From: Thermodesulfobacteriota bacterium
Lineage (GTDB): Bacteria > DASVDK01
Length of the DNA: 57,088 nt
Direction: 5' to 3'
Assembly: GCA_036381125.1 (NCBI GenBank)
Contig: DASVDK010000379.1
Location: forward strand, 1 to 57,088
In this document: positions 1 through 57,088 of the stretch, piece by piece
How positions within the stretch are numbered: the stretch's first letter is position 1
Layout of the letters: each line of letters starts with the position of its first letter
Notes under the pieces: generated by a model
Told to the model about the DNA's origin: nothing
What the model saw: only the letters and a program-made list of their open reading frames with translations
Database searches by the model: none
Translations under genes and position numbers: made by a program

Positions 1-188
1 AGCCGCGCGAGCGAGGGGCACGGCTCCAGGACCGCCGCCAGGGGACGGCCCGTGTGGTCGCCGGATGGCAGGCCGAGGAGATCCCGGGCCGCATCGTTGA
101 GCAGGGTCACACGGCCGGCGGCGTCGACGGCGATCGCCCCGCTGCGGGCCACGGCGAGGAGACGGGCGACCAGGTGTGCGGACGACAT
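1..188 (-). CDS. PAS-domain sensor protein, N-terminal fragment (continues past window start)
   Basis: Absent from the ORF track because no stop lies in the window. The reverse complement from ATG (186-188) reads MSSAHLVARLLAVARSGAIAVDAAGRVTLLNDAARDLLGLPSGDHTGRPLAAVLEPCPSLAR, a typical PAS-fold N-terminus. Third codon positions are strongly G/C, as in neighbouring genes. Confidence 0.5.
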   Translation of the reverse strand, partial: MSSAHLVARLLAVARSGAIAVDAAGRVTLLNDAARDLLGLPSGDHTGRPLAAVLEPCPSLAR

Positions 189-448
189 GATGCGGATCTC
201 GAGGGAGCCGGCAAATCACACCGGCCGCGGTGTGTCCTGGCTCCCGGAAGCCGGGGGACCGTACCACGCCGCTTTCCGAGGGTCAAGACGTGAAGTGGCC
301 TAACTCCTCGAAATGCCGAGAGTCCTGGCAGTCGCTCGCCTGCCGGTCAGGCAAGCGCGCCGCAGTGCCGGCGCGACTCCCGCCGCGGTTGCCGGCGGCG
401 AGCCGCGGCCGGGCCGAGCGGCGGGTCCGGCCCGGGTGGGCGCGCGGC

Positions 449-2503
449 TCACCGCCGGGGGGAGCCTTTGCCGGAGACCGAGGGGGGCCGCACCAGGTAG
501 ACGTGGCGGGCGTAGGGCTCGAAGTCGTCGACGAGGACCCCCTCCCGAGGCGCGCAGGCCGACCGCCCCTCGAAGAGCACCGTCACGCAGCGCCCCGCGC
601 GCAGGCCCTCGATCCGCAGCGGCACCTGCGAGGCCGGCCGGCTCCACTCGTTGAGCGCGAGGAGCACCCGCGTGCCGTCGTGCGCCTCCCGGTAGAGGGT
701 CGAGACCTGCGGGTGGCCGCTCGTGCCGTCCCCCTCGGCCGACGCCTCGAGCGGGTAGGGCGCGTCGCGCGACGGCTCGCTCGCCGCCACGCTGCGGCCG
801 AGCGTCCGGCCGGCGCCGGCGTGCAGCAGCGGCAGGCCGAGCGCGGCCACCTCGCGGTTGGCCCGGCGCAGCGCCATCCACCAGGCGAGTCCCCGCTCGC
901 CGTAGCGGCCGCGCGGCCCCACGTCGCCGAAGGTCCAGACCATCTGCGCGCCGTGGACGAGGGCGAGGTAGTACTGGAACCGCACGCCGGTCTCGATCGG
1001 CTCCCACCTCGCCGGGTCGCGGAAGTCCTTCTCGCGGTAGGCCCGCGAGAGCGCCGCGATGGAGACCCACATCTGCCCCGGATCGACCGCCCGCCGCGCC
1101 GCCTCCGCCCACTGCGCGGTCTCGCCCCGAGGCGACCCGGGGTCGCCCGACGGGTAGCGGTCGAACGCCACGATGTCGCCGAGGTCGCTCGCCGCCTCGA
1201 GCATCCCCGGCTTCCAGGCCATCGCCCCCACGAAGGTCGCCAGGCTCGGCGCCTCGCGCGCGACGAGGGCGTAGAGCTGGCGGACGGTCTCCTCGGGGCT
1301 GCCCCAGGTGTCGTCGTCGTGGTCGAACTCGTCCTTGAGGTACCAGCCGACAACCGACGGGTGGTGCGAGTAGTCGCGGAGCGCCTGGCGCCAGACGCGC
1401 ACCACGCCCTGCGCGGTGCCGTCGTAGAGGCGGCGGTAGGGCCTGGCGAGGAACCAGGGGTCGACGCCCCCCTTCCCCTTGCGGCCCCAGTGGCGCACCC
1501 ACCACCTCCGCGTGTCGGTCTGGTTCCAGACCACCACGTCGAGCCCCGCGCGGCGGTACGCCTCGAGCTTCTCGGGCAGCCCCAGGTAGACGTCGCCCCG
1601 CCGCGTCGGCTCGCTCCGCCGGCTCGTCCAGGCCGCCCAGCCGGCCCCCTCCCCGCTCACCACGGCGAAGGCGGTGTCGAAGCCGGCCCATGCGAGGTTC
1701 TCGAACTGGTCGGGGTGGTAGTCGAGCATCGGGACCGTCGCGGCGATCGGGAAGGCCGGCCGACCGTCCGGCCGGTGGAACCCCCGCTCGCCGAAGCGAC
1801 GCTGCGGCCGCTCCGGCACGTCCGGCCAGAAGCCGGGGCGGGGCGCCTCCGGCTCCACGGCCGACGCCGGCTCGGTGGAGGCGACGAGGCGGTGCACCAG
1901 GGCGGAGCCGTAGAACTCGTTGCGTCCCCAGGTCCCGCCGCCGAGCCGCACCGCGAGGTACCCCTTCTCGGTCGGCCTGGCGCGGTCGAGCGGCACGACC
2001 ACCGACTTCCAGGCATGGTCGCGGCGCGACTCGAGCGCGGCGACCGTCCTGAACGCCCCTCCGTCCCAGACCGCCGCCGTGACGGCCGGCTTGGGACGGT
2101 AGCGGTCGATGCTCGGCGGGAAGAGGTTGTCCTTGTAGCGGATCGTGAGGCTGCGCCAGGGGGCCGTCGGCGCCAGCCGCACCTCGGCCACGTAGATCGG
2201 CTTGATGGCGCGCCAGCGCAGGCAGCCGCGGCCGCCCTCCGGGAGGTCGGACTCGGCGGCGTACGGGTACCAGCCGTCCTCGTGGTTCGGGCACTCGTAC
2301 CCCGTCGTGTGCCGCGACCAGCCGTGCCGGCCCTCGCCGTCGTCCGCGAGGACCAGGGGCGAGGCGGCCGACGGCGCCTCGAAGTCCGCGCCGGTGCCGA
2401 GGACGAGCGTCGCCTCGGCCGACCCGGCCGATCCGGCCGGCCGGCCGGACGACGACAGGGTGGCCCAGAGGAGGGCGAGCGCCACGAGCCAGGTCCGCCT
2501 CAC
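449..2503 (-). CDS. secreted glycoside-hydrolase-like protein, last gene of the polysaccharide operon
   Basis: C-terminal 684 codons of ORF 449..3223; the rest of that ORF is junk overlapping the next gene. GTG at 2503 gives a signal peptide (VRRTWLVALALLWATLSSSG) and overlaps the upstream stop (GTGA). VVGWYLKDEFDHDD and a C-terminal beta-sandwich-like tail (FEPYARHVYLV) resemble clan GH-A hydrolases. The family cannot be assigned by eye. Confidence 0.75.
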   Translation of the reverse strand: MRRTWLVALALLWATLSSSGRPAGSAGSAEATLVLGTGADFEAPSAASPLVLADDGEGRHGWSRHTTGYECPNHEDGWYPYAAESDLPEGGRGCLRWRAIKPIYVAEVRLAPTAPWRSLTIRYKDNLFPPSIDRYRPKPAVTAAVWDGGAFRTVAALESRRDHAWKSVVVPLDRARPTEKGYLAVRLGGGTWGRNEFYGSALVHRLVASTEPASAVEPEAPRPGFWPDVPERPQRRFGERGFHRPDGRPAFPIAATVPMLDYHPDQFENLAWAGFDTAFAVVSGEGAGWAAWTSRRSEPTRRGDVYLGLPEKLEAYRRAGLDVVVWNQTDTRRWWVRHWGRKGKGGVDPWFLARPYRRLYDGTAQGVVRVWRQALRDYSHHPSVVGWYLKDEFDHDDDTWGSPEETVRQLYALVAREAPSLATFVGAMAWKPGMLEAASDLGDIVAFDRYPSGDPGSPRGETAQWAEAARRAVDPGQMWVSIAALSRAYREKDFRDPARWEPIETGVRFQYYLALVHGAQMVWTFGDVGPRGRYGERGLAWWMALRRANREVAALGLPLLHAGAGRTLGRSVAASEPSRDAPYPLEASAEGDGTSGHPQVSTLYREAHDGTRVLLALNEWSRPASQVPLRIEGLRAGRCVTVLFEGRSACAPREGVLVDDFEPYARHVYLVRPPSVSGKGSPRR

Positions 2504-3495
2504 GCGTCCCGCCTCCGGTGCCCGTTGTCGCGCCAGATGCGCCACGACTGCCGGGCGAACCCGTAGAGGTAGCAGAGCCACGCCTCGCGGACGAAGGCGC
2601 CGGGGAGGTCGCCCCGGAGCATGCGCCCCGCCATGTCGAGGGCGGTGCCGACCGCCTGGCGCAGCATGAAGCGCGGCACGCCGGCGATGCGTGGGACCAG
2701 GCGGTAGTCGACGCCGAGCTCGTCGACCGGTGCGGTCTCGGTCACCAGCGCGCGCGAGATCCCCTTCCAGTAGAACCACTCGCGGTAGTACCGCTTCGTG
2801 AGCCGCCAGGCCGGGACGTGGTGGTGCACCACGAGGCCGGGCACGTACCGCCCCCGCCCTCCCGCCGCCTCGAGCCGCAGGAGGTGCTCCGGGAACTCCT
2901 GCCCGCGCAGCGTCGAGTGGTCGCGGCCGAGGTCGGTCCGGAAGAGCCCGGCCCGCTCGAAGGCGCGGCGGCGGTAGACGATGTTGGCGCCGAGCGGCAC
3001 CTTCCCCTCGAAGTCGAAGCCCTCGTCGCCGTAGTCGAGGATGGCGATCGTCCCGAAGAGGTCGCGCTCCGCCATGGAGAACCAGGCGGGCGGCTCGGTC
3101 TCCCAGAGCGGGAGGACCTTGCCGCCGAGGTAGTCGACGTCGGGGCGCTCGGCGAGGCTCCTGGCCGCCACGGCGAGCCAGTCGGGCGCGACGAGGACGT
3201 CGTCGTCCGTGAGCGCCACCCACTCGCTCGTCGTGGACGCGACGGCGAGGTTCAGGGCGAACGACTTGCCGGAGCGCGGCTCGCGGAGCGTCCGGCGCAC
3301 CGGGCCGCCGGGGCGGGCCCGCGCGACCCAGTCGCGCAGGAGCGCGGGGGTGTCGTCCGTCGAGCCGTTGTCCACCACCACCACCTCGTACGGCAGCCCC
3401 GGGTCGTCGAGCCGATCGATCGAGGCGAGCGCGTCGGCGAGGCGGCCGGCGCGGTTGTAGGTGCAGACGACGACGGAGGCGCGCGGGATCGTCAC
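2500..3495 (-). CDS. family 2 glycosyltransferase (GT-A fold)
   Basis: C-terminal 331 codons of ORF 2500..4566. GTG 3495 overlaps the upstream stop (GTGA). Motifs: ASVVVCTYNRAGRL, YEVVVVDNGSTDDT, TDDDV. Paralog of 6244..7269. Confidence 0.9.
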   Translation of the reverse strand: MTIPRASVVVCTYNRAGRLADALASIDRLDDPGLPYEVVVVDNGSTDDTPALLRDWVARARPGGPVRRTLREPRSGKSFALNLAVASTTSEWVALTDDDVLVAPDWLAVAARSLAERPDVDYLGGKVLPLWETEPPAWFSMAERDLFGTIAILDYGDEGFDFEGKVPLGANIVYRRRAFERAGLFRTDLGRDHSTLRGQEFPEHLLRLEAAGGRGRYVPGLVVHHHVPAWRLTKRYYREWFYWKGISRALVTETAPVDELGVDYRLVPRIAGVPRFMLRQAVGTALDMAGRMLRGDLPGAFVREAWLCYLYGFARQSWRIWRDNGHRRRDA

Positions 3496-4742
3496 GGTCG
3501 GCTTCCCAGGGTCACGGCGCCCCGCTCGTCGGCGTCGGCCGGCCGTCGTGCGCCGGTCGCCGCCGCGGCCGGCAGGCGCATCAGCTCGTAGCAGAGGGCG
3601 ACGGCGCGGTCGGTGGCGGTGCCGGGGCGGTAGAAGAGCCGCCGCGCCACCGCGCGGCGCTCGGCCGCCCGCGCCGAGGGGTCGGCGAGGCCCCGTCGGA
3701 CCGCGGCCGCAAGCTCGTCCGGCGCCGCGACCACGTCGGCCGCCTCGCGGATCCACCGCGCCTGGTCGGCGTTGACGCGCGCCCGGACGATCAGGTCGGG
3801 CAGGTCGAAGACGACGAGCGGCCGGTCGACGAGCAGGTACTCGAACGCGATCGAGGAGTGGTCGGAGACCAGGAGGTCGGCCGCGGCCAGCAGCGGCGTC
3901 GCGTCGGGCCAGGTCACGATCTTCACCGCCGGGTCGGCCTCGAGCGGCCGGAGCCGCTCGGCCCAGTCGATGCCGGCGGAGTAGCGCTCCCGCCGGTCGT
4001 ACGCCCGGTCGTGCAGCTTGACGACCACCTGGTGACCGGTCCGCCGGAGCGCCGCCACGATCGCCTCGCCGCCGAAGACGTGGAGCGACGCGGCGGCCGA
4101 CCAGGTCGGCGCGTAGAGGAGCACCGGCCTGGCCGGGTCGAGGCCCAGGCGCGCGAGCGTGGCCGCTCGCGGCCAGCGCCCCGTCACCAGGCCGTCCACC
4201 TTCGGGTAGCCGATCAGGACGGGCCGGGGGTCGTCCGGGCGGAGGAGCCCCACGGCCCGCCACTTGCGGAGGCGGTCCTCGTTGGCGAAGGCGATCCGGT
4301 CGAAGCGCTCGAGCGTGTCGAAGTGGCTCATGTCCCTGACCGGCGTCGTCGTCCCGTCCAGGTCGTACTTGCCGGCGACCCCGTGGAAGAAGTGCACGTG
4401 CGCGGCCCGGCGCCGAAGGCGCGCCATCCGGGCGAAGTCGCTGTTCAGGTAGAGGTCGACCTTGAGCCACTCGGCCCTCGCCTGCGGCACGACCCGCTCG
4501 GTGATGCCGAAGGCGCCGTAGAGGCGGTCGGCCGGCACGTCGCCCTCGGTGGCCGTGTACCAGCACTCGACGCGCGGGTCGGCCGCGAGCCGCTCGTGGA
4601 TCGGCGCGAGACAGGCGAAGTTCACCGGCGTGCGCGCCTCGAAGAGGACGCGGCGCCGGCGCGCCACGCGCGCGTGCCAGGCGTCGTCGAGGTCGCGGAC
4701 CGCCTCGACGACGCGGTGCCGGACGGCGCGCCAGCCGGTCAC
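3492..4742 (-). CDS. TagF/TagB-like CDP-alcohol (glycerophospho)transferase
   Basis: C-terminal 416 codons of ORF 3492..6035. GTG 4742 lies in a GTGA overlap. FFHGVAGKY, LLYAPTWS, VVKLHDRAYD and LVSDHSSIAFEYLLVDRPLV match the CDP-glycerol glycerophosphotransferase family. Paralog of 10367..11596. Confidence 0.85.
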   Translation of the reverse strand: MTGWRAVRHRVVEAVRDLDDAWHARVARRRRVLFEARTPVNFACLAPIHERLAADPRVECWYTATEGDVPADRLYGAFGITERVVPQARAEWLKVDLYLNSDFARMARLRRRAAHVHFFHGVAGKYDLDGTTTPVRDMSHFDTLERFDRIAFANEDRLRKWRAVGLLRPDDPRPVLIGYPKVDGLVTGRWPRAATLARLGLDPARPVLLYAPTWSAAASLHVFGGEAIVAALRRTGHQVVVKLHDRAYDRRERYSAGIDWAERLRPLEADPAVKIVTWPDATPLLAAADLLVSDHSSIAFEYLLVDRPLVVFDLPDLIVRARVNADQARWIREAADVVAAPDELAAAVRRGLADPSARAAERRAVARRLFYRPGTATDRAVALCYELMRLPAAAATGARRPADADERGAVTLGSRP

Positions 4743-6247
4743 GCGACGGCCGCCCTGAGCCGCGCCTGGAGCGTGGCTCGCGCGTCCGGCGTGAGGCCGA
4801 ACCCGTACACGAGGCCCAGGTAGAGCGCGGCCGCCGCGCCGCCGGAGGCGAGCACGGTGACGAGGTGGTTCGGCTCGAGCGTCTCGCGCAGGACCCAGAG
4901 CGCCGCCGCGGCGGGCAGGGCCGGCCAGAGCACCGGCCAGATCGCCTCCCGCCAGAACCGCGAGGCCGGCACGCCCAGGCGGCGGCAGGCCCGCGGCACC
5001 ACGAAGAAGGACCCCACCGACACCGGGACCGCCGTGCCGAGCGCGACGCCGAGGATCCCGAGCCGTCCCACGAGCGCGACCGACAGGGCGAGGTTGCAGG
5101 CGGCGACGGCGGCGTTGTTCGCCGCGAGGTACCGGTGCCCGCCCGCCCCCTTGAGGATGGTCGCGCCGGTCGCCTGGACGACGCGGACCAGCATGGAGAG
5201 GGCGAGGATCTGGAGGACCGGCGCGCTCGACGCCACGCTCGGGCCGACCCACGAGACGAGCAGCGGCTCGGCCAGGACGATCACGCCGACCCCGACCGCC
5301 AGGGCGAGGGCGGTCGACAGCCTCGTCCCCTCGAGCAGGAGCGTCACGAGCCGCCGATGGTCGCCGCGCGTGCCGAGGTCGACGACCGCCGGGAAGAGCA
5401 CGCCGTGGAACTGCGCCGTCAGGTCGCGCATGGTCTGCGCGACGCGGACCGACGGCGTGAAGAGCGAGACCGCGCCGGGGCCGAGCGCCCAGCCGATGAC
5501 GAAGGTGTCGAGCGAGTAGTTCACCTTGTGCGACCAGTCGAGGACCAGCAGGTAGCCGCTGAACGCGCCGACCTCGCGCAGCCTCGCCAGGCTGGCGAGG
5601 CGCGGCGAGATCTCGAGGTCGGGCTGCACCCGGTAGGCGTTCACCACGTAGGCGACGTAGGCCGCCAGGTGGACGGCCGTCGTGGCGACGACGACGGCGA
5701 GGACGCCGCCGTCTCGCTCGATGGCGATCACGTTGGCGGCCGCGGCGGCCAGCGCGGTCACGATCGCCACGGCGTTGTTCATCGCGTAGCGCTGCGCGCC
5801 GTTGATCACCGCGCCGAAGACCGACAGCGGGAGGCCGAGGGCCAGCCGGGCGGCCACGACGAGGAGCACCGTACGCCCCACCTCGGCCTGGGCCGGCCCG
5901 ACGGCGAAGAGCCGGTCGTAGGCGAGCGCGACGCCGCCCATGATCGCGAGCGCCGCCACCCCGGCGACCGAGAAGGCCGCGAAGACGGTGCTCGCGATCT
6001 CCGAGAGCCGGCGGCCGTCGCCCGTCGCGCGGCACTCGGCGACGAAGCGTACGAGGCCGCCCCCGAAGCCGAGGTCGAGGAACGACACGTACCGGGCGAC
6101 CGTGGCCGAGAGGATCCAGAGCCCGTAGTCCTCCGCGCCGAGGTGCCCCAGGTTGTAGGGCAGGAGCACCAGGCCGACGAGGGTGTCGACCGCCAGCGCG
6201 CCGTACCGCGCCGCGGTGTTGCGACCGAGCGTGCGGGCGTTGCTCAC
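4739..6247 (-). CDS. polysaccharide flippase (Wzx / MOP superfamily)
   Basis: C-terminal 502 codons of ORF 4739..6901. GTG 6247 lies in a GTGA overlap. The N-terminus NARTLGRNTAARYGALAVDTLVGLVLLPY and about 12-14 hydrophobic segments are typical of polysaccharide biosynthesis (Wzx-like) exporters. Confidence 0.85.
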   Translation of the reverse strand: MSNARTLGRNTAARYGALAVDTLVGLVLLPYNLGHLGAEDYGLWILSATVARYVSFLDLGFGGGLVRFVAECRATGDGRRLSEIASTVFAAFSVAGVAALAIMGGVALAYDRLFAVGPAQAEVGRTVLLVVAARLALGLPLSVFGAVINGAQRYAMNNAVAIVTALAAAAANVIAIERDGGVLAVVVATTAVHLAAYVAYVVNAYRVQPDLEISPRLASLARLREVGAFSGYLLVLDWSHKVNYSLDTFVIGWALGPGAVSLFTPSVRVAQTMRDLTAQFHGVLFPAVVDLGTRGDHRRLVTLLLEGTRLSTALALAVGVGVIVLAEPLLVSWVGPSVASSAPVLQILALSMLVRVVQATGATILKGAGGHRYLAANNAAVAACNLALSVALVGRLGILGVALGTAVPVSVGSFFVVPRACRRLGVPASRFWREAIWPVLWPALPAAAALWVLRETLEPNHLVTVLASGGAAAALYLGLVYGFGLTPDARATLQARLRAAVA

Positions 6248-7269
6248 GAGTCGCGCGTCGCCGCGGCCGCCGGCCCCGGCGTCCCCGGGGCGGCCGCCCG
6301 GGCGCTCGCCCCGGTCGGCGACGGGTCGCCGAACCAGGTGGCCCGTGCGTAGCCGGCCGCGTACCAGAGTCTGGCCTCGGCCTCGAAGGCGCCGGCCCGG
6401 TCGCCGCGGACCGCCCGCACCGCGAGGCGACCGGCCGCTTCGAGGACGTCTCGATAGAGACCGCGCGGCAGGCCGGCGATTCGCCGCACCTGCGACGCGG
6501 GGAGCCAGGCGCCCCGCACGTGGACCCGGTCCTTGACCGCCGCGCGCGAGATGCCCTTCCAGTAGAACCAGCGCCGGAAGTAGCCCTTCGTGAGCCGGTC
6601 GGGCGGGATCCAGTGCTGCACCACGGCGTCGGGCACGTACCAGCCGCCCCGGCCGCTCGCCGCCTTCAGGCGCTCGAGGAGCTCGGGCACCTCCTGCCCC
6701 TTGAGCGACGCCCTGTCGCGGCCGAGGTCCTCGCGGAAGCCGCCGGCCTCGAGGAGCGGCGCCCGCCGGAAGGCCATGTTCGCGCCGAGCGGCTTGCCGA
6801 GCGGCCGCGGCTCGTCGCCGTAGTCGAAGAGGGCGATCGCGCCCCAGATCTCCCCGCGGGTGCGACCGGCCGGCAGCCAGCCGGGGCGTTCGGCGCCCCA
6901 CCTGGGCACGACCCGACCGCCGAGGAAGTCGACCGGCCGGGCCGCGAAGGCGCGGGCGAAGGCCGCCAGCCAGCCGGCGTCGACGAGCACGTCGTCGTCG
7001 GTGAAGGCGATCCGGTCGCCTCGCGCCTCCCGGAGCCCCCGGTTGCGGGCCGCCGACAGCCCCCCCCTCGGCTCGTAGACGTAGCGCAACGCCACCGGAC
7101 TCCCGGCAGCGGCCCGCTCGACGACGGCGCGGGTGTCGTCGGTGGAGCCGTTGTCGACGACGACCACCTCGTAGGGCTCGCCGGGGTCGGCGAGCCGGCG
7201 CAGGGAGTCGAGCGTCTCGGCGAGGAGCCCGGCCCGGTCACGCGTGCAGATGAGGATGGTCCAGGTCAC
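6244..7269 (-). CDS. family 2 glycosyltransferase (GT-A fold)
   Basis: ORF 6244..7305. I prefer GTG 7269 because GGAGG lies 7 nt upstream (TGACGGAGGCGACACCGTG). Motifs: ILICTRDRAGLL, YEVVVVDNGSTDDT, TDDDV, WFYWKGISRA. Paralog of 2500..3495. Confidence 0.9.
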   Translation of the reverse strand: MTWTILICTRDRAGLLAETLDSLRRLADPGEPYEVVVVDNGSTDDTRAVVERAAAGSPVALRYVYEPRGGLSAARNRGLREARGDRIAFTDDDVLVDAGWLAAFARAFAARPVDFLGGRVVPRWGAERPGWLPAGRTRGEIWGAIALFDYGDEPRPLGKPLGANMAFRRAPLLEAGGFREDLGRDRASLKGQEVPELLERLKAASGRGGWYVPDAVVQHWIPPDRLTKGYFRRWFYWKGISRAAVKDRVHVRGAWLPASQVRRIAGLPRGLYRDVLEAAGRLAVRAVRGDRAGAFEAEARLWYAAGYARATWFGDPSPTGASARAAAPGTPGPAAAATRDS

Positions 7270-7282
7270 GGTGTCGCCTCCG

Positions 7283-8800
7283 TCATCGCCCCGCCTCCGC
7301 GGCACCCCGCGGGGCCGCGCGACCGGCCGGCCGGGCGGACCACCGCGAGAGCCGCACGGGGCCCGCGGGCGCGCCCTCTGCCGGCTCGGCCCGGGGGGCG
7401 CCGCCGGGGGCCTCGGCGTCGGCCATCCGCCGCAGCGCGACGGAGAGGCCGAGCAGGATGTAGAAGTGCCAGGTGTAGGCCTGCGACAGGAACATCGCGC
7501 CGACGAGGAAGCCGACGAGCGCCGTCTCGAGGCCGTGCGCCGTGCCGACGAGCCCGGGGTCGCGCGACCGCCGCGCGGCGGCTCGCGCGTTGCCGACTGC
7601 GGCCAGCGCCAGCGCGACGTAGACCGCGAGCCCGGCCCAGCCGATCTCGGCGCCGATCTGAATGAAGGCGTTGTGCGCCTCGTTCCACTTGCCGACGAAG
7701 CCGTGCCGCTCCCCCTCGGCGATGCGGAAGTTGCCGAGGCCGACGCCGACGACCGGATGCTCGAGGAGGATGGCGACGCCGTGGCGCAGCGTCGTCAGCC
7801 GCGCCTCGATCGAGCCGTTGTCCTCCCCGGTGACGATGGACGACGCGCGCTCGGAATAGCCGGAGGGGGCGACGGCGACGGCGACCCCGGCCAGGAGCAC
7901 GAGGCCGGCCAGGGCGAGCCCGCGGCCGTGCCGGGCGACCCGGCCGAGCCCGACCGCGGCCGCGGCCAGGAGCGCCAGGAGGCCGCCGCGCGAGAACGTG
8001 GACAGCACGCCGGCCAGCATGACGCCGATCGCGCCGACGTAGAGGAGCCGCAGCGCCCGGCTGCGGCTGCCGATCGCCTCGAAGCCGGCGAGCCCCATCA
8101 ACGCGACCAGCGAGAGGGCCAGGTCGTTCGGGTCGCCGAACATGCCGCCGACGATGCCCTCGGCGCGGCCGCCGTACCGGCTCGCCTCGCCGCTCGCGAC
8201 AAGGTAGAGGGCGCCCGCGGCGAGGTAGACGCCGGCGGCCGCCAGCACGGAGACCAGCACGCGGGCGCGCGCCGGCGTGTCGACGACGTGGGCGACGAGG
8301 ACGAAGGCCAGCGCCACCTTGACGAGCTGGTCGGTGAAGACCGCGAAGCTGCCGCCGGGCCAGAGGCCGAACGGGATCGACGCGGCCCCGAGCGCGAGCA
8401 GCGCGCCGACGAGCCAGACCTCCCGCCCGGCGCGGACGATCGGCTCGCCCCGCCGCAACGTGTCGGTCGCGTGGAAGAGGGCGGCGGCGAGCCCCAGCGC
8501 GAACGCGAGGTGAAGCACGGCGAGCGACGGCACGAGGTCCTGCGGACGCGTGTAGAGCACCACGAGGAAGAGCGCGAGCGCCCCGAACGCCGCGCTCGAC
8601 GAGCGCCCCGCCGCGAGGCGTGCGGCCGGCGCCGGCTCGATCGCCGCCGCCGGCGCGGCCGGGGCGCCGAGGCGGGCCGGCCGGTTGCCGTCGGTCGTCC
8701 GGCGGGGCCTCGCGCCGTCGAGCCGCCTCGGCGCGGCGCCGGCGGGCCGGTCGCCGGACGGCGCCCGGCCTCGCTCGATGAGCCTCACCCGGATGCTCAC
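7283..8800 (-). CDS. O-antigen ligase / Wzy-like polymerase family membrane protein
   Basis: C-terminal 505 codons of ORF 7283..9355. GTG 8800 lies in a GTGA overlap with the acyltransferase stop. It has many TM segments and a periplasmic-loop motif, GKWNEAHNAFIQIGAEIGWAGL, typical of the Wzy_C/O-antigen ligase domain. Confidence 0.8.
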   Translation of the reverse strand: MSIRVRLIERGRAPSGDRPAGAAPRRLDGARPRRTTDGNRPARLGAPAAPAAAIEPAPAARLAAGRSSSAAFGALALFLVVLYTRPQDLVPSLAVLHLAFALGLAAALFHATDTLRRGEPIVRAGREVWLVGALLALGAASIPFGLWPGGSFAVFTDQLVKVALAFVLVAHVVDTPARARVLVSVLAAAGVYLAAGALYLVASGEASRYGGRAEGIVGGMFGDPNDLALSLVALMGLAGFEAIGSRSRALRLLYVGAIGVMLAGVLSTFSRGGLLALLAAAAVGLGRVARHGRGLALAGLVLLAGVAVAVAPSGYSERASSIVTGEDNGSIEARLTTLRHGVAILLEHPVVGVGLGNFRIAEGERHGFVGKWNEAHNAFIQIGAEIGWAGLAVYVALALAAVGNARAAARRSRDPGLVGTAHGLETALVGFLVGAMFLSQAYTWHFYILLGLSVALRRMADAEAPGGAPRAEPAEGAPAGPVRLSRWSARPAGRAAPRGAAEAGR

Positions 8801-9567
8801 GGCGCCTCCCCCGCCGACCCGGCCGCGCCGTGCGGGGCGCACCCCTCCGGCGATGCCGTGTCGCGGCAGTCCGGCCTCACCACCCGTGCCGGGTTGCCGG
8901 CGACGACGCTGTAGGGCGGGACGTCCCGGGTGACGACGCTCCCCGAGGCGACCACGGCTCCCCGGCCGACGGTCACGCCCTTGAGGACGACGGCGCGCGT
9001 CCCGATCCAGGCGCCGTCCTCGATCCGGACCGGCCGCACGTCCGCGGCCGTGACCGGGTGACCCGCGGCGCGGCGCACCGGGTCGAGCGGGTGGCCGTCG
9101 TTGTCGGCGATCATGACCCGGTCGGACACGAGCACGTCGGAGCCGATCGTCACCCGCTCGGCGACGCTCACCGTGAGCTGGTGCCCCAGGAAGACCCGGT
9201 CGCCCACCTCGAAGACCGGCCGGTCGTGCACCTTGGCGGCGATGAGCGACGAGACGCCGTCGATCGCGACGTCGTCGCCGAGCCGGATCACGAGGTGCCC
9301 CTCGATGTACGGGATCCCGTTGGTCAGCCGCAGCCGCTCCCCCACTCGCTCGCATCGCGCCCGGAAGAGCGGCTCGTGATAGACCGCCTTGAGCAACGTC
9401 CGCCAGAGGCTCAGGCGCGCCTCGCGCTCGTAGTAGAGCGCCAGGTGGAGCGGACGGACCACCGGCAGGCGAGCCGACCGATAGGCCTTCGCCAGCCGGT
9501 AGAGCGCCCGGGCGGTCGGCGTCTCCCGCCGCCGCACGCGCAGCTTGAGCGCTTCGATCCCGATCAT
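8797..9567 (-). CDS. hexapeptide-repeat (left-handed beta-helix) acyltransferase
   Basis: ORF 8797..9567 with an ATG start. Repeated [LIV]-G-x-x-x-x units (VTIGSDVLVSDRVMIADNDGH, IEDGAWIGTRAVVLKGVTVGRGAVVASGSVV, then PPYSVVAGNPARV) are typical of polysaccharide O-acetyltransferases. Confidence 0.85.
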   Translation of the reverse strand: MIGIEALKLRVRRRETPTARALYRLAKAYRSARLPVVRPLHLALYYEREARLSLWRTLLKAVYHEPLFRARCERVGERLRLTNGIPYIEGHLVIRLGDDVAIDGVSSLIAAKVHDRPVFEVGDRVFLGHQLTVSVAERVTIGSDVLVSDRVMIADNDGHPLDPVRRAAGHPVTAADVRPVRIEDGAWIGTRAVVLKGVTVGRGAVVASGSVVTRDVPPYSVVAGNPARVVRPDCRDTASPEGCAPHGAAGSAGEAP

Positions 9568-9633
9568 GCGTCCCTCCCCGCGACTCCTCGGCTCAGGCCG
9601 TCACGGGCCCCGCCGTCCCGGAGCCGGACGCCG

Positions 9634-10437
9634 TCACGGCCTCGCCTCCATGTGGGCGCTCGCGCGCAGGGCCCCCTTGCCGGCGCGGTCCCGGGCCTGC
9701 CCGGGGCCGGCGACGCCGTCGATCCGCGGCACGACGTCTCGCGCCGCGCGCGCGAGGTCCTCCGGAAAGTCGATCTCGATCCACGGCATCCCGTCGGTCG
9801 GGATCGCGGCGATCGGCGTCTCCGCGAGGATCTCCTGGTAGGCCGCGGGGGCCCAGGCCGACAGCCGGCCCTCCGACAGGAGCCCTCGCGCCGCCCGGAA
9901 GAGCGCCCGGCGTCCCTCCCGACCGAACTTGACGACCCCCACGTTCTCGCCGTCGGTGATCGACCGGTCGAGGCGCTTGTCGATGGCCACGAGCCGGCCT
10001 GCCGTGACCGAGACCTTCATCGCCTCGTCGTCGAGCCGCGACTCGAGGTCGACGAGGAGCGCGTTGTCGGAGGGATCGGCGAGCAGGCGCTCGACCAGCG
10101 TCGGGTGGATCAGGACGTCGCTGTTGAGCAGCAGCATCGGTCCCTCCGGCATCGCGTCCTCCGCCAGCGCCAGGCTGTAGAGACTGTTCGTCACCTCGAA
10201 GTGCGGGTTATGCACGCAGCGCGCCCGGCCGGCGCACGCGGCGCGAACCGCGTCGGCGCCGTGTCCGGTCACCACCACCACCTCCTCGATGCCGAGGTCG
10301 GCGAGAAGGGTGAGCTGGCGCTCCAGCAGCGTGCGGCCGCCGAGGACGAGCAGACACTTCGGGATGTCACGCGTGAGAGGCATGAGTCGCCGGCTCACGC
10401 CTGCCGCGAGGATCACGGCGCAGGAGGATTCGGCCAT
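9634..10437 (-). CDS. sugar/alcohol-phosphate nucleotidyltransferase (LicC / MobA-like NTP-transferase fold)
   Basis: ORF 9634..10437 with an ATG start and AAGGAG 10 nt upstream. N-terminal AVILAAGVSRRLMPLTRDIPKCLL is a nucleotide-binding loop. C-terminal WIEIDFPEDLARA is typical of LicC-type cytidylyltransferases. Confidence 0.8.
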   Translation of the reverse strand: MAESSCAVILAAGVSRRLMPLTRDIPKCLLVLGGRTLLERQLTLLADLGIEEVVVVTGHGADAVRAACAGRARCVHNPHFEVTNSLYSLALAEDAMPEGPMLLLNSDVLIHPTLVERLLADPSDNALLVDLESRLDDEAMKVSVTAGRLVAIDKRLDRSITDGENVGVVKFGREGRRALFRAARGLLSEGRLSAWAPAAYQEILAETPIAAIPTDGMPWIEIDFPEDLARAARDVVPRIDGVAGPGQARDRAGKGALRASAHMEARP

Positions 10438-11596
10438 CGGTGTTGGACTCCTTGGTGAACGCCGCCGGAGGCGGCGCGAGCTCGAGCAGCCGGTAGATCG
10501 CCGCCACGGCCCGATCCGTGGCGGTCCCCGGGCGGTAGAAGAGGCGCCGGGCGACCCGGCGCCTGTCGGCCCGCCGCGCCGTCGGGTCGGCGAGGCCGGC
10601 CCTGACCGCGGCCGCCGCCTCCTCGGCGGTGCGGACCGTCGTGGCCGCTTCGCGCAGCCAGGTCACGTGGTCGCCGGTGACCCGGGCGGCGCGGAGCAGA
10701 TCGGGCTCGTCGACGACGACGAGCGGCCGGTCGAGGAGGAGGTACTCGAAGCCGATCGACGAGTGATCGGTGACGAGGCAGTCGGCCGCGGACAACGCCG
10801 TCGTCGCGTCCGGGTCGCGCACGAGCCGCACCCGACCCGCCGCCTCGAGGGCGGCGAGCCTCGCCGGCCAGTGGACCCCGGACGAGTACGCCGGTCTCGG
10901 GTCGAACGCCCGGTCGTGCAACTTGACCACCACATCGGCGTCCAGCCTGCCCAGCGCGTCGAGGAGCGCCTCTCCCTTCCGGGCGAGAGACGACTGCGGC
11001 GACCAGGTCGGCGCGTAGAGCACGGCCGGACGCGGCCCGGCGAGCCCGAGCGCCGCACGCGCCGCCTCGCGCGTGAGCGACCCGTCCACCAGCCGGTCCA
11101 CCTTCGGCATCCCGATGAGGTAGGCGTTGCGTCGATCGGCCAGCCCGGCGGCGCGGTAGCGCCGCAGGCGGTCGCGGTTGACGAAGAAGTACGCGTCGAA
11201 GCGCCCGATGGAGGGGTCGGGCGTGTCGAGGCCGTACTTCCCCGCGACGCCGTGGAAGATGTGCACCCGCCGGACGCGGCGCTTGAGCCAGGTCGCGACG
11301 AAGTCGGCGCACACGTAGAGGTCGAAGCGCATGAGCTGCGCCTCGAGGCGGGAGATGATGCGGTGACGGACACCGACCTGCTCGTAGAGCGCGTACGGAC
11401 GGCCCGGCTCCTCGCCCGCCATGTGCCACTGCTCGATCCTGGCGTCCGCGGCCAGCCGCGAGGCGACCGGACGCCACATGACGTAGTTCATCGGCGTCCT
11501 GGCGTCGAAGAGGATTCGCTTCGGCCGGGCTCGCAGCGTGTCGATCGCGTCGTCGGCGTCGCGCAGGGCCTTCGTGAGCCACCGCGGCAGCTTCAC
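10367..11596 (-). CDS. TagF/TagB-like CDP-alcohol (glycerophospho)transferase, second copy
   Basis: ORF 10367..11596 (GTG start). IFHGVAGKYG, VLYAPTWS, VVKLHDRAFD and LVTDHSSIGFEYLLLDRPLV are collinear with 3492..4742. Its 3' end overlaps the next gene by 71 nt. Confidence 0.85.
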   Translation of the reverse strand: MKLPRWLTKALRDADDAIDTLRARPKRILFDARTPMNYVMWRPVASRLAADARIEQWHMAGEEPGRPYALYEQVGVRHRIISRLEAQLMRFDLYVCADFVATWLKRRVRRVHIFHGVAGKYGLDTPDPSIGRFDAYFFVNRDRLRRYRAAGLADRRNAYLIGMPKVDRLVDGSLTREAARAALGLAGPRPAVLYAPTWSPQSSLARKGEALLDALGRLDADVVVKLHDRAFDPRPAYSSGVHWPARLAALEAAGRVRLVRDPDATTALSAADCLVTDHSSIGFEYLLLDRPLVVVDEPDLLRAARVTGDHVTWLREAATTVRTAEEAAAAVRAGLADPTARRADRRRVARRLFYRPGTATDRAVAAIYRLLELAPPPAAFTKESNTDGRILLRRDPRGRREPATHASHA

Positions 11597-11645
11597 GCAC
11601 GCCCCCGTCGCCGGCGCGGCGCCGCCGCCGGCCTCCCCGTTGCGC

Positions 11646-12629
11646 TCACGCCCGCCTCGGGCGGCGTCGCGGGCCGAGCCCGCGCACGGCCCTGAGGACG
11701 CGGCGCGCCCGCTCCACCGCCCCCGGCCCGACCTGCGCCGCGAGGAGCACCGCGGCCCGGCGGGGCGCGAGCGGCTGCAGCGCGAGCGACCGCCTCAGGG
11801 CGGCCGCGGCGCCGGCCGCGTCGCCCCGGAACCGCAGCAGGTCGTCCGCGTGGTCCGCGTGCAGCAGGGCGAGGCGGCGGCGTCTGAGCCACGCGCGTCC
11901 GACGGCGGTCCGCGCGAGCCCCCCGCGGGCGAGCGCGCCCTCGAGCGGCGCGACCTGCCCCAGGAAGCTCCGCTCCACGTTCGTGCGCCCGAGGCTCTCC
12001 GCGTGCCACAGGTAGACGGCCGCGACCTCCGGCACGAAGGCGAAGCTGCCGCGCGCGGCGAGCCTGAGCCACAGGTCGTAGTCCTCGATGACCTCGCGCC
12101 GCTCGTCGAAGCCGCCCACGGCCTCGAGCGCGGCGCGGCGCGCCACGACGGTGGAGGTGTGGACGAAGTTGTGCCAGAAGAGGGCGCGCAGCACCCGCCC
12201 GCGCCGCGCCGCGGCCGGCACCCGGTACGCGAGCGGGTCGAACGGGATCTCGCGCCCCTCCGCGTCGACGAACGTCACGAGGGCGTGCACGAGCACGGCG
12301 GACGGCTCGGCGTCGAGGGCCGCGAGCCTCGGCGCCAGCCCGCCCGCGCGCCAGCGGTCGTCGGCGTCGAGGAAGGCGACGAGCGGCGCCCGGGCCGCGG
12401 CGATGCCCGCGTTGCGCGCGGCGCCCGGGCCGCCGTTGCCGCACCGCAGCACGCGCACCCGGGGCGAGACGGCCCCGGCGACGTCCGCCGTATCGTCCTG
12501 CGACCCGTCGTCGACGACGATCACCTCCACGTCCGCGCCGCTCTGCGCGAGCGCGCTCTCGATCGCGCCGGCGACGTGCCGCGCAGCGTTGTAGGCAGGA
12601 ATGACGACGCTCACGTTGGGGGTCGACAT
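11646..12629 (-). CDS. family 2 glycosyltransferase
   Basis: C-terminal 327 codons of ORF 11646..13733, starting at ATG 12629 (MSTPNVSVVIPAYNAARHV). Motifs: VIVVDDGSQDDT, FLDADD. Confidence 0.85.
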   Translation of the reverse strand: MSTPNVSVVIPAYNAARHVAGAIESALAQSGADVEVIVVDDGSQDDTADVAGAVSPRVRVLRCGNGGPGAARNAGIAAARAPLVAFLDADDRWRAGGLAPRLAALDAEPSAVLVHALVTFVDAEGREIPFDPLAYRVPAAARRGRVLRALFWHNFVHTSTVVARRAALEAVGGFDERREVIEDYDLWLRLAARGSFAFVPEVAAVYLWHAESLGRTNVERSFLGQVAPLEGALARGGLARTAVGRAWLRRRRLALLHADHADDLLRFRGDAAGAAAALRRSLALQPLAPRRAAVLLAAQVGPGAVERARRVLRAVRGLGPRRRPRRA

Positions 12630-12661
12630 GAGCGCTGCTGCGAGCAAGTACCGTGCCGCGC

Positions 12662-13810
12662 TCAGGCGCGTGTGCGGATCCAGACGGCGCGATCGCCTCG
12701 CAGGAAACGGACGAGGGCGACGCAGGCCGCCCAGTTGAGGAGGACGAAGACGTAGGCGGCGCCCGCCACGCGCGCCGCGAGACCGCGCCGCCGGCCGGGG
12801 CGGCCGTCGGCCGCGGATCCGACGAGGGCCACGCCGTACGCCGCCCAGTGCAGGAGGCCGAAGACGGCGTAGGCGCCGTCGAGGAAGACGGTGGAGACGG
12901 CGACCAGTGCGAGCCAGGCCGGCACGGCGAGCCGCGCCACCTTGTGCGCCAGGAACCGGCCGAGGACGGGGTTGCGCCGGGTGAGGAGCGCGGGGTAGCG
13001 TGCGAGGAGCTGGTAGTTGCCGTAGAGCGTCCGGACCTTTCGCGGCAGCTCGTGGTTCCCGCTCGGCGCCACCCGGTCGACCGCGATCGCCCGCTCGTCG
13101 AGGACGCTGCGCGCGCCGGCGAGGACGGCCAGCATCGGGATGGCGACGTCGTCGAGGATCGTGTCGGGCGCGATCGGCTGGTAGAGCCGGCGCCGGATGG
13201 CGTAGATGGCGCCGGTCGCGCCGAGGGTGGAGCCGACCGCGCTCTCGCGTGCGCGCAGCCACAGCTCGTAGCGCCAGTAGAGCGAGAGGCCCTCGGCGAC
13301 CTCGCCCCCGTCGGTGTCCTCGAGCACGAGGCGGCCGCTCGCGACCCCCACGCTCGGGTCGGCGAAGTTCTCCACGAGGAGTCGGACCGCCGACCGGCGG
13401 AAGCGCTGTCGCGCGTCGGCGAAGAGGACGATCTCGCCGCGCGCCGCCGCCACGCCGGCGTTGAGGGCGGCCGCCTTGCCGGTCGGGCGCTCGAGCGCGA
13501 TCACCGTGACGCGCGGGTCGCCCGCGGCCGCCTCCCGGGCGCGCTCCGGCGTGCCGTCGGTCGAGCCGTCGGAGACCACGATCACGGAGAGCCGGTCCGC
13601 GGGGTAGTCGAGGGCGAGCAGGTCGGCGAGCCGCGGCCCGATCCGGTCGGCCTCGTCCCTGACGGCGAGCACGACCGAGACGGTCGGCAGGACCGGCCCG
13701 CGTGACACCGGCCGCGGAGCAAGGCGGGCCCATGCCCAGAGGGCGAGCGGATACCCAACGTAGGTGCCGAAGACGCCCCCGAGGGAAACCCAGAAGACGA
13801 TCTCCGCCAT
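12662..13810 (-). CDS. membrane-anchored family 2 glycosyltransferase (synthase-like)
   Basis: ORF 12662..13810 with an ATG start. It has an N-terminal TM segment, then VSVVLAVRDE, VIVVSDGSTDGT and FADARQ, and C-terminal TM helices. Confidence 0.85.
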   Translation of the reverse strand: MAEIVFWVSLGGVFGTYVGYPLALWAWARLAPRPVSRGPVLPTVSVVLAVRDEADRIGPRLADLLALDYPADRLSVIVVSDGSTDGTPERAREAAAGDPRVTVIALERPTGKAAALNAGVAAARGEIVLFADARQRFRRSAVRLLVENFADPSVGVASGRLVLEDTDGGEVAEGLSLYWRYELWLRARESAVGSTLGATGAIYAIRRRLYQPIAPDTILDDVAIPMLAVLAGARSVLDERAIAVDRVAPSGNHELPRKVRTLYGNYQLLARYPALLTRRNPVLGRFLAHKVARLAVPAWLALVAVSTVFLDGAYAVFGLLHWAAYGVALVGSAADGRPGRRRGLAARVAGAAYVFVLLNWAACVALVRFLRGDRAVWIRTRA

Positions 13811-13837
13811 GACGCCTCTCTCGGGTGGTCGTCCCCG

Positions 13838-14014
13838 CTAGCGGCCGAGGAACGCGGCGGCGTCCACCGCCGCCATGGCCGCCTCGCGCGCCGCCTTTCG
13901 GCTCGCGCCGAGGGCCGCTCCGGCGAGCACGTACCCGACGGCGGGCACCAGCGCGAGGCGGATGACGACGTCCCAGTTGAACAGCCGCTTCATACGGCGG
14001 ACGACTCGACGCAT
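13838..14014 (-). CDS. small hypothetical membrane protein (58 aa)
   Basis: Part of ORF 13838..14047. ATG 14014 is preceded by AAGGGAGGGGGG. One hydrophobic helix (VVIRLALVPAVGYVLAGAAL). It fits tightly between operon genes. Confidence 0.45.
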   Translation of the reverse strand: MRRVVRRMKRLFNWDVVIRLALVPAVGYVLAGAALGASRKAAREAAMAAVDAAAFLGR

Positions 14015-14060
14015 CCTGCCCCCCTCCCTTGCCGGACGGGCCAGCAAGAGGCGTGCCCCA

Positions 14061-15458
14061 TCACCGCCCGCGACCGAAGAGGATCACCTTGATCGTCTCG
14101 AACAGGATCGACAGGTCGAGCGCGAGCGACATGTGCTTGATGTAGAAGAGGTCGTACTGCAGCTTCTCGACCGCGTCCTGCACGGAGGCGCCGTACGGGT
14201 AGCGCACCTGGGCCCACCCGGTGAGCCCCGGCTTCACCGTGTGGCGCTGGTCGTAGTACGGGATGACCTTCCGGAGCTGCTCGACGAAGTACGGGCGCTC
14301 CGGCCTCGGGCCGACGATGCTCATGTCGCCCCGCAGCACGTTCCAGAGCTGCGGGATCTCGTCGATGCGCGTCTTGCGGAGGAAGGCGCCGATCCGGGTG
14401 ACCCGCGGGTCGTTCTCCTCGGCCCAGACCGGGCGCCCGTCCGCCTCCGCGTCGGTGCGCATCGAGCGGAACTTGTAGAGCGTGAAGAGCTTGCCGTCCT
14501 GGCCGACCCGCTCCTGCGCGAAGAAGACCGGACCGGGAGAGTCGAGCCGGATCAGCGCCGCCACGATCAGGGTGACCGGCGCCGAGAGGACCAGCCCGAC
14601 CACCGAGATCACGATCCCGGTGAGGCGCTTCACGACTCGCGTGAAGAGCGACTTGCGGAAGCCGTCGGAGAAGATCAGGAACGAGGGCTTCAGGTTCTCG
14701 AGCAGGATCTTCCCGGAGACCCGCTCGTAGAACGACGTGCCCTCCTCGACCTTCACGCCGGCCATCCGCACCGCGAGCAGCGCGTCGACCGGCAGCCGGC
14801 CCCGGGCCTCGGAGAGCGCCACGACCACGCGCTGCACGCGCTCTCGCCGCACCACGTCGAGGAGCGAGTCATCCCCCCCGAGCACCGGCGCCCGCCCCTC
14901 GACGGCCGCCGATTGACCCGGCCCGTCCGCGATGTGCCCCACGATCCGGAAGCCGAGGGCCGGCTGCGACCGGACCTCGGCCGAGACGGCCTGCGCGTGC
15001 GGGCCGGTACCGAGCACCAGGACCCGCTCGTGGAAGCCGTCGACCCGGAGCATGCGATCGTAGAGGAGGCGCCAGAGGATCAGGAGCGCCGCGCCGAGGC
15101 CGATGGCGGTGAGGAACACGCCACGGGCGATGATCAGCCCGGGGAAGGCGAGGTAGAGGATCGCGACCACGATCGACGTGGCCGCGAGCGACTCGAGGAT
15201 TCGCCGCAGGAGGTCGGGCCCCGGCCTCGCGACGCGGAAGTCGTACAGGTCGTTGTAGTAGAGGCAGATCTGGCAGACGGCCGCCACCACGAAGCCCTTC
15301 GCGAGGAGGACGCCCGTCGCGGCGCCGCCCGGCAGGCCGCCTCGCTCCGCCCCGCCGAACGTCAGGACGACCGCAACGAGGATCGCGGCGAGAAGCAGGA
15401 GGTCCTCGACGACGATGAAGACGAGCCGACGGATCGAGTGACGCAGGAGGGCGAGCAT
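14061..15458 (-). CDS. polyprenyl-phosphate glycosyl-phosphotransferase (WbaP/EpsB-like priming transferase)
   Basis: ORF 14061..15458 with an ATG start. N-terminal TM bundle and a C-terminal bacterial sugar-transferase domain ([56 protein letters not shown]). Confidence 0.9.
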
Positions 15459-15533
15459 GACCCCCTCGACGGTGCCGGGGCTGGCCCTCCTCCACCCCCG
15501 GCGCCGGTCTGGCCGGACGCGATACCCTACGCG

Positions 15534-16583
15534 TCAGGCGCCGTAGTCGTACTGGTAGTAGTCGGCGTAGTAGCGGAACTCGTCCGTCCGGTTGAGGACG
15601 AAGCCGAGCAGCACCGCGCCGTGCAGCCGATCGAGCGTGCGATCGAGAAGGCGTCTCGGCGTGTGTCCCGCCTGGAGGACGAGGACGACGCCGTCCGCGA
15701 GCCCGCTCAGGATCGCCGGATCGGGGACCGGGATCACCGGCGGCGTGTCGAGGACCACCAGGTCGAAGCGCGCCGCCAGCGTCTCCACGACCTCCCGCAT
15801 CCCGTTCGACGCGAGCAGCTCCGCGGGATTCGGCGGCAGGTGCCCAGCCGGCACGACCCACAGGTCGTTCACCGGCGTGGATACCAGGACCGAGTCCAGG
15901 CCCGCGCGGCGGCGCAGGACGTCGGCCAGGCCGTCCCGCGACGGAAGGCCGAAGAGCGCGCCGATGCCCGGGCTCCGCAGGTCGCAGTCCACCAGGCAGA
16001 TCCGGCGGCCGAGCTCCTGGCCGAGCGCGATGGCGAGGTTCGACGCCGTGGTCGTCTTGCCCTCGCCGGCCAGCGGGCTCGTGACCACGATCGTGCGCAT
16101 GGGCACTTCGCGCGCGTACACGGCGAGCTGCTGCCGGATCGCCCGGAACTGCTCGGCCGCGAGCGAACGCGGCTTGGTGAAGGCCACGAGCGCGTCGTCG
16201 AGACGCAGGTCGGGCGGGGCGGTCCGCTCGGGCAGCGGGACCGACGGGGCGCGCACGCGCGGCTCCGCGGCCGCGGCCGACTTCACGCGGCCGGCCGGCT
16301 CCGCGGTCGTGGTCGTCCTCGCCTGCGCGGCCGGCTCCGCGGTCGCGGCCGACCTCCGGTCCGCTGTCGGCTCCGGGGGGGCCGGCGACGGCACGGGGCT
16401 CGCTCGCGCCGGCGCGCTCGCCGGCTCGGCGGCCCGGGTCCGCGTCGCGCCGTCCGCCGGCTCGGCAGCCCGGGTCGCCGCGGCGGGGCGCTCCGGCTCG
16501 GCGACGGCCGGCAGGTCGCCGGATCGGCGCGCCTCCTCCCGCTCGCGCTCGGCCCGCCTCAGCGCCTCGTGAACCTTGCTCAC
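15534..16583 (-). CDS. stand-alone bacterial tyrosine autokinase (BY-kinase, CpsD/EpsG-like)
   Basis: C-terminal 349 codons of ORF 15534..16748. GTG 16583 lies in a GTGA overlap. Walker A is SPLAGEGKTTTASNLA, Walker A' is LVDCDLRSP and Walker B is LVVLDTPPV. C-terminal Tyr cluster YYADYYQYDYGA. The Pro/Ala-rich N-terminal half carries AAEP repeats. Confidence 0.85.
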   Translation of the reverse strand: MSKVHEALRRAEREREEARRSGDLPAVAEPERPAAATRAAEPADGATRTRAAEPASAPARASPVPSPAPPEPTADRRSAATAEPAAQARTTTTAEPAGRVKSAAAAEPRVRAPSVPLPERTAPPDLRLDDALVAFTKPRSLAAEQFRAIRQQLAVYAREVPMRTIVVTSPLAGEGKTTTASNLAIALGQELGRRICLVDCDLRSPGIGALFGLPSRDGLADVLRRRAGLDSVLVSTPVNDLWVVPAGHLPPNPAELLASNGMREVVETLAARFDLVVLDTPPVIPVPDPAILSGLADGVVLVLQAGHTPRRLLDRTLDRLHGAVLLGFVLNRTDEFRYYADYYQYDYGA

Positions 16584-17734
16584 CGTGCACCTCCCCTGTC
16601 GCCGGCCGCGGCGCCCGAGACCGGTCGCTCGCCGCTCACCCACCGGTCCACGTGCGCGACGATGCGCGGCCCGAGGTCGCCGGCCGCGACGGCGACGAGA
16701 CCGGCCAGCACGGCCGCCACGACGAGGCCGCCGACGAGCCGGCGCCACCCGTGACGCCCCGCGCGCGGCCCCGGCGCGCCGGTCGCGCCGCCCGCCCAGG
16801 CCGGCGCGGCTTCGGGCTCCTTGCGCATGACCGCGTCGTCCGCCCAGGCCGGTGCGGCTTCGGGCTCCCTGCGCATGACCGCGTCGCCGTCGACGGCCTC
16901 GGCCGCCGCGAGGTCCCGGAACCCGGTCTCCCCGGTCGGCTCCAGGTCGCGGACCGCCTCGATCACCGCCCCGTCGTCGACCAGGCGTTGCTCCTTCGCG
17001 TACGCGGTCAGGAGCGCGTTGTCGGCCAGGATGTTGATGAGTCGCGGGATGCCCCGCGAGTAGTAGTAGATCTCGTCGAGCGCTCGATCCGTGAAGATCC
17101 GACCGGTCGCCCCCGCGATCCTGAGCCGCTGCACGATGTAATCCAGCGTCTCGGTGCGCGTCAGCGGCGGGATGTGGTACCGGAGGCTGATGCGCTGCTT
17201 GAGCTGCCGGAGGCTCGGGTGGTTCAGCGTGAGGTTCAGCTCGGGCTGACCGACCAGGACGAGCTGGAGCAGCTTCTCCTTGGACGTCTCGAGGTTCGAC
17301 AGGAGCCGGACCGACTCGAGCAGCTCGCGCGAGAGGTTCTGGGCCTCGTCGATGATGAGGACGGAGTTCTCCCCGCGGGCAAGCCGGTCGATGAGCCAGG
17401 CGTTCAGCTCGGCCACGAGGTCGCCGACCGACGTCGAGGTGGTCGGGACGCCGAAGTCCTCCACGACGGCGCGCATCAGGTCGGCCTGCGAGAGGCTCGT
17501 GTTGAACAGGTACGCCGCCCGGACGTTGGGGTCGAGCCGGTCGAGGAGCGTGTGGAGCAGCGTCGTCTTGCCCGACCCGACCTCGCCCGTCAGCACGAGG
17601 AAGCCCTTCCGCTCCCGGACCCCGTAGGTGAGGATGGCGAGCGCCTCCTGGTGGTGCGCCGAGAGGTAGAGGAAGCGCGGATCGGGCGTGACGTTGAACG
17701 GCCGCTCCGCGAACCCGAAGAACCGGAGGTACAC
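16580..17734 (-). CDS. ExeA-like AAA ATPase with C-terminal membrane anchor (EPS-locus secretion ATPase type)
   Basis: ORF 16580..17734 (GTG start, AGGAG upstream). N-terminal FFGFAERPFNVTPDPRFLY, Walker A LTGEVGSGKTTL, Walker B VLIIDEAQNL, and a C-terminal TM segment LVGGLVVAAVLAGLVAVAA. Confidence 0.85.
   Translation of the reverse strand: MYLRFFGFAERPFNVTPDPRFLYLSAHHQEALAILTYGVRERKGFLVLTGEVGSGKTTLLHTLLDRLDPNVRAAYLFNTSLSQADLMRAVVEDFGVPTTSTSVGDLVAELNAWLIDRLARGENSVLIIDEAQNLSRELLESVRLLSNLETSKEKLLQLVLVGQPELNLTLNHPSLRQLKQRISLRYHIPPLTRTETLDYIVQRLRIAGATGRIFTDRALDEIYYYSRGIPRLINILADNALLTAYAKEQRLVDDGAVIEAVRDLEPTGETGFRDLAAAEAVDGDAVMRREPEAAPAWADDAVMRKEPEAAPAWAGGATGAPGPRAGRHGWRRLVGGLVVAAVLAGLVAVAAGDLGPRIVAHVDRWVSGERPVSGAAAGDRGGAR
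16793..16888. repeat. 48-bp tandem duplication (2 copies, 3 mismatches) inside the ATPase gene
   Basis: CGCCCAGGCCGGCGCGGCTTCGGGCTCCTTGCGCATGACCGCGTCGTC is followed directly by a near-identical copy. It encodes DAVMRREPEAAPAWAD / DAVMRKEPEAAPAWAG. Confidence 0.85.
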
Positions 17735-17746
17735 GAGCCGTCGCTC

Positions 17747-19231
17747 CTAGAGCCGGGCGGCCTGCGGCGCCCGTACCGGCTGACCGCGCCTGGCCCGCCG
17801 CCGCGCCCTGGCCTCCTCGTGCGCGAGGTCCGGGATCGCGCCGAGTACCGGCAGGCCGTACGCCTGCTTCAACTCCTCCACCGTGCGCACCGACTGGTCG
17901 AGCGTCTCGCCGAGATAGACGCCGCCCGCACCGGCCCCGAGACCGAGCACCAGGCCGACGAGGAGGATCTTGAGCCGGTCCGGCTTGACCGGCCGCTTCG
18001 GGACGTCGGCGGGGTCGAGCACCGTGAAGGTCTCCCCGGCCTGCTTGCGCTCGAGGTCCTCGGCCATGCCCGCCTGGATCTGCTTGCCGAGCAGCGACTG
18101 GTAGGTGGCCTTGAGGTTCTCGTAGTCACGTGTGAGCGTCGCGTACTCCTGCTCGCGCCGCGGCATGGCGGCCACGAGGGCACGCGCCTCCTGGATCTGG
18201 CGCTCGAGTTCCTGCCGCTCTGCCGCCCGGCTGGCGAGGTCGACGCGGATCTGATCGAACTCGCGCTGCAGCGCGACGTACATCGGGTCGCGGGCGAGCT
18301 CCGCGGCCGGCGCGGGCGGCAGCGAGACCTGGCCCCCGCCGTTCCGCATCTGGGCCTCGATCTCCTTGATCCGGCGCCGCGTCATGACGACGTCCGGGTG
18401 CCGGCTGGTGAACTGGGTCTCGAGCGCCTGCAGCTCCGCGTGGAGCCTGACGAGCTCGGCCCGAAGCGGCGAGACCGCCTCCGGCTCGGCCGCCCGGGCG
18501 CGAAGCGAGGCCATCTGCTGCTGCACGAGGCCGCGCCGCTCCGTGAGCCGGAGCGTCGCCTCGCGGTTGGCCGCGAGTCGCTGCTCGAGCTGGTCGAGCG
18601 CCCGGAGGTTCGCCTCCTTCTGCTCCGGCAGCTCGCCGAGGTGCGCCTCGCGATAGGCGCGGATCTCCGCCTCCTTGGCCGCGAGCTGCTCCTCCATTTC
18701 CCGCCGCTGCTGGTCGATGAACTGGGCGGTTCCCTCGGCCCGCTGCGCCCGGATCTTCGAGTTCTCGGCGATGAAGAGGGAGGCGAGCTGGTTGGTGATC
18801 TGCTGGACCAGCCGCGGCTCGCGCCCCTCGAACCCGATCACGAAGGAGTCGCTCCCCGACACCCGCACGTCGATGTGCTGGCGGAGCCCGTTCACGCGCC
18901 GCTCCATCGCCGCCGGGTCGTCCCAGTCCTCGCGCCAGAGGCCGAGCGTGCGGATGACCTGCTCGAGCCGGGTCCGGCTCATGACCTGCTGGGAGAGCGT
19001 CGTCAGGCGGTCCTTGACCTCGATGTTCGAGATGGGGGCGATGTACCGCTCGGGGATCTTGGCCGGGTCGACGAGGATCACCGTCTCGGCCCGGTACACG
19101 TCGGGCAGCCACCAGGCGACCAGCGCCGAGCCGAGCACGATCACGAGGAACGGGATCAGGAAGAGCCACCACCGCCGGGCGATCAACGCCCGGATCTCCG
19201 CCATCCCGAACGCCTGCCGAATGGTCTCCAT
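17747..19231 (-). CDS. polysaccharide chain-length determinant (Wzz/PCP family, no kinase domain)
   Basis: ORF 17747..19234. I prefer ATG 19231, with GGGGGAG 4 nt upstream. N-terminal TM (WWLFLIPFLVIVLGSALVAWW), YRAETVILV, a long coiled-coil region, and a C-terminal TM (LKILLVGLVLGLGAGAGGVYL). Confidence 0.85.
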   Translation of the reverse strand: METIRQAFGMAEIRALIARRWWLFLIPFLVIVLGSALVAWWLPDVYRAETVILVDPAKIPERYIAPISNIEVKDRLTTLSQQVMSRTRLEQVIRTLGLWREDWDDPAAMERRVNGLRQHIDVRVSGSDSFVIGFEGREPRLVQQITNQLASLFIAENSKIRAQRAEGTAQFIDQQRREMEEQLAAKEAEIRAYREAHLGELPEQKEANLRALDQLEQRLAANREATLRLTERRGLVQQQMASLRARAAEPEAVSPLRAELVRLHAELQALETQFTSRHPDVVMTRRRIKEIEAQMRNGGGQVSLPPAPAAELARDPMYVALQREFDQIRVDLASRAAERQELERQIQEARALVAAMPRREQEYATLTRDYENLKATYQSLLGKQIQAGMAEDLERKQAGETFTVLDPADVPKRPVKPDRLKILLVGLVLGLGAGAGGVYLGETLDQSVRTVEELKQAYGLPVLGAIPDLAHEEARARRRARRGQPVRAPQAARL

Positions 19232-19268
19232 CACACTCCCCCGGCGACTGTCGCCGCCTCGAAGGACG

Positions 19269-20561
19269 TCACGGGGCGAGACCGGCCATCTCCCGGATCG
19301 GCCAGAGGACCTCGATCCCGACGAGGGCGCTGTTCTCGTCGATACCCGACCGGCCGTCGACCTGGTCCTCGTACCGGTACCGGTACGACACGAGCGCCGA
19401 CGCCCACCGGATGAACCGCCACGAGAGGCTGACGGTCCCCTGGACCGTGTCGGAATCCGTCCCCAGGCCGCGCACCGACCTGGTGCGCAGGAACGCGAGC
19501 GCCCCCCCGGCCGACAGTCCCGGGCTCAGCGTCCGGCTGATCGACGCCTCCAGCACGTCGCGCGTGGAGACGTCGCCCGACCCGTCGCCCGTCCCGATCT
19601 CCCGCGCGATCCGCAGTTGCCACTGTCCCTGCGCCAGGTCTCCGCGCAGCGTCGCCCCGCCGTATCCGAGGTCCTCGTCGCCAACCTCGTCGCCCCCCTC
19701 GTCGCCGCCGTCGCGCGTGCGGACCGCGGCATAGCCGGCCGTGAGGGCGAGCCGGAGGACCTCCGAGATGCGCCGCTCCCACGAGAGGTCCGCGCGCACG
19801 ACGGTCGCGTCGGGGGTCACCTCGAACAGCGTCAGGTCGTACCGCAGCCCCAGCTCGAGGTCGTCCGCCGGGGTCAGGCGGTAGTCCGTCGAGAGCCGGC
19901 CGGCGTACGTCTGCTCGTCCTCCACGAAGAGGTCGTCGAGCGACTCGTTGACGATCCAGAGGGCCTCGGCCCCGACGGCCCAGCGCGGCGTGAGGTCGTA
20001 GTCCGTCCCGACCCGGAGCTGATTCCTGATCTCGTCCTCCCGGACGAGGAGCGACCGGAGGTCCAGGACGTCCACGCCGGGGGTCCGCGCCGCTTCCTCG
20101 AAGCTGCGAAACGTCTGCCCCTGCGGGGTCACGAAGACGAGGTCCTGGGTCGGGTCGGGCGAGAGCCGGAAGTCCTCCCGGAGGAAGAGCCTCCAGCGTG
20201 GGGTCGCCATGTAGTCGAGCCGGGCGCTCGCATTGTGGTCCACCCCCGGGCTCTCGCCCTCGCGGAAGTGCTCGAACCGGAAGTTCACGGCGTACTGGGC
20301 GGTCCCCTCGAGCTTCCCGCCGACCACGCCGGCCCGAATGCCAGGCGTCACGTTCGACGTGAACCCGCTGCGCTCGTTCTCGGGGACGAAGTCGACGTTG
20401 TCGCTGAAGGTCTCGCTCAAGCCGACCGACGGGACCAGCTCGAACCGCTGCTGGGCGGCCGCGCGCGTGGCCAGGGCCAGCGTCAGGGCCGCGGCGCCCG
20501 CCGGGAGCGCGAGGCCGGCGGCCACGCACCCCGCCATCCGTCTCGTCATCCGCGCCGCCAT
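19269..20561 (-). CDS. predicted outer-membrane beta-barrel protein of the EPS export module
   Basis: ORF 19269..20561. Signal peptide ending ATRAAAQQ, then alternating-hydrophobicity strands with frequent aromatic residues and Asp/Gly turns. It starts 2 nt after the Wza-like gene. Confidence 0.7.
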   Translation of the reverse strand: MAARMTRRMAGCVAAGLALPAGAAALTLALATRAAAQQRFELVPSVGLSETFSDNVDFVPENERSGFTSNVTPGIRAGVVGGKLEGTAQYAVNFRFEHFREGESPGVDHNASARLDYMATPRWRLFLREDFRLSPDPTQDLVFVTPQGQTFRSFEEAARTPGVDVLDLRSLLVREDEIRNQLRVGTDYDLTPRWAVGAEALWIVNESLDDLFVEDEQTYAGRLSTDYRLTPADDLELGLRYDLTLFEVTPDATVVRADLSWERRISEVLRLALTAGYAAVRTRDGGDEGGDEVGDEDLGYGGATLRGDLAQGQWQLRIAREIGTGDGSGDVSTRDVLEASISRTLSPGLSAGGALAFLRTRSVRGLGTDSDTVQGTVSLSWRFIRWASALVSYRYRYEDQVDGRSGIDENSALVGIEVLWPIREMAGLAP

Positions 20562-20563
20562 GG

Positions 20564-21199
20564 CTAGAACAGGCTCTGCGGCACCATGATGGTGTCGTCG
20601 CGCTGCAGGAGGATGTTCTGCCGGTCGTCGCCCGCGAGCAGGTCGTTGTAGCGGATGCCGATCCGCATGAGCCGCCCGTCGGGTCCCTTGCGGAGCACGA
20701 CCATCCGGTTGGGGGCCGCGAAGGGCGTCAGGCCGCCGGCGAGCGCGATCGCCTCGAGCACCGAGACGCGCCGCTTCACCTCGATCACGCCGGGCTTCTG
20801 CACCTGGCCGAGGACGTTGACCTTGAGGCTGTTGATCTCCTTGACCGCCACCGTCACGGCCGGCGCGGTGACGTACTCCTTCAACCGCCTGGCGATCTCG
20901 TCGCGCAGCTCGACCGCCGTGAGGCCGGCCGCCTGGATGTCGTTGAGGAGCGGAAGCGAGATCTTGCCGTCGGGGCGGACCGGCACCTCACCGGAGAGCT
21001 GCTCGTTGCGCCAGACGGTGATGTGCAGGACGTCGGCCGGGCCGATGCGGTATTCGTCGAGCGCCGCCGCGGTCGCCGGGACGGCGGCGCCGACGGTCCC
21101 GCGGTCGGCGCCGGCCGGTCCGGTCGTCCCGCACCCCGCGAGCGCGGGGACGACGACTGCCGCGAGAACGAGGGATACGTGCCACCTTGGCTGCCGCAT
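20564..21199 (-). CDS. polysaccharide export lipoprotein (short Wza/EpsA-like)
   Basis: C-terminal 211 codons of ORF 20564..22687, from ATG 21199. Lipobox VPALAGC. YRIGPADVLHITVW (Poly_export motif) followed by an SLBB-like domain. Confidence 0.85.
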   Translation of the reverse strand: MRQPRWHVSLVLAAVVVPALAGCGTTGPAGADRGTVGAAVPATAAALDEYRIGPADVLHITVWRNEQLSGEVPVRPDGKISLPLLNDIQAAGLTAVELRDEIARRLKEYVTAPAVTVAVKEINSLKVNVLGQVQKPGVIEVKRRVSVLEAIALAGGLTPFAAPNRMVVLRKGPDGRLMRIGIRYNDLLAGDDRQNILLQRDDTIMVPQSLF

Positions 21200-21303
21200 C
21201 GTCACGCGCCTCCACCGGCTCGCCGCCGGCATCGACTCCGGGCTCCCGCGTCCGTGAGGCGGCCGCCGCACGCCCCGACGGCCCCCCGCGGTCGGTCGTT
21301 TCG

Positions 21304-22734
21304 TCAGGCCGGGTGCCGGTCGAGTTCGTTCTCCTTGATCTTGTAGAGGAGCGCCTTGTAGGAGATCTGGAGGATCTCCGCGGCCTCTTTCCGGTTCCAC
21401 CGCGTCCAGTTGAGCACCTGCGAGATGACCTCCCGCTCCGCCTTGCGCGCGGCTTCCCGGCCGACGTCCTTCAGCGACACCGGCCGATCGCCGTCGGCCT
21501 CGATCGGCGTTTCGGCCGCCACGCTGGCGGCCGCCGCGACCGCCTGCGCCTCGGGCTCGATCTCGCGGCTGCGCAGGGCGAACTCCGTGTGGATGGCCGA
21601 CTCGTTGCCGAGGACCACCGCTCGCTTGATCATGTTCTCGAGCTCGCGCACGTTGCCCGGCCAGTGGTAGGTCATGAACCGCCGCATCGTCTCCTCGGTG
21701 AGCGGACGATAGGGCCGGTTGTACTGCCGCGAGTAGCGGGTCAGGAAGTGGTCCACCAGCAGCGGGATCTCGTCGCGCCGCTCGCGCAGGGGCGGCAGCG
21801 TGACGCTGACCACGTTCAGCCGGTAGTAGAGGTCCTCGCGAAAGTGCCCCTCGCGGACCGCCTTCTGGAGGTCGCGGTTGGTGGCGGCCAGCACCCGAAC
21901 GTCCACCGAGACGTCCCCCTCGCCGCCGAGGCGCGAGAACTCCCCGTCCTGGAGGACCTGCAGGAGCTTCGCCTGCAGCGCGGGGTGCATCTCGCTGATC
22001 TCGTCGAGGAAGATCGTGCCGTGGTTGGCCAGCTCGAACTTCCCCTGCTTGCGGAGGTTCGCCCCGGTGAACGCGCCCCGCTCGTAGCCGAACAGCTCGC
22101 TCTCGAGGAGCTGCTCGGGGAGCGCCGCGCAGTTGATCTTGACGAACGGCTTGTCCCGCCGGTGGGACTCCTGGAAGAGGGTCCGGGCGACCACCTCCTT
22201 CCCGGTCCCGCTCTCGCCCCGGATGAGGACGGTCACGTCCGTCTTCGCCACCTGGTCGATCATCTGACGGACGTGGTGCATCCGCTCGTTCTCGCCGAAG
22301 AGCAACTGGTAGCTCGTCTGCTCCTGGATCTGCTCCTTGAGCGAGCGGACCTCGGACGCCAGCTCGAGCCGGTCGAGGACCTTCGTGATCGTGAAGTTCA
22401 GCTCCTCCGGGTCGAACGGCTTGTTGAGGAAGTCGTTCGCCCCGAGCTTCATCGCCTTGACGATCGTCTGCGCCCGGCCGTGCGCCGACAGCATGATCAC
22501 CGACACGTCCGGCCGGACCGCCTTGATCTCCTCGAGCGTACGCAGGCCGTCCTTGCCCGGCATGAGCACGTCCAGCACGACCACGGTCGGCTTGAACGCC
22601 TGCACCTGGCGGACGGCGTCGTCTCCGTTCTGGACGCTGATGCAGTGGAACCCGTACTGGGCGAGCAGCGTCCGCAGGTAGTTGCACATGGACGGCTCGT
22701 CGTCCACGACGAGCACTCGGGTCTTCTCGGCCAA
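21304..22734 (-). CDS. sigma-54-dependent response regulator (NtrC family EBP; PrsR-like), copy 1
   Basis: ORF 21304..22950. Receiver domain (RVLVVDDE, VVLDVLMPGKDG), AAA+ domain (VLIRGESGTGKE, GAFTGA, ESELFGY, FLDEI), and a C-terminal Fis-type HTH (NRKEAAEILQISYKALLYKIKE). The start is uncertain: TTG 22734 (after AAGGGGGGG) or GTG 22749. Confidence 0.9.
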   Translation of the reverse strand: MAEKTRVLVVDDEPSMCNYLRTLLAQYGFHCISVQNGDDAVRQVQAFKPTVVVLDVLMPGKDGLRTLEEIKAVRPDVSVIMLSAHGRAQTIVKAMKLGANDFLNKPFDPEELNFTITKVLDRLELASEVRSLKEQIQEQTSYQLLFGENERMHHVRQMIDQVAKTDVTVLIRGESGTGKEVVARTLFQESHRRDKPFVKINCAALPEQLLESELFGYERGAFTGANLRKQGKFELANHGTIFLDEISEMHPALQAKLLQVLQDGEFSRLGGEGDVSVDVRVLAATNRDLQKAVREGHFREDLYYRLNVVSVTLPPLRERRDEIPLLVDHFLTRYSRQYNRPYRPLTEETMRRFMTYHWPGNVRELENMIKRAVVLGNESAIHTEFALRSREIEPEAQAVAAAASVAAETPIEADGDRPVSLKDVGREAARKAEREVISQVLNWTRWNRKEAAEILQISYKALLYKIKENELDRHPA

Positions 22735-22837
22735 TTCCCCCCCTTGCACGTGAGGCGCCGCTTGCCCGGAGGTCGCCCCGTCGAGGTGTGGTTCGCCAGC
22801 AGACCGGACAAGCGGCCTACGTTCCGCGTGACGTTGA

Positions 22838-22852
22838 GCAAGCGATGTGCCA
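22838..22852 (-). promoter_or_regulatory. candidate sigma-54 (RpoN) -24/-12 promoter
   Basis: The minus strand reads CTTGGCACATCGCTTGCTC, i.e. TGGCAC-N5-TTGC with canonical spacing, about 90-105 nt upstream of the EBP copy 1 start. Confidence 0.6.
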
Positions 22853-23056
22853 AGGGGATCTCGCCCCGCGGCGGCCGTGACGGCGCGCAAGGCAAACGCG
22901 CCCGCCCTCGTCGGATGCGGCGATTGGCCGCTTGACGCGGGGCCGAGCACGCGGTCGCGTCGATCGGGCTGTCGTGAGGATTGCCCTGCCGAGGGAAAAG
23001 ATTTGCCGCGGCAGGCAGCCGGTCGCAGAACCGGGAAGCGGTTCCGGCGTCGAGTC

Positions 23057-23072
23057 GTCAGGAGGGGGGCGG
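23057..23072. repeat. partial copy (GTCAGGAGGGGGGCGG) of the intergenic repeat
   Basis: 16-nt identity with the core of the two 36-bp repeats. It lies 73 bp upstream (plus-strand sense) of the next core. Confidence 0.7.
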
Positions 23073-23116
23073 GCCATCGGTTGCCTGATCGCCCCGCGAA
23101 GCCTTCGGCTTCGTGG

Positions 23117-23152
23117 GAATGGGGAGGTTGTCAGGAGGGGGGCGGAGCGTCG
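23117..23152. repeat. 36-bp direct repeat, copy A (GAATGGGGAGGTTGTCAGGAGGGGGGCGGAGCGTCG)
   Basis: Identical to 23219..23254, 102 bp away. Non-coding region between the two EBP genes. Confidence 0.9.
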
Positions 23153-23218
23153 GCCACGGAGACACCGGCGGCGCCTCTGGAGCGAAGGCCGGACTTGCTC
23201 CGGCCGGAGCGATTGAGA

Positions 23219-23254
23219 GAATGGGGAGGTTGTCAGGAGGGGGGCGGAGCGTCG
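23219..23254. repeat. 36-bp direct repeat, copy B
   Basis: Perfect copy of 23117..23152. Confidence 0.9.
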
Positions 23255-23285
23255 ATGAGAGACAGCGCGGAGTCCCCCTCCTGAC
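23232..23285 (-). terminator. 12-bp GC-rich inverted repeat directly after the EBP copy 2 stop (hairpin, possible terminator or insulator)
   Basis: GTCAGGAGGGGG (23232-23243) pairs with CCCCCTCCTGAC (23274-23285) across a 30-nt loop. It starts 3 nt after the TAG at 23288-23290. There is no clear U-tract. Confidence 0.3.
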
Positions 23286-23287
23286 TC

Positions 23288-24757
23288 CTATCGCCCGCCG
23301 TTCACGATCCCGCTTTCCTTGATCTTGTAGAGGAGCGCCTTGTAGGAGATGTTCAGGATCTTGGCGGCCTTCTTCCGGTTCCAGTTGGTCTGGTTGAGGA
23401 CGCGCTGGATGATCTCCTTCTCGGCCTCGAGCGCCGCCTTCTTCGTGATCTCCTTGAGCGAGATCGCCTGCGGTCCGGCGGGGCGCCCCTGGCCGTCGAC
23501 CGCCACGCCGACCGCCGGGACCGGGGCCGCCGGCACGGGAGCGCCGGCGCTCGCCGAGGCGGCGGCCGCCGCCTGACGCGCCGCGTTGATCGAGGCGTTC
23601 AGCTCGGCCACGACGGACGCCTGGTCCTCGAGGACGACGATGCGCTTGATCATGTTCTCGAGCTCGCGCACGTTGCCGGGCCACTCGTGCGTCATGAAGA
23701 GGCCCATGAGGTTCTCGGGCACCTGCGCGATGTTCTTGTTGAACTTCTTGTTGTACTTCTCGAGGAAGTACTCGCAGAGGATCGGGATCTCCTCCTTGCG
23801 CTCGCGCAGCGCCGGGACGTAGATGCTGACGACGTTGAGCCGATAGTACAGGTCCTCGCGGAACCGCCCCTCCTTCACCATCAGCTCGAGGTCCTTGTTC
23901 GTCGCCGCGACGACCCGCACGTCGACCTGGATGTCGCGCTTGCCGCCGAGCCGCGAGAACTCCCCGTCCTGGAGGACCTGCAGGAGCTTCGCCTGGAGCG
24001 GCGGCGACATCTCGGCGATCTCGTCGAGGAAGATGGTCCCCTCGTTGGCCAGCTCGAACTTGCCCGGCTTCTGCTTGAAGGCGCCGGTGAAGGCCCCCTT
24101 CTCGAAGCCGAACAGCTCGCTCTCGAGCAGCTCCTCCGGCAGCGCGGCGCAGTTCACCTTGATGAACGGCTTTTTCGCGCGGAGCGAGTTGAAGTGGATC
24201 GACCGGGAGACGATCTCCTTGCCGACGCCGCTCTCGCCGCGGATGAGGACGGTCACGTCGGTCGGCGCGACCTGCTCGATGATGTCCTTGACCTTGTTCA
24301 TCTTGTCGGAGACGGAGAGGAAGTACCCCTCCTTCCGCTTGACGTCGAGCTGGGTCTTGAGGCTCTTCAGCTCCTGGACGAGCTTGTTCTTCTCGAGGAC
24401 GGAGTTCATGGCGAAGTCCAGCTCCTCCTCCTCGAACGGCTTGGTGAGGTAGTCGGAGGCGCCGAGCTTCATGGCCTTGACGATGGTGCCGGTCTCTCCC
24501 ACCCCGGTCAGCATGATGACCGGGGTCTGCCGCGCGATCTTCCGGATGCGGCCGAGCACCTCGAGCCCGTCCATCTTCGGGAGCATGATGTCGAGGATGA
24601 TCAGCGAGAAGGTCGCCCCCTCCGAGAGGCGCTGCAGCGCCTCCTCACCGTCCTGGGCAAGGACGACGTCGAATCCCTTGAGCGTGAGGAGCGACTTCAG
24701 GTACTGGCGGATGTTCTCTTCGTCGTCCACCACGAGGATGGGCGGCAGGCGAGTCAT
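23288..24757 (-). CDS. sigma-54-dependent response regulator (NtrC family EBP), copy 2
   Basis: ORF 23288..24844. ATG 24757 is preceded by GGGAGGGAAGG. MTRLPPILVVDDE, LIILDIMLPKMDG, VLIRGESGVGKE, GAFTGA, and the C-terminal HTH NRKKAAKILNISYKALLYKIKE. By eye it looks roughly two-thirds identical to copy 1 (not computed). Confidence 0.9.
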   Translation of the reverse strand: MTRLPPILVVDDEENIRQYLKSLLTLKGFDVVLAQDGEEALQRLSEGATFSLIILDIMLPKMDGLEVLGRIRKIARQTPVIMLTGVGETGTIVKAMKLGASDYLTKPFEEEELDFAMNSVLEKNKLVQELKSLKTQLDVKRKEGYFLSVSDKMNKVKDIIEQVAPTDVTVLIRGESGVGKEIVSRSIHFNSLRAKKPFIKVNCAALPEELLESELFGFEKGAFTGAFKQKPGKFELANEGTIFLDEIAEMSPPLQAKLLQVLQDGEFSRLGGKRDIQVDVRVVAATNKDLELMVKEGRFREDLYYRLNVVSIYVPALRERKEEIPILCEYFLEKYNKKFNKNIAQVPENLMGLFMTHEWPGNVRELENMIKRIVVLEDQASVVAELNASINAARQAAAAASASAGAPVPAAPVPAVGVAVDGQGRPAGPQAISLKEITKKAALEAEKEIIQRVLNQTNWNRKKAAKILNISYKALLYKIKESGIVNGGR

Positions 24758-24788
24758 GTGCGGCCTTCCCTCCCAGGAATCGGGGGAG

Positions 24789-24817
24789 AGAGTATCAGAT
24801 TTCCCCGGGGGGGACAA
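24789..24817 (-). promoter_or_regulatory. weak sigma-70-like promoter candidate for EBP copy 2
   Basis: The minus strand reads TTGTCC, a 17-nt spacer, then TACTCT, about 30 nt upstream of ATG 24757. Based on the motif match only. Confidence 0.25.
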
Positions 24818-24918
24818 GCTGGCCCGAAACGGGAGGGTAATCACTTTCCTCTCCTCGGCCCAGGATCAGGCCATGCGACCCGAATCAGCCTCGGGAGAGG
24901 AAGCGGGTGGGCGTGCGA

Positions 24919-25233
24919 TTACTCTTCGTCGGCGTCGCCGGCCCCGTCGGGGGCCTTACCGTCGTTCACGCGCTCCTTCAGCTCCTTGCCGACCTTGAAG
25001 AAGGGGATCGTCTTCGCCTTGACCTCGATGGCCGCGCCGGTCTTGGGGTTGCGGCCGACGTACGGCTCGTAGCGCTTGTTGACGAACGACCCGAACCCCC
25101 GGATCTCGATGCGCCGGTTCCTGACGAGGGCCTCCGTCATCGCGTCGAAGATGGCGTTGACGACCTCCTCCGCCTTGTTGAGCGGAAGCTCCGCCCGGGC
25201 CGCGAGCACCTCCACAAGCTCCGACTTGTTCAT
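24919..25233 (-). CDS. ihfB: integration host factor beta subunit-like (HU/IHF family)
   Basis: ORF 24919..25233. MNKSELVEVLA, RIEIRGFGSF, GRNPKTG and FKVGKELKERVN closely follow the IHF-beta pattern. Confidence 0.85.
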   Translation of the reverse strand: MNKSELVEVLAARAELPLNKAEEVVNAIFDAMTEALVRNRRIEIRGFGSFVNKRYEPYVGRNPKTGAAIEVKAKTIPFFKVGKELKERVNDGKAPDGAGDADEE

Positions 25234-25283
25234 GTAGGCCCCCGAGCGAGAGCGCCCTTGTGGGCGCGGACCGATCCCTAATG

Positions 25284-25312
25284 TTCTTAAGGGTTTACGC
25301 CGACCGTGTCAA
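25284..25312 (-). promoter_or_regulatory. sigma-70-like promoter candidate for ihfB
   Basis: The minus strand reads TTGACA (25312-25307), a 17-nt spacer, then TAAGAA (25289-25284), in a locally AT-richer patch 50 nt upstream of the ATG. Confidence 0.35.
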
Positions 25313-25741
25313 GCGGTTTTCTGGCGGGACGGAAAGGAGCCACCTCGCGAGCGCCGGGCGGACGCGAACCGGCACGTCCGGCGTGCGCGCGAAGCGGAAC
25401 TCCGCCACGGCGAGCGGGCCGACCCCGCGGATGGTCGGCGGCACCACGTCGTCCCAGGGCACGAGGAGCGGCGGGTGCGCCACGGCGACGAGCCTGACGA
25501 CCGCGAGGCGTATCCCCTCGGGACCGGAGCCGGCCACCAGGCACCTCCCGTAATTCGCCAGCCCCCCGAGGCTCAGGCGCTGGAAGCGCCGCACCGTGCC
25601 CGAGAACGGCCGGTCGCCCTGGGCGTAGTGCTCGGCCATCCGTTGCCAGCCTCCCGCCCCGGCCAGGAGCCAGCAGGTCCCGAGCCAGGCGGGCACGAAG
25701 AGCACGGCGAGGACGAGGGCGTCGAGGAGCATGCCGGTCAT
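25295..25741 (-). CDS. hypothetical membrane protein
   Basis: ORF 25295..25795. ATG 25741 gives MTGMLLDALVLAVLFVPAWLGTCWLLAG (TM helix). No recognisable family. Confidence 0.5.
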   Translation of the reverse strand: MTGMLLDALVLAVLFVPAWLGTCWLLAGAGGWQRMAEHYAQGDRPFSGTVRRFQRLSLGGLANYGRCLVAGSGPEGIRLAVVRLVAVAHPPLLVPWDDVVPPTIRGVGPLAVAEFRFARTPDVPVRVRPALARWLLSVPPENRLTRSA

Positions 25742-25795
25742 GATAGACCGCCGCCCCGGCCGAGGCATAATCAGCCGAGCAACCAGGAGGTGCAC

Positions 25796-26185
25796 GTGGG
25801 GTTCCTGCTGCGGGTCGTCATCAACGCCATCGCGATCTACTTCATCGCGGCGATCCTGCCGGGGATCGAGATCAGCGGCCTCCTGGCCGCCCTCGGCGCG
25901 GGCCTCGTGCTCGGCCTCGTCAACGCCGTCGTCCGCCCGATCCTGATCGTCCTCACGCTGCCGGCGACGATCCTGACGCTCGGTCTCTTCCTGCTCGTGC
26001 TGAACGGCCTCTGCCTCTGGCTCGCCTCGCTCGTCGTGGAGGGCTTCGAGGTCAGGGGCTTCTGGGCCGCGGTCTTCGGCGCGCTCCTCGTGAGCGTCGT
26101 GAGCTGGCTGCTGACGACCTTCGTGAGCGACCGCGGCCGGATCGTCGTGATCACCTCGCGCGGCCGTTCCGACCTCGACCGATGA
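25796..26185 (+). CDS. DUF360 / phage-holin-4-like small membrane protein
   Basis: 3' part of ORF 25475..26185. GTG 25796 lies 5 nt after AGGAGG. VGFLLRVVINAIAIYFIAAILPGI, with four hydrophobic helices. Confidence 0.75.
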   Translation: MGFLLRVVINAIAIYFIAAILPGIEISGLLAALGAGLVLGLVNAVVRPILIVLTLPATILTLGLFLLVLNGLCLWLASLVVEGFEVRGFWAAVFGALLVSVVSWLLTTFVSDRGRIVVITSRGRSDLDR

Positions 26186-26856
26186 TCGCCGAGGGCGCGA
26201 CGGCCGTCCTCCTCGTGTTCGCGGCCCTCTTCCCCATCGTGAACCCGCTCGGCATGGCGCCGATCTTCGCGACCATGACCGCCGATGCCACGCCCGACAC
26301 CCGGCGCGTCCTCGCGAGAGCGGTCGCCACGAACGGCTTCGTCCTCCTGCTCGTCTCCTTCTTCGCCGGCTCCTACGTGCTCGCCTTCTTCGGGCTCCAG
26401 GTGCCGGCCGTCCAGGTGGCGGGCGGACTCATCGTGACGGCGAGCGGTTGGCGCCTCCTCACGCAGGAGACGCTCGACGCCGCGCGGCGGGCGACCGCCG
26501 AGCGAGAGGCCGATCGCGCGGTGCTCGGCCGGGCCTTCTACCCGCTCACCATGCCGCTCACGGTCGGGCCCGGGTCGATCGCCGTGGCGGTCACGCTCGG
26601 CACCGACAGCCGGGCCACGCGGGCCCCGCTGCGGATCGAGCTCGCGCAGGACCTCGGGGCGATCATCGGGATCGCCCTGGTCGCCGGCACCATCCTGGTG
26701 AGCTTCCGCTCGGCCAATCGCCTCGGCGCCCTCCTGGGGGAGACCGGCATGAGCGTCTTCATGCGCCTGTCGGCCTTCATCCTGGTCTGCATCGGGATCC
26801 AGATCACCTGGAACGGGGTGAGCGGCCTCCTGGCGTCGGTGACATCCGCCACGTGA
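26182..26856 (+). CDS. MarC family (UPF0056) integral membrane protein
   Basis: ORF 26182..26856, with an ATGA overlap with the previous gene. FAALFPIVNPLGMAPIF is the MarC N-terminal signature. Confidence 0.85.
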   Translation: MIAEGATAVLLVFAALFPIVNPLGMAPIFATMTADATPDTRRVLARAVATNGFVLLLVSFFAGSYVLAFFGLQVPAVQVAGGLIVTASGWRLLTQETLDAARRATAEREADRAVLGRAFYPLTMPLTVGPGSIAVAVTLGTDSRATRAPLRIELAQDLGAIIGIALVAGTILVSFRSANRLGALLGETGMSVFMRLSAFILVCIGIQITWNGVSGLLASVTSAT

Positions 26857-26933
26857 CCGGCGGGGACCGGGCCGGCCGCCGGCCCGATCGGCGCCCCCCT
26901 GCGGGCCGGCCCGACATGGTCTACAATCGGGCC

Positions 26934-27155
26934 ATGCCCGACGTGCGACTCCGCTACCGCCGGGGAGACGAGCCGGACGAGTTGTCCTGCAAGACGGTCG
27001 ACGACGCCATCGACGTGGCGACGGCACAGCTCGCCTCCGGCGAGGCCTGGCCGGTCGAGATCGTGGTCGACGGCCGCGTGGCCGTCAGGGAGCCGGAACT
27101 CGTGGAGGAGGCTCGCCGCCGCCTCGGCGAGGACGACGAGGAGGATCTGCGCTAA
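26934..27155 (+). CDS. small acidic hypothetical protein (73 aa)
   Basis: 3' part of ORF 26448..27155, from ATG 26934 (MPDVRLRYRRGDEPDELSCKTVDDAIDVA). The composition looks protein-like, but no family is recognised. Confidence 0.45.
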   Translation: MPDVRLRYRRGDEPDELSCKTVDDAIDVATAQLASGEAWPVEIVVDGRVAVREPELVEEARRRLGEDDEEDLR

Positions 27156-27160
27156 GGGCG

Positions 27161-27403
27161 ATGACCTTCGTCATCGCGCAGCCCTGCGTGGGCGTCAAGG
27201 ACGCGGCCTGTCTGGACGTCTGCCCTGTCGACTGCATCCACTCGACGCCGCGCGACCCGCAGTACTACATCGACCCCGCGGCCTGCATCGACTGCGGCGC
27301 GTGCGAGTTGATCTGCCCCGTGAACGCCATCTACCCGGCCTATCTGCTGCCGCCCCACTGGCGCGCCTACGCCGAGATCAACGCCCGCTACTTCGGCCGC
27401 TGA
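27161..27403 (+). CDS. fdxA: 7Fe ferredoxin ([3Fe-4S][4Fe-4S])
   Basis: ORF 27161..27403. IAQPCVGVKDAACLDVCPVDCIH and CIDCGACELICPVNAI are FdxA-type cluster motifs. Confidence 0.9.
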   Translation: MTFVIAQPCVGVKDAACLDVCPVDCIHSTPRDPQYYIDPAACIDCGACELICPVNAIYPAYLLPPHWRAYAEINARYFGR

Positions 27404-27412
27404 GGGACGCCG

Positions 27413-28405
27413 CTACGCGCCGCGCGCCGCCCCGCGGCGGGCCGAGCGGGCCGACCGGCCGGCCGCGAGCCGCCGGGCGAGCCCCACGAGCCCTCCCGGC
27501 TCGTACGCGGCGATCACCATGATGAGGAGCCCGTAGACGACCAGGTCGAGCGCCTTGCCGCTGCCGCCGAGGTACGCTCGGGTGAACTCGGAGAGCGGGA
27601 TCAGCACCGCGGCGCCGACGAGCGGGCCGGCCACGGTCCCCGCGCCGCCGAGGACCGCGACCAGGCAGACCTGGATCGACAGGCTCAGGGGCAGGACCGA
27701 GCCCGGATCGATGAAGAGGATGTACTGCGCGTAGAAGGTGCCCGCGCAGGCGGTGAGCGCTGCGGAGAGCGCCATGGCGAGCTGCTTGTACCGCGTGGCC
27801 GGCACCCCGAGGCTGCGCGCCGCCGCCTGGTCCTCCTTGATGGCGCGCCAGTAGTAGCCGGGACGGGTTCGCCGCAGCCACGCCGCGAGCGCCACGGCGA
27901 CGACCAGCAGTCCGAGCAGCACGTAGTAGTAGGGCAGCTTGCTCGTGTGGAACTGGAGCGCGCCGAGCCCCTCGTCGCCGATCGGCAGGAAGAGCCCCAC
28001 GGCGCCGCCCGCGAACTCCCAGTTGGTCACGAGGATCTGCACGATCTCGCCGACGGCGATCGTCGCGATGGCGAAGTAGTGCCCCGACAGCCGGAAGCAG
28101 GGCCACCCGATGGCGACCGACAGGAGCACGGCAGCCGCCGCGCCGGCCGCCATGCCGAGCCAGGGCGAGAGGCCGAGGTGTTGGAGGAGGAGCGTCGAGG
28201 TGTAGGCGCCCGTGCCGAAGAACACGGCGTGGCCGAGGGAGACCTGGCCGGTGAAGCCGCCGAGGAGGTTCCAGGCGGTCCCGAGGAGGCCGAACAGCAT
28301 GACGAGGATCACGATGTGCTGCCGGAAGGGGTCCCGGACTACGAGCGGGTAGAGGACGAGGAGCGCGAGCACCGCCCCTACCGCGATGACGGGCGCGCGC
28401 TTCAC
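27413..28405 (-). CDS. livM: branched-chain amino acid ABC transporter permease (LivM-type)
   Basis: C-terminal 330 codons of ORF 27413..29443. GTG 28405 lies in a GTGA overlap. GQVSLGHAVFFGTGAY, AIKEDQAAARSLG. Confidence 0.9.
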   Translation of the reverse strand: MKRAPVIAVGAVLALLVLYPLVVRDPFRQHIVILVMLFGLLGTAWNLLGGFTGQVSLGHAVFFGTGAYTSTLLLQHLGLSPWLGMAAGAAAAVLLSVAIGWPCFRLSGHYFAIATIAVGEIVQILVTNWEFAGGAVGLFLPIGDEGLGALQFHTSKLPYYYVLLGLLVVAVALAAWLRRTRPGYYWRAIKEDQAAARSLGVPATRYKQLAMALSAALTACAGTFYAQYILFIDPGSVLPLSLSIQVCLVAVLGGAGTVAGPLVGAAVLIPLSEFTRAYLGGSGKALDLVVYGLLIMVIAAYEPGGLVGLARRLAAGRSARSARRGAARGA

Positions 28406-29268
28406 GACTTCCCGAAGAGCCCGCGCGGCCTCACGAGCACCACGACCAGGTAGATCGCGAACACGAAGACGTTCTTGATCGCCGGCGCGATGAAGACGCC
28501 GGCCAGCGACTCCACGGCGCCGATGATGATGCCGCCGACGAACGCGCCGGCGACCGACCCGAAGCCGCCGAGCGCCACGGCCACGTAGGCGACGAGCCCG
28601 AAGACGACGCCGACCTGCGGGAAGATGTAGTAGAAGGTCGACAGGAGCGCGCCCGCCACCCCCACGCACGCGGCGCCGAGCCCCCAGGCGAGGGCGAACA
28701 TGCGGTCCGGGTCGATGCCCATGAGGGCGGCCGCCTGGCGGTCCTCGGCCGTGGCGAGGAGCGCCCGGCCCACCTCGGTGCGCGTCAGGAGCCAGAAGAG
28801 CCCGCCGGTCGTGAGGATCGCGCCGACCGCCGCCGCGAGCTGCGGCCGGCTCACGAAGAGGCCGAGGACCTCCACCCGCCCGGTGAGCCAGGTGTCCCCG
28901 ACGGTGCGGAAGTCCGGCAGCCAGAGCCAGATCGCCAGGTTCTGGAGGAAGACGCCGAGGCCGAACGTGGCGAAGATCTGGGCCAGCATCGGCGCCTTGA
29001 GGACCCGCCTGATGAGCAGGGCGTAGACCGCCACGCCGAGGACGAAGAGCGCCGCGGCGTTGATCGGAAGGGCCGCGACCGGGTCCCACCCGAGCCCCGT
29101 GTAGAGGAAGTAGGACAGGTACATGGAGAGCATCAGGAACTCGCCGTGGGCGAAGTTCACGATGTCCATCACCCCGAAGATCAGCGACAGGCCGGCTGCG
29201 ATGAGCGCGAAGACGAACCCGATGAGGACGCCGGAGACCAGCGCCTGCGCGACGACCTCGGCCGACAC
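28402..29268 (-). CDS. livH: branched-chain amino acid ABC transporter permease (LivH-type)
   Basis: ORF 28402..29268 (GTG start, GGGGGGA upstream). LIFGVMDIVNFAHGEF, ATAEDRQAAALMGI. Confidence 0.9.
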   Translation of the reverse strand: MSAEVVAQALVSGVLIGFVFALIAAGLSLIFGVMDIVNFAHGEFLMLSMYLSYFLYTGLGWDPVAALPINAAALFVLGVAVYALLIRRVLKAPMLAQIFATFGLGVFLQNLAIWLWLPDFRTVGDTWLTGRVEVLGLFVSRPQLAAAVGAILTTGGLFWLLTRTEVGRALLATAEDRQAAALMGIDPDRMFALAWGLGAACVGVAGALLSTFYYIFPQVGVVFGLVAYVAVALGGFGSVAGAFVGGIIIGAVESLAGVFIAPAIKNVFVFAIYLVVVLVRPRGLFGKS

Positions 29269-29289
29269 CGGCGTCCCCCCGGCTTCGGG

Positions 29290-30561
29290 CTAGCGCCCCC
29301 AGGCCGGCAGCGGCCAGCGCACCTCCGCGGCCGCGACGTCGAACGGGTACACCGTCCGGTACGTCCCCTCCTGGATCTGCACGATGATGCCGTTGCCGAG
29401 CGCGTTCTGGTGGGTCTTCGGGTCGAAGCGCACCCCCGCCCACGGCATGATGAGCTGGTCGGCCGGCAGGTTCGTCGCCTCGAGCGCGGCCCGGATCTTC
29501 TCCGGATCGGTCGAGCCGGCGCGGTTGATGGCGTCGGCGAGCACGAGCATCCCCACGAAGGCGCGCGCGCTGGTGCCGTCCATGTCAATCGCCTGGCCGC
29601 GCGTCTGCTGCGTCTTCTTCCGGAACAGCTCGTTCACCTGCCGGATGATCGGCTTCTTCGCGCCGAGGTCGAGCGCCCAGACCTCGCGAACGAGGATCCC
29701 CTCGGCGTCCTTGCCCATCGCCGGCAGGAACTCCGACGACGAGTGGCCCGCGTCCATCGCCAGGATGCCCTGAGGCCGGAAGTCGAACTCCTTCATGGTC
29801 TTCGTGGACAGGATGGCGTCGTTCGTGTACGAGGCCTGGAGCAGCACGTCGGGCCGGGCCGCCTTGAGCCGCTGGATCTCGCTGTTCAGGTTGGTCGACT
29901 TGGCGTCGTACGCGATGTCGGCGACGATCCGGTAGCCGTACTGCTGCGCGTACTTCTTCTCGAACTTGCTCACGTCGGTGCCGAAGAGCGTGTTCTCGTA
30001 GAGGAGCGCCACCGTCGAAACCGGCCGGCCGCGCGTCTTCATGTCGTTCAGGAACTTGAAGAAGTTCTCGCTGAACTCGTCGTCGGTCGGCGTGGTGCGG
30101 AAGAACCAGCGGAACCCGCGCGCGGTGAGGAGCGGCGAGGTCGACTCGGGGTTGAGGAACGGGATTCGCAGCCGCTCGGCGGCCTGGCTCGCCGTCGCGG
30201 TGACGTTGGAGTTGTAGGAGCCGAGGAGCGCGACCACCTTCTCCTGGCTGATCAGCCGCTCCGCCTCGGCGAGCCCCTTCTCGGGCGCCGACTGGTGATC
30301 GGCGAACACGACGCGGATGGTGGCGCCGCCCAGGTTCGGCAGCCCCTTCCCCTTCCCCAGCGGCACGGCCAGGTCGACGTCCTCGTTCACCAGCTCCGCG
30401 GCCAGCTCGATGGCGTCCTTGATGTCGAGGCCGGTCTTCGCGAGGTTGCCCGAGAGCGGGTACACGGCGCCGATCACGACCTCGGCGGCCGCCGCGGCGC
30501 GAGCGAGGCCCGGTCCGCAGAGGAGCGTGAAGAGCAGGGCGACGAGCGTCAGGCGGCGCAT
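29290..30561 (-). CDS. ABC transporter periplasmic substrate-binding protein (Leu/Ile/Val-binding family)
   Basis: ORF 29290..30561. Signal peptide, then EVVIGAVYPLSGNLAKTG, which is typical of type 1 periplasmic binding proteins. Confidence 0.9.
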   Translation of the reverse strand: MRRLTLVALLFTLLCGPGLARAAAAAEVVIGAVYPLSGNLAKTGLDIKDAIELAAELVNEDVDLAVPLGKGKGLPNLGGATIRVVFADHQSAPEKGLAEAERLISQEKVVALLGSYNSNVTATASQAAERLRIPFLNPESTSPLLTARGFRWFFRTTPTDDEFSENFFKFLNDMKTRGRPVSTVALLYENTLFGTDVSKFEKKYAQQYGYRIVADIAYDAKSTNLNSEIQRLKAARPDVLLQASYTNDAILSTKTMKEFDFRPQGILAMDAGHSSSEFLPAMGKDAEGILVREVWALDLGAKKPIIRQVNELFRKKTQQTRGQAIDMDGTSARAFVGMLVLADAINRAGSTDPEKIRAALEATNLPADQLIMPWAGVRFDPKTHQNALGNGIIVQIQEGTYRTVYPFDVAAAEVRWPLPAWGR

Positions 30562-30668
30562 GGGAGCCTTCTCCTTCCTGATCCGGAACGGACGGTCCTG
30601 GAACAGAACGCCTTTCTATCTCGCCCATCTTGGCCGAGGGGCTCGGCTCCTGTCAACAGGCGCGCGGA

Positions 30669-31388
30669 TCAGAGCCCGAGGAAGGCCCGGCGGACCACCT
30701 CCGTGCCGAGCAGCTCCTGGGCCGGCCCGTCGAGGACGATGCGGCCCGTCTGGATCACGTAGGCGCGGGCCGCCAGCGCCAGCGCCGCGTGGACGTTCTG
30801 CTCGACCAGGAGGACCGTGAGCCCCTGCCGGTTGACCGCCGCGAGCGTCTCGTAGATCCGGGAGACGAGCCGGGGCATGATGCCGAGGGACGGCTCGTCG
30901 AGGAGGAGCAGGCGCGGCCGGCTCATGAGCCCCCGCGCGATGGCGAGCATCTGCTGCTCGCCGCCCGACATCGTGCCGGCCGTCTGCATCGCGCGCTCGG
31001 CGAGGATGGGGAAGAGCGCGAGCACCTCGTCGAGCGCCTGCCGGCGCGTCCGCTCGTCGGACTGCACGTAGGCGCCGAGCAGGAGGTTCTCGCGCACCGT
31101 GAGCTTCGCGAAGAGCCGCCGCCCCTCGGGCACCAGCGCGACGCCCTCCCGCACGACGGCGTGCGCCGGCCGGCCGTCGAGGCGCCGCCCCTCGAAGGTG
31201 ATCCGCCCGGACTCGGGCGCGAGCAGACCCGCGATCGTCTTGAGGAGGGTCGACTTGCCCGCCCCGTTCGCGCCGACGAGCGCCACGATCTCGCCGGCCC
31301 GCACCTCGAGCGACAGGCCGCGCAGCGCCGGCAGCCCGCCGTAGCCGGCCGTGAGGTCCTCGACCGCGAGCAGCGCGCTAGCCGCCAA
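30669..31388 (-). CDS. livF: branched-chain amino acid ABC transporter ATP-binding protein (LivF-type)
   Basis: ORF 30669..31388 (TTG start). GANGAGKSTLL, MSGGEQQML, LLLLDEPSLG. Confidence 0.9.
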   Translation of the reverse strand: MAASALLAVEDLTAGYGGLPALRGLSLEVRAGEIVALVGANGAGKSTLLKTIAGLLAPESGRITFEGRRLDGRPAHAVVREGVALVPEGRRLFAKLTVRENLLLGAYVQSDERTRRQALDEVLALFPILAERAMQTAGTMSGGEQQMLAIARGLMSRPRLLLLDEPSLGIMPRLVSRIYETLAAVNRQGLTVLLVEQNVHAALALAARAYVIQTGRIVLDGPAQELLGTEVVRRAFLGL

Positions 31389-32103
31389 GGTACGCCTCGA
31401 TCACCCGCGGGTCGCGAGCGATCGCGTCGGGCGGCCCCTCGGCGATCCGCTGTCCGGCGTCGAGGACGACCACGCGGTCGCTGAGCGGCATGATCACCTC
31501 CATCACGTGCTCGACCACGAGGAGCGCGAGCCCTCTCGCCCTGAGCGACCGGAGCACCGCGAGCGCCGCCTGCGTCTCGGCCGGCGTGAGCCCGGAGAGC
31601 GCCTCGTCGAGGATGACGAGCTTCGGGTCGGTCGCCAGGGCCCGGGCGATCTCGACCCGCTTCTGCTCGGCGACCGTGAGGCCTCCCGCCTCCACCGCGG
31701 CGCGGCCCGCGAGCCCGCACGTCTCCAGCGCCGCCGCCGCCCGTGCGGCCGCCTCGCGGCGCGACCGGGTGCGCAGGAAGGCCCCCACCATGACGTTCTC
31801 GAGCGCCGTCATCTCCTTGAAGACCTTGACGAGCTGGAAGGTCCGCGCGATGCCGGCCCGCGCGACCGCCTCCGGGGGGCGATTGGTGAGGTCCTGCCCG
31901 TCGAAGACCACCCGGCCGGCGTCCACCGGGAACTGCCCGGTCACGCCGTTGAAGACCGTGGTCTTGCCGGCGCCGTTCGGGCCGATCAGGCCGACGATCT
32001 CCCCGCGCCCGACCGTGAGGTCGATGCGATCGTTCGCGAGGAGGCCGCCGAAGCGCTTCGTGAGCCCTTCGACGCGCAGGAGGGGATCGGCCGCTCGCGC
32101 CAT
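31378..32103 (-). CDS. livG: branched-chain amino acid ABC transporter ATP-binding protein (LivG-type)
   Basis: ORF 31378..32103. GPNGAGKTTVFN, LVILDEALSG. Confidence 0.9.
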   Translation of the reverse strand: MARAADPLLRVEGLTKRFGGLLANDRIDLTVGRGEIVGLIGPNGAGKTTVFNGVTGQFPVDAGRVVFDGQDLTNRPPEAVARAGIARTFQLVKVFKEMTALENVMVGAFLRTRSRREAAARAAAALETCGLAGRAAVEAGGLTVAEQKRVEIARALATDPKLVILDEALSGLTPAETQAALAVLRSLRARGLALLVVEHVMEVIMPLSDRVVVLDAGQRIAEGPPDAIARDPRVIEAYLGG

Positions 32104-32342
32104 GGCGCCATCCTAGCGCGGCCGTGCTTCGGCAACCGGAACGGCCGTTGCCTCCCCGGGGTCCGCCGGGGCACCGAGACGCCGGTGTCGATCGGCTCGT
32201 TTCCCTGCCGGGGACGCGTTCCGCATCGGCGCCGCCGACGGCCCCTCGAGCGGCCCCGTTCGACCGGCAGGCGTCGTAGGGGTCAGGCGGCCTGTGCAAG
32301 GGCTCACGTGCGCGCGGCGCGCGCCATCGGCGTCCGCGACGC

Positions 32343-32371
32343 TTGACGTCGCGCGCGTTCCGGGTTAGAAG
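32343..32371 (+). promoter_or_regulatory. sigma-70-like promoter candidate
   Basis: TTGACG (32343-32348), a 17-nt spacer, then TAGAAG (32366-32371), about 34 nt upstream of ATG 32405, which itself follows GAGGAGGTG. Confidence 0.3.
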
Positions 32372-32404
32372 CGCGCTCCCTGTGGAACCTCGAGGAGGTG
32401 ATGC

Positions 32405-32596
32405 ATGCGTCTCTTCCGCCGGCGCCGCGACGAGCGTCCCTGCCCGCTCTGCTCGAAGCCCGTCTCGCGAGCCGCCGAGCGCTGCGACGCCTGCGGCCGT
32501 CGCTTCAAGGCGATGACGCAGCCGCTCCTGATGCCCGTCCCCACGGGCCTCGAGCTGTCGCAGTCGGCGCTCGACGGCCTGGCCCGCCGGAGCTGA
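32405..32596 (+). CDS. small zinc-ribbon protein (63 aa), hypothetical
   Basis: ORF 32405..32596. CPLC-x12-CDAC pair; strong SD 5 nt upstream. Confidence 0.45.
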   Translation: MRLFRRRRDERPCPLCSKPVSRAAERCDACGRRFKAMTQPLLMPVPTGLELSQSALDGLARRS

Positions 32597-32677
32597 GCGG
32601 CGGCTTCCCGGGCCCCTCCCGGCCGTCCGGGCCGGTCGGCCTCGGACGGCTCCGGAGCGACGACGGGCCGACGCCCG

Positions 32678-33439
32678 TCAGCTCCGCCAGATGCGCTGCG
32701 GCCGCCAGTGGGCGGCGCGGTGCGCGGTCACGTAGTCGGACCGGGCGAACGGCTTGACCACCACCGCCCCCACGACGAAGCCGCCGACGTGCGCCCAGAA
32801 GGCCACCCCGCCCCCCTCCGCCCCGCCGAGGGCGGTCGCACCGCTGATCAACTGGATCACGAACCAGTAGAGGAGCATCGTCCAGGCGGGCAGCGCGACG
32901 GACGTGAGGAAGAAGCCGATCGGGATCATGGCGAACACCCGGACCCGCGGGTAGAGGACGAGATAGGCGCCCATGACCCCGCTGATCGCGCCGGACGCCC
33001 CGACCATCGGGACCCCGGAGGAGGGGTTGAGCGCCACCTGCGCGAGCGCCGCCGCGACGCCGCAGACGAGGTAGAAGACGACGAAGCGGCCCCGGCCCAT
33101 CGAGTCCTCGATGTTGTTGCCGAAGAGCCAGAGGAACCACATGTTGCCGATGAGGTGAAGCCACGAGCCGTGCAGGAACATCGAGGTGAAGACGTGGGAG
33201 ACCTGCCGGCCCGGGTCGGTGAGGCACACGAGCCCCTGGCCCATCGGGAAGGACGTGCCGGGCGGCAGCGTGCCGGTCAGCTCTCCGGGGATGAGGCCGA
33301 GGTTGCACACCGATCGCGCCAGCGGCAGCGCCGCCCCGGCCCCCTGCACGAACAGCCACGAGACGACGTTGAGCCCGATGAGCGCCCAGGTGACGTACGG
33401 CGTGTGCAGCGTCTCGTTCTCGTCGTGGTACGGGAACAC
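32678..33439 (-). CDS. rhomboid family intramembrane serine protease
   Basis: ORF 32678..33439 (GTG start, GGAGGG upstream). HGSWLHLIGNMWFLWLFG and GASGAISGVMGAY (catalytic Ser), plus a downstream His. Confidence 0.9.
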   Translation of the reverse strand: MFPYHDENETLHTPYVTWALIGLNVVSWLFVQGAGAALPLARSVCNLGLIPGELTGTLPPGTSFPMGQGLVCLTDPGRQVSHVFTSMFLHGSWLHLIGNMWFLWLFGNNIEDSMGRGRFVVFYLVCGVAAALAQVALNPSSGVPMVGASGAISGVMGAYLVLYPRVRVFAMIPIGFFLTSVALPAWTMLLYWFVIQLISGATALGGAEGGGVAFWAHVGGFVVGAVVVKPFARSDYVTAHRAAHWRPQRIWRS

Positions 33440-33472
33440 GGGGTCCCTCCGGGTGACGGCCCGGCCCCTATT

Positions 33473-34870
33473 CTATCCGCTGCGGAGTTCGATCCCCATG
33501 TCGCGGAGCAGCGCGCTCGCGAGCGCGACGTGCCGCTCGGCCTGGACCGCGTCGCCGGCCCGGCGATGGAGCCGCCCGAGCCCGGCGTGGCAGTGCGAGG
33601 CCAGCGGCCGCATGCCGATGGCGTCGGCGGCGGCCAGGCAAAGCGCCCACGCCTCGAAGCCCCGCTCGTTCGTGGCCCGGCGAGCGCGAGCGCCTGGTCC
33701 GCCACGGCCCGCGCGTCGACCAGGCGTCCCGCGAGCACGTAGCCCTCGCCGAGCAGGGTGAGCAGCCACGACCGGCTCGCCACGACCCGGGTCGCCGTCG
33801 CCGTCTCGATCGCCTCCTCGAGCAGCGCGATCGCCTCGGGATGCCGTCCCAGGCGCCCGTACGCCGCCCCGAGGAACGCCGCGGCAAACGGCAGGTGGAG
33901 GAGGATGTTCGCCGCCCGGCCGCCCGCTCCAGGTCGCCCGTCCGGAGGAAGACGTAGCCGCCGCAGTACTCCGCGAACGCCTGGCTGAGGGGGTGCTGGG
34001 CCGCGTCGGCGATCGCCATCGCCTCCCGCCAGACCGGGATCGCCTCCCGGAAGCGCCCCAGCTCGGCCATCGCCTCGACGAGCCGCCCGCGCGAGAAGAC
34101 GGCCGGCAGCCCCGCCATCCCGAGGTGCTCGTGGACCAGCGCGCCGCCGAGCCGGTCGACGTTGCCCTGCTGGTGCTCGATCGCGCGGTCGCAGGCCCCC
34201 AGGCCGTAGTGCGCCTGGCCGAGGTGGCAGGTCGCCGTGACGTCGACGCCGAGGTCGTCGCACGCCCTCGCGATGGCGACCGCGCGCTCGCCCGCCTCGA
34301 TCGCCCGAGGGTAGTCGCCCTTGAGCCGGAAGGACTGGGCCAGGACGCTGTAGGTCCGCCCCAGCCGGCGCTGGTCGCCGAGCGCCGCGGCCAGCGCCTC
34401 GGCCTTCCGGAGGAGATCGAATGGAGTGCAGGGCGTTTCGCAGCTCGAGGTGCAGGTCGATGGTCTGCTCCGCGACCTCCCGACTCGCGCGCAGGTGCTG
34501 CAAGGCCGACAGCGCCTGCTCGTAGAGGACCGCCAGCTCGGCCCGGCGGCCGACGAAGCGCGTGAGGCCGCGCGCCGCCGCGGCCTGCATGCGCGTCCGC
34601 AGGCCCGACGCGCCGGTCAGCTCGTAGATCTCGACCGGCTCGCGCATCCCCTTGACCGGGATCGGGCCGATCGCCTTCGCGCGAACGAACCCCTCGGCGA
34701 GCCGGAGCGTATCGGCCGTCAGCCAGACGCTGCCGGGGGTGGCGAGCTGCTCCATGCGGGCGGCCAGGTGCGTCGTCTGGCCGACCGCCGAGTACTCCAT
34801 GTGGAGGTCGTTGCCGATCGCCCGGACCACCACCTCCCCCGAATGGGCCGTCGCCTCCTGTGGAGAGCGT
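33473..34870 (-). pseudogene. degraded adenylate/guanylate cyclase - TPR signalling protein (5'-truncated, at least 3 frameshifts, NTPase module apparently missing)
   Basis: Homology-like sequence jumps between all three minus frames. The cyclase C-terminal half HSGEVVVRAIGNDLHMEYSAVGQTTHLAARMEQLATPGSVW..VKGMREPVEIYELTG..FVGRRAEL occupies the frame of ORF 33277..36810 (34845 to about 34425). FDLLRKAEALAAALGDQRRLGRTY...GDLERAAG follows in the frame of ORF 33468..34118. ANILLHLPFAAAFLGAAYGRLGRHPEAIALLEEAIE... returns to the first frame. NERGFEAWALCLAAADAIGM...LLRDMGIELRSG ends in the frame of ORF 33473..34894. Confidence 0.7.
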
Positions 34871-35031
34871 CGACGGGTACCGCGAGTGTTGCATAGCCCG
34901 GTGCCGGTGGGAAGCTCCGAGCCGGCCGGGGCATCGCCCGCTCCGCGGGCAGGCATTCCCCTGGGCGCCGCGATCGGCGCCTCCCGGTAGAATGCGACCG
35001 GCTCGTCGCCGTCGACGACACGGAGGGCGTC

Positions 35032-36669
35032 ATGCCGGAGCCTCTCCGCGGCCCCGCGGCGCTCGACGCGCCGCGCCGGGTCGGTCTCGCACCCGCGCTC
35101 ACCTCGGCGCCCCTCGTCGCCATGGCCGCCTACTGGATCGCCGTCACGCCGGCACGGGGCCCCTTCTGGCTCTCGTGGGACGACGCGTCCTACTTCGTCC
35201 GCTCTCAGCGCCTCTACCTGCTCGAGGCCGCCGGCGACTGGCGCGAGGCGCTGCGCCTCCTCCGCTCGTTCCAGTTCCTGCCGCCGCTCCACTCGCTGCT
35301 CGCCTCGGCGCTCTACCACGCCGCCGGCCCGACCCCGTACGCCCTCACGGCGCTCTCGCTTGCCGCCTGGCTGGCCAGCGTCGGTCTCGCCGCCCGGCTC
35401 GGCGCCAGGCAGCTCGGCTCGGCCGGCGGGCTCGCGATGCTCGTCCTCGCGGCCTCCGCACCGCTCGGCCAGGACCTCGCCGTCCGGCCGATGCTCGAGT
35501 CCTTCGGCGCCCTGCTCACCGTCGGCTTCGTGCTGCTCTACTTCACCCCGGAGGGCGCGCTCGCCTCCGGCGGTCGGCGCGTCGCCGCGGGGCTCGTCCT
35601 CACCGCCGCGATCTTCACCAAGTACAACTACGGCCTCTATCTCCTCCTCGGCCTCCTCGCCTACCACGGCGCGTGCCTCGCGGCCGCCCTGCGCCAGGAC
35701 CGCCCGCGGCCGGCCCGGTCCGAGGCTGCGACGGCGTGTCGCTTCGTGCTGCTCTACGCCGGCATCCCGGTGCTCCTCTGGTGCCTCGCGATCGGCCGGC
35801 CCGGCGTCGAGGCGGCCGTGCGCTTCTTCGTGAACAGCCCCAACAGCGCCTACCCGCGCACCGACCTCCGCTTCTGGCTGTTCTACGTGCAGGCGATCCC
35901 GCACGCCTACTTCGTCTCGCCGCTCGCCGGCTGGGCCGCGCTCGGCCTTGCCGCGTACCGCATCGCGGCATATCGGCGGCTCCCCGCGGTCGAGCGGTGG
36001 CTCGCGGGGTACGCGGTCGCGGTCGTCGCGCTCATGACCGTGAACCCGAACCACCAGGCCCGATACGTCTTCACCGTCATGCCCGGCCTCTGGCTTCTCG
36101 CGCTCGCCGCGCTGGCGCCCCTGGCGCGCCGCGCCGGGCGGCAGCCCGCCGCTCGCGGCATCGCCCTCGCCGGCCTCCTCGCGCTCGGCGCCTGGTCGGT
36201 CGGCTCCACCTGGGTCCGCGCCGTGGACGACGCGCAGGCCCGGCAGGTGGTCAACGCCTCCCGCCTCGGCCCGGCGCTCGACTTCCTGCGGGCCAGGGCC
36301 GACGCCGCGGGCGGCATCGCGATCGTCGGCACGTTCGACCAGCTCTCCGCGCCGCTGATCGTCTCGGACTACCTGGCGCGCCGAACGATCGACCGCACGT
36401 CCGGCCGGCCGGACCTGAGCCTCGACGGCGCGGCCCGTGCCGACCCCGCGGCCGCCTTCGCCGCCTGGCAGGCCCGGCAGCCGCGCGATCACGAGGTCGT
36501 GACGATCGAGGTCCTGCCCGGCAGCCCGTACCGGACGCACGACTACGAGCGGGCGAACGCCGCGAAGACGCCCGGGATCCTGCGACTCCTGGGGGCCGCC
36601 TACCGGGTCGCGGACGAGCGGATCCTCCCCGACGCCGGCCTGCGCTTGCGGGCGTGGCGGCCGTCGTGA
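35032..36669 (+). CDS. polytopic membrane protein, GT-C fold glycosyltransferase-like (ArnT/PMT-like)
   Basis: ORF 35032..36669 with ATG 5 nt after GGAGGG. About 10 or more TM segments followed by a soluble C-terminal domain. The family call rests on architecture only. Confidence 0.7.
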   Translation: MPEPLRGPAALDAPRRVGLAPALTSAPLVAMAAYWIAVTPARGPFWLSWDDASYFVRSQRLYLLEAAGDWREALRLLRSFQFLPPLHSLLASALYHAAGPTPYALTALSLAAWLASVGLAARLGARQLGSAGGLAMLVLAASAPLGQDLAVRPMLESFGALLTVGFVLLYFTPEGALASGGRRVAAGLVLTAAIFTKYNYGLYLLLGLLAYHGACLAAALRQDRPRPARSEAATACRFVLLYAGIPVLLWCLAIGRPGVEAAVRFFVNSPNSAYPRTDLRFWLFYVQAIPHAYFVSPLAGWAALGLAAYRIAAYRRLPAVERWLAGYAVAVVALMTVNPNHQARYVFTVMPGLWLLALAALAPLARRAGRQPAARGIALAGLLALGAWSVGSTWVRAVDDAQARQVVNASRLGPALDFLRARADAAGGIAIVGTFDQLSAPLIVSDYLARRTIDRTSGRPDLSLDGAARADPAAAFAAWQARQPRDHEVVTIEVLPGSPYRTHDYERANAAKTPGILRLLGAAYRVADERILPDAGLRLRAWRPS

Positions 36670-36878
36670 CGCCGGGATCGCCGCCTTGCCGTGAATCGAG
36701 GCGGCGACGTGACGGTCCGTCCGTCCGGGGGCCCCGAATGCGTAACGCGAGTCCCTCGGCTCCCGACCCGATACCGAGCGGTCCGAACGTCGGGCCGATC
36801 GACCGGTCATCCGTTGCGTGAGGCGTCGGGGTCGAATAGTCTGGTCGCGTCCCAGGGAGGGTCCGCGGAGGCCGAGCC

Positions 36879-38375
36879 ATGCGCGCGCCTCTCTTCCTCC
36901 CTTTCCGACTGCTCGTTCTCGCTCTCACCTTCGTCATCGGCGTCGTCCTCGCCGGCTGCGGAGCGGCCGACCCCCCGGCGCCCGGCGCGAGCGGCGAGGT
37001 GGTGTCGCCGGCCGCGATCCCCCTCGTTCTGGCGCCGACCCGCATCTACTTCGTCTCCGCCCGGGATGGGAACCAGGAAGTCTACGTGATGCAGGGTGAT
37101 GGATCCGGGGCGACCAACCTCACCGCCGACCCGGCCCACGATCACGGCCCGATCGTGAGCCTGGACGGTCGTCGCCTCGCCTTCACGCGCACCCGACAGG
37201 TCTCCGCCGGCTCTCGCGGGTTCGCGATGGAGGCCGACGGCTCGGACGTGACGCCGCTCCCGGACCCCGGCGAGAACCTGTTCCGCCGCGTGGCCGCCGT
37301 CAGCCCCGACGGCAGCCGCGTGGCCTACGTCCTCGAGTCCGCCGCGTCGGGCGACCAGGCGCTCCACGTCGCCGACGTCGACGAGGGCGTCGAGCAGCGA
37401 GTCGCGCAGGCCAGGGGGAGCAGCTTCCCCGGCGTCGCCTTCAGCCCGGACGGCCGCCGCCTGCTCTTCGTCGTCGAGGACGAGCTCCGCCTCTTCGACC
37501 TCGAGGAGCGCCGCGTCGCCTGGCGCCTGCAGGGGAGCTTCGGCGGCGTGAGCTTCAGCCCCGACGGCTCGCGGATCGCGGTCGTGGCCGACGGGGACCT
37601 GCACGTGCTCGACGCCGATGGCACCGGGCTTACGCCGCTAACGGCCACGGTGCGTCCCGAGTCGGACCCGGTCTGGAGCCCGAAGGGCGGCCAGATCGCC
37701 TTCGTCCGGCATACCCGGGGCGTGGAGGGCTACCGGGACCTGGGGACCGAGGTCTACGTCATCGACGCCGACGGCTCCGACGAGCGCAACCTCACCGGGC
37801 ACGAGGCCGACGACTTCGGGCCGGTCTGGAGCCCGGACGGCGAGTGGCTCGCCTTCACCAGCGACCGGGACGAGGACGAGGAGATCTACGCCGTCCGTGC
37901 CGACGGCTCCGGTCTCACCCGGCTCACGCGGAGCCCTGGCCAGGACGAGGTCGCCGCCTGGCGGCCCGCACCGCGCGCCCAGGTCGTCCGCCACGTCGGC
38001 GACACCTACGAGATCCTGGTCGACGACGGCCGCCACGACCTGTCCTTCGCCATCCGTGACGCATGCGAGGGCGTCCCCTACACCGAGCTGAACGGGCGGA
38101 CCTGCCAGTTCACCAACCGCCGCTCGACGATCTGGGTCATGACGCATCGCTGGCGGGTGGACGGTGTCGAGTACGGGCCGCAGCCCGACGGGACGCCGTG
38201 CACCGGGGCGGTCCCCGAGCCGCCGGACCCGGCGCACCGGGAGCTGGTCGTCCAGATCGTCGTTCGCGACCAGGTGGGCAGCCGCTTCCGAGCGGACCTG
38301 CAGTGGAGCGGGCGGGACGACGTGTGCGTCCCGGCCGCCGGGGAGCTCACGATCGACGCCCTTGTCGACGAGTGA
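36879..38375 (+). CDS. lipoprotein with TolB-like (PD40/WD40-like) beta-propeller repeats and a Cys-containing C-terminal domain
   Basis: ORF 36879..38375. Lipobox VLAGC. Repeated units such as IYFVSARDGNQEVYVMQGDGSGATNLT, SPDGRRLLFV, WSPKGGQIAFV, WSPDGEWLAFTSDRDEDEEIYAVRADGSGLTRLT. Confidence 0.85.
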   Translation: MRAPLFLPFRLLVLALTFVIGVVLAGCGAADPPAPGASGEVVSPAAIPLVLAPTRIYFVSARDGNQEVYVMQGDGSGATNLTADPAHDHGPIVSLDGRRLAFTRTRQVSAGSRGFAMEADGSDVTPLPDPGENLFRRVAAVSPDGSRVAYVLESAASGDQALHVADVDEGVEQRVAQARGSSFPGVAFSPDGRRLLFVVEDELRLFDLEERRVAWRLQGSFGGVSFSPDGSRIAVVADGDLHVLDADGTGLTPLTATVRPESDPVWSPKGGQIAFVRHTRGVEGYRDLGTEVYVIDADGSDERNLTGHEADDFGPVWSPDGEWLAFTSDRDEDEEIYAVRADGSGLTRLTRSPGQDEVAAWRPAPRAQVVRHVGDTYEILVDDGRHDLSFAIRDACEGVPYTELNGRTCQFTNRRSTIWVMTHRWRVDGVEYGPQPDGTPCTGAVPEPPDPAHRELVVQIVVRDQVGSRFRADLQWSGRDDVCVPAAGELTIDALVDE

Positions 38376-38410
38376 GGCGGTCGACGCCGCCCATTCCGGC
38401 CAGATCTCTT

Positions 38411-38518
38411 CCAGGGGGTCAGGTCTTTCCATTTTCCAGGGGGTCAGGCCTTTCCATTTTCCAGGGGGTCAGGTCTTGCCGTTTTCCAGGGGGTCAGGTC
38501 TTGCCGTTTTCCAGGCGG
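38411..38518. repeat. 25-bp tandem direct repeat, 4 full units plus a partial fifth
   Basis: Units start at 38411, 38436, 38461 and 38486, with a partial unit at 38511. The consensus is CCAGGGGGTCAGGTCTTTCCATTTT (units 3 and 4 have TTGCCG in place of TTTCCA). The period is not a multiple of 3 and there are no spacers. Confidence 0.9.
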
Positions 38519-38598
38519 CACGCGTCCGGGTCTGCCCGCACTCGCCTTCCACGGGCCGCTGCCGCCCCTTCCCTCGCGCTTCATGCCACGGTGAGCGA

Positions 38599-38624
38599 CC
38601 CAACTCGGTCTGGACCGAGTTGGG
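38599..38624. repeat. palindrome P1: CCCAACTCGGTC-TG-GACCGAGTTGGG
   Basis: 12-bp perfect arms. It shares the 22-nt pattern AACTCGGT-N4-ACCGAGTTGG with 40022..40043. Confidence 0.85.
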
Positions 38625-38846
38625 GAAGCGGCACGGCGCGTGCGTCCTCGAAGAATCCTCTTGACAGCTTGCGATCACGACGCAGCCGCGTGGCGCGGAG
38701 GCCGCGTGGACAGGCCCTGTGCGGCCGGCCATCGCCCGCCGGGCGCGACTTCGAGGCACGAGGGCCGCGTCGAGATGGTCGGAGCCGCGCGCGCCGCACG
38801 GAGGCGCGCCGGGAGCCCGCCGAAACCCTCGTGATAGAAACGAAGC

Positions 38847-40067
38847 ATGACGTCTACGAGCATGCTTTCGTCTCTGACGGAACTCTCCGACGCCGACCTC
38901 CTCGCCCAGGTCACACGGCTCGCCGCCCGGGAGCGCGAGGCGACCGTCGCGCTGATTGCGCACCTCGCCGAGCTCGACGCCCGGCGGCTCTACCTGGCCG
39001 AGGGGTACCCGTCGCTCTTCGCCTACGGCACCCAGGTCCTCCACCTCTCCGAGCACGCCGCCTACGGGCGGATCGAGGCGGCGCGCGCGGCGCGGCGCTT
39101 TCCCGTCGTCCTCGAGCGCCTTGCCGACGGGTCGCTCACGCTCACGACCGTGACGCTCCTGGCGCCGCACCTCACGGCCGAGAATCACCTGGCGCTCCTG
39201 GACCAGGCCCGGCACAGGAGCCGGCGGGAGGTCGAGGCGCTGGTGGCGGCGCTCCGCCCCCAGCCGCCCGTGCCCGCCTCGGTGCGCCGCCTGCCGGTGC
39301 CGCGGACGGCGCCGGCGGCACCCACGCCTCCGGCGCAAACGGCGACGGTCGGCTCGCCCGAGTTGGTCCACTCGGCGGCCGCGTCACCGCCGGCCCCGGC
39401 GCCCTCCGCAGCCACGTCGGCGCTGGTGCCGACGTCACCGGTGCCGGCCGTTCCCCCAACCCCGCCGGTACCTGCCCCCGCCCCGACTCCGCCTGTACGA
39501 CCGCCGGTCGTTACCCCCCTGGCGTCCGAGCGCTACCGGGTGCAGTTCACGGCGAGCGCCGAGACGCACGCGAAGCTGCGCCTCGCCCAGGACCTCCTGC
39601 GCCACCAGATCCCCGACGGCGACGTCGCCCAGGTCCTCGACCGCGCGCTCACCGTCCTCGTCGACACGCTCCTCAAGCAGAAGATCGCGGCCACCGACCG
39701 GCCGCGGGCGGGGACGCTCCCGAGGCCGGGCTCGCGGCACATCCCGGCGGCGGTGAGGCGAGCGGTGTGGGCACGCGACGGCGGGCGGTGCGCCTTCGTG
39801 AGCCGGACGGGGCGCCGGTGCGCCGAGCGGGGCTTTCTCGAGTTCCACCACGTGCGGCCGTACGCGGAAGGTGGCCCGGCGACGGTCGACAACATCGAAC
39901 TGCGCTGCCGGGCGCACAACGGGTACGAGGCGGAGCGGGTCTTCGGCCCTCGGGGCGCGTCGCTCGTGCGGGAGCCGGCGGCCGTCTACGTCGCGGCTCG
40001 CCGGGTCGCCGCCTGGCGGCGAACTCGGTTCGAACCGAGTTGGACGGCGGCCGGCCGGCCGCCGTAG
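38847..40067 (+). CDS. HNH endonuclease with DUF222-like N-terminal domain
   Basis: ORF 38847..40067. N-terminal LSDADLLAQVTRLAAREREATVALIAHLAELDARRLYLAEGYPSLFAY. C-terminal HNH motif: RCAFVSRTGRRCAERGFLEFHHVRPYAEGGPATVDNIELRCRAHN. Confidence 0.85.
   Translation: MTSTSMLSSLTELSDADLLAQVTRLAAREREATVALIAHLAELDARRLYLAEGYPSLFAYGTQVLHLSEHAAYGRIEAARAARRFPVVLERLADGSLTLTTVTLLAPHLTAENHLALLDQARHRSRREVEALVAALRPQPPVPASVRRLPVPRTAPAAPTPPAQTATVGSPELVHSAAASPPAPAPSAATSALVPTSPVPAVPPTPPVPAPAPTPPVRPPVVTPLASERYRVQFTASAETHAKLRLAQDLLRHQIPDGDVAQVLDRALTVLVDTLLKQKIAATDRPRAGTLPRPGSRHIPAAVRRAVWARDGGRCAFVSRTGRRCAERGFLEFHHVRPYAEGGPATVDNIELRCRAHNGYEAERVFGPRGASLVREPAAVYVAARRVAAWRRTRFEPSWTAAGRPP
40022..40043. repeat. palindrome P2: AACTCGGTTCGAACCGAGTT(GG)
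   Basis: 10-bp perfect arms, inside the last 46 nt of the HNH CDS. The 8-bp arm cores are identical to P1. Confidence 0.85.
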
Positions 40068-40109
40068 GGCGCGAGGCCGGCGGGGCGGCCGGAGGGATTC
40101 GTGAAGGAT

Positions 40110-40186
40110 TGGTGCCCCTGGCCGGAATCGAACCGACGGCACGCGGTTTAGGAAACCGCTGCTCTATCCAACTGAGCTACAGGGGC
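40110..40186 (-). tRNA. tRNA-Arg (anticodon CCT), CCA encoded
   Basis: The reverse complement is GCCCCTGTAGCTCAGTTGGATAGAGCAGCGGTTTCCTAAACCGCGTGCCGTCGGTTCGATTCCGGCCAGGGGCACCA. All four stems pair, and the anticodon loop is TTCCTAA. Confidence 0.95.
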
Positions 40187-40263
40187 GTACGGGTGGTCCG
40201 ATGGGAAGCGTACGACCCTTCAGGGTACCGCACGCGGCCCGGGCCTTCAAACGGCTGCGCCCG

Positions 40264-40294
40264 GCGCGCCCGGTCACCGGCCCGCCGGGCGCGC
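40264..40294 (-). terminator. GC-rich hairpin downstream of apt (possible terminator)
   Basis: GCGCGCCCGG (40264-40273) pairs with CCGGGCGCGC (40285-40294) across an 11-nt loop. No U-tract. Confidence 0.3.
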
Positions 40295-40339
40295 GCGGGA
40301 GGGCGGCGCAGAAGGCGGCCATGGCGCCGGCGCCTGCGC

Positions 40340-40855
40340 TCAGAACTTCAGCAGCGCCGACACCGGGTGCGGCTTGAGGCGCTCGCGGCCGCCGAGGCCC
40401 TCGATCTCCATGAGGAACGTGCACTCGACGACCTTGCCGCCGAGCTTCTTGACGAGGTCGATGCAGGCGGCGACGGTGCCGCCGGTGGCGAGGACGTCGT
40501 CGGCGATGAGGACGCGCTGGCCGGGGCGGATGGCGTCCTCGTGGATCTCGAGGGTGTCCTCGCCGTACTCGAGCTGGTAGCTCACCTTCTGCGTCCGGTA
40601 CGGGAGCTTCCCCGGCTTGCGGACGATGACGACCCCGGTGCCGAGCTTGTAGGCGAGGGCCGAGCCGATGATGAAGCCGCGCGCCTCCACGCCGAGCACG
40701 ACGTCCACGTGCTGGCCGATGAAGCGGTGCGCCATGAGGTCGATCGTGCGCTGGTAGGACTGCGCGTCCTGCAGGAGCGTCGTGATGTCCCGGAAGACGA
40801 CCCCCTTCTTCGGGAAGTCCGGGATGCTGCGGACGACCTTCGCTAGCTGGTCCAT
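40340..40855 (-). CDS. apt: adenine phosphoribosyltransferase
   Basis: ORF 40340..40921, from ATG 40855 ([28 protein letters not shown]). PRPP motif [13 protein letters not shown]. Confidence 0.9.
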
Positions 40856-41520
40856 GATGCCGTCGCCTCCTCCCCGGCCGGCGTGCCGAACCCGTCGCCG
40901 ATGAACTCCACGAACTTGCACGGACCGAGCGACTCCTCGACGACCGGCCCGCCCGACACCGGCTTGCGCAGCCGCACGAGGGTCTGCCCGGTCGCGGGGC
41001 CGATCGGGATGACGAGCCGGCCGCCGGGTGCGAGCTGCTCGACGAGGGCGCGCGGGACCGACGGCGCGGCGGCGGCGGCGAGGATGGCGTCGAACGGCGC
41101 CTCCTCGCGCCAGCCGAAGGAGCCGTCGCGCTGCCAGATGACCACGTTGTGGTACCCGAGTTCGTCGAGGAGGCGGCGCGCCTTGAAGGCGAGCGACGGC
41201 ACCCGCTCGAGCGAGTAGACCTTCTCCGACAGCTCGGCGAGGACGGCCGTCTGGTAGCCGGAGCCGGTCCCGACCTCGAGCACCCGCTCGCGTCCGGTCA
41301 GCTCGAGCGCCTCGGTCATCCGCGCGACGGTGAGCGGCTGGCTGATCGTCTGCTTCTCGCCGATCGGCAGCGGGTGGTCGCCGTAGGCCCGGTCGCGGAA
41401 GGGCTCCTCCACGAAGCGGTGCCGCGGGATCCTCGACATGGCCGCGAGGACGCGCACGTCGGAGACGCCGCGTGCGGCAATGGCCTCCACCATGCGCTGG
41501 CGGGCTCTGGGCAGGTCCAT
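40843..41520 (-). CDS. pcm: protein-L-isoaspartate O-methyltransferase
   Basis: ORF 40843..41592, from ATG 41520. [33 protein letters not shown]. Confidence 0.9.
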
Positions 41521-41547
41521 TACGAGAACGCGCGACGCGCGTGTGCG

Positions 41548-41624
41548 TGGTCGGGGCGCCGGGATTTGAACCCGGGACCCCTGGCCCCCCATGCCAGTGC
41601 GCTACCAGGCTGCGCTACGCCCCG
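41548..41624 (-). tRNA. tRNA-Pro (anticodon GGG), CCA encoded
   Basis: The reverse complement is CGGGGCGTAGCGCAGCCTGGTAGCGCACTGGCATGGGGGGCCAGGGGTCCCGGGTTCAAATCCCGGCGCCCCGACCA. The cloverleaf pairs fully, and the anticodon loop is ATGGGGG. Confidence 0.95.
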
Positions 41625-41780
41625 ACTCGATGTGCGGCGGGTGTCCGGCAAGGACGCCTCCGTGGGGGACGGAGACCGCGGCCGGGCCGCGACGGCCCGC
41701 ACCGCAGCACGTGAGTGTACCTCGAAACGCCGCCGGCGGCAGGGCCGGAGGCAAGACGAGCGCACTCTAGCACAACTTCG

Positions 41781-42176
41781 TCAGTCGTCGAGCATCGCCC
41801 GGAGCGACCGGAGCGCATCGCGCAGGCCGATGAGGCGCGCGTGCAGCGCCGCGCGGTCGCCTGGCGCGACGGCGCGCTCGGCGGCCGGCTCTGCGCCCGG
41901 CTCCGTCCGGGGCCCGTCCGCGAGGGCCTGGCCGGACTCGAGCCGCGCGCGGGCGCCCGCGATGGTGTAGCGCTCCGTGTAGAGGAGCCGCTTGATGACG
42001 AGGATCCGCTCGACGTCCTCACGCCGGTAGAGTCGCTGGTTCGCGCGGGTCTTGGTGGGCGCGACCTGCGGGAACTCGCTCTCCCAGTACCGGAGGACGT
42101 ACGGCTTGACGCCGGTCAGCCGGCTGACTTCCCCGATGCGGAAGTAGGGCTTCTGCGGGACCGACGGGTCGTCCAC
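41781..42176 (-). CDS. MerR family transcriptional regulator
   Basis: ORF 41781..42176 (GTG start). YFRIGEVSRLTGVKPYVLRYWESEF is a MerR-type HTH. It sits in the conserved position after ihfA. Confidence 0.85.
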   Translation of the reverse strand: MDDPSVPQKPYFRIGEVSRLTGVKPYVLRYWESEFPQVAPTKTRANQRLYRREDVERILVIKRLLYTERYTIAGARARLESGQALADGPRTEPGAEPAAERAVAPGDRAALHARLIGLRDALRSLRAMLDD

Positions 42177-42195
42177 GTGGACCGTGCGCTCGGCG

Positions 42196-42549
42196 CTAGC
42201 CCTGCGCCGGGGTCGTCTGCGACGTGCCGCTCGCCGCCGGGGCCGCCGGGCTGTTGGCCGGGGCGGGCGTCAGGTGCTGGTTGAGCGTGTTCTTGAGCAC
42301 CTGGCTCGGCTTGAACGTCAGGACCTTCCGCGCGGAGATGCGGATCTCCTGGCCGGTCTGCGGGTTGCGCCCCCGACGCGACTTCTTCTCGCGCACGACG
42401 AAGTTGCCGAAGCCGGCGATCTTGATCTTCTCGCCTTCCTCGAGCGTCTGCTTGATGATCTCGAAGACCAGCTCGACCAGCTCGGCCGACTCCTTCTTCG
42501 AGAACCCCACCCGCTCGTAGATGCTCTCGACGAGATCTGCTTTGGTCAT
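42196..42549 (-). CDS. ihfA: integration host factor alpha subunit
   Basis: 3' part of ORF 42196..43143, from ATG 42549 after AGGAGGGA. MTKADLVESIYERVGFSKKESAELVELVFE, KIAGFGNF, GRNPQTG. Confidence 0.9.
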   Translation of the reverse strand: MTKADLVESIYERVGFSKKESAELVELVFEIIKQTLEEGEKIKIAGFGNFVVREKKSRRGRNPQTGQEIRISARKVLTFKPSQVLKNTLNQHLTPAPANSPAAPAASGTSQTTPAQG

Positions 42550-42575
42550 GCTTCCCTCCTTTCCTCCACCTCCCG

Positions 42576-45056
42576 TCATTGCCGGATCTCTGCGCCGAGC
42601 GCCGATACGAGCCGCTGGGTCAGTCGTGTGTGCACCCGGTTGACCTCCTCGTCGGTGAGGGTCCGGTCGTCCGCCTGGTAGGTGATGGTCAGGCCGAGGC
42701 TGCGCTGGCCGGGGGGCACCGGCGGACCCTCGTACACGTCGAATACCGCCACGTCGCGCAGGAGCGGTTGCCGCTCGGCGCGTGCGAGCGCCACGACCTC
42801 GGCCGCCGGGCGGGCGGCGTCGAGGACGAGCGCGAGGTCGCGCTGCACGGCCGGAAAGCGCGGGATCGACCGGAAGGTGGGCCTGACCCCCGCGTGCGGC
42901 GCGAGCGCATCGAGCGACACCTCGATCAGGAAGACCGGCAGGCCCCCCAGGTCGAGCCGATCGGCGAGGTCGGGGTGCAGCGCCCCCACGCTGCCGACGA
43001 TCGTGGCCCCGCTGCCGTGACCGTTCGCCCCCTGGCGCCCCGGGCCCGCCTCGATCCACGCCGAGAGGCCGGGGTGCAGGTAGGGCGGCGCCGGCGGACG
43101 CGACCCGCCGGTGGGCGCCACGGCGAGGCCGGGCGCGCGCCACGCCTGCCCGAGCCGCTCGACGACGCCGGAGGCGTCGTAGAAGTCGGTCGGCTCCTCG
43201 CGCTGCTGCCAGGACCGCGGATGACGGGCCCCGACGAGGACGGCCGCCACCTGCGTCTCCTCGAGCGGCAGCTTCTCCCCCTCGCGCGGCAGGAACACCT
43301 TGCCGACCTCGAAGAGCCGGAGCCGCCGCGCCCCCTGCCGCAGGTTGTGCTCCACGGCGCCGAGCAGCCCGGGCACGAGCGTCGTGCGCATGACCGACAT
43401 CTCGACCGACAGCGGGTTGCGCAGCGCGATCGGCCGGCGCCGCACGTCGTCCTCGGGCAGGCCGAGGCGCTCGATGGCCGCCGGCGCGACGAAGGCGAAG
43501 GTGATGGCCTCGTCGAAGCCGCAGCCGACGAGCGCCGCGCGCGCCGCCGCCGCGAGCGACGCGGCCGCCCCGCGCTGGTCGGCCGCCGGGCGGACCTCGG
43601 GCAGGCGGTACGGGACGGCGTCGTATCCGTGGAGCCGAACCACCTCCTCGACGAGGTCCACGTCCTTGTCGAGGTCGACGCGGAAGGACGGCACCTCCAC
43701 CGTGAGCCGGTCCGGATCGGCCTCGCGCCGCACCGGCAGGTCGAGCCGCTCGAGGTACCCGGCCACGGCCTCGCGCGTCAGCGCCGGCTCGAAGCCGACG
43801 AAGCGGTTCAGCCTGGCCACCGACAGCCCCACGGTCCGGCGGGGCGGCCTGGCCACGTAGACGTCGGAGCGGTCCTCGCTCGCCCGCGCCCGCGCGGCAG
43901 GATCGGGCACGGCCAGCTCCGCGATGAGCGCGGTCGCCCGGTCGAGCGCCTCGAGGCAGCCCTCGGGATCGACGCGCCGCTCGAACCGGTAGGAGGCCTC
44001 GGTCGCGAGCCCGAGCCGCCGCGCGCCCCGCCGGACCACCGCCGGCGCGAAGGCGGCGCTCTCGAGGAACACCGCCCGCGTCGCGTCGGTCACCTCGGTC
44101 GGCTCGCCCCCCATGATGCCGGCGAGGGCGACGGCACCGCTCGCGTCGGCGATGACGAGCACCTCCGGGTCGAGCGTGCGGTCGACGCCGTCGAGCGTGC
44201 GCAGGCGCTCGCCGGGACGGGCCCGGCGCACCTCGATGCGCGGGCCGGCGAGGCGCTCCGCGTCGAAGGCGTGGAGCGGCTGTCCCAGCTCCAGCATGAC
44301 GTAGTTGGTCACGTCGACCAGCGCGTTGCGCGGCCGGACGCCGGCCGCCTCGAGCCGGCGCTGCATCCAGGCCGGCGAGGGCACGCTGGCGACGCCGTCG
44401 ATCCAGCGGCCCGCGTAGCGGGCGCAGTCGGCCGGATCGGCGATCGCGACCGGCACGCGGCCGGTGGTCGACGGCAACGGCGCGACCTCGCGCCGCACCA
44501 GCGCCGCCCCGGTCACCGCCGCCACCTCGCGCGCGACCCCGCGGATCGAGAGCAGGTCGGGGCGGTTCGGGTAGACCTTGACGACGAGCACCGCGTCGCC
44601 GAGCCCGAGGGCGTCGGCGAGCGGCGCGCCGAGCGGCGCATCGGGCGGCAGGATCAGGATGCCGGCGTGCTCGTCGCCGAGGCCGAGCTCGCGGGCCGAG
44701 CAGAGCATCCCCTCCGACACCTGACCGCGGATCTTCGAGCGCTTGATCTTCGCCCCGTTCGGCAGCACCGCCCCTTCGAGGGCGAGCGCCACCCGGTCGC
44801 CGGCACTCATGTTCGTGGCGCCGCAGACGATGGTCCGGGTGGCCCGGCCGTCGGTCACCTCGCAGAGCGAGAGGCGGTCGGCCTCGGGGTGGCGGCGGAC
44901 GGCCTCGATGCGCGCGACGACGACCTTCTCGAGCGTCGGCCCGACGGTCTCCACCCCTTCGACCTCGAGCCCGGCGTCGGTGAGGCGGCGGGCGATCTCG
45001 GCCGGCGGCAACGCGACCTCGACGAACTCGCGCAGCCAGGAGAGCGGAACGCGCAT
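42576..45056 (-). CDS. pheT: phenylalanine--tRNA ligase beta subunit
   Basis: 3' part of ORF 42576..45446, from ATG 45056 (MRVPLSWLREFV). 826 aa. The start overlaps the pheS stop by 1 nt. Confidence 0.95.
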   Translation of the reverse strand: MRVPLSWLREFVEVALPPAEIARRLTDAGLEVEGVETVGPTLEKVVVARIEAVRRHPEADRLSLCEVTDGRATRTIVCGATNMSAGDRVALALEGAVLPNGAKIKRSKIRGQVSEGMLCSARELGLGDEHAGILILPPDAPLGAPLADALGLGDAVLVVKVYPNRPDLLSIRGVAREVAAVTGAALVRREVAPLPSTTGRVPVAIADPADCARYAGRWIDGVASVPSPAWMQRRLEAAGVRPRNALVDVTNYVMLELGQPLHAFDAERLAGPRIEVRRARPGERLRTLDGVDRTLDPEVLVIADASGAVALAGIMGGEPTEVTDATRAVFLESAAFAPAVVRRGARRLGLATEASYRFERRVDPEGCLEALDRATALIAELAVPDPAARARASEDRSDVYVARPPRRTVGLSVARLNRFVGFEPALTREAVAGYLERLDLPVRREADPDRLTVEVPSFRVDLDKDVDLVEEVVRLHGYDAVPYRLPEVRPAADQRGAAASLAAAARAALVGCGFDEAITFAFVAPAAIERLGLPEDDVRRRPIALRNPLSVEMSVMRTTLVPGLLGAVEHNLRQGARRLRLFEVGKVFLPREGEKLPLEETQVAAVLVGARHPRSWQQREEPTDFYDASGVVERLGQAWRAPGLAVAPTGGSRPPAPPYLHPGLSAWIEAGPGRQGANGHGSGATIVGSVGALHPDLADRLDLGGLPVFLIEVSLDALAPHAGVRPTFRSIPRFPAVQRDLALVLDAARPAAEVVALARAERQPLLRDVAVFDVYEGPPVPPGQRSLGLTITYQADDRTLTDEEVNRVHTRLTQRLVSALGAEIRQ

Positions 45057-46087
45057 CAGAACTGCCCCAGGAAGCGGACGTCGTTCTCGAAGAAGAGCCG
45101 GAGGTCGTTGATGCCGTACTTCAGCATCGCGACCCGCTCCATCCCCATGCCGAAGGCGAAGCCCGAGAGCTTCTCCGGGTCGTACCCGACGAAGCCGTAG
45201 ACGTTGGGGTTCACCATGCCGGAGCCGAGGATCTCGAGCCACCCGCTCTGGCCGCAGACCCGACACCCGGAGCCGCGGCACTCGACGCACTGGATGTCCA
45301 TCTCCGCCGACGGTTCGGTGAAGGGGAAGAAGGACGGCCGGAAGCGAGTCCGGATGCCGGAGCCGAACATCTCCCGGGCGAACGCGTGGAGCGTCCCCTT
45401 CAGGTCGGCGAAGGACACCCCCTCGTCCACCAGGAGCCCCTCGCACTGGTGGAACATCGGCGAGTGCGTGGCGTCGTAGTCGCTGCGGTAGACGCGGCCG
45501 GGGACGACGACCGCCACCGGCGGCTTCTGCCGCTCCATGACCCGCGCCTGCATCGGTGACGTGTGCGTCCGCAGGAGCACCTCGTCGTCGATCCAGAAGG
45601 TGTCCTGCATGTCCCGCGCGGGGTGGTCCCTGGGGAAGTTGAGCGCGGTGAAGTTGTAGTAGTCGAGCTCGACCTCCGGCCCCTCGGCCACGCCGAAGCC
45701 GAACGACCGGAAGATGGCCACCACCTCGTCGATCGTCCGGCTGACGAGGTGCACGTGGCCGAGCTCCGGCTGCCGGCCGGGGAGCGTCACGTCGATCCGC
45801 CCCCGCTCGAGCGCGGCCCTTCGCTCGGCCTCGCGCGCCTGCGCGAGCCTCGCCTCGACCCCCGTCTCGATCGCCGCCTTGATCTCGTTCAGCCGGGCGC
45901 CGAGGATGGGGCGGGCCGCGGCGGCGGCGGCCCCGAGGCCCTTGAAGAGCTCCGTGACGACCCCCTTGCGCCCGAGGTACTTGACGCGGACCGCCTGCGC
46001 CGCGTCGGCCGTGCCGGCCGCCTCGAGGTCGCGCGCGGCGTCGGCCGCTACCCGATCGAGCGTCGCCTGGTCGAGCACCCGGGACAT
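45056..46087 (-). CDS. pheS: phenylalanine--tRNA ligase alpha subunit
   Basis: ORF 45056..46087. HPARDMQDTFW, RTHTSPMQ, FRPSFFPFTEPS, GSGMVNPNV. Confidence 0.95.
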   Translation of the reverse strand: MSRVLDQATLDRVAADAARDLEAAGTADAAQAVRVKYLGRKGVVTELFKGLGAAAAAARPILGARLNEIKAAIETGVEARLAQAREAERRAALERGRIDVTLPGRQPELGHVHLVSRTIDEVVAIFRSFGFGVAEGPEVELDYYNFTALNFPRDHPARDMQDTFWIDDEVLLRTHTSPMQARVMERQKPPVAVVVPGRVYRSDYDATHSPMFHQCEGLLVDEGVSFADLKGTLHAFAREMFGSGIRTRFRPSFFPFTEPSAEMDIQCVECRGSGCRVCGQSGWLEILGSGMVNPNVYGFVGYDPEKLSGFAFGMGMERVAMLKYGINDLRLFFENDVRFLGQF

Positions 46088-46096
46088 GCGGGCGCC

Positions 46097-46474
46097 CTAC
46101 GCCCCCGCGGCCGCCCGCGCCGGCAGGCTCTTCCGGGCCGTCTCGACGAGGCGGCCGAACGCCGCCGGATCGCTCACCGCCAGGTCGGCGAGGACCTTGC
46201 GGTCGACCTCGACGCCCGCCGCCCCGAGGCCGCGCATGAGCTGGCTGTAGGAGACGTCGTGGGCTCGCGCGGCGGCGTTGATGCGCACGATCCAGAGCCG
46301 GCGGAAGTCGCGCTTGCGCGCCTTGCGGTCCCGGAAGGCGTAGTTGAACGCCCGGCCGAGCGCTTCCTGCGCGACCTTGTTGATCTTCTTCTTGCTGCCG
46401 ACGAACCCCTTGACGCGCTTGAACAGCTTGCGGCGCTTCTTGCGGGCGTTGACGGCCCTCTTGACACGCGGCAT
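46097..46474 (-). CDS. rplT: 50S ribosomal protein L20
   Basis: ORF 46097..46507, from ATG 46474 (MPRVKRAVNARKKRRK...AFRDRKARKRDFRRLWIVRINAA). Confidence 0.95.
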   Translation of the reverse strand: MPRVKRAVNARKKRRKLFKRVKGFVGSKKKINKVAQEALGRAFNYAFRDRKARKRDFRRLWIVRINAAARAHDVSYSQLMRGLGAAGVEVDRKVLADLAVSDPAAFGRLVETARKSLPARAAAGA

Positions 46475-46570
46475 GGATTGACCTCTCGACCTTTCCGTCC
46501 GAGCCACCAGACGCCTTGCGGACGGGCGCAGTTGGCCGGCTCGATCTCGCCCCCAGGGCGGCTCGGCCCG

Positions 46571-46780
46571 CTAGTTCATCTTGTCCAGGTACGGGGCGAG
46601 CTGCATGATCCGCTTCTGGTCCGCCTTGCTGACCAGCGCGGGGAGCCGCTTCTTGCGCTTGCCTCCGCGCGCCTCCCCGGTCAGGAGATGACTCTTGCCG
46701 ACCCTGCGGCGGCGGATCTTGCCCCCACCGGTGGCCTTCAGGCGCTTCACGACGCCCCGGTTGCTCTTGAGCTTCGGCAT
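46571..46780 (-). CDS. rpmI: 50S ribosomal protein L35
   Basis: ORF 46571..46780 (MPKLKSNRGVVKRLKATGGGKIRRRRVGKSHLL). Confidence 0.95.
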   Translation of the reverse strand: MPKLKSNRGVVKRLKATGGGKIRRRRVGKSHLLTGEARGGKRKKRLPALVSKADQKRIMQLAPYLDKMN

Positions 46781-46799
46781 GCTCTCGGTGTCCCCTCGT

Positions 46800-47315
46800 T
46801 CAGTTCTTCGGCGCGACGATCATCGAGATCGCCCGGCCCTCCATTCGTGGCGACTGCTCGATCGTCGCCAGCCCCTGCAGCTCGTTCGTGACCCGATCGA
46901 GCATCCGCCGCCCGAACTCGGGGTGCGCCATCTCGCGTCCCCGGAAGACGACCGTGATCTTCGTCTTGTTCCCCTCTTCGAGGAACCGCTTCACGTTCTT
47001 CAGCTTGAAGTCGAAGTCGTGCTCGTCCGTCTTGGGCCGCATCTTCACTTCCTTGATGGACACCACGGTCTGCTTCTTCCGAGCTTCCTGGGCCTTCTTG
47101 GACTGCTCGTACTTGTACTTCCCGTAGTCCATGATGCGGCAGACCGGCGGTCTGGCCGTCGGCGACACCTCGACGAGATCGAGCTCCTGGCTCTCGGCCA
47201 GGCGAAGGGCCTCGGCGATGGGCATGATGCCCACCTGCTGGCCGTTCGAGTCGATCACCCGCACCTCCGGGGCGCGGATCTTCCGGTTGACGTTGATCTC
47301 TCTGCTATGCGAGAT
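46800..47315 (-). CDS. infC: translation initiation factor IF-3 (probable non-canonical ATC start)
   Basis: 3' part of ORF 46800..48212. INVNRKIRAPEVRVIDSNGQQVGIM...PPVCRIMDYGKYKYE. There is no ATG/GTG/TTG in frame between the AAGGAGGGGG Shine-Dalgarno and the conserved N-terminus. ATC (47315-47313) lies 4 nt after the SD. Confidence 0.8.
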   Translation of the reverse strand: MSHSREINVNRKIRAPEVRVIDSNGQQVGIMPIAEALRLAESQELDLVEVSPTARPPVCRIMDYGKYKYEQSKKAQEARKKQTVVSIKEVKMRPKTDEHDFDFKLKNVKRFLEEGNKTKITVVFRGREMAHPEFGRRMLDRVTNELQGLATIEQSPRMEGRAISMIVAPKN

Positions 47316-47338
47316 GGAACCCCCTCCTTGTGCTGCGG

Positions 47339-49117
47339 TTAATCTTGCCCTGCGGGCGGCGTCGGATCGGGCGCCGCCGCCTCGCGTGCGAATCGGGCGA
47401 TGAAGGCGTCGAGCGGCTCGGCGGGCATCGCCTCCCCGCCGCGACCGCGCGGCGCCACGAGGCCGGCCTCGGCCTCCTTCTTGCCGACGACCAGCCCGTA
47501 CGGCACCTTCTGCACCTGCGCCTCGCGGATCTTGTAGCCGAGCTTCTCGTCCCGCTCGTCCACCTCGACCCGGAAGCCGGCCGCGCGCAGGCGCGCCGCC
47601 ACGTCGTTCGCGTAGCCGTGCACCTCGCGCGAGATCGGCAGCACCACGAGCTGCACCGGCGCGAGCCAGGCCGGGAAGGCGCCGCCGTAGTGCTCCACGA
47701 GGATGCCGAAGAAGCGCTCGAGGGAGCCCAGCAGCGCCCGGTGGATCATGTACGGCCGGTGCGGCTTGCCGTCCTCCCCGATGTACTCCATGCCGAACCG
47801 CTCGGGCTCGTTGAAGTCGAACTGGATCGTCGAGCACTGCCAGGCGCGGCCGAGCGAGTCCTTGATCTTGAGGTCGATCTTGGGCCCGTAGAAGGCCCCG
47901 CCCCCCTCGTCGACCACGTAGGCGAGCCCGCGCGCCTCGACGGCCGCGCGGAGCGCGGCGGTCGCCGCCGCCCAGGCCTCCTCCGACCCGGTCGCCTTCT
48001 CGGGCCGGGTCGCGAGGTTCACCTCGAACTCCTCGAAGCCGAACGAGCGGAGGATGAAGAGCGTGAAGTCCAGCACCCGCCGGATCTCCGCCTCCATCTG
48101 GTCCGGCCGGCAGAAGAGGTGCGCGTCGTCCTGCGTGAAGCCGCGCACCCTGAGCAGGCCGTGCAGCACCCCGCTCCGCTCGTACCGGTACACCGTCCCG
48201 AGCTCGGCCCACCGGAACGGCAGCTCGCGGTACGACCGCTGCCGGGTCATGTAGATCTCGATGTGGAAGGGGCAGTTCATCGGCTTGAGCTGATACTCGG
48301 TCCCTTCCACCGAGAGCGGGCCGAACATGTTCTCCGCGAAGAAGTCGAGGTGCCCGCTCGTCCGCCAGAGCTGCCGGTTGGCGATGTGCGGCGTGTAGAC
48401 GATGTCGTAGCCGCCCCGCAGGTGGGCTTCTCGCCAGAAGTCCTCGATCAGCTTGCGGACGAGCCCCCCCTTCGGGTGCCAGAGGATGAGCCCCGGGCCG
48501 ACCTCCTCGTTCACGCTGAAGAGGTCGAGCTCGCGGCCGAGCTTGCGGTGATCGCGCCGCTTCGCCTCCTCGATCCTCGCGAGGTAGGCGTCGAGCTCCT
48601 CCTGGGTGTGCCAGGCGGTCCCGTACACCCGCTGGAGCATCTTGTTGCGCTCGTCGCCCCGCCAGTAGGCGCCGGCCAGGCCGGTGAGCTTCACGGCCGG
48701 GATCTGGCCGGTCGACTCGACGTGCCCCCCGCGGCAGAGGTCGGTGAACTCCCCCTGCGTGTAGTGGTAGAGCGGCTCGCCCTCCGGGATGCTCTCGATG
48801 ATCTCGACCTTGTACGCCTCGTTGCGCGCCCGCCAGTACCGCAGCGCCTCGTCGCGCGACACCTGGCGGCCCTGGATCGGCAGGTCCTCCTCGATGATCT
48901 GCTTCATCACCTGCTCGACCTTCTCCAGGTCGTCGGGCGTCAGCGGGACGGCGGGGTCGACGTCGTAGTAGAAGCCGTTGTCGATCGTCGGACCGATGGC
49001 GATCTTCACCCGGTCGTCGCCAAAGATCCGCTTGAGCGCCTGCGCCGTCACGTGAGCGGCGCTGTGCCGGATGGCGTCCAGCGAGTGGCCGTTGGCCCCC
49101 TCAGGAGACTTGGACAT
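47339..49117 (-). CDS. thrS: threonine--tRNA ligase (no N-terminal TGS domain)
   Basis: ORF 47339..49147. ATG 49117 was chosen (MSKSPEGANGHSLDAIRHSAAHV...); the alternatives ATG 49132 and GTG 49147 lie at or inside the upstream hairpin. The editing-domain motif RHSAAH and the class II core (FHIEIY, RVRGFTQDDAH, GAFYGPKID) are present. Confidence 0.9.
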   Translation of the reverse strand: MSKSPEGANGHSLDAIRHSAAHVTAQALKRIFGDDRVKIAIGPTIDNGFYYDVDPAVPLTPDDLEKVEQVMKQIIEEDLPIQGRQVSRDEALRYWRARNEAYKVEIIESIPEGEPLYHYTQGEFTDLCRGGHVESTGQIPAVKLTGLAGAYWRGDERNKMLQRVYGTAWHTQEELDAYLARIEEAKRRDHRKLGRELDLFSVNEEVGPGLILWHPKGGLVRKLIEDFWREAHLRGGYDIVYTPHIANRQLWRTSGHLDFFAENMFGPLSVEGTEYQLKPMNCPFHIEIYMTRQRSYRELPFRWAELGTVYRYERSGVLHGLLRVRGFTQDDAHLFCRPDQMEAEIRRVLDFTLFILRSFGFEEFEVNLATRPEKATGSEEAWAAATAALRAAVEARGLAYVVDEGGGAFYGPKIDLKIKDSLGRAWQCSTIQFDFNEPERFGMEYIGEDGKPHRPYMIHRALLGSLERFFGILVEHYGGAFPAWLAPVQLVVLPISREVHGYANDVAARLRAAGFRVEVDERDEKLGYKIREAQVQKVPYGLVVGKKEAEAGLVAPRGRGGEAMPAEPLDAFIARFAREAAAPDPTPPAGQD

Positions 49118-49133
49118 CGGTCCCGTAAACATG

Positions 49134-49177
49134 AGAAGAGGCACCACCCGGGACGATCGCGGGGTGGTGCCTCTTCT
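49134..49177 (-). promoter_or_regulatory. perfect 16-bp stem hairpin between tRNA-Val and thrS (terminator, attenuator or operator)
   Basis: AGAAGAGGCACCACCC (49134-49149) pairs with GGGTGGTGCCTCTTCT (49162-49177) across a 12-nt loop. On the minus-sense RNA it is followed by CAUGUUU and then the thrS start 17 nt downstream. Confidence 0.5.
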
Positions 49178-49192
49178 GACTCCCTCGTGAAG

Positions 49193-49269
49193 TGGTGGGC
49201 GCTGCTGGAATCGAACCAGCGACCTCTACCATGTCAAAGTAGCACTCTAACCAACTGAGCTAAGCGCCC
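49193..49269 (-). tRNA. tRNA-Val (anticodon GAC), CCA encoded
   Basis: The reverse complement is GGGCGCTTAGCTCAGTTGGTTAGAGTGCTACTTTGACATGGTAGAGGTCGCTGGTTCGATTCCAGCAGCGCCCACCA. The anticodon loop is TTGACAT. Confidence 0.95.
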
Positions 49270-49281
49270 ATAAACGTTACA

Positions 49282-49311
49282 TATTTAGCAAACGCCCCCT
49301 GGCGGCGTCAA
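49282..49311 (-). promoter_or_regulatory. sigma-70-like promoter candidate for tRNA-Val (and possibly thrS-infC...)
   Basis: The minus strand reads TTGACG (49311-49306), an 18-nt spacer, then TAAATA (49287-49282), in the most AT-rich patch of the region. The -10 element ends 12 nt before the tRNA 5' end. Confidence 0.4.
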
Positions 49312-49434
49312 GCCTGCCGGACCGGCCGCCCCCTGGGATCGCCGGCGGCGTTCGCCCGGGGGCCGGCAACGCCGGAACCCCGCGCCGTACCTCGCGAAAG
49401 GTGATGTCGAGCCTAACGACCGCACCGGGCCTTG

Positions 49435-50811
49435 TCAAGAATACTGTTGGCGTTTCCGCCCCTTGAGCGTGTCGACCACGCCGCGGGGGGTCGCCGGCAC
49501 GGCAAGCGCGGGGGCGCCGAGCCGGTCTCCCAGGTCCTCGAGCCGCAGGTCGTCCAGGAAGACCGGGTCGTCGGCCTTGAGCATCACGTCGGGGACCAGG
49601 ACGAGGTCCCCCTCCCCGAACGGCCCGGCGGCCGCCAGGTGGTCGAGCACGTCCTGGCCGGTGAGGAGGCCGGCGACCCGGATGGCCGCGCCGTAGAAGC
49701 GGTTCTCCGCCGCCTCGACGCGCATCGGCACGCCCCAGGCCTCGCCGAGCGCGTCGAAGAAGGGCCGGATCACCGGTCCGGCCAGGACGCCCGTGACGGC
49801 GGTGACCCGCCTCACCCGGCCGGCGATCGGCCCGGTCCCCGGCCGGCCGGTGCGCCGGGCCGCCCGGAGGACCGACTCGGCCTCCGCCCGGAACTGCGCC
49901 ACCATCCCCACCCCGTTGCCGACCTGCGGCAGGTCGTCGTAGGCCTCGAGCGGCGGCACCGGCAGGCCGGCCATGAGGTACCACTCGTCGCCGCCGTAGA
50001 CGAAACGGACCCCGAACCGCTCGAGGAAGGCCGGCTGCCGCGCGTCGAGCCAGGCGACCAGGTCGCGCGCGTAGGCGGGCGTCACCGGCGTCATGGCCGG
50101 CAGGTTGTCGCGGTAGCGCGTGAGGCCGAGCGGCACGACCGCCACGCTCGCGACCCCCGGGTAGAGCCCGGCCAGGTCGGCGACCGTCCGCTCGAGGTGC
50201 ACGCCGTCGTTCCAGCCGGGGCAGAGGACGACCTGGGCGTGCACGGTGATCTTCCACTCGAGGAGCTGGTGGAGCCGCTCCATGAGGTTGTCGGGCCGGT
50301 CCCTGCGCCCGAGGAGCCGGCGGCGCAGCTCGGCGTCGGTCGTGTGGACCGACACGTAGAGCGGCGTGAGCCGCATGTCGCGGATCCGCTCGAGGTCGCG
50401 ACGCGAGAGGTTCGTCAGCGTGACGAAGTGCCCGTCCAGGAAGGAAAGCCGGTAGTCCTCGTCCTTGATGTAGAGGCCGGGCCGCATGCCCGGCGGGTTC
50501 TGGTGCACGAAGCAGAAGACGCAGTCGTTGCCGCACTCGCGGGGCTGGATGGCCTCGAAGCGCAGGCCGAGCCGCTCGCCCGGCTCGCGCTCGATGTCGA
50601 CCTCCCAGGTCTCCCCGTCGGCCCGCCGCACCAGGAGCGTGAGGGCCGGGTCGTCGGCCGCGTACTGGTAGTCGAGCACGTCGACCGCCGGCCTGCCGTT
50701 GATGCCGGTGATCACGTCGCCGGGCGCGAGCCCCACGGCGGCGGCGATGCTCCCCGGCTCCACGTCGACGACCGGCAGGCCGCGCCTGACCTTGAGGGGG
50801 CGTCTCATCAT
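49435..50811 (-). CDS. PDZ domain / radical-SAM-like protein (DUF512 family)
   Basis: ORF 49435..50901, from ATG 50811 (ATGA overlap with the pgsA stop). A PDZ-like N-terminus (VEPGSIAAAVGLAPGDVITGINGRP), then CGNDCVFCF (CxxxCxxC). Confidence 0.85.
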   Translation of the reverse strand: MMRRPLKVRRGLPVVDVEPGSIAAAVGLAPGDVITGINGRPAVDVLDYQYAADDPALTLLVRRADGETWEVDIEREPGERLGLRFEAIQPRECGNDCVFCFVHQNPPGMRPGLYIKDEDYRLSFLDGHFVTLTNLSRRDLERIRDMRLTPLYVSVHTTDAELRRRLLGRRDRPDNLMERLHQLLEWKITVHAQVVLCPGWNDGVHLERTVADLAGLYPGVASVAVVPLGLTRYRDNLPAMTPVTPAYARDLVAWLDARQPAFLERFGVRFVYGGDEWYLMAGLPVPPLEAYDDLPQVGNGVGMVAQFRAEAESVLRAARRTGRPGTGPIAGRVRRVTAVTGVLAGPVIRPFFDALGEAWGVPMRVEAAENRFYGAAIRVAGLLTGQDVLDHLAAAGPFGEGDLVLVPDVMLKADDPVFLDDLRLEDLGDRLGAPALAVPATPRGVVDTLKGRKRQQYS

Positions 50812-51350
50812 GCCTTCGACCCGCGGAGCTGCGCGAGGCCGCGCCGGAAGTAGTCGAGCCCCGAGGCGACCGTCACGGCCGCCACCGCGACGTAGGTCCA
50901 TCCGGGAACGGCCGGCCCGGGGTGCGTGACGCTCGGCGCGCTCCAGAGGGCCGCCACCACGAGGGCGAGCTGCAGCACCGTGGTCGCCTTGCCGAGAAGG
51001 CTCGGCCGTACCGGCAGCCGGCGCCCGAGACCGTAGGCGGTCCAGTAGGCGCCCGACAGGACGAGGTCCCGGACGAAGACCACGGCGAGGAACCAGGGGG
51101 GTACGCGGCCCACCCAGGCGAGCGTCGCGAGCGCGGTCACGACGAGCAGCTTGTCGGCCGCCGGGTCGAGCGTGGCGCCGAGCGCCGTGCGCTGGTCGAG
51201 CAGCCTGGCGAGCATGCCGTCCACGGCGTCGCTCACGGCCGCGGCGGCGAAGGCGACGAGCGCCGCCCCGTAGCGCTCCTGGACGACGAGCCAGCCGATG
51301 AACGGCACCGCGAGGAGACGGGCGAGCGTGATCGCGTTCGGAAGGTTCAT
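50808..51350 (-). CDS. pgsA: CDP-diacylglycerol--glycerol-3-phosphate 3-phosphatidyltransferase (CDP-alcohol phosphatidyltransferase family)
   Basis: ORF 50808..51350. NAITLARLL, SDAVDGMLARLLDQRTALGATLDPAADKLLV (the DG-x2-AR...G-x3-D-x3-D motif). Confidence 0.85.
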   Translation of the reverse strand: MNLPNAITLARLLAVPFIGWLVVQERYGAALVAFAAAAVSDAVDGMLARLLDQRTALGATLDPAADKLLVVTALATLAWVGRVPPWFLAVVFVRDLVLSGAYWTAYGLGRRLPVRPSLLGKATTVLQLALVVAALWSAPSVTHPGPAVPGWTYVAVAAVTVASGLDYFRRGLAQLRGSKA

Positions 51351-52048
51351 CAGCGGACCGGCGTGAACAGGACCTCCAGCCGACGCCCGTCGGGGGACGC
51401 GACCGTCACCTGCGCGCCCTCCACCTGCAGCCGGGCCAGCTCCTGCGCGAGAGCCTCCGGCGCGAGCGGGGTCTCGACCTCGAGGACGACGGTGCCGGGC
51501 GCGGCCGATCGGTAGCGGACCCGCTGCGCCTGTCCCCGGTCGCCGAGCGCCGCGGTGAGCGTGTCGAGCTGCGCCTTGCGGGTGGCGCCGCGCGCCGTCA
51601 CGCTCACGATGCCGAGCGGCCCGGCCGGCGCGCCGGCCGTGAGCAGACCGAGGTCGACCAGCGCCTTCCTGAGCGGCTCGCGGTCGACGACCGCCTCGAT
51701 CGACGCCTGGTAGAGCGTCCCGGCCGGCAGCTCGGCGATGATCCGATACGTCTGGACGAAGCGGACCGGGTCGGAGTACAGCTCCTCGCGCAAGAGCGCG
51801 TCCTGCTGCGCGAGCGTCTCGGGCGGGACGAGGGTCGCCGCCGCCCGCTCGACGGCGCGGTGGAGCGCGTCGGCCACCGCCCGCTCCCGGGCGGCCGTGA
51901 TGTTGTCGTCCTCGATCGGCGCGAGTCCCTCGACCTGCACCGGCAGCAGCGTGTCGCCCTGGGGCTGCGCCGACGACGGGGCCGGCCCCACCAGCCCCAC
52001 CACGAGGGCCGGCACCGCGATCAGCGCCGCGATCGGAAAGAGCCGCAT
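51350..52048 (-). CDS. secreted hypothetical protein
   Basis: ORF 51350..52048. Signal peptide MRLFPIAALIAVPALVVGLVGPAPSSAQ. No recognisable family. Confidence 0.65.
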   Translation of the reverse strand: MRLFPIAALIAVPALVVGLVGPAPSSAQPQGDTLLPVQVEGLAPIEDDNITAARERAVADALHRAVERAAATLVPPETLAQQDALLREELYSDPVRFVQTYRIIAELPAGTLYQASIEAVVDREPLRKALVDLGLLTAGAPAGPLGIVSVTARGATRKAQLDTLTAALGDRGQAQRVRYRSAAPGTVVLEVETPLAPEALAQELARLQVEGAQVTVASPDGRRLEVLFTPVR

Positions 52049-52075
52049 GGCGAGGCCGTGGCGTGCGTGGCGGGC

Positions 52076-52438
52076 CTACGGCTTGCGGGCCGGCCCGTTG
52101 CCCTCGGCCGACTCGCCCGATCCGTGCGAGGAGGCGTCGCTGCCGTGGCCGCCGTACGCGACGCGGCGCTCCATGGGCCGGCGGTCCATCCCGTGTCCGC
52201 CGTGGCCCTCGGTGAAGGCGCCGAGCCGCACCGTCCGCTCGGTCGGATAGATGCTCGAGATGGCGTGCTTGTAGATGAGCTGCTGGCCCTGGCCCTCGAC
52301 GATGACGCAGAAGTTGTCGAAGCTCCGGATGGTCCCCTTGACGCTCTTGCCCGATGCGAGGTCCACGGTCACGGCGATCTTCTCGCGGCGCACCTGGTTG
52401 AGGAACTGATCCTGGACGTTGATCGGCGCTTTGTTCAT
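52076..52438 (-). CDS. hfq: RNA chaperone Hfq with extended C-terminal tail
   Basis: ORF 52076..52438. VQDQFLNQVRREKIAVTVDLASGKSVKGTIRSFDNFCVIVEG..QQLIYKHAISSI are the Sm1/Sm2 motifs, followed by about 50 aa of Gly/His/Ser-rich tail. Confidence 0.9.
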   Translation of the reverse strand: MNKAPINVQDQFLNQVRREKIAVTVDLASGKSVKGTIRSFDNFCVIVEGQGQQLIYKHAISSIYPTERTVRLGAFTEGHGGHGMDRRPMERRVAYGGHGSDASSHGSGESAEGNGPARKP

Positions 52439-52541
52439 GGCCTCACATCTCCATCATGCAATCGAGGACTCATGCCCGCTCGGGTCCGGGCGCCGACGCC
52501 GACACCCCCCGGGGGCGAAGGCCCCATGATACGCGAGCCGG

Positions 52542-53483
52542 TCAGAGATGCAAGTGGCGCCGCGCCAATTCCGCGAGCGTGACGCGGGCTTGTGACGCAT
52601 CCACCCAGCGGGCCTCCCGCTCGCCGCGCCACCAGGTCCGCTGCCGCTTGGCATACCGACGCGTCTCGGTCTTGATGCTCGCCGCCGCCTCGGCAAGCGT
52701 CAGCCGCCCGGCCAGGTAGTCGCCGACCTGCCGGTAGCCGAGGGCCCGCATCGGCTTGAGCTCGGGGCCGTAGCCGCGGGCGTGGAGCGAGCGCACCTCG
52801 TCCACCAGCCCGGCTGCGAGCATCCGGTCCACGCGCGCCGCGATCGCCCGGTCGAGGTCGGCAACGGGGACCCGGAGCACCGCGATGGCGACGTCGAAGA
52901 CCGAGTCGCCGAAGCGATGCGCGGCGCGCAGCGCCGAGGGCGGCTCGCCGGTCGCCTCGAGGATCTCGAGGGCGCGCACGAGGCGCACCCGGTCGGCCGG
53001 CGCGAGCCGCCGCGCCGTCTCGGGATCGGCCGCGGCGAGGCGCGCGCGTGCGGCCTCGGGGTCTGCGGCGACCTCCGCCTCGATGCGCGCCCGGACGGCC
53101 GCCGCGACGGCCGGCGCCGGGATGAGGCCGCGCGTGAGGGCGCGCACGTAGAGGCCGGTCCCCCCCACGAGGAGCGCGCCGGGCGGGCCGCCGGGGCGGC
53201 CGATCCGCAACGCCTCGATCACGCGGCGCCCGTGCGCGGCGTAGTCGGCGGCCGTGAAGGGCTCGTCCGGATCGACCAGGTCGATCAGGTGGTGCGCGGC
53301 GCGGCGACGCTCCTCGACGGTCGGCTTCGCGCTGCCGATGTCGAGGTAGCGGTAGACCTGCAGCGAGTCGGCGCCGAGGACCGGCAGGCCGAAACGCTCG
53401 GCCAGCTCGACGGCGAGCGCGGTCTTGCCCGACGCCGTCGGCCCGACGATGGCGAGGATGCGCGGCCGCTGGCCCGGCGCCAT
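52542..53483 (-). CDS. miaA: tRNA dimethylallyltransferase
   Basis: ORF 52542..53483. ILAIVGPTASGKTALAVELA, DSLQVYRYLDIGSAKPT. Confidence 0.95.
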   Translation of the reverse strand: MAPGQRPRILAIVGPTASGKTALAVELAERFGLPVLGADSLQVYRYLDIGSAKPTVEERRRAAHHLIDLVDPDEPFTAADYAAHGRRVIEALRIGRPGGPPGALLVGGTGLYVRALTRGLIPAPAVAAAVRARIEAEVAADPEAARARLAAADPETARRLAPADRVRLVRALEILEATGEPPSALRAAHRFGDSVFDVAIAVLRVPVADLDRAIAARVDRMLAAGLVDEVRSLHARGYGPELKPMRALGYRQVGDYLAGRLTLAEAAASIKTETRRYAKRQRTWWRGEREARWVDASQARVTLAELARRHLHL

Positions 53484-53485
53484 GC

Positions 53486-55270
53486 CTACCGCCGGTCGAA
53501 CAGCCGCTCGAGTTCCGCGAAGCCGATCAGCCGGCTGACCGGCCGGCCGTGCGGGCAGGCGCCGGTGACCTCGTAGCGATCGAGGTCCGCGAGGAGCGCG
53601 CCCGCCTCGAGCGGATCGAGCGCCTGGCGGAAGGTGACCGCGCCGTGGCAGGCCACCGTCGCGAGCAGGTGGTCGCGCGCGTCCTCGAGCGACCGGGCGG
53701 GCGAGAGCCCCTCGAGGTCCTCGGCAACCGACTCGAGGAGCGGACCGGGGTCGAGCGTCTCGAGCCCGATCGGCACGGCGGTCACCCGAAGCGTGCCGAT
53801 CGGCCCGAACGGCTCCACCTCGAGCCCGACGTCGGCCAGGGCGCCGGCCCGCTCGACGACCAGCGCGGCCCGGTCGGCCCGCAACGTGACCGCCCGCGGC
53901 ACGAGCAGGCGCACCGCTCGCGGCCGTCCCTCGGCAAGGGCCCGCCTGAGGCGCTCGAACCGCAGTCGCTCGTGCGCGGCGTGCTGGTCGACCACGACGA
54001 GCCCCTCCCTCCCCTCGCAGAGGAGGTAGGAGGCCCGCAACTGGCCGATGTAGCGGAGGCCCGCGAAGCGTGAGCCGTGCGCCGGGGTCGCCGCCGCCCG
54101 CGCCGGCGTCGCACCGAAGGCCTCCGCCGGCTCCGCCGCGCGATCGGCGCCCGTGGGGTCGTACGACCGCACGTCGAGGAACGCGTCGAGCGCCGCCTGC
54201 ACCCGCCCGGCGCGCCCGTCCGACGGCGGGACGGTCCCGGCCGGCTCGGCGCGGACGGCCGCCGGGAGCGCACCGGCGGCGACGAGGGCCGACTCGACCG
54301 CGCGGGCCACCAGGCCGTGCACCGCCGCCGGATCGCGGAAGCGGACCTCGGCCTTCTGCGGGTGGACGTTCACGTCCACCATGTGGGGCGGCACCACGAC
54401 GAAGAGCGCCCCCATCGGGTAGCGCCCCGGCTCGTGGGCGTGGCGGCTCCCCTGGAGCGTCGCGTGCAGGATCGATCGGTCGCGCACCGGCCGGCCGTTC
54501 ACGAAGAGGTAGAGGCTCGACGCGCCCGGCCGCGAGACGCCGGGGGGGGACAGGCGGCCGGTGACGGCGAGCCCTCCCTCCTCCGCCCGCACCTCCACGA
54601 GCGGCGGCGCCTCCGGACCGAGGAGCGCGTCGAGCCGCTCCGCGAGGTCGGCGTCACGCCGGCCGGCGACGGCGAGCCGGCCGTCCACCGTGAGGGTGAC
54701 GGCGACGTCGGGCCGGGCGAGCGCCAGGCGCGCGACGACGTCCACGACCTGCGCCGCCTCGGTCGCCGCCGATCGGAGGAACTGGCGACGCGCCGGCAGG
54801 TTGAAGAAGAGGTCGCGCACGGTCACGGTGGTGCCGGCAGGCGCGCCGGCCGGACGCTCGGCCCTGACCACCCCGCCCTCGACGTCGATGCGCACCCCCG
54901 CGACCGCCTCCGGCACGCGCGTCACGAGCGTGAGGCGCGACACCGCGGCGATCGAGGCGAGCGCCTCGCCGCGGAAGCCGTAGGTCTCGATGGCCAGGAG
55001 GTCGTCGACCGTGCGGATCTTGCTGGTGGCGTGTCGCTCGAGGGCGAGGCGGGCCTCGGCGGGCGTCATGCCGCACCCGTCGTCGGCCACCTCGAGGAGC
55101 CGCCGCCCCCCCTGCTCGATGGTCACGTCGATGCGGCCCGCCCCGGCGTCGAGGGCGTTCTCGATCAGCTCCTTCACGGCCGCCGCCGGACGCTCCACCA
55201 CCTCGCCGGCGGCGATCCTCGCCGCGACCGCCTCGGGCAGCCGCCGGATGCGCGGGAGCGGTTCGTTCAC
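53486..55270 (-). CDS. mutL: DNA mismatch repair protein MutL
   Basis: C-terminal 594 codons of ORF 53486..55714. GTG 55270 lies in a GTGA overlap. IRRLPEAVAARIAAGEVVERPAAAVKELIENALDAGA, DDGCGM, ATSKI, GFRGEAL. Confidence 0.9.
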   Translation of the reverse strand: MNEPLPRIRRLPEAVAARIAAGEVVERPAAAVKELIENALDAGAGRIDVTIEQGGRRLLEVADDGCGMTPAEARLALERHATSKIRTVDDLLAIETYGFRGEALASIAAVSRLTLVTRVPEAVAGVRIDVEGGVVRAERPAGAPAGTTVTVRDLFFNLPARRQFLRSAATEAAQVVDVVARLALARPDVAVTLTVDGRLAVAGRRDADLAERLDALLGPEAPPLVEVRAEEGGLAVTGRLSPPGVSRPGASSLYLFVNGRPVRDRSILHATLQGSRHAHEPGRYPMGALFVVVPPHMVDVNVHPQKAEVRFRDPAAVHGLVARAVESALVAAGALPAAVRAEPAGTVPPSDGRAGRVQAALDAFLDVRSYDPTGADRAAEPAEAFGATPARAAATPAHGSRFAGLRYIGQLRASYLLCEGREGLVVVDQHAAHERLRFERLRRALAEGRPRAVRLLVPRAVTLRADRAALVVERAGALADVGLEVEPFGPIGTLRVTAVPIGLETLDPGPLLESVAEDLEGLSPARSLEDARDHLLATVACHGAVTFRQALDPLEAGALLADLDRYEVTGACPHGRPVSRLIGFAELERLFDRR

Positions 55271-55596
55271 ACGTCGAGCCCGACCGCCTCGAGGTGCTCG
55301 GCGAGGACCGGCGCCGGGGTCGACGAGAGGAGCGTCTTCAGGGCGAGGACGACGAGCCCGAGGTCGTCGGCGACGCCGAGCGGCCCGAAGATCGCCTCGG
55401 GCACGAGGTCCACCGGCGCGAAGAGATAGGCGGCCACCGCCGCGGCCAGCACCTTCGGCCAGGCGGGGACCCGCCGGTCGGCGACCAGGCGCCAGACGAG
55501 GCGCAGCACGCGGGGCGCCTTCGGGAGCCATCGGACGAGCGTCGTCCACGGAAGCCCCCGCCGGCGAATCAGCCGTCCGAGAACCGTCTCTGCCAT
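55267..55596 (-). CDS. DUF1232 (YkvA-like) membrane protein
   Basis: ORF 55267..55596. VADRRVPAWPKVLAAAVAAYLFAPVDLVPEAIFGPLGVADDLGLV matches the YkvA-family pattern. Confidence 0.75.
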   Translation of the reverse strand: MAETVLGRLIRRRGLPWTTLVRWLPKAPRVLRLVWRLVADRRVPAWPKVLAAAVAAYLFAPVDLVPEAIFGPLGVADDLGLVVLALKTLLSSTPAPVLAEHLEAVGLDV

Positions 55597-55598
55597 GC

Positions 55599-56399
55599 CT
55601 ACAGTCTATCGCGGACCGCTCGCCCCGGCCGTGCCTGCCGGGGGGCCTTGGCCGCCGCGGCCGCGGCGTCCGCCGCCTTCGCCACGGCGGCGCGAAGGGC
55701 GCGCACCTCGGCATCCGAGAGCGGGCGATGCCGGCCTCGCGGCAGGTCGCCGAGCGCGATGCCGTCGAAGCGCACCCGCCGGATCTTCAGCGCCGGGTGG
55801 CCCACGGCCTCGCACATGCGCTTCACCTGGTGGTTGCGCCCCTCGTGGATCGTCAGCTCGATCCAGGCGTTCTGCTCGGCGCGCCGGAGGAAGCGGACGA
55901 AGGCCGGCCGCGTCGGGCCGTCGTCGAGCATCGGCCCGGCGGCGAGCGCCTCGAGCGCGCCCCGGCTCGGGACCCCTTTGACCTTCACCTCGTAGGTCTT
56001 GGGGACGTGCGACCGCGGGTGCGCGAGCCGGGCCGCGAGGTCGCCGTCGTTCGTGAGGAGCAGGAGCCCTTCGGCGTCCCAGTCGAGCCGGCCGACCGGG
56101 TAGACGCGCGGCCGGACGCCGGCCAGGAGGTCCGCGACGGTCGGCCGCCCCTCGGGGTCGCGCATCGTCGTGACCACGCCCGGCGGCTTGTGCAGCGCGA
56201 GGTAGACCTTCGGCGCGGCCCGCGGCACGAGGCGGCCGCGGACCTTCACGTGGTCGCGCTCGGGATCGGCCTTCGTGCCGAGTTCCCGGACCACGCGGCC
56301 GTTCACCTGCACCTCACCCGCCTCGATGAGACGCTCGGCCTCGCGGCGGGAAGCGAGGCCGGCATCCGCGATGATCTTCTGGAGCCGGACCTCGGGCAT
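55599..56399 (-). CDS. rluB: 23S rRNA pseudouridine synthase (RluB/RsuA family)
   Basis: 3' part of ORF 55599..56513, from ATG 56399. S4 domain (RLQKIIADAGLASRREAERLI), catalytic VGRLDWDAEGLLLLTNDG, and KTYEVKV. Confidence 0.9.
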   Translation of the reverse strand: MPEVRLQKIIADAGLASRREAERLIEAGEVQVNGRVVRELGTKADPERDHVKVRGRLVPRAAPKVYLALHKPPGVVTTMRDPEGRPTVADLLAGVRPRVYPVGRLDWDAEGLLLLTNDGDLAARLAHPRSHVPKTYEVKVKGVPSRGALEALAAGPMLDDGPTRPAFVRFLRRAEQNAWIELTIHEGRNHQVKRMCEAVGHPALKIRRVRFDGIALGDLPRGRHRPLSDAEVRALRAAVAKAADAAAAAAKAPRQARPGRAVRDRL

Positions 56400-56403
56400 G
56401 GGG

Positions 56404-57088
56404 TCAGCTCGTCCGCTCGTCCTCGGGCGGCGCTTCGCCGGCACCGCCCGCCTCGGCGGCCCGACCGGCCTCGGCGCCGGAGCCCGGCTCGGCGCCGGAG
56501 CCCTCGTCGGCACAGGACCCCTCGTCGGCGCCGGAGCCCTCCTCGGCGGCGAGCGCCGCGGCGTCGGTCGGCTCGCCGCCGTCGCCGGCCGCGCCGCCGT
56601 CGGCCGCCTGCTCGAGCCGCCCCTCGGCCGCGAGGTCGGTGAACTCCTTGAGCGTCGGCAGTTGCGAGAGGTCCTTCAGGCCGAAGTGCTCGAGGAACTC
56701 CGGCGTCGTCCCGTAGAGCAGCGGGCGGCCCGGGATGTCCTTCCGGCCGACGATGCGCACGAGCTTGCGGTCGAGGAGCGCCTTGAGGACGCCGCCCGAG
56801 TCGACCCCGCGGATGTCCTCGATGTCGCCGCGCGTCACCGGCTGCCGGTAGGCCACGATGGCGAGCGTCTCGCGCGCCGCCTGCGTGAACCTGAGCGGCT
56901 TGACCGCGAGGAACCGCCTGAGCCACGGCGCCATCTCGGGCCGCGTCCGGAGCTGGTAGCCGCCGGCCACCTGCACGAGCGTGAGAGCCCGCTCGGGCGA
57001 CTGGTAGTCGAGCTCGAGCTGCGCGAGCGCCGAGGCAACCTCCTCGGGCGCCGCGAAGCCTTCGAGCACCGCCTCCATCCGCCGCCTC
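56404..57088 (-). CDS. scpB: segregation and condensation protein B (partial; 5' end probably beyond window)
   Basis: ORF 56404..57078, with the frame still open to the window end. VAGGYQLRTRPEMAPWL, ETLAIVAYRQPVTRGDIEDIRGVDSGGVLKALLDRKLV, and an acidic Gly/Ser/Ala tail. Confidence 0.85.
   Translation of the reverse strand, partial: RRRMEAVLEGFAAPEEVASALAQLELDYQSPERALTLVQVAGGYQLRTRPEMAPWLRRFLAVKPLRFTQAARETLAIVAYRQPVTRGDIEDIRGVDSGGVLKALLDRKLVRIVGRKDIPGRPLLYGTTPEFLEHFGLKDLSQLPTLKEFTDLAAEGRLEQAADGGAAGDGGEPTDAAALAAEEGSGADEGSCADEGSGAEPGSGAEAGRAAEAGGAGEAPPEDERTS

Follow-up and report, generated by a model that had tools for sequence, protein, structure and literature searches.

A predicted sigma-54 promoter before the NtrC-type activator gene that leads a polysaccharide locus

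Introduction

Where does transcription of a polysaccharide locus begin when the gene at its head encodes the kind of protein that opens sigma-54 promoters? This question is raised by the window analysed here, a contiguous stretch of 57,088 nucleotides (73% G+C) from an uncultured Thermodesulfobacteriota bacterium, in which an array of export and biosynthesis genes follows two paralogous NtrC-type activator genes, designated EBP1 and EBP2. Activator genes that are themselves dependent on sigma-54 include glnAp2-ntrBC of enteric bacteria and members of the developmental enhancer-binding protein cascades of M. xanthus, and a -24/-12 promoter placed before an activator gene gives either positive feedback or an activator relay. 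The target in the window differs from those systems, being polysaccharide export and synthesis. Sigma-54 control of exopolysaccharide loci and of PEP-CTERM genes is itself established (PMC1569441, PMC3162934, PMC4641369).

An earlier note, made from the letters of the window, had proposed a sigma-54 promoter directly upstream of EBP2 and suggested that it may be the entry point for the whole operon. The proposal was followed up here by motif statistics, comparison with related loci and family searches. Given the G+C content, genes were called from third-position G+C rather than from lists of open reading frames. The core reading, a sigma-54 promoter before an activator gene that heads a polysaccharide locus, is supported by the sequence comparisons described below.

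Results

The P1 motif and its position

Read from 22860 to 22830, the minus strand is GATCCCCTTGGCACATCGCTTGCTCAACGTC and contains, from 22852 to 22838, the element TGGCACATCGCTTGC, here termed P1.

22837-22852, minus strand: P1, predicted sigma-54 promoter (exact consensus, top weight-matrix match, conserved in L321, L322, L323 and L324)

P1 consists of a -24 element TGGCAC (22852-22847), a 5-nt spacer and a -12 element TTGCT (22841-22837), with a GG to GC distance of 10 nt, which is the canonical -24 GG/-12 GC geometry. The sequence TGGCACATCGCTTGCT at 22852-22837 matches TGGCAC-N5-TTGCW at all 11 of the 11 specified positions, and the predicted transcription start lies at approximately 22826, some 12 nt beyond the GC. 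Strand, spacer and both elements (TTGC at 22841-22838) are as the earlier note had read them.

The exact motif TGGCAC-N5-TTGC is present once in the 114 kb given by both strands of the window, compared with 0.04 copies expected, and it occurred somewhere in 4 of 100 dinucleotide-preserving shuffles. Allowing up to one mismatch gave 4 matches in the window where 1.6 were expected. The scan with an RpoN weight matrix that the earlier note had suggested was performed with an approximate matrix based on the published consensus, the bit scores of which are indicative only; it returned P1 as the best match in the window at 19.6 bits, the maximum of the matrix, and sites of at least 17 bits arose at 0.08 per shuffled window. 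The by-eye survey in the earlier note was right for the copies that it listed, and none of the nine remaining TGGCAC copies in the window has a TTGC partner, but it had missed two near-consensus sites, at 12658 and 14058, that carry C/G in place of the first T. By itself, the P1 motif is only moderately improbable.

P1 sits in a 540-nt gap (22750-23287) that shows no coding signal in a third-position GC frame plot. It lies on the sense strand for EBP2. The TTG start codon at 22734 is 118 nt away from its first base, and its 3' end is 89-104 nt short of the candidate starts (GTG 22749 and TTG 22734), in agreement with the approximately 90-105 nt previously estimated. A chance match is much less likely when it must fall in a non-coding gap, on the sense strand and at this distance from the candidate starts. 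The case for P1 is therefore carried by position and conservation rather than by the motif alone.

Other signals in the same region were few. A consensus scan, nearly blind at 73% G+C, found no sigma-70-like element in the P1 gap, and a scan for terminators, uninformative at the same G+C content, returned no convincing candidate after EBP1. No Rfam family matched within 22600-25400.

P1 is conserved among close relatives

Scans of genome and metagenome contigs seeded with the EBP2 protein returned relatives that were only 51-62% identical, and scans seeded with EBP1 likewise gave nothing above approximately 60% identity. The protein database held closer EBP2 homologs, at 96% and at 79-83% identity. 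The upstream alignment consists of the window and four loci, L321, L322, L323 and L324, whose EBP2 proteins are 81-83% identical to that of the window; it does not include the 96% homolog. L322 is the same contig as L328.

All four relatives keep P1, as CTTGGCACAT[C/G]G[C/A]TTGCT, and the remainder of their upstream DNA is unalignable with the window. Among the columns of the alignment present in all five sequences, 82 of 287 (29%) are invariant. Within the P1 block this rises to 17 of 22, and it is the sole stretch of 20 columns with at least 12 invariant. In the 10.6-kb contig L328, nothing but the P1 ortholog scores above 12 bits on the two strands. Across the five sequences, promoter and start codon are separated by 118 to 187 nt. 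When the upstream region of the more distant L014 was aligned with that of the window, the P1 block was shared, and otherwise only scattered single-base matches were seen.

A conserved dyad upstream of P1

A second conserved element lies further upstream within the same gap.

22994-23007, no strand assigned: 14-bp dyad GGCAAATCTTTTCC, candidate enhancer (upstream activator site), conserved in five sequences
22980-22986, minus strand: GGGCAAT, possible extra half-site, weak, 7 nt further downstream than the dyad and replaced by GGAAG in the relatives

The dyad is centred approximately 174 nt upstream of the predicted start and is embedded in a larger imperfect palindrome (23015-22985). In the window and the four relatives, respectively, its general form, RGNAAA-NN-TTTNCC, begins 155, 162, 162, 164 and 163 nt before TGGCAC, with intervening DNA that is unalignable across the five. 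The pattern is unique in the window, where 0.27 matches were expected at up to one mismatch. Activator sites of sigma-54 promoters, looked for roughly 80-200 nt upstream, classically take this form, a conserved dyad held at constant spacing from a -24/-12 element. Across these five related sequences, on which its role rests, the 14-bp dyad is likely to be an enhancer for P1. It corresponds, with one change, to the type GGAA-N6-TTCC that is carried upstream of distant orthologs; the window itself has no exact GGAA-N6-TTCC, and matches with one mismatch are not enriched there. The IHF consensus WATCAR-N4-TTR was absent from the window.

The same gap contains 36-nt direct repeats, 100% identical, at 23117-23152 and 23219-23254, with the core GTCAGGAGGGGGGCGG. 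A third copy at 23044-23079 is 64% identical, and all three direct copies lie between EBP1 and P1. An inverted 12-nt copy is found at 23274-23285, and the first inverted pair could form a hairpin directly after the EBP1 stop codon. No further copies occur elsewhere in the window. The repeats were considered as enhancer sites and set aside, being absent from all relatives; missing there and unique to this gap, they look like a lineage-specific insertion.

The predicted leader and the start of EBP2

Transcription from P1 would produce a leader that ends at the EBP2 start codon.

22735-22826, minus strand: predicted leader, 92 nt, from the P1 start to the TTG of EBP2
21304-22734, minus strand: EBP2, NtrC-type response regulator of 476 aa with a TTG start (Pfam domains), predicted first gene transcribed from P1

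TTG 22734 is likely to be the EBP2 start because it comes after a G-rich run (22743-22737) that can act as a ribosome-binding site, lines up with the start codon used by the relatives (ATG in 6 of 7) and gives a protein of 476 aa, which fits homologs called at 473-478 aa. A block of the form GCCGCTT-N3-CCGG-N3-4-CTGGCG at approximately 22817-22793, or about +10 to +35, is conserved in all five clade members. The folded leader was no more stable than its shuffles (z = 0.35), and the consensus fold of the five leaders had an unfavourable covariation term, leaving no supported RNA structure.

Two paralogous activators and an IHF/HU-like gene

Two further genes adjoin the P1 gap on its upstream side.

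23288-24757, minus strand: EBP1, NtrC-type sigma-54 activator, paralog of EBP2 adjoining upstream
24919-25233, minus strand: IHF/HU-family DNA-bending protein gene (NCBIfam IHF-beta, 111 bits against a cut-off of 115)

EBP2 matches the Pfam families Response_reg, Sigma54_activat, AAA_lid_14 and HTH_8, which bears out its description in the earlier note as an NtrC-type enhancer-binding protein; GAFTGA is located at residue 225 and GESGTGKE at residue 178, numbered from GTG 22749. The best NCBIfam matches of EBP2, to AtoC, NtrC and PrsR, are all below cut-off. The upstream neighbour is indeed a paralog, as had been supposed, with EBP1 and EBP2 being 53% identical. Both have a receiver, a sigma-54 interaction domain with GAFTGA, a Walker A motif and a Fis-type helix-turn-helix. 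Because both proteins carry GAFTGA and Walker A, we infer that sigma-54 must be present in the genome; rpoN was not among the annotated open reading frames of the window, in which a few short frames are unannotated. EBP1 and EBP2 have exactly the same recognition helix, ISYKALLYKIKE, which is nearly invariant among EBP2 orthologs, and consequently the dyad cannot be assigned by sequence to one or the other paralog. The tandem arrangement of EBP1 and EBP2 recurs in L323, L014 and L161. No histidine kinase gene adjoins either activator gene, and no two-component kinase was found among the annotated open reading frames of the window.

The gap upstream of EBP1 (24758-24918) contains no sigma-54 motif according to the weight matrix. 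It shares conserved blocks with L323, comprising a dyad (GGAAAGTGATTACC at 24849-24836), CTTGT and GGAAATCTGATACTCT, with a -10-like GATACT among the conserved sequences. These blocks look like an operator combined with a sigma-70-type promoter. A Bac_DNA_binding gene occupies the position equivalent to that of the IHF/HU-like gene in L323 (574-876), an 81% relative, and an exact look-up of the IHF-like protein found no exact match. The IHF/HU-like protein may be an architectural helper for DNA looping.

The two paralogs differ in composition. The EBP1 region (23000-25000) has a G+C fraction of 0.64-0.67, compared with a window average of 0.73, and EBP1 is lysine-rich where EBP2 is arginine-rich, a contrast that may point to different evolutionary histories.

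Sigma-54 motifs and a composite element at distant orthologous loci

The order of EBP2 followed by an exporter gene, usually then with a chain-length determinant and an ATPase, is kept in 89 of the 160 loci first fetched. The 77 distant loci with enough upstream DNA were scanned for sigma-54 matches of at least 14 bits in the interval from -250 to -11. On the sense strand 14 matches were found upstream of EBP2 orthologs, at -56 to -149, whereas the antisense strand gave 1 and the gene interior 0. A sigma-54 promoter before this regulator gene is recurrent, yet present in only about one-fifth of the wider family, and the arrangement is therefore specific to certain clades. Loci from other phyla with the motif in the equivalent gap, in a tandem-activator or activator-exporter arrangement, include L161 (TGGCATTGATATTGCT) and L162 (GGGCACACCTTTTGCT).

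Most of the distant loci have, in place of the sigma-54 motif or together with it, a composite element of approximately 60 nt, GGAA-N6-TTCC(Y)A ... CTTCCCA-N5-GGAA-N5-TTACACACT, which was found in at least 42 loci, 120-280 nt before the regulator gene (for example L133, L004, L016 and L096). Its GGAA-N6-TTCC part occurred in 55 of the 76 upstream regions, and 0 of the 75 coding controls contained it. In loci that also have a sigma-54 motif, this motif comes approximately 55-60 nt after the composite element, as read by eye from the sequences. A profile built from the distant relatives found no composite element in the window. Judged from its sequence, the element may consist of tandem activator sites or, alternatively, of a sigma-70-type promoter (TTCCCA ... 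TACACT) on which operators are superimposed. It recalls the TTTACA-ending motif 1 upstream of PEP-CTERM genes, which is separated by a spacer of about 63 nt from a sigma-54 motif (PMC1569441).

The polysaccharide array and two internal candidate promoters

According to the frame plots, only the minus strand is coding between 22750 and position 1, and the genes upstream of 25.3 kb are unrelated housekeeping genes.

449-21271, minus strand: polysaccharide array of the Wzx/Wzy type (family matches, frame plots, junctions)

The array begins with genes for a Wza-like exporter, an outer-membrane protein, a chain-length determinant, an ATPase, a tyrosine autokinase and a priming sugar transferase. 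These are followed by a small open reading frame, glycosyltransferases, glycerophosphotransferases, a nucleotidyltransferase and an acetyltransferase, and further on by genes for a Wzy-like polymerase, a Wzx-like flippase and a 684-aa protein of unknown type. Junctions range from a 32-nt overlap to a gap of approximately 104 nt, with many 4-nt overlaps, so the co-directional and tight packing over about 22 kb described in the earlier note was borne out (junctions of -32 to approximately 104 nt). This packing makes it plausible that P1 is the entry point for the whole operon.

The 684-aa protein, encoded by the last array gene that is complete (449-2503), has no Pfam or NCBIfam match. The small open reading frame (13838-14014), located between the priming transferase and the first glycosyltransferase, encodes 58 aa behind a strong ribosome-binding site and had no family match. 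It is kept in L241 and absent from L328, where the locus diverges.

The weight matrix also identified two sites within array gaps.

14043-14058, minus strand: P2, candidate internal sigma-54 promoter GGGCACGCCTCTTGCT, 14.5 bits
12643-12658, minus strand: P3, candidate internal sigma-54 promoter CGGCACGGTACTTGCT, 15.3 bits

P2 lies 2 nt after the stop codon of the priming transferase, and its 3' end is 29 nt before the ATG (14014) of the small open reading frame. P3 lies 3 nt after a glycosyltransferase stop codon, with the next ATG at 12629, such that the leader would be approximately 3 nt. Both were compared with L241, the best whole-locus relative (92-93% identical over 7.4 kb), which was found via a scan with the priming transferase. 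P2 is 100% identical there, with 5 substitutions in the adjoining 20 non-coding nt, and P3 differs at one spacer base only. By our estimate, two such matches in array gaps are unlikely by chance, and it is plausible from the sequence that P2 and P3 are sigma-54 promoters. The 14-bp dyad was not found near P2 or P3, and P1, P2 and P3 have no upstream motif in common. The presence of P2 and P3 in internal gaps weakens the claim that P1 is the entry point for the whole operon, and P1 is probably not the sole entry point to the array.

Comparison with known systems

The closest described system is PrsK/PrsR, which the window locus resembles in how it would work, but to which it would not be assigned by score, neighbouring kinase or upstream motif. 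The two are alike in that an activator motif lies ahead of a -24/-12 sigma-54 motif at PrsK/PrsR targets (PMC1569441), as is predicted for P1, and the PrsR model (TIGR02915) matches EBP2 over its full length. The scores, however, are below the PrsR cut-off of 502.6 for both EBP2 (422.4) and EBP1 (394.6), and AtoC and NtrC score as well or better. PrsR is accompanied by an adjacent PrsK histidine kinase, whereas the activators of the window have no adjacent kinase. The PrsR motif, as described in PMC1569441, is 17 nt in length, ends in TTTACA and lies approximately 63 nt upstream of the sigma-54 motif. The window instead has a 14-bp dyad, separated by approximately 141 nt from its sigma-54 motif (155 nt from first base to first base), and the P1 gap contains no TTACA/TTTACA box. 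Furthermore, P1 precedes the regulator gene itself, whereas the PrsR system involves a single-gene PEP-CTERM operon.

Of the XrtA/PEP-CTERM models, TIGR03007 (307.7 against 278.85) and TIGR03013 (501.7 against 393.35) matched above cut-off, and TIGR03015, TIGR03027, TIGR03018, TIGR03016 and TIGR03097 matched below it. No exosortase (EpsH/XrtA) or PEP-CTERM protein was found in 449-25233, the array running off the left end of the window.

In the eps locus of M. xanthus, the NtrC-like regulator EpsI/Nla24 is required for expression of the locus (PMC4877007, PMC7484181). EpsI/Nla24 and EBP2 have in common that each is a receiver, AAA+ and helix-turn-helix regulator encoded inside a Wzx/Wzy-type locus. 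The window differs in having two paralogous activators in tandem at the head of the locus, and the M. xanthus EpsY, EpsZ, EpsD, EpsC and EpsU models match its genes only far below their cut-offs, for which reason the two loci are not considered orthologous. In D. vulgaris, the paralogous sigma-54 activators DVUA0057 and DVU0110 share one binding motif and control exopolysaccharide/biofilm operons through sigma-54 promoters (PMC4641369). That system differs in organism and in binding motif, its regulator genes are not adjacent, and binding was measured there, whereas it is predicted for the dyad of the window.

Discussion

Taken together, position and conservation make it likely that P1 is a working sigma-54 (RpoN) promoter for EBP2 and at least the export genes behind it. 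From the sequence we infer its sigma-54 dependence, its start site, the protein that binds the dyad and the reach of the transcript. In the proposed mechanism, sigma-54 RNA polymerase would bind TGGCAC-N5-TTGC as a closed complex, and an NtrC-type activator with a phosphorylated receiver would assemble on the 14-bp dyad approximately 150 nt further upstream. The GAFTGA loop of the activator would reach sigma-54 through DNA looping, perhaps aided by the IHF/HU-like protein, and ATP hydrolysis would then open P1 and allow transcription from approximately 22826. The activator could be EBP2, giving positive feedback, EBP1, giving a two-step cascade, or both.

How far transcription from P1 extends is less certain. 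It may serve EBP2 and the first block of genes only, with P2 and P3 feeding the remainder as several units of one regulon, a division of the array to which we give slightly less than an even chance. The three best weight-matrix matches in the 114 kb are all on the minus strand and in gaps of the array; matches as strong as P2 and P3 are expected approximately 0.6 times per window, and the short gaps make up about 0.4% of the search space. Retention of both sites in L241 amid varying non-coding bases points in the same direction, though this is a comparison with one close relative, since the locus in L328 diverges right after the priming transferase and offers no comparison for P2. The very short leader of P3, the lack of the dyad near either site and the many 4-nt overlaps, which are typical of co-transcription, speak against such a division.

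A second question is which paralog acts at P1. EBP1, expressed from its own sigma-70-type promoter, could activate P1 and leave EBP2 to act on other targets, a cascade that we hold only tentatively. It would fit the recurrence in L323, L014 and L161 of EBP1, a gap with a sigma-54 motif, and EBP2 in that order, and the conserved dyad-like block and -10-like element, without a sigma-54 motif, upstream of EBP1. It is also consistent with the lack, in the window and L014, of the composite element, which is seen before the EBP2 gene where no EBP1 adjoins. Against this, the identical recognition helices give sequence no means of separating the paralogs, and in the majority of distant loci where the sigma-54 motif is found, EBP1 is not next to EBP2, which favours self-activation or a remote activator there. 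Self-activation and the cascade may both hold.

Two readings would deny P1 a role as a promoter altogether. The conserved block might bind sigma-54 holoenzyme or another protein silently, with EBP2 owing its expression to transcription that continues out of EBP1 or to a sigma-70 promoter that escaped recognition. The near-blindness of sigma-70 scans at this G+C content and the absence of a convincing terminator behind EBP1 leave some room for such an arrangement. A productive promoter, however, accounts for how the block is oriented and spaced from the start codon, for the dyad kept at a constant distance and for the presence of activators, and silent binding is very unlikely. That P1 is a chance match to the consensus, of the kind seen in a few shuffled windows, is hardly credible and effectively refuted, since the block is conserved in four relatives whose flanks have diverged beyond alignment and sense-strand matches are enriched in distant orthologous loci.

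With P1 taken as a working sigma-54 promoter, a broader and more speculative reading, which we regard as rather unlikely, is that EBP1, EBP2 and the IHF/HU-like gene form a self-contained two-tier switch, in which one kind of dyad is read by both paralogs. Were this so, a GGAAAA-NN-TTTTCC-like dyad would be read both at the sigma-70-type promoter of EBP1 and at the sigma-54 promoter of EBP2, and polysaccharide production would be entered by a feed-forward commitment that might be bistable. The dyad family, which in its 60-nt composite form stands before the orthologous regulator gene in dozens of uncultured Myxococcota-like genomes, would then represent a widespread, undescribed regulon distinct from PrsK/PrsR.

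To a specialist, P1 is unsurprising, being an ordinary example of the known regulation of such loci. Its value lies in being a clean, conserved example and a seed motif for regulon prediction. For this uncultured and very GC-rich lineage, it offers a concrete regulatory entry point, consisting of a predicted promoter, a candidate enhancer and two candidate activators, and it would extend the link between sigma-54 and surface polysaccharides to a clade in which the sigma-54 promoter is placed on the regulator gene and not on the structural genes.

Follow-up and report, generated by a model that had tools for sequence, protein, structure and literature searches.

Repeats in the spacer between two activator genes

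Repeated sequences lying between two genes for NtrC-type activators, upstream of a sigma-54 promoter, raise the question of whether they form a dedicated enhancer or belong to something more widely distributed. The window, i.e. the whole stretch of 57,088 nt analyzed here, contains such a cluster between the activator genes EBP2 and EBP1. The initial annotation described it as two identical 36-mers, a partial copy and an inverted 12-mer, and repeat finding together with a DNA motif search reproduced all four elements exactly where they had been placed. The two copies of the 36-mer, GAATGGGGAGGTTGTCAGGAGGGGGGCGGAGCGTCG, are 100% identical; the partial copy has a 16-nt core, GTCAGGAGGGGGGCGG, and is 64% identical when all 36 positions (23044-23079) are compared; the inverted 12-mer, CCCCCTCCTGAC, lies at 23274-23285. 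Start-to-start spacings of the repeat cores are 73 and 102. When up to three mismatches were allowed, the 36-mer had two matches against 0.00 expected, and with up to one mismatch the 12-mer had four matches against 0.95 expected in the whole 57-kb window, all four of them exact and inside 229 bp. The motif search found no further copy of the cluster repeats elsewhere in the window. The region had been called non-coding, correctly so: the only high-GC3 frame over the repeats is an upstream extension of the EBP1 frame.

The description of the surroundings also holds. On the minus strand, EBP2 ends with a stop codon at 23290-23288 and a -24/-12 element precedes EBP1. Genes for two response regulators of the NtrC family and one of the IHF/HU family (24919-25233) adjoin the cluster in conserved synteny. 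A spacer between the two activator genes exists as described, although its length has to be revised. Among the orthologous loci (L001, L003 and L005), the first two indicate that EBP1 most likely starts with TTG at 22734: the start called for L001 aligns with this codon, and so does an in-frame ATG-Ala-Glu-Lys of L003; the spacer (22735-23287) would therefore measure 553 nt rather than 538. The gene caller put the L003 start nine codons further upstream than ATG-Ala-Glu-Lys.

Architecture of the element

On the coding (minus) strand, the cluster begins 2 nt after the EBP2 stop with a G-rich arm, a loop and a C-rich arm (hairpin H1), followed by AACCTCCCC, hairpin H2, a small third hairpin, a second C-rich arm, a different hairpin and a third C-rich arm (Table 1). 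The two 36-mers and the partial copy are successive C-rich arms, and the inverted 12-mer represents the only G-rich arm. C-rich arm 1 (23232-23244) pairs with the G-rich arm, which stands, in the form GAGTCA(G/A)GAGGGGG, at the head of every copy of the family described below. In blastn comparison with L001 the alignment ends at 23010 and resumes at 23172, and the second 36-mer lies inside the segment that L001 lacks.

Table 1. Features of the repeat cluster and the neighboring promoter (window coordinates).
Feature	Position	Strand	Remarks
G-rich 5' arm of H1, GAGTCAGGAGGGGG (the inverted 12-mer)	23274-23287	-	Core begins 2 nt past the EBP2 stop
Long-form H1 loop, ACTCCGCGCTGTCTCTCATCGACGCTCCG	23245-23273	-	Small inner stem; 1 nt different from the loop of the L014 paralog
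36-mer copy A	23219-23254	-	End of H1 loop, C-rich arm 1 (CCCCCCTCCTGAC) and single-stranded tail (AACCTCCCCATTC)
Hairpin H2, GGCCGGAGCAAGTCCGGCC	23187-23205	-	Flanked by conserved TCGCTCC and TTCGCTCCAGA
Third small hairpin, CAGAGGCGCCGCCGGTGTCTCCG	23157-23179	-	Between H2 and C-rich arm 2; folded in silico
36-mer copy B	23117-23152	-	C-rich arm 2 and AACCTCCCCATTC; opens the second unit; no G-rich partner of its own
Unit-2 hairpin, CCCACGAAGCCGAAGGCTTCGCGGGG	23092-23117	-	Sits where unit 1 has H2; -17.4 kcal/mol
C-rich arm 3 (partial copy), CCGCCCCCCTCCTGAC	23057-23072	-	Followed by a small GAACCG/CGGTTC hairpin
Expansion segment (unit 2 and arm 3), 161 nt	23011-23171	-	32 nt instead in the 95%-identical ortholog L001
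Sigma-54 -24/-12 promoter, TGGCACATCGCTTGC	22838-22852	-	Perfect TGGCAC-N5-TTGC; upstream of EBP1; context, outside the element

A dispersed family in a related genome

The exact 19-mer CCCTCCTGACAACCTCCCC from the C-rich arm matched seven contigs of one 73%-GC soil MAG, SMAG_U7102, and two unrelated records; the seven contigs, coming from an exact search of a fragmentary MAG, are a minimum sample of its copies. Genes adjoining the MAG copies encode a carboxyl transferase, Ldh_2, a periplasmic binding protein and TatC, DUF1207 and DctM, RNase E/G, the large and small subunits of an aconitase-family enzyme, and PilZ. All eight independent loci are intergenic. The dispersal is seen in this close relative and in the L003 lineage, and the 57 kb of the window hold one occurrence. 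Comparison of the window with the fetched MAG loci by blastn revealed no shared single-copy region. A metagenome scan with the 19-mer returned low-GC matches at chance level and added no copies to the family, and two viral scans were empty.

The MAG copies are composite, as is the one in the window. Head modules come in the same order at all seven loci (G-rich arm, loop, C-rich arm, AACCTCCCC, H2 and TCCGCTCCAGA), with a weaker, divergent H2 region in L008, and modules farther downstream differ from copy to copy. Identity to window positions 23129-23288 in blastn is 92.5% for L014, 90% for L007 (160 nt) and 91% for L015 (124 nt), and the third-hairpin module recurs in all three as CAGACGCACCGCCGGTGTCTCCG. 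The distance of 102 nt between C-rich arms 1 and 2 of the window is exactly matched in these three copies, alone in L015 and together with a spacing of 42 nt in L007 and L014. A third spacing of 73 nt in L014 was discarded as a replicate of the 73 of the window: it derives from a match with two mismatches inside the second H2 module of that copy. Altogether 13 H2-bearing modules were collected: the first units of the seven MAG copies, three from the window and its orthologs L001 and L003, and three second units. In a 10-locus alignment H1, AACCTCCCC, H2, the third hairpin and extra C-rich arms are variably combined, as in a BIME-like mosaic; array length ranges from roughly 90 to over 400 nt, and the G-rich arm and the last C-rich arm are inverted. 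A very similar hairpin with the AACCTCCCC tail was also observed in two unrelated organisms, L009 (Clostridiales) and L016, the latter on a 51%-GC contig that has a second copy of the hairpin 9 kb away.

Confinement of the motif to a single cluster within 57 kb is what would be expected of a tandem duplication by slippage specific to this locus, or of chance, with no wider family involved. This explanation, to which we give practically no credence, is refuted by the seven near-identical composite copies on other contigs of the related MAG, and H2-type modules in a second L003 spacer also speak against it. Instead, comparison of these sequences makes it highly probable that the cluster belongs to a dispersed, mosaic family of REP/BIME-type repetitive extragenic palindromes, as a single resident copy that has grown locally to about 250 nt. 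We favor this class over a dedicated enhancer because the related genome carries the element beside many unrelated genes.

The copies agree in one feature of their placement: at all seven evaluable independent loci, no more than 5 nt separate the end of the G-rich arm from the boundary of a coding sequence. The boundary is a stop codon, at 0-5 nt and with the element co-oriented, in five cases and a start codon, with the element inverted, in the other two. No common flanking direct repeat that could represent a target-site duplication was seen in the flanks of the family loci. The possibility of a TA target, suggested by TAG beside the G-rich arm, was rejected: this triplet simply terminates the upstream gene, and L011 and L014 do not have it.

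Predicted structures and their conservation

H1 consists of two inverted arms of 12-14 nt around a loop of either 5 nt (short form) or 30 nt (long form, in which the loop itself folds). It corresponds to the short (about 20-40 nt), GC-rich, imperfect, hairpin-forming palindrome that is typical of REPs. In the window, the long form folds with 12 bp and an inner stem at about -31.5 kcal/mol. Predicted energies across the family are -21 to -41 kcal/mol for H1 and -16 to -20 kcal/mol for H2. Short-form copies found elsewhere have only GCTCCG as the H1 loop; their hairpin, GAGTCA(G/A)GAGGGGGGCTCCGCCCCCCTCCTGAC, spans 33 nt and folds at -26 to -33 kcal/mol. A plus-strand micro-ORF in the long loop (GGAG-N5-ATG, MRDSAESPS*) was considered and dismissed, its ATG being kept in L014 and L007 and absent from L011 and L012, and the loop itself missing from short forms.

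For a 9-copy alignment RNAalifold predicted 11 pairs in H1 and seven in H2, and in four of the H2 stem pairs both sides have changed with pairing kept. The C-rich arm is invariant in this alignment, which is partly an ascertainment artefact, since the copies were retrieved by an exact 19-mer from that arm. Folding of the whole region is only modestly better than that of shuffled sequences (z = -2.2).

These properties bear on another explanation, in which the C-rich arms, CCCCCCUCCUGACAACCUCCCC, with their two CCUCC anti-Shine-Dalgarno-like motifs, define a family of 3'-UTR-derived sRNAs that act in trans, or as a sponge, on target ribosome-binding sites, similarly to the C-rich anti-Shine-Dalgarno sRNAs found in tandem arrays. 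For arms 2 and 3 of the window, which lack a G-rich partner, little pairing is predicted; the sequence of the C-rich arm is preserved, whereas the G-rich arm has an A·C mismatch in five of ten copies; and co-orientation with the upstream gene prevails. On the other hand, the manner of retrieval accounts for part of the C-arm invariance, secondary C-rich arms inside the arrays vary in sequence, two loci are inverted, and there is no Rfam match: a scan of the window against Rfam 15 gave nothing at gathering score and, in 22600-23400, chance-level matches only, with E of 2.7 or more. We regard an sRNA family of this kind as quite improbable. A Pxr-like or other known sRNA downstream of the sigma-54 activator gene was likewise sought, and neither gathering nor permissive Rfam scans found one.

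A proposed enhancer role at the sigma-54 promoter

The initial annotation proposed that the repeats serve as an enhancer (UAS), to which one or both of the NtrC-type activators bind while IHF bends the DNA, and that they drive the promoter at 22852-22838. The cluster is 205-433 bp upstream of the perfect, conserved -24/-12 element, inside the roughly 80-500 bp range for sigma-54 UAS, and, like sites that operate through IHF-assisted looping, it is found beside activator and IHF-like genes; L001 and L003 also have C-rich arms at the corresponding place. Yet the element is not tied to sigma-54 promoters: TGGCAC-N5-TTGC (up to one mismatch, GG/GC kept) was absent from the seven other loci, about 38 kb in total. 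Occurrence of the 36-mer at many unrelated intergenic sites had been named beforehand as evidence against an enhancer, and this is what the closely related MAG displays.

Comparison of orthologs leads in the same direction. The number of C-rich arms is three in the window, two or three in L003 and one in L001, and L005 has no recognizable copy, whereas the promoter is conserved in the four lineages (exact in L001 and L003, TGGCACATGGATTGC in L005), all four share an identical EBP1 HTH, and that of EBP2 has a single change. Thus, the sites are not conserved alongside the promoter and the DNA-binding helices. The 102-bp spacing, previously attributed to helical phasing, is a fixed distance within the dispersed element. 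UAS of NtrC-family proteins are expected to be dyads that accommodate dimers with Fis-type HTH domains, and the repeats of the cluster are direct, with no dyad symmetry. Finally, the arm nearest to EBP2 begins 2 nt past the stop codon, exactly as it does behind the stops of unrelated genes. Judged from these sequences, a binding-site array specific to these activators is not supported, and we consider an enhancer role for the repeats very improbable.

The four orthologous spacers do have one trace of the element in common. A remnant of the H2 3' flank, CCTTCGCT, is present in all of them, and therefore the element is a long-term resident that could have been co-opted. A search for a conserved enhancer-like block in the spacer ended at the same place: the only 10-mer (up to one mismatch) common to all four, CCTTCGCTCC, is the H2 3' flank, and a CTGCCG/CGGCAG dyad around an AT-rich block is not kept in L001. 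L003 has, in addition, an inverted H2-type array in the next spacer, absent from the window and from L001.

In terms of annotation, a plausible but wrong regulatory call is removed. A binding motif for the activators of this PEP-CTERM locus should not be derived from the repeats, and the sequence that actually enhances the conserved sigma-54 promoter must be sought apart from them.

Possible local role

It had further been suggested that a hairpin directly after the EBP2 stop acts as a terminator or insulator. This is the part of the initial interpretation that finds support: the hairpin is real, is the conserved head of the family and is found 0-5 nt past stop codons at five independent loci. 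Its action as a terminator is putative. Like an intrinsic terminator, H1 is a GC-rich stem-loop directly downstream of a stop codon, but the stem is followed by AACCUCCCCAUUC and the tail, AACCUCCCCAUUCUCUC, has no U-tract; the loop of the long form is 30 nt; and a terminator scan did not call H1, reporting only a different weak site at 23019-23005.

The most likely local effect is that of a very stable 3' stem-loop that would end or protect the EBP2 transcript upstream of the EBP1 promoter. Transcription would place the element in the 3' untranslated part of the message for the IHF-like protein and EBP2, where the very stable H1 followed by H2 may form a 3'-end barrier. Such a barrier could shield the upstream message from 3' exonucleases, block read-through into the sigma-54-driven EBP1/exopolysaccharide operon, or both. 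Because a ribosome at the stop codon would cover the start of the H1 stem, this stem may also reduce EBP2 termination or expression. The two of seven loci that are inverted relative to flanking genes argue against a strictly RNA-level, orientation-dependent function of the family. Within genomes, the family may spread or be homogenized by transposition or gene conversion, in the manner of REP, REPIN and BIME elements.

The same data allow a purely selfish or neutral passenger, REPIN- or MITE-like, that occupies a permissive gap after EBP2 and whose hairpins serve its own mobilization as single-stranded DNA. Presence/absence and copy-number differences between close relatives, the new inverted array in L003, the occurrence of both orientations and the closer similarity of the window copy to MAG paralogs than to the orthologous copies in L001 and L003 are all consistent with such a passenger. 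A stem of -31 kcal/mol placed 2 nt past a stop codon would probably affect the transcript, the abutment of the G-rich arm on coding-sequence ends at every evaluable locus suggests target preference or selection, and the flanks show no target-site duplication. We view a passenger without local effect as possible, but not as the favored reading.

A more specialized function can be envisioned for a polar modular element with a G-rich head within 5 nt of coding-sequence ends and a tail of exposed CCUCC-rich arms, namely that it is a gene-terminus-specific mobile element or an RNA module co-opted in the 3' UTR. In the latter case, its anti-Shine-Dalgarno-like arms would tune the expression of neighbors by binding ribosomes or mRNAs, here coupling EBP2 output to the sigma-54-driven EBP1/exopolysaccharide operon. 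If this were true, the likeness of the L009 and L016 hairpins would represent convergence or shared function. We consider this specialized role unlikely.

Under the preferred assignment to REP/BIME-type palindromes, the locus documents such a family in an uncultivated high-GC soil lineage, where repeats of this kind are rarely catalogued, even though they break metagenome assemblies and can pass for regulatory sites. Docking of the hairpin on stop codons also offers a convenient test of effects on mRNA 3' ends and translation termination outside enterobacteria.

Comparison with known repeat families

The general phenomenon of such repeats is already known, and the family described here is a new member of the REP/BIME-like class. 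REP and BIME sequences stabilize upstream mRNA, attenuate transcription and bind nucleoid proteins. With those of E. coli and other enterobacteria our family shares short, GC-rich, imperfect palindromes that form stable hairpins, distribution over many unrelated extragenic sites, often just past stop codons or between convergent genes, and mosaic arrays with other short motifs whose composition varies by site and between close relatives. Its sequence is unrelated, and its host belongs to an uncultivated 73%-GC soil lineage. Furthermore, the arrays are polar, with one gene-proximal G-rich arm followed by direct C-rich arms, whereas REPs alternate in orientation.

Miniature inverted-repeat elements that are co-transcribed with their neighbors, such as Correia/NEMIS in Neisseria and ERIC/IRU in enterobacteria, are similar in other respects. 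They, too, are highly structured composite units of 100-250 nt with inverted ends (here the G-rich arm versus the last C-rich arm), occur near gene ends in either orientation and can alter flanking expression. In contrast to them, the present family has no fixed length or ends and shows no target-site duplication in its flanks, and it grows by modular tandem addition rather than by insertion of units.

REPs are defined as short GC-rich palindromes that are extragenic, form hairpins and also occur in complex arrangements (PMC3337134). The GI-GIII REPINs of Pseudomonas fluorescens, which RAYT transposases mobilize, resemble our family in being extragenic hairpins with palindromic cores made of G-runs and C-runs (GI REP core GGGGGCTTGCCCCC versus GGGGGGCTCCGCCCCCC here), in their variable yet folding spacers or loops, in their complex arrangements, and in vertical inheritance combined with turnover within genomes (PMC3337134, PMC3116915). 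In a REPIN two REPs, inverted relative to each other, form one long hairpin (PMC3337134, PMC3116915), whereas H1 looks like a single palindrome that comes in long-loop and short-loop forms.

Repeat cluster and predicted structure

Repeat and pattern searches of the window reproduced what the initial annotation had described in the spacer between the sigma-54 activator genes EBP2 and EBP1, namely two 36-mers (100 % identical), a third, partial copy in register with them and an inverted 12-mer complementary to all three direct copies (Table). The 36-mer pattern matched twice (0.00 expected) and the 12-mer matched exactly four times within 229 bp, where 0.95 matches are expected per whole window at one mismatch allowed. 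The observation is thus real, the cluster lies far beyond chance, and pattern searches of the whole window (G+C, 73 %) found no further copies. Read on the minus strand, the direct copies correspond to C arms of a longer modular element, whose single G arm is the inverted copy.

Features of the window around the repeat cluster; numbered items follow their order in the spacer on the minus strand
Feature	Coordinates	Strand	Remarks
IHF/HU-family gene	24919-25233	minus	
EBP2	23288-24757	minus	
1, EBP2 stop codon		minus	TAG; 5' end of spacer
2, G arm		minus	GAGTCAGGAGGGGG
3, H1 loop		minus	ACTCCGCGCTGTCTCTCATCGACGCTCCG
4, C arm 1		minus	CCCCCCTCCTGAC
5		minus	AACCTCCCC, next ATTCTCTCAA
6		minus	TCGCTCC-GGCCGGAGCAAGTCCGGCC-TTCGCTCCAGA; holds hairpin H2
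7, third small hairpin		minus	GGCGCCGCCGGTGTCTCCG
8, C arm 2		minus	next AACCTCCCC
9, different hairpin		minus	GAAGCCGAAGGCTTC
10, C arm 3		minus	
36-mer copies	23117-23152, 23219-23254		
Partial copy	23044-23079		16-nt core GTCAGGAGGGGGGCGG at 23057-23072
Inverted 12-mer	23274-23285		CCCCCTCCTGAC
AT-richest spacer block	22976-23007	minus	GGCAAATCTTTTCCCTCGGCAGGGCAATCCTC
Terminator-like call	23019-23005		sole call
Sigma-54 -24/-12 motif	22852-22838	minus	perfect TGGCACATCGCTTGC
EBP1	21304-22734	minus	TTG start
XrtA/PEP-CTERM exopolysaccharide export and biosynthesis cluster		minus	beyond EBP1 in gene order
Sigma-54-like motifs, one mismatch each	14044-14058, 12644-12658	minus	GGGCACGCCTCTTGC, CGGCACGGTACTTGC; within exopolysaccharide gene cluster
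tRNA genes (Rfam scan)	40113-40186, 41551-41624, 49196-49269	minus	unrelated to repeat cluster

RNAalifold analysis of nine copies predicts 11 pairs in hairpin H1 (G arm, loop and C arm 1) and 7 in the downstream hairpin H2, four of which retain pairing although both sides have changed (among them GGCCGG/CCGGCC, GGGCGG/CCGCCC and GGCCCGG/CCGGGCC). For single copies, predicted folding energies range from -21 to -41 kcal/mol (H1) and from -16 to -20 kcal/mol (H2). Taken as a whole, the 251-nt region has only a moderate folding advantage over shuffled sequences (z = -2.2 on the minus strand and -1.9 on the plus strand); the predicted folding signal resides in the individual hairpins. The Rfam scan returned no match for the cluster.

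Dispersed copies

In a scan of bacterial and archaeal genomes, one per species, exact matches to a 19-mer of the C arm turned up at nine loci, seven of them in a single 73 %-GC MAG, Thermodesulfobacteriota bacterium SMAG_U7102. All seven MAG loci share a head consisting, in order, of the G arm, a long or short loop, a C arm, AACCTCCCC, H2 and TCCGCTCCAGA; the H2 region of L008 is divergent and adds no H2 module to the module count. Tails consist either of the third hairpin as in the window plus a second C arm, or of a second type. Window positions 23129-23288 are 92.5 % identical to L014, and the window copy matches L007 at 90 % over 160 nt and L015 at 91 % over 124 nt. The cluster is therefore one copy of a family of extragenic repeats that is modular, forms hairpins and is dispersed, as seen in this MAG.

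These copies bear directly on the initial reading of the repeats as enhancer (UAS) sites of the sigma-54 promoter. The geometry of the cluster relative to the promoter is acceptable. Locus specificity fails, since the element lies beside unrelated genes at seven MAG loci (carboxyl transferase; Ldh_2 dehydrogenase; periplasmic binding protein and TatC; DUF1207 protein and DctM; RNase E/G; aconitase-family large and small subunits; PilZ protein), and so does the association with sigma-54 promoters, a motif search finding no -24/-12 motif at any of them. The 102-nt distance between C arms 1 and 2, previously taken as ten helical turns, recurs exactly in L007, L014 and L015, away from any such motif, and the 42 nt from G arm to C arm 1 in L007 and L014; the 102-nt spacing thus belongs to the element itself and not to the EBP1 promoter.

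In seven of seven evaluable independent loci the G arm ends 0-5 nt from a coding-sequence boundary. The element is co-oriented and follows the upstream gene's stop codon at five (window lineage, L007, L011, L012 and L015) and is inverted, abutting a start codon, at two (L013, RNase E/G; L014, between the aconitase-family subunit genes). At L013:521-528 only 4 nt separate its end from the ATG of RNase E/G, too few for a Shine-Dalgarno sequence, and at L014:3166-3180 it ends just ahead of a LeuD-like gene that lacks a canonical start codon in the vicinity; at both sites the repeat may provide translation-initiation signals or mask them.

Two unrelated organisms matched by the 19-mer, a Clostridiales MAG (L009:2576-2625) and a 51 %-GC freshwater contig (L016:1321-1354), also carry a matching upstream arm, GTCAGGAGG(GG)-loop-CCCTCCTGAC-AACCTCCCC, and there is no Rfam match; a similar hairpin recurs in L016 at a distance of 9 kb (10453-10480) and is followed by a T-run. 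The likeness could have a shared cause or reflect terminator hairpins rich in GGAGG/CCTCC that have converged.

Orthologous loci

Close relatives of EBP2 (95, 94, 87 and 86 % identity) all come from metagenome assemblies and lie on contigs with the same synteny as the window; the next relatives are at ~62 % or less. The conserved module (window 20564-25233 and orthologous loci L001, L003 and L005) comprises an IHF/HU-like gene, NtrC-type EBP2, the sigma-54 promoter, paralogous NtrC-type EBP1 and XrtA/PEP-CTERM export genes. EBP1 and EBP2 are ~70 % identical at the DNA level, and both score under the TIGR02915 PEP-CTERM regulator cut-off. The two sigma-54-like motifs in the exopolysaccharide cluster are possible additional targets of both activators.

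L001 and L003 keep the exact promoter, which reads TGGCACATGGATTGC in L005; all four lineages share one EBP1 helix-turn-helix sequence, and the only change in the EBP2 helix-turn-helix is a single residue in L005. The L001 spacer contains a single G arm, which carries an A·C mismatch, and a single C arm; that of L003 has a variant inner hairpin and two to three C arms 94 nt apart, and that of L005 no recognisable copy. The blastn alignment of the window with L001 ends at 23010 and restarts at 23172, so that L001, whose EBP2 is 95 % identical, has nothing corresponding to the 161 nt in which the partial copy and one of the 36-mers (copy B) lie. Upstream of the promoter the four spacers have just one 10-mer in common, CCTTCGCTCC, which flanks H2 on its 3' side. 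Among close relatives the copy number is unstable. L003:9593-9829, within a 440-nt spacer separating EBP1 from the polysaccharide export gene, holds three inverted H2-type modules; in the window and L001 only about 25-50 nt lie there, a presence/absence difference that points to a dynamic repeat family.

Co-conservation thus fails as well, the repeats varying while promoter and helix-turn-helix stay unchanged apart from the L005 differences. The data do not support the enhancer interpretation, to which we leave a small residual probability since a resident repeat can become co-opted. The AT-rich block lies ~125-155 nt from the -24 element on its upstream side, overlaps the sole terminator-like call, and is conserved in L001 and to some extent in L003; it is the most obvious non-repeat candidate protein site, and a better IHF or activator candidate than the repeats.

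Proposed role and relation to known repeats

The secondary idea, a terminator or insulator hairpin after the EBP2 stop, is partly supported: a stable hairpin is predicted, H1 has no U-tract downstream, and the scan for terminators did not call it. At the window locus the element would form the 3' tail of the EBP2 message, where H1 and H2 probably provide a barrier or stabiliser at the 3' end, parting the EBP2 transcript from the sigma-54-driven EBP1 operon. The stem, 2 nt past the stop codon, may also affect EBP2 translation termination; E. coli REPs near stop codons reportedly do so, which we take as a lead only.

Dispersed and extragenic occurrence, modular build, hairpin formation and a copy number that is unstable between close relatives define REP sequences and their mosaic clusters (BIME), and the family described here shows these features. 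Its palindromic core of a G-run and a C-run is in the style of REPINs (PMC3337134, PMC3116915). REP/BIME-like repeats are of a known kind, to which the window feature adds a new member in an uncultivated lineage.
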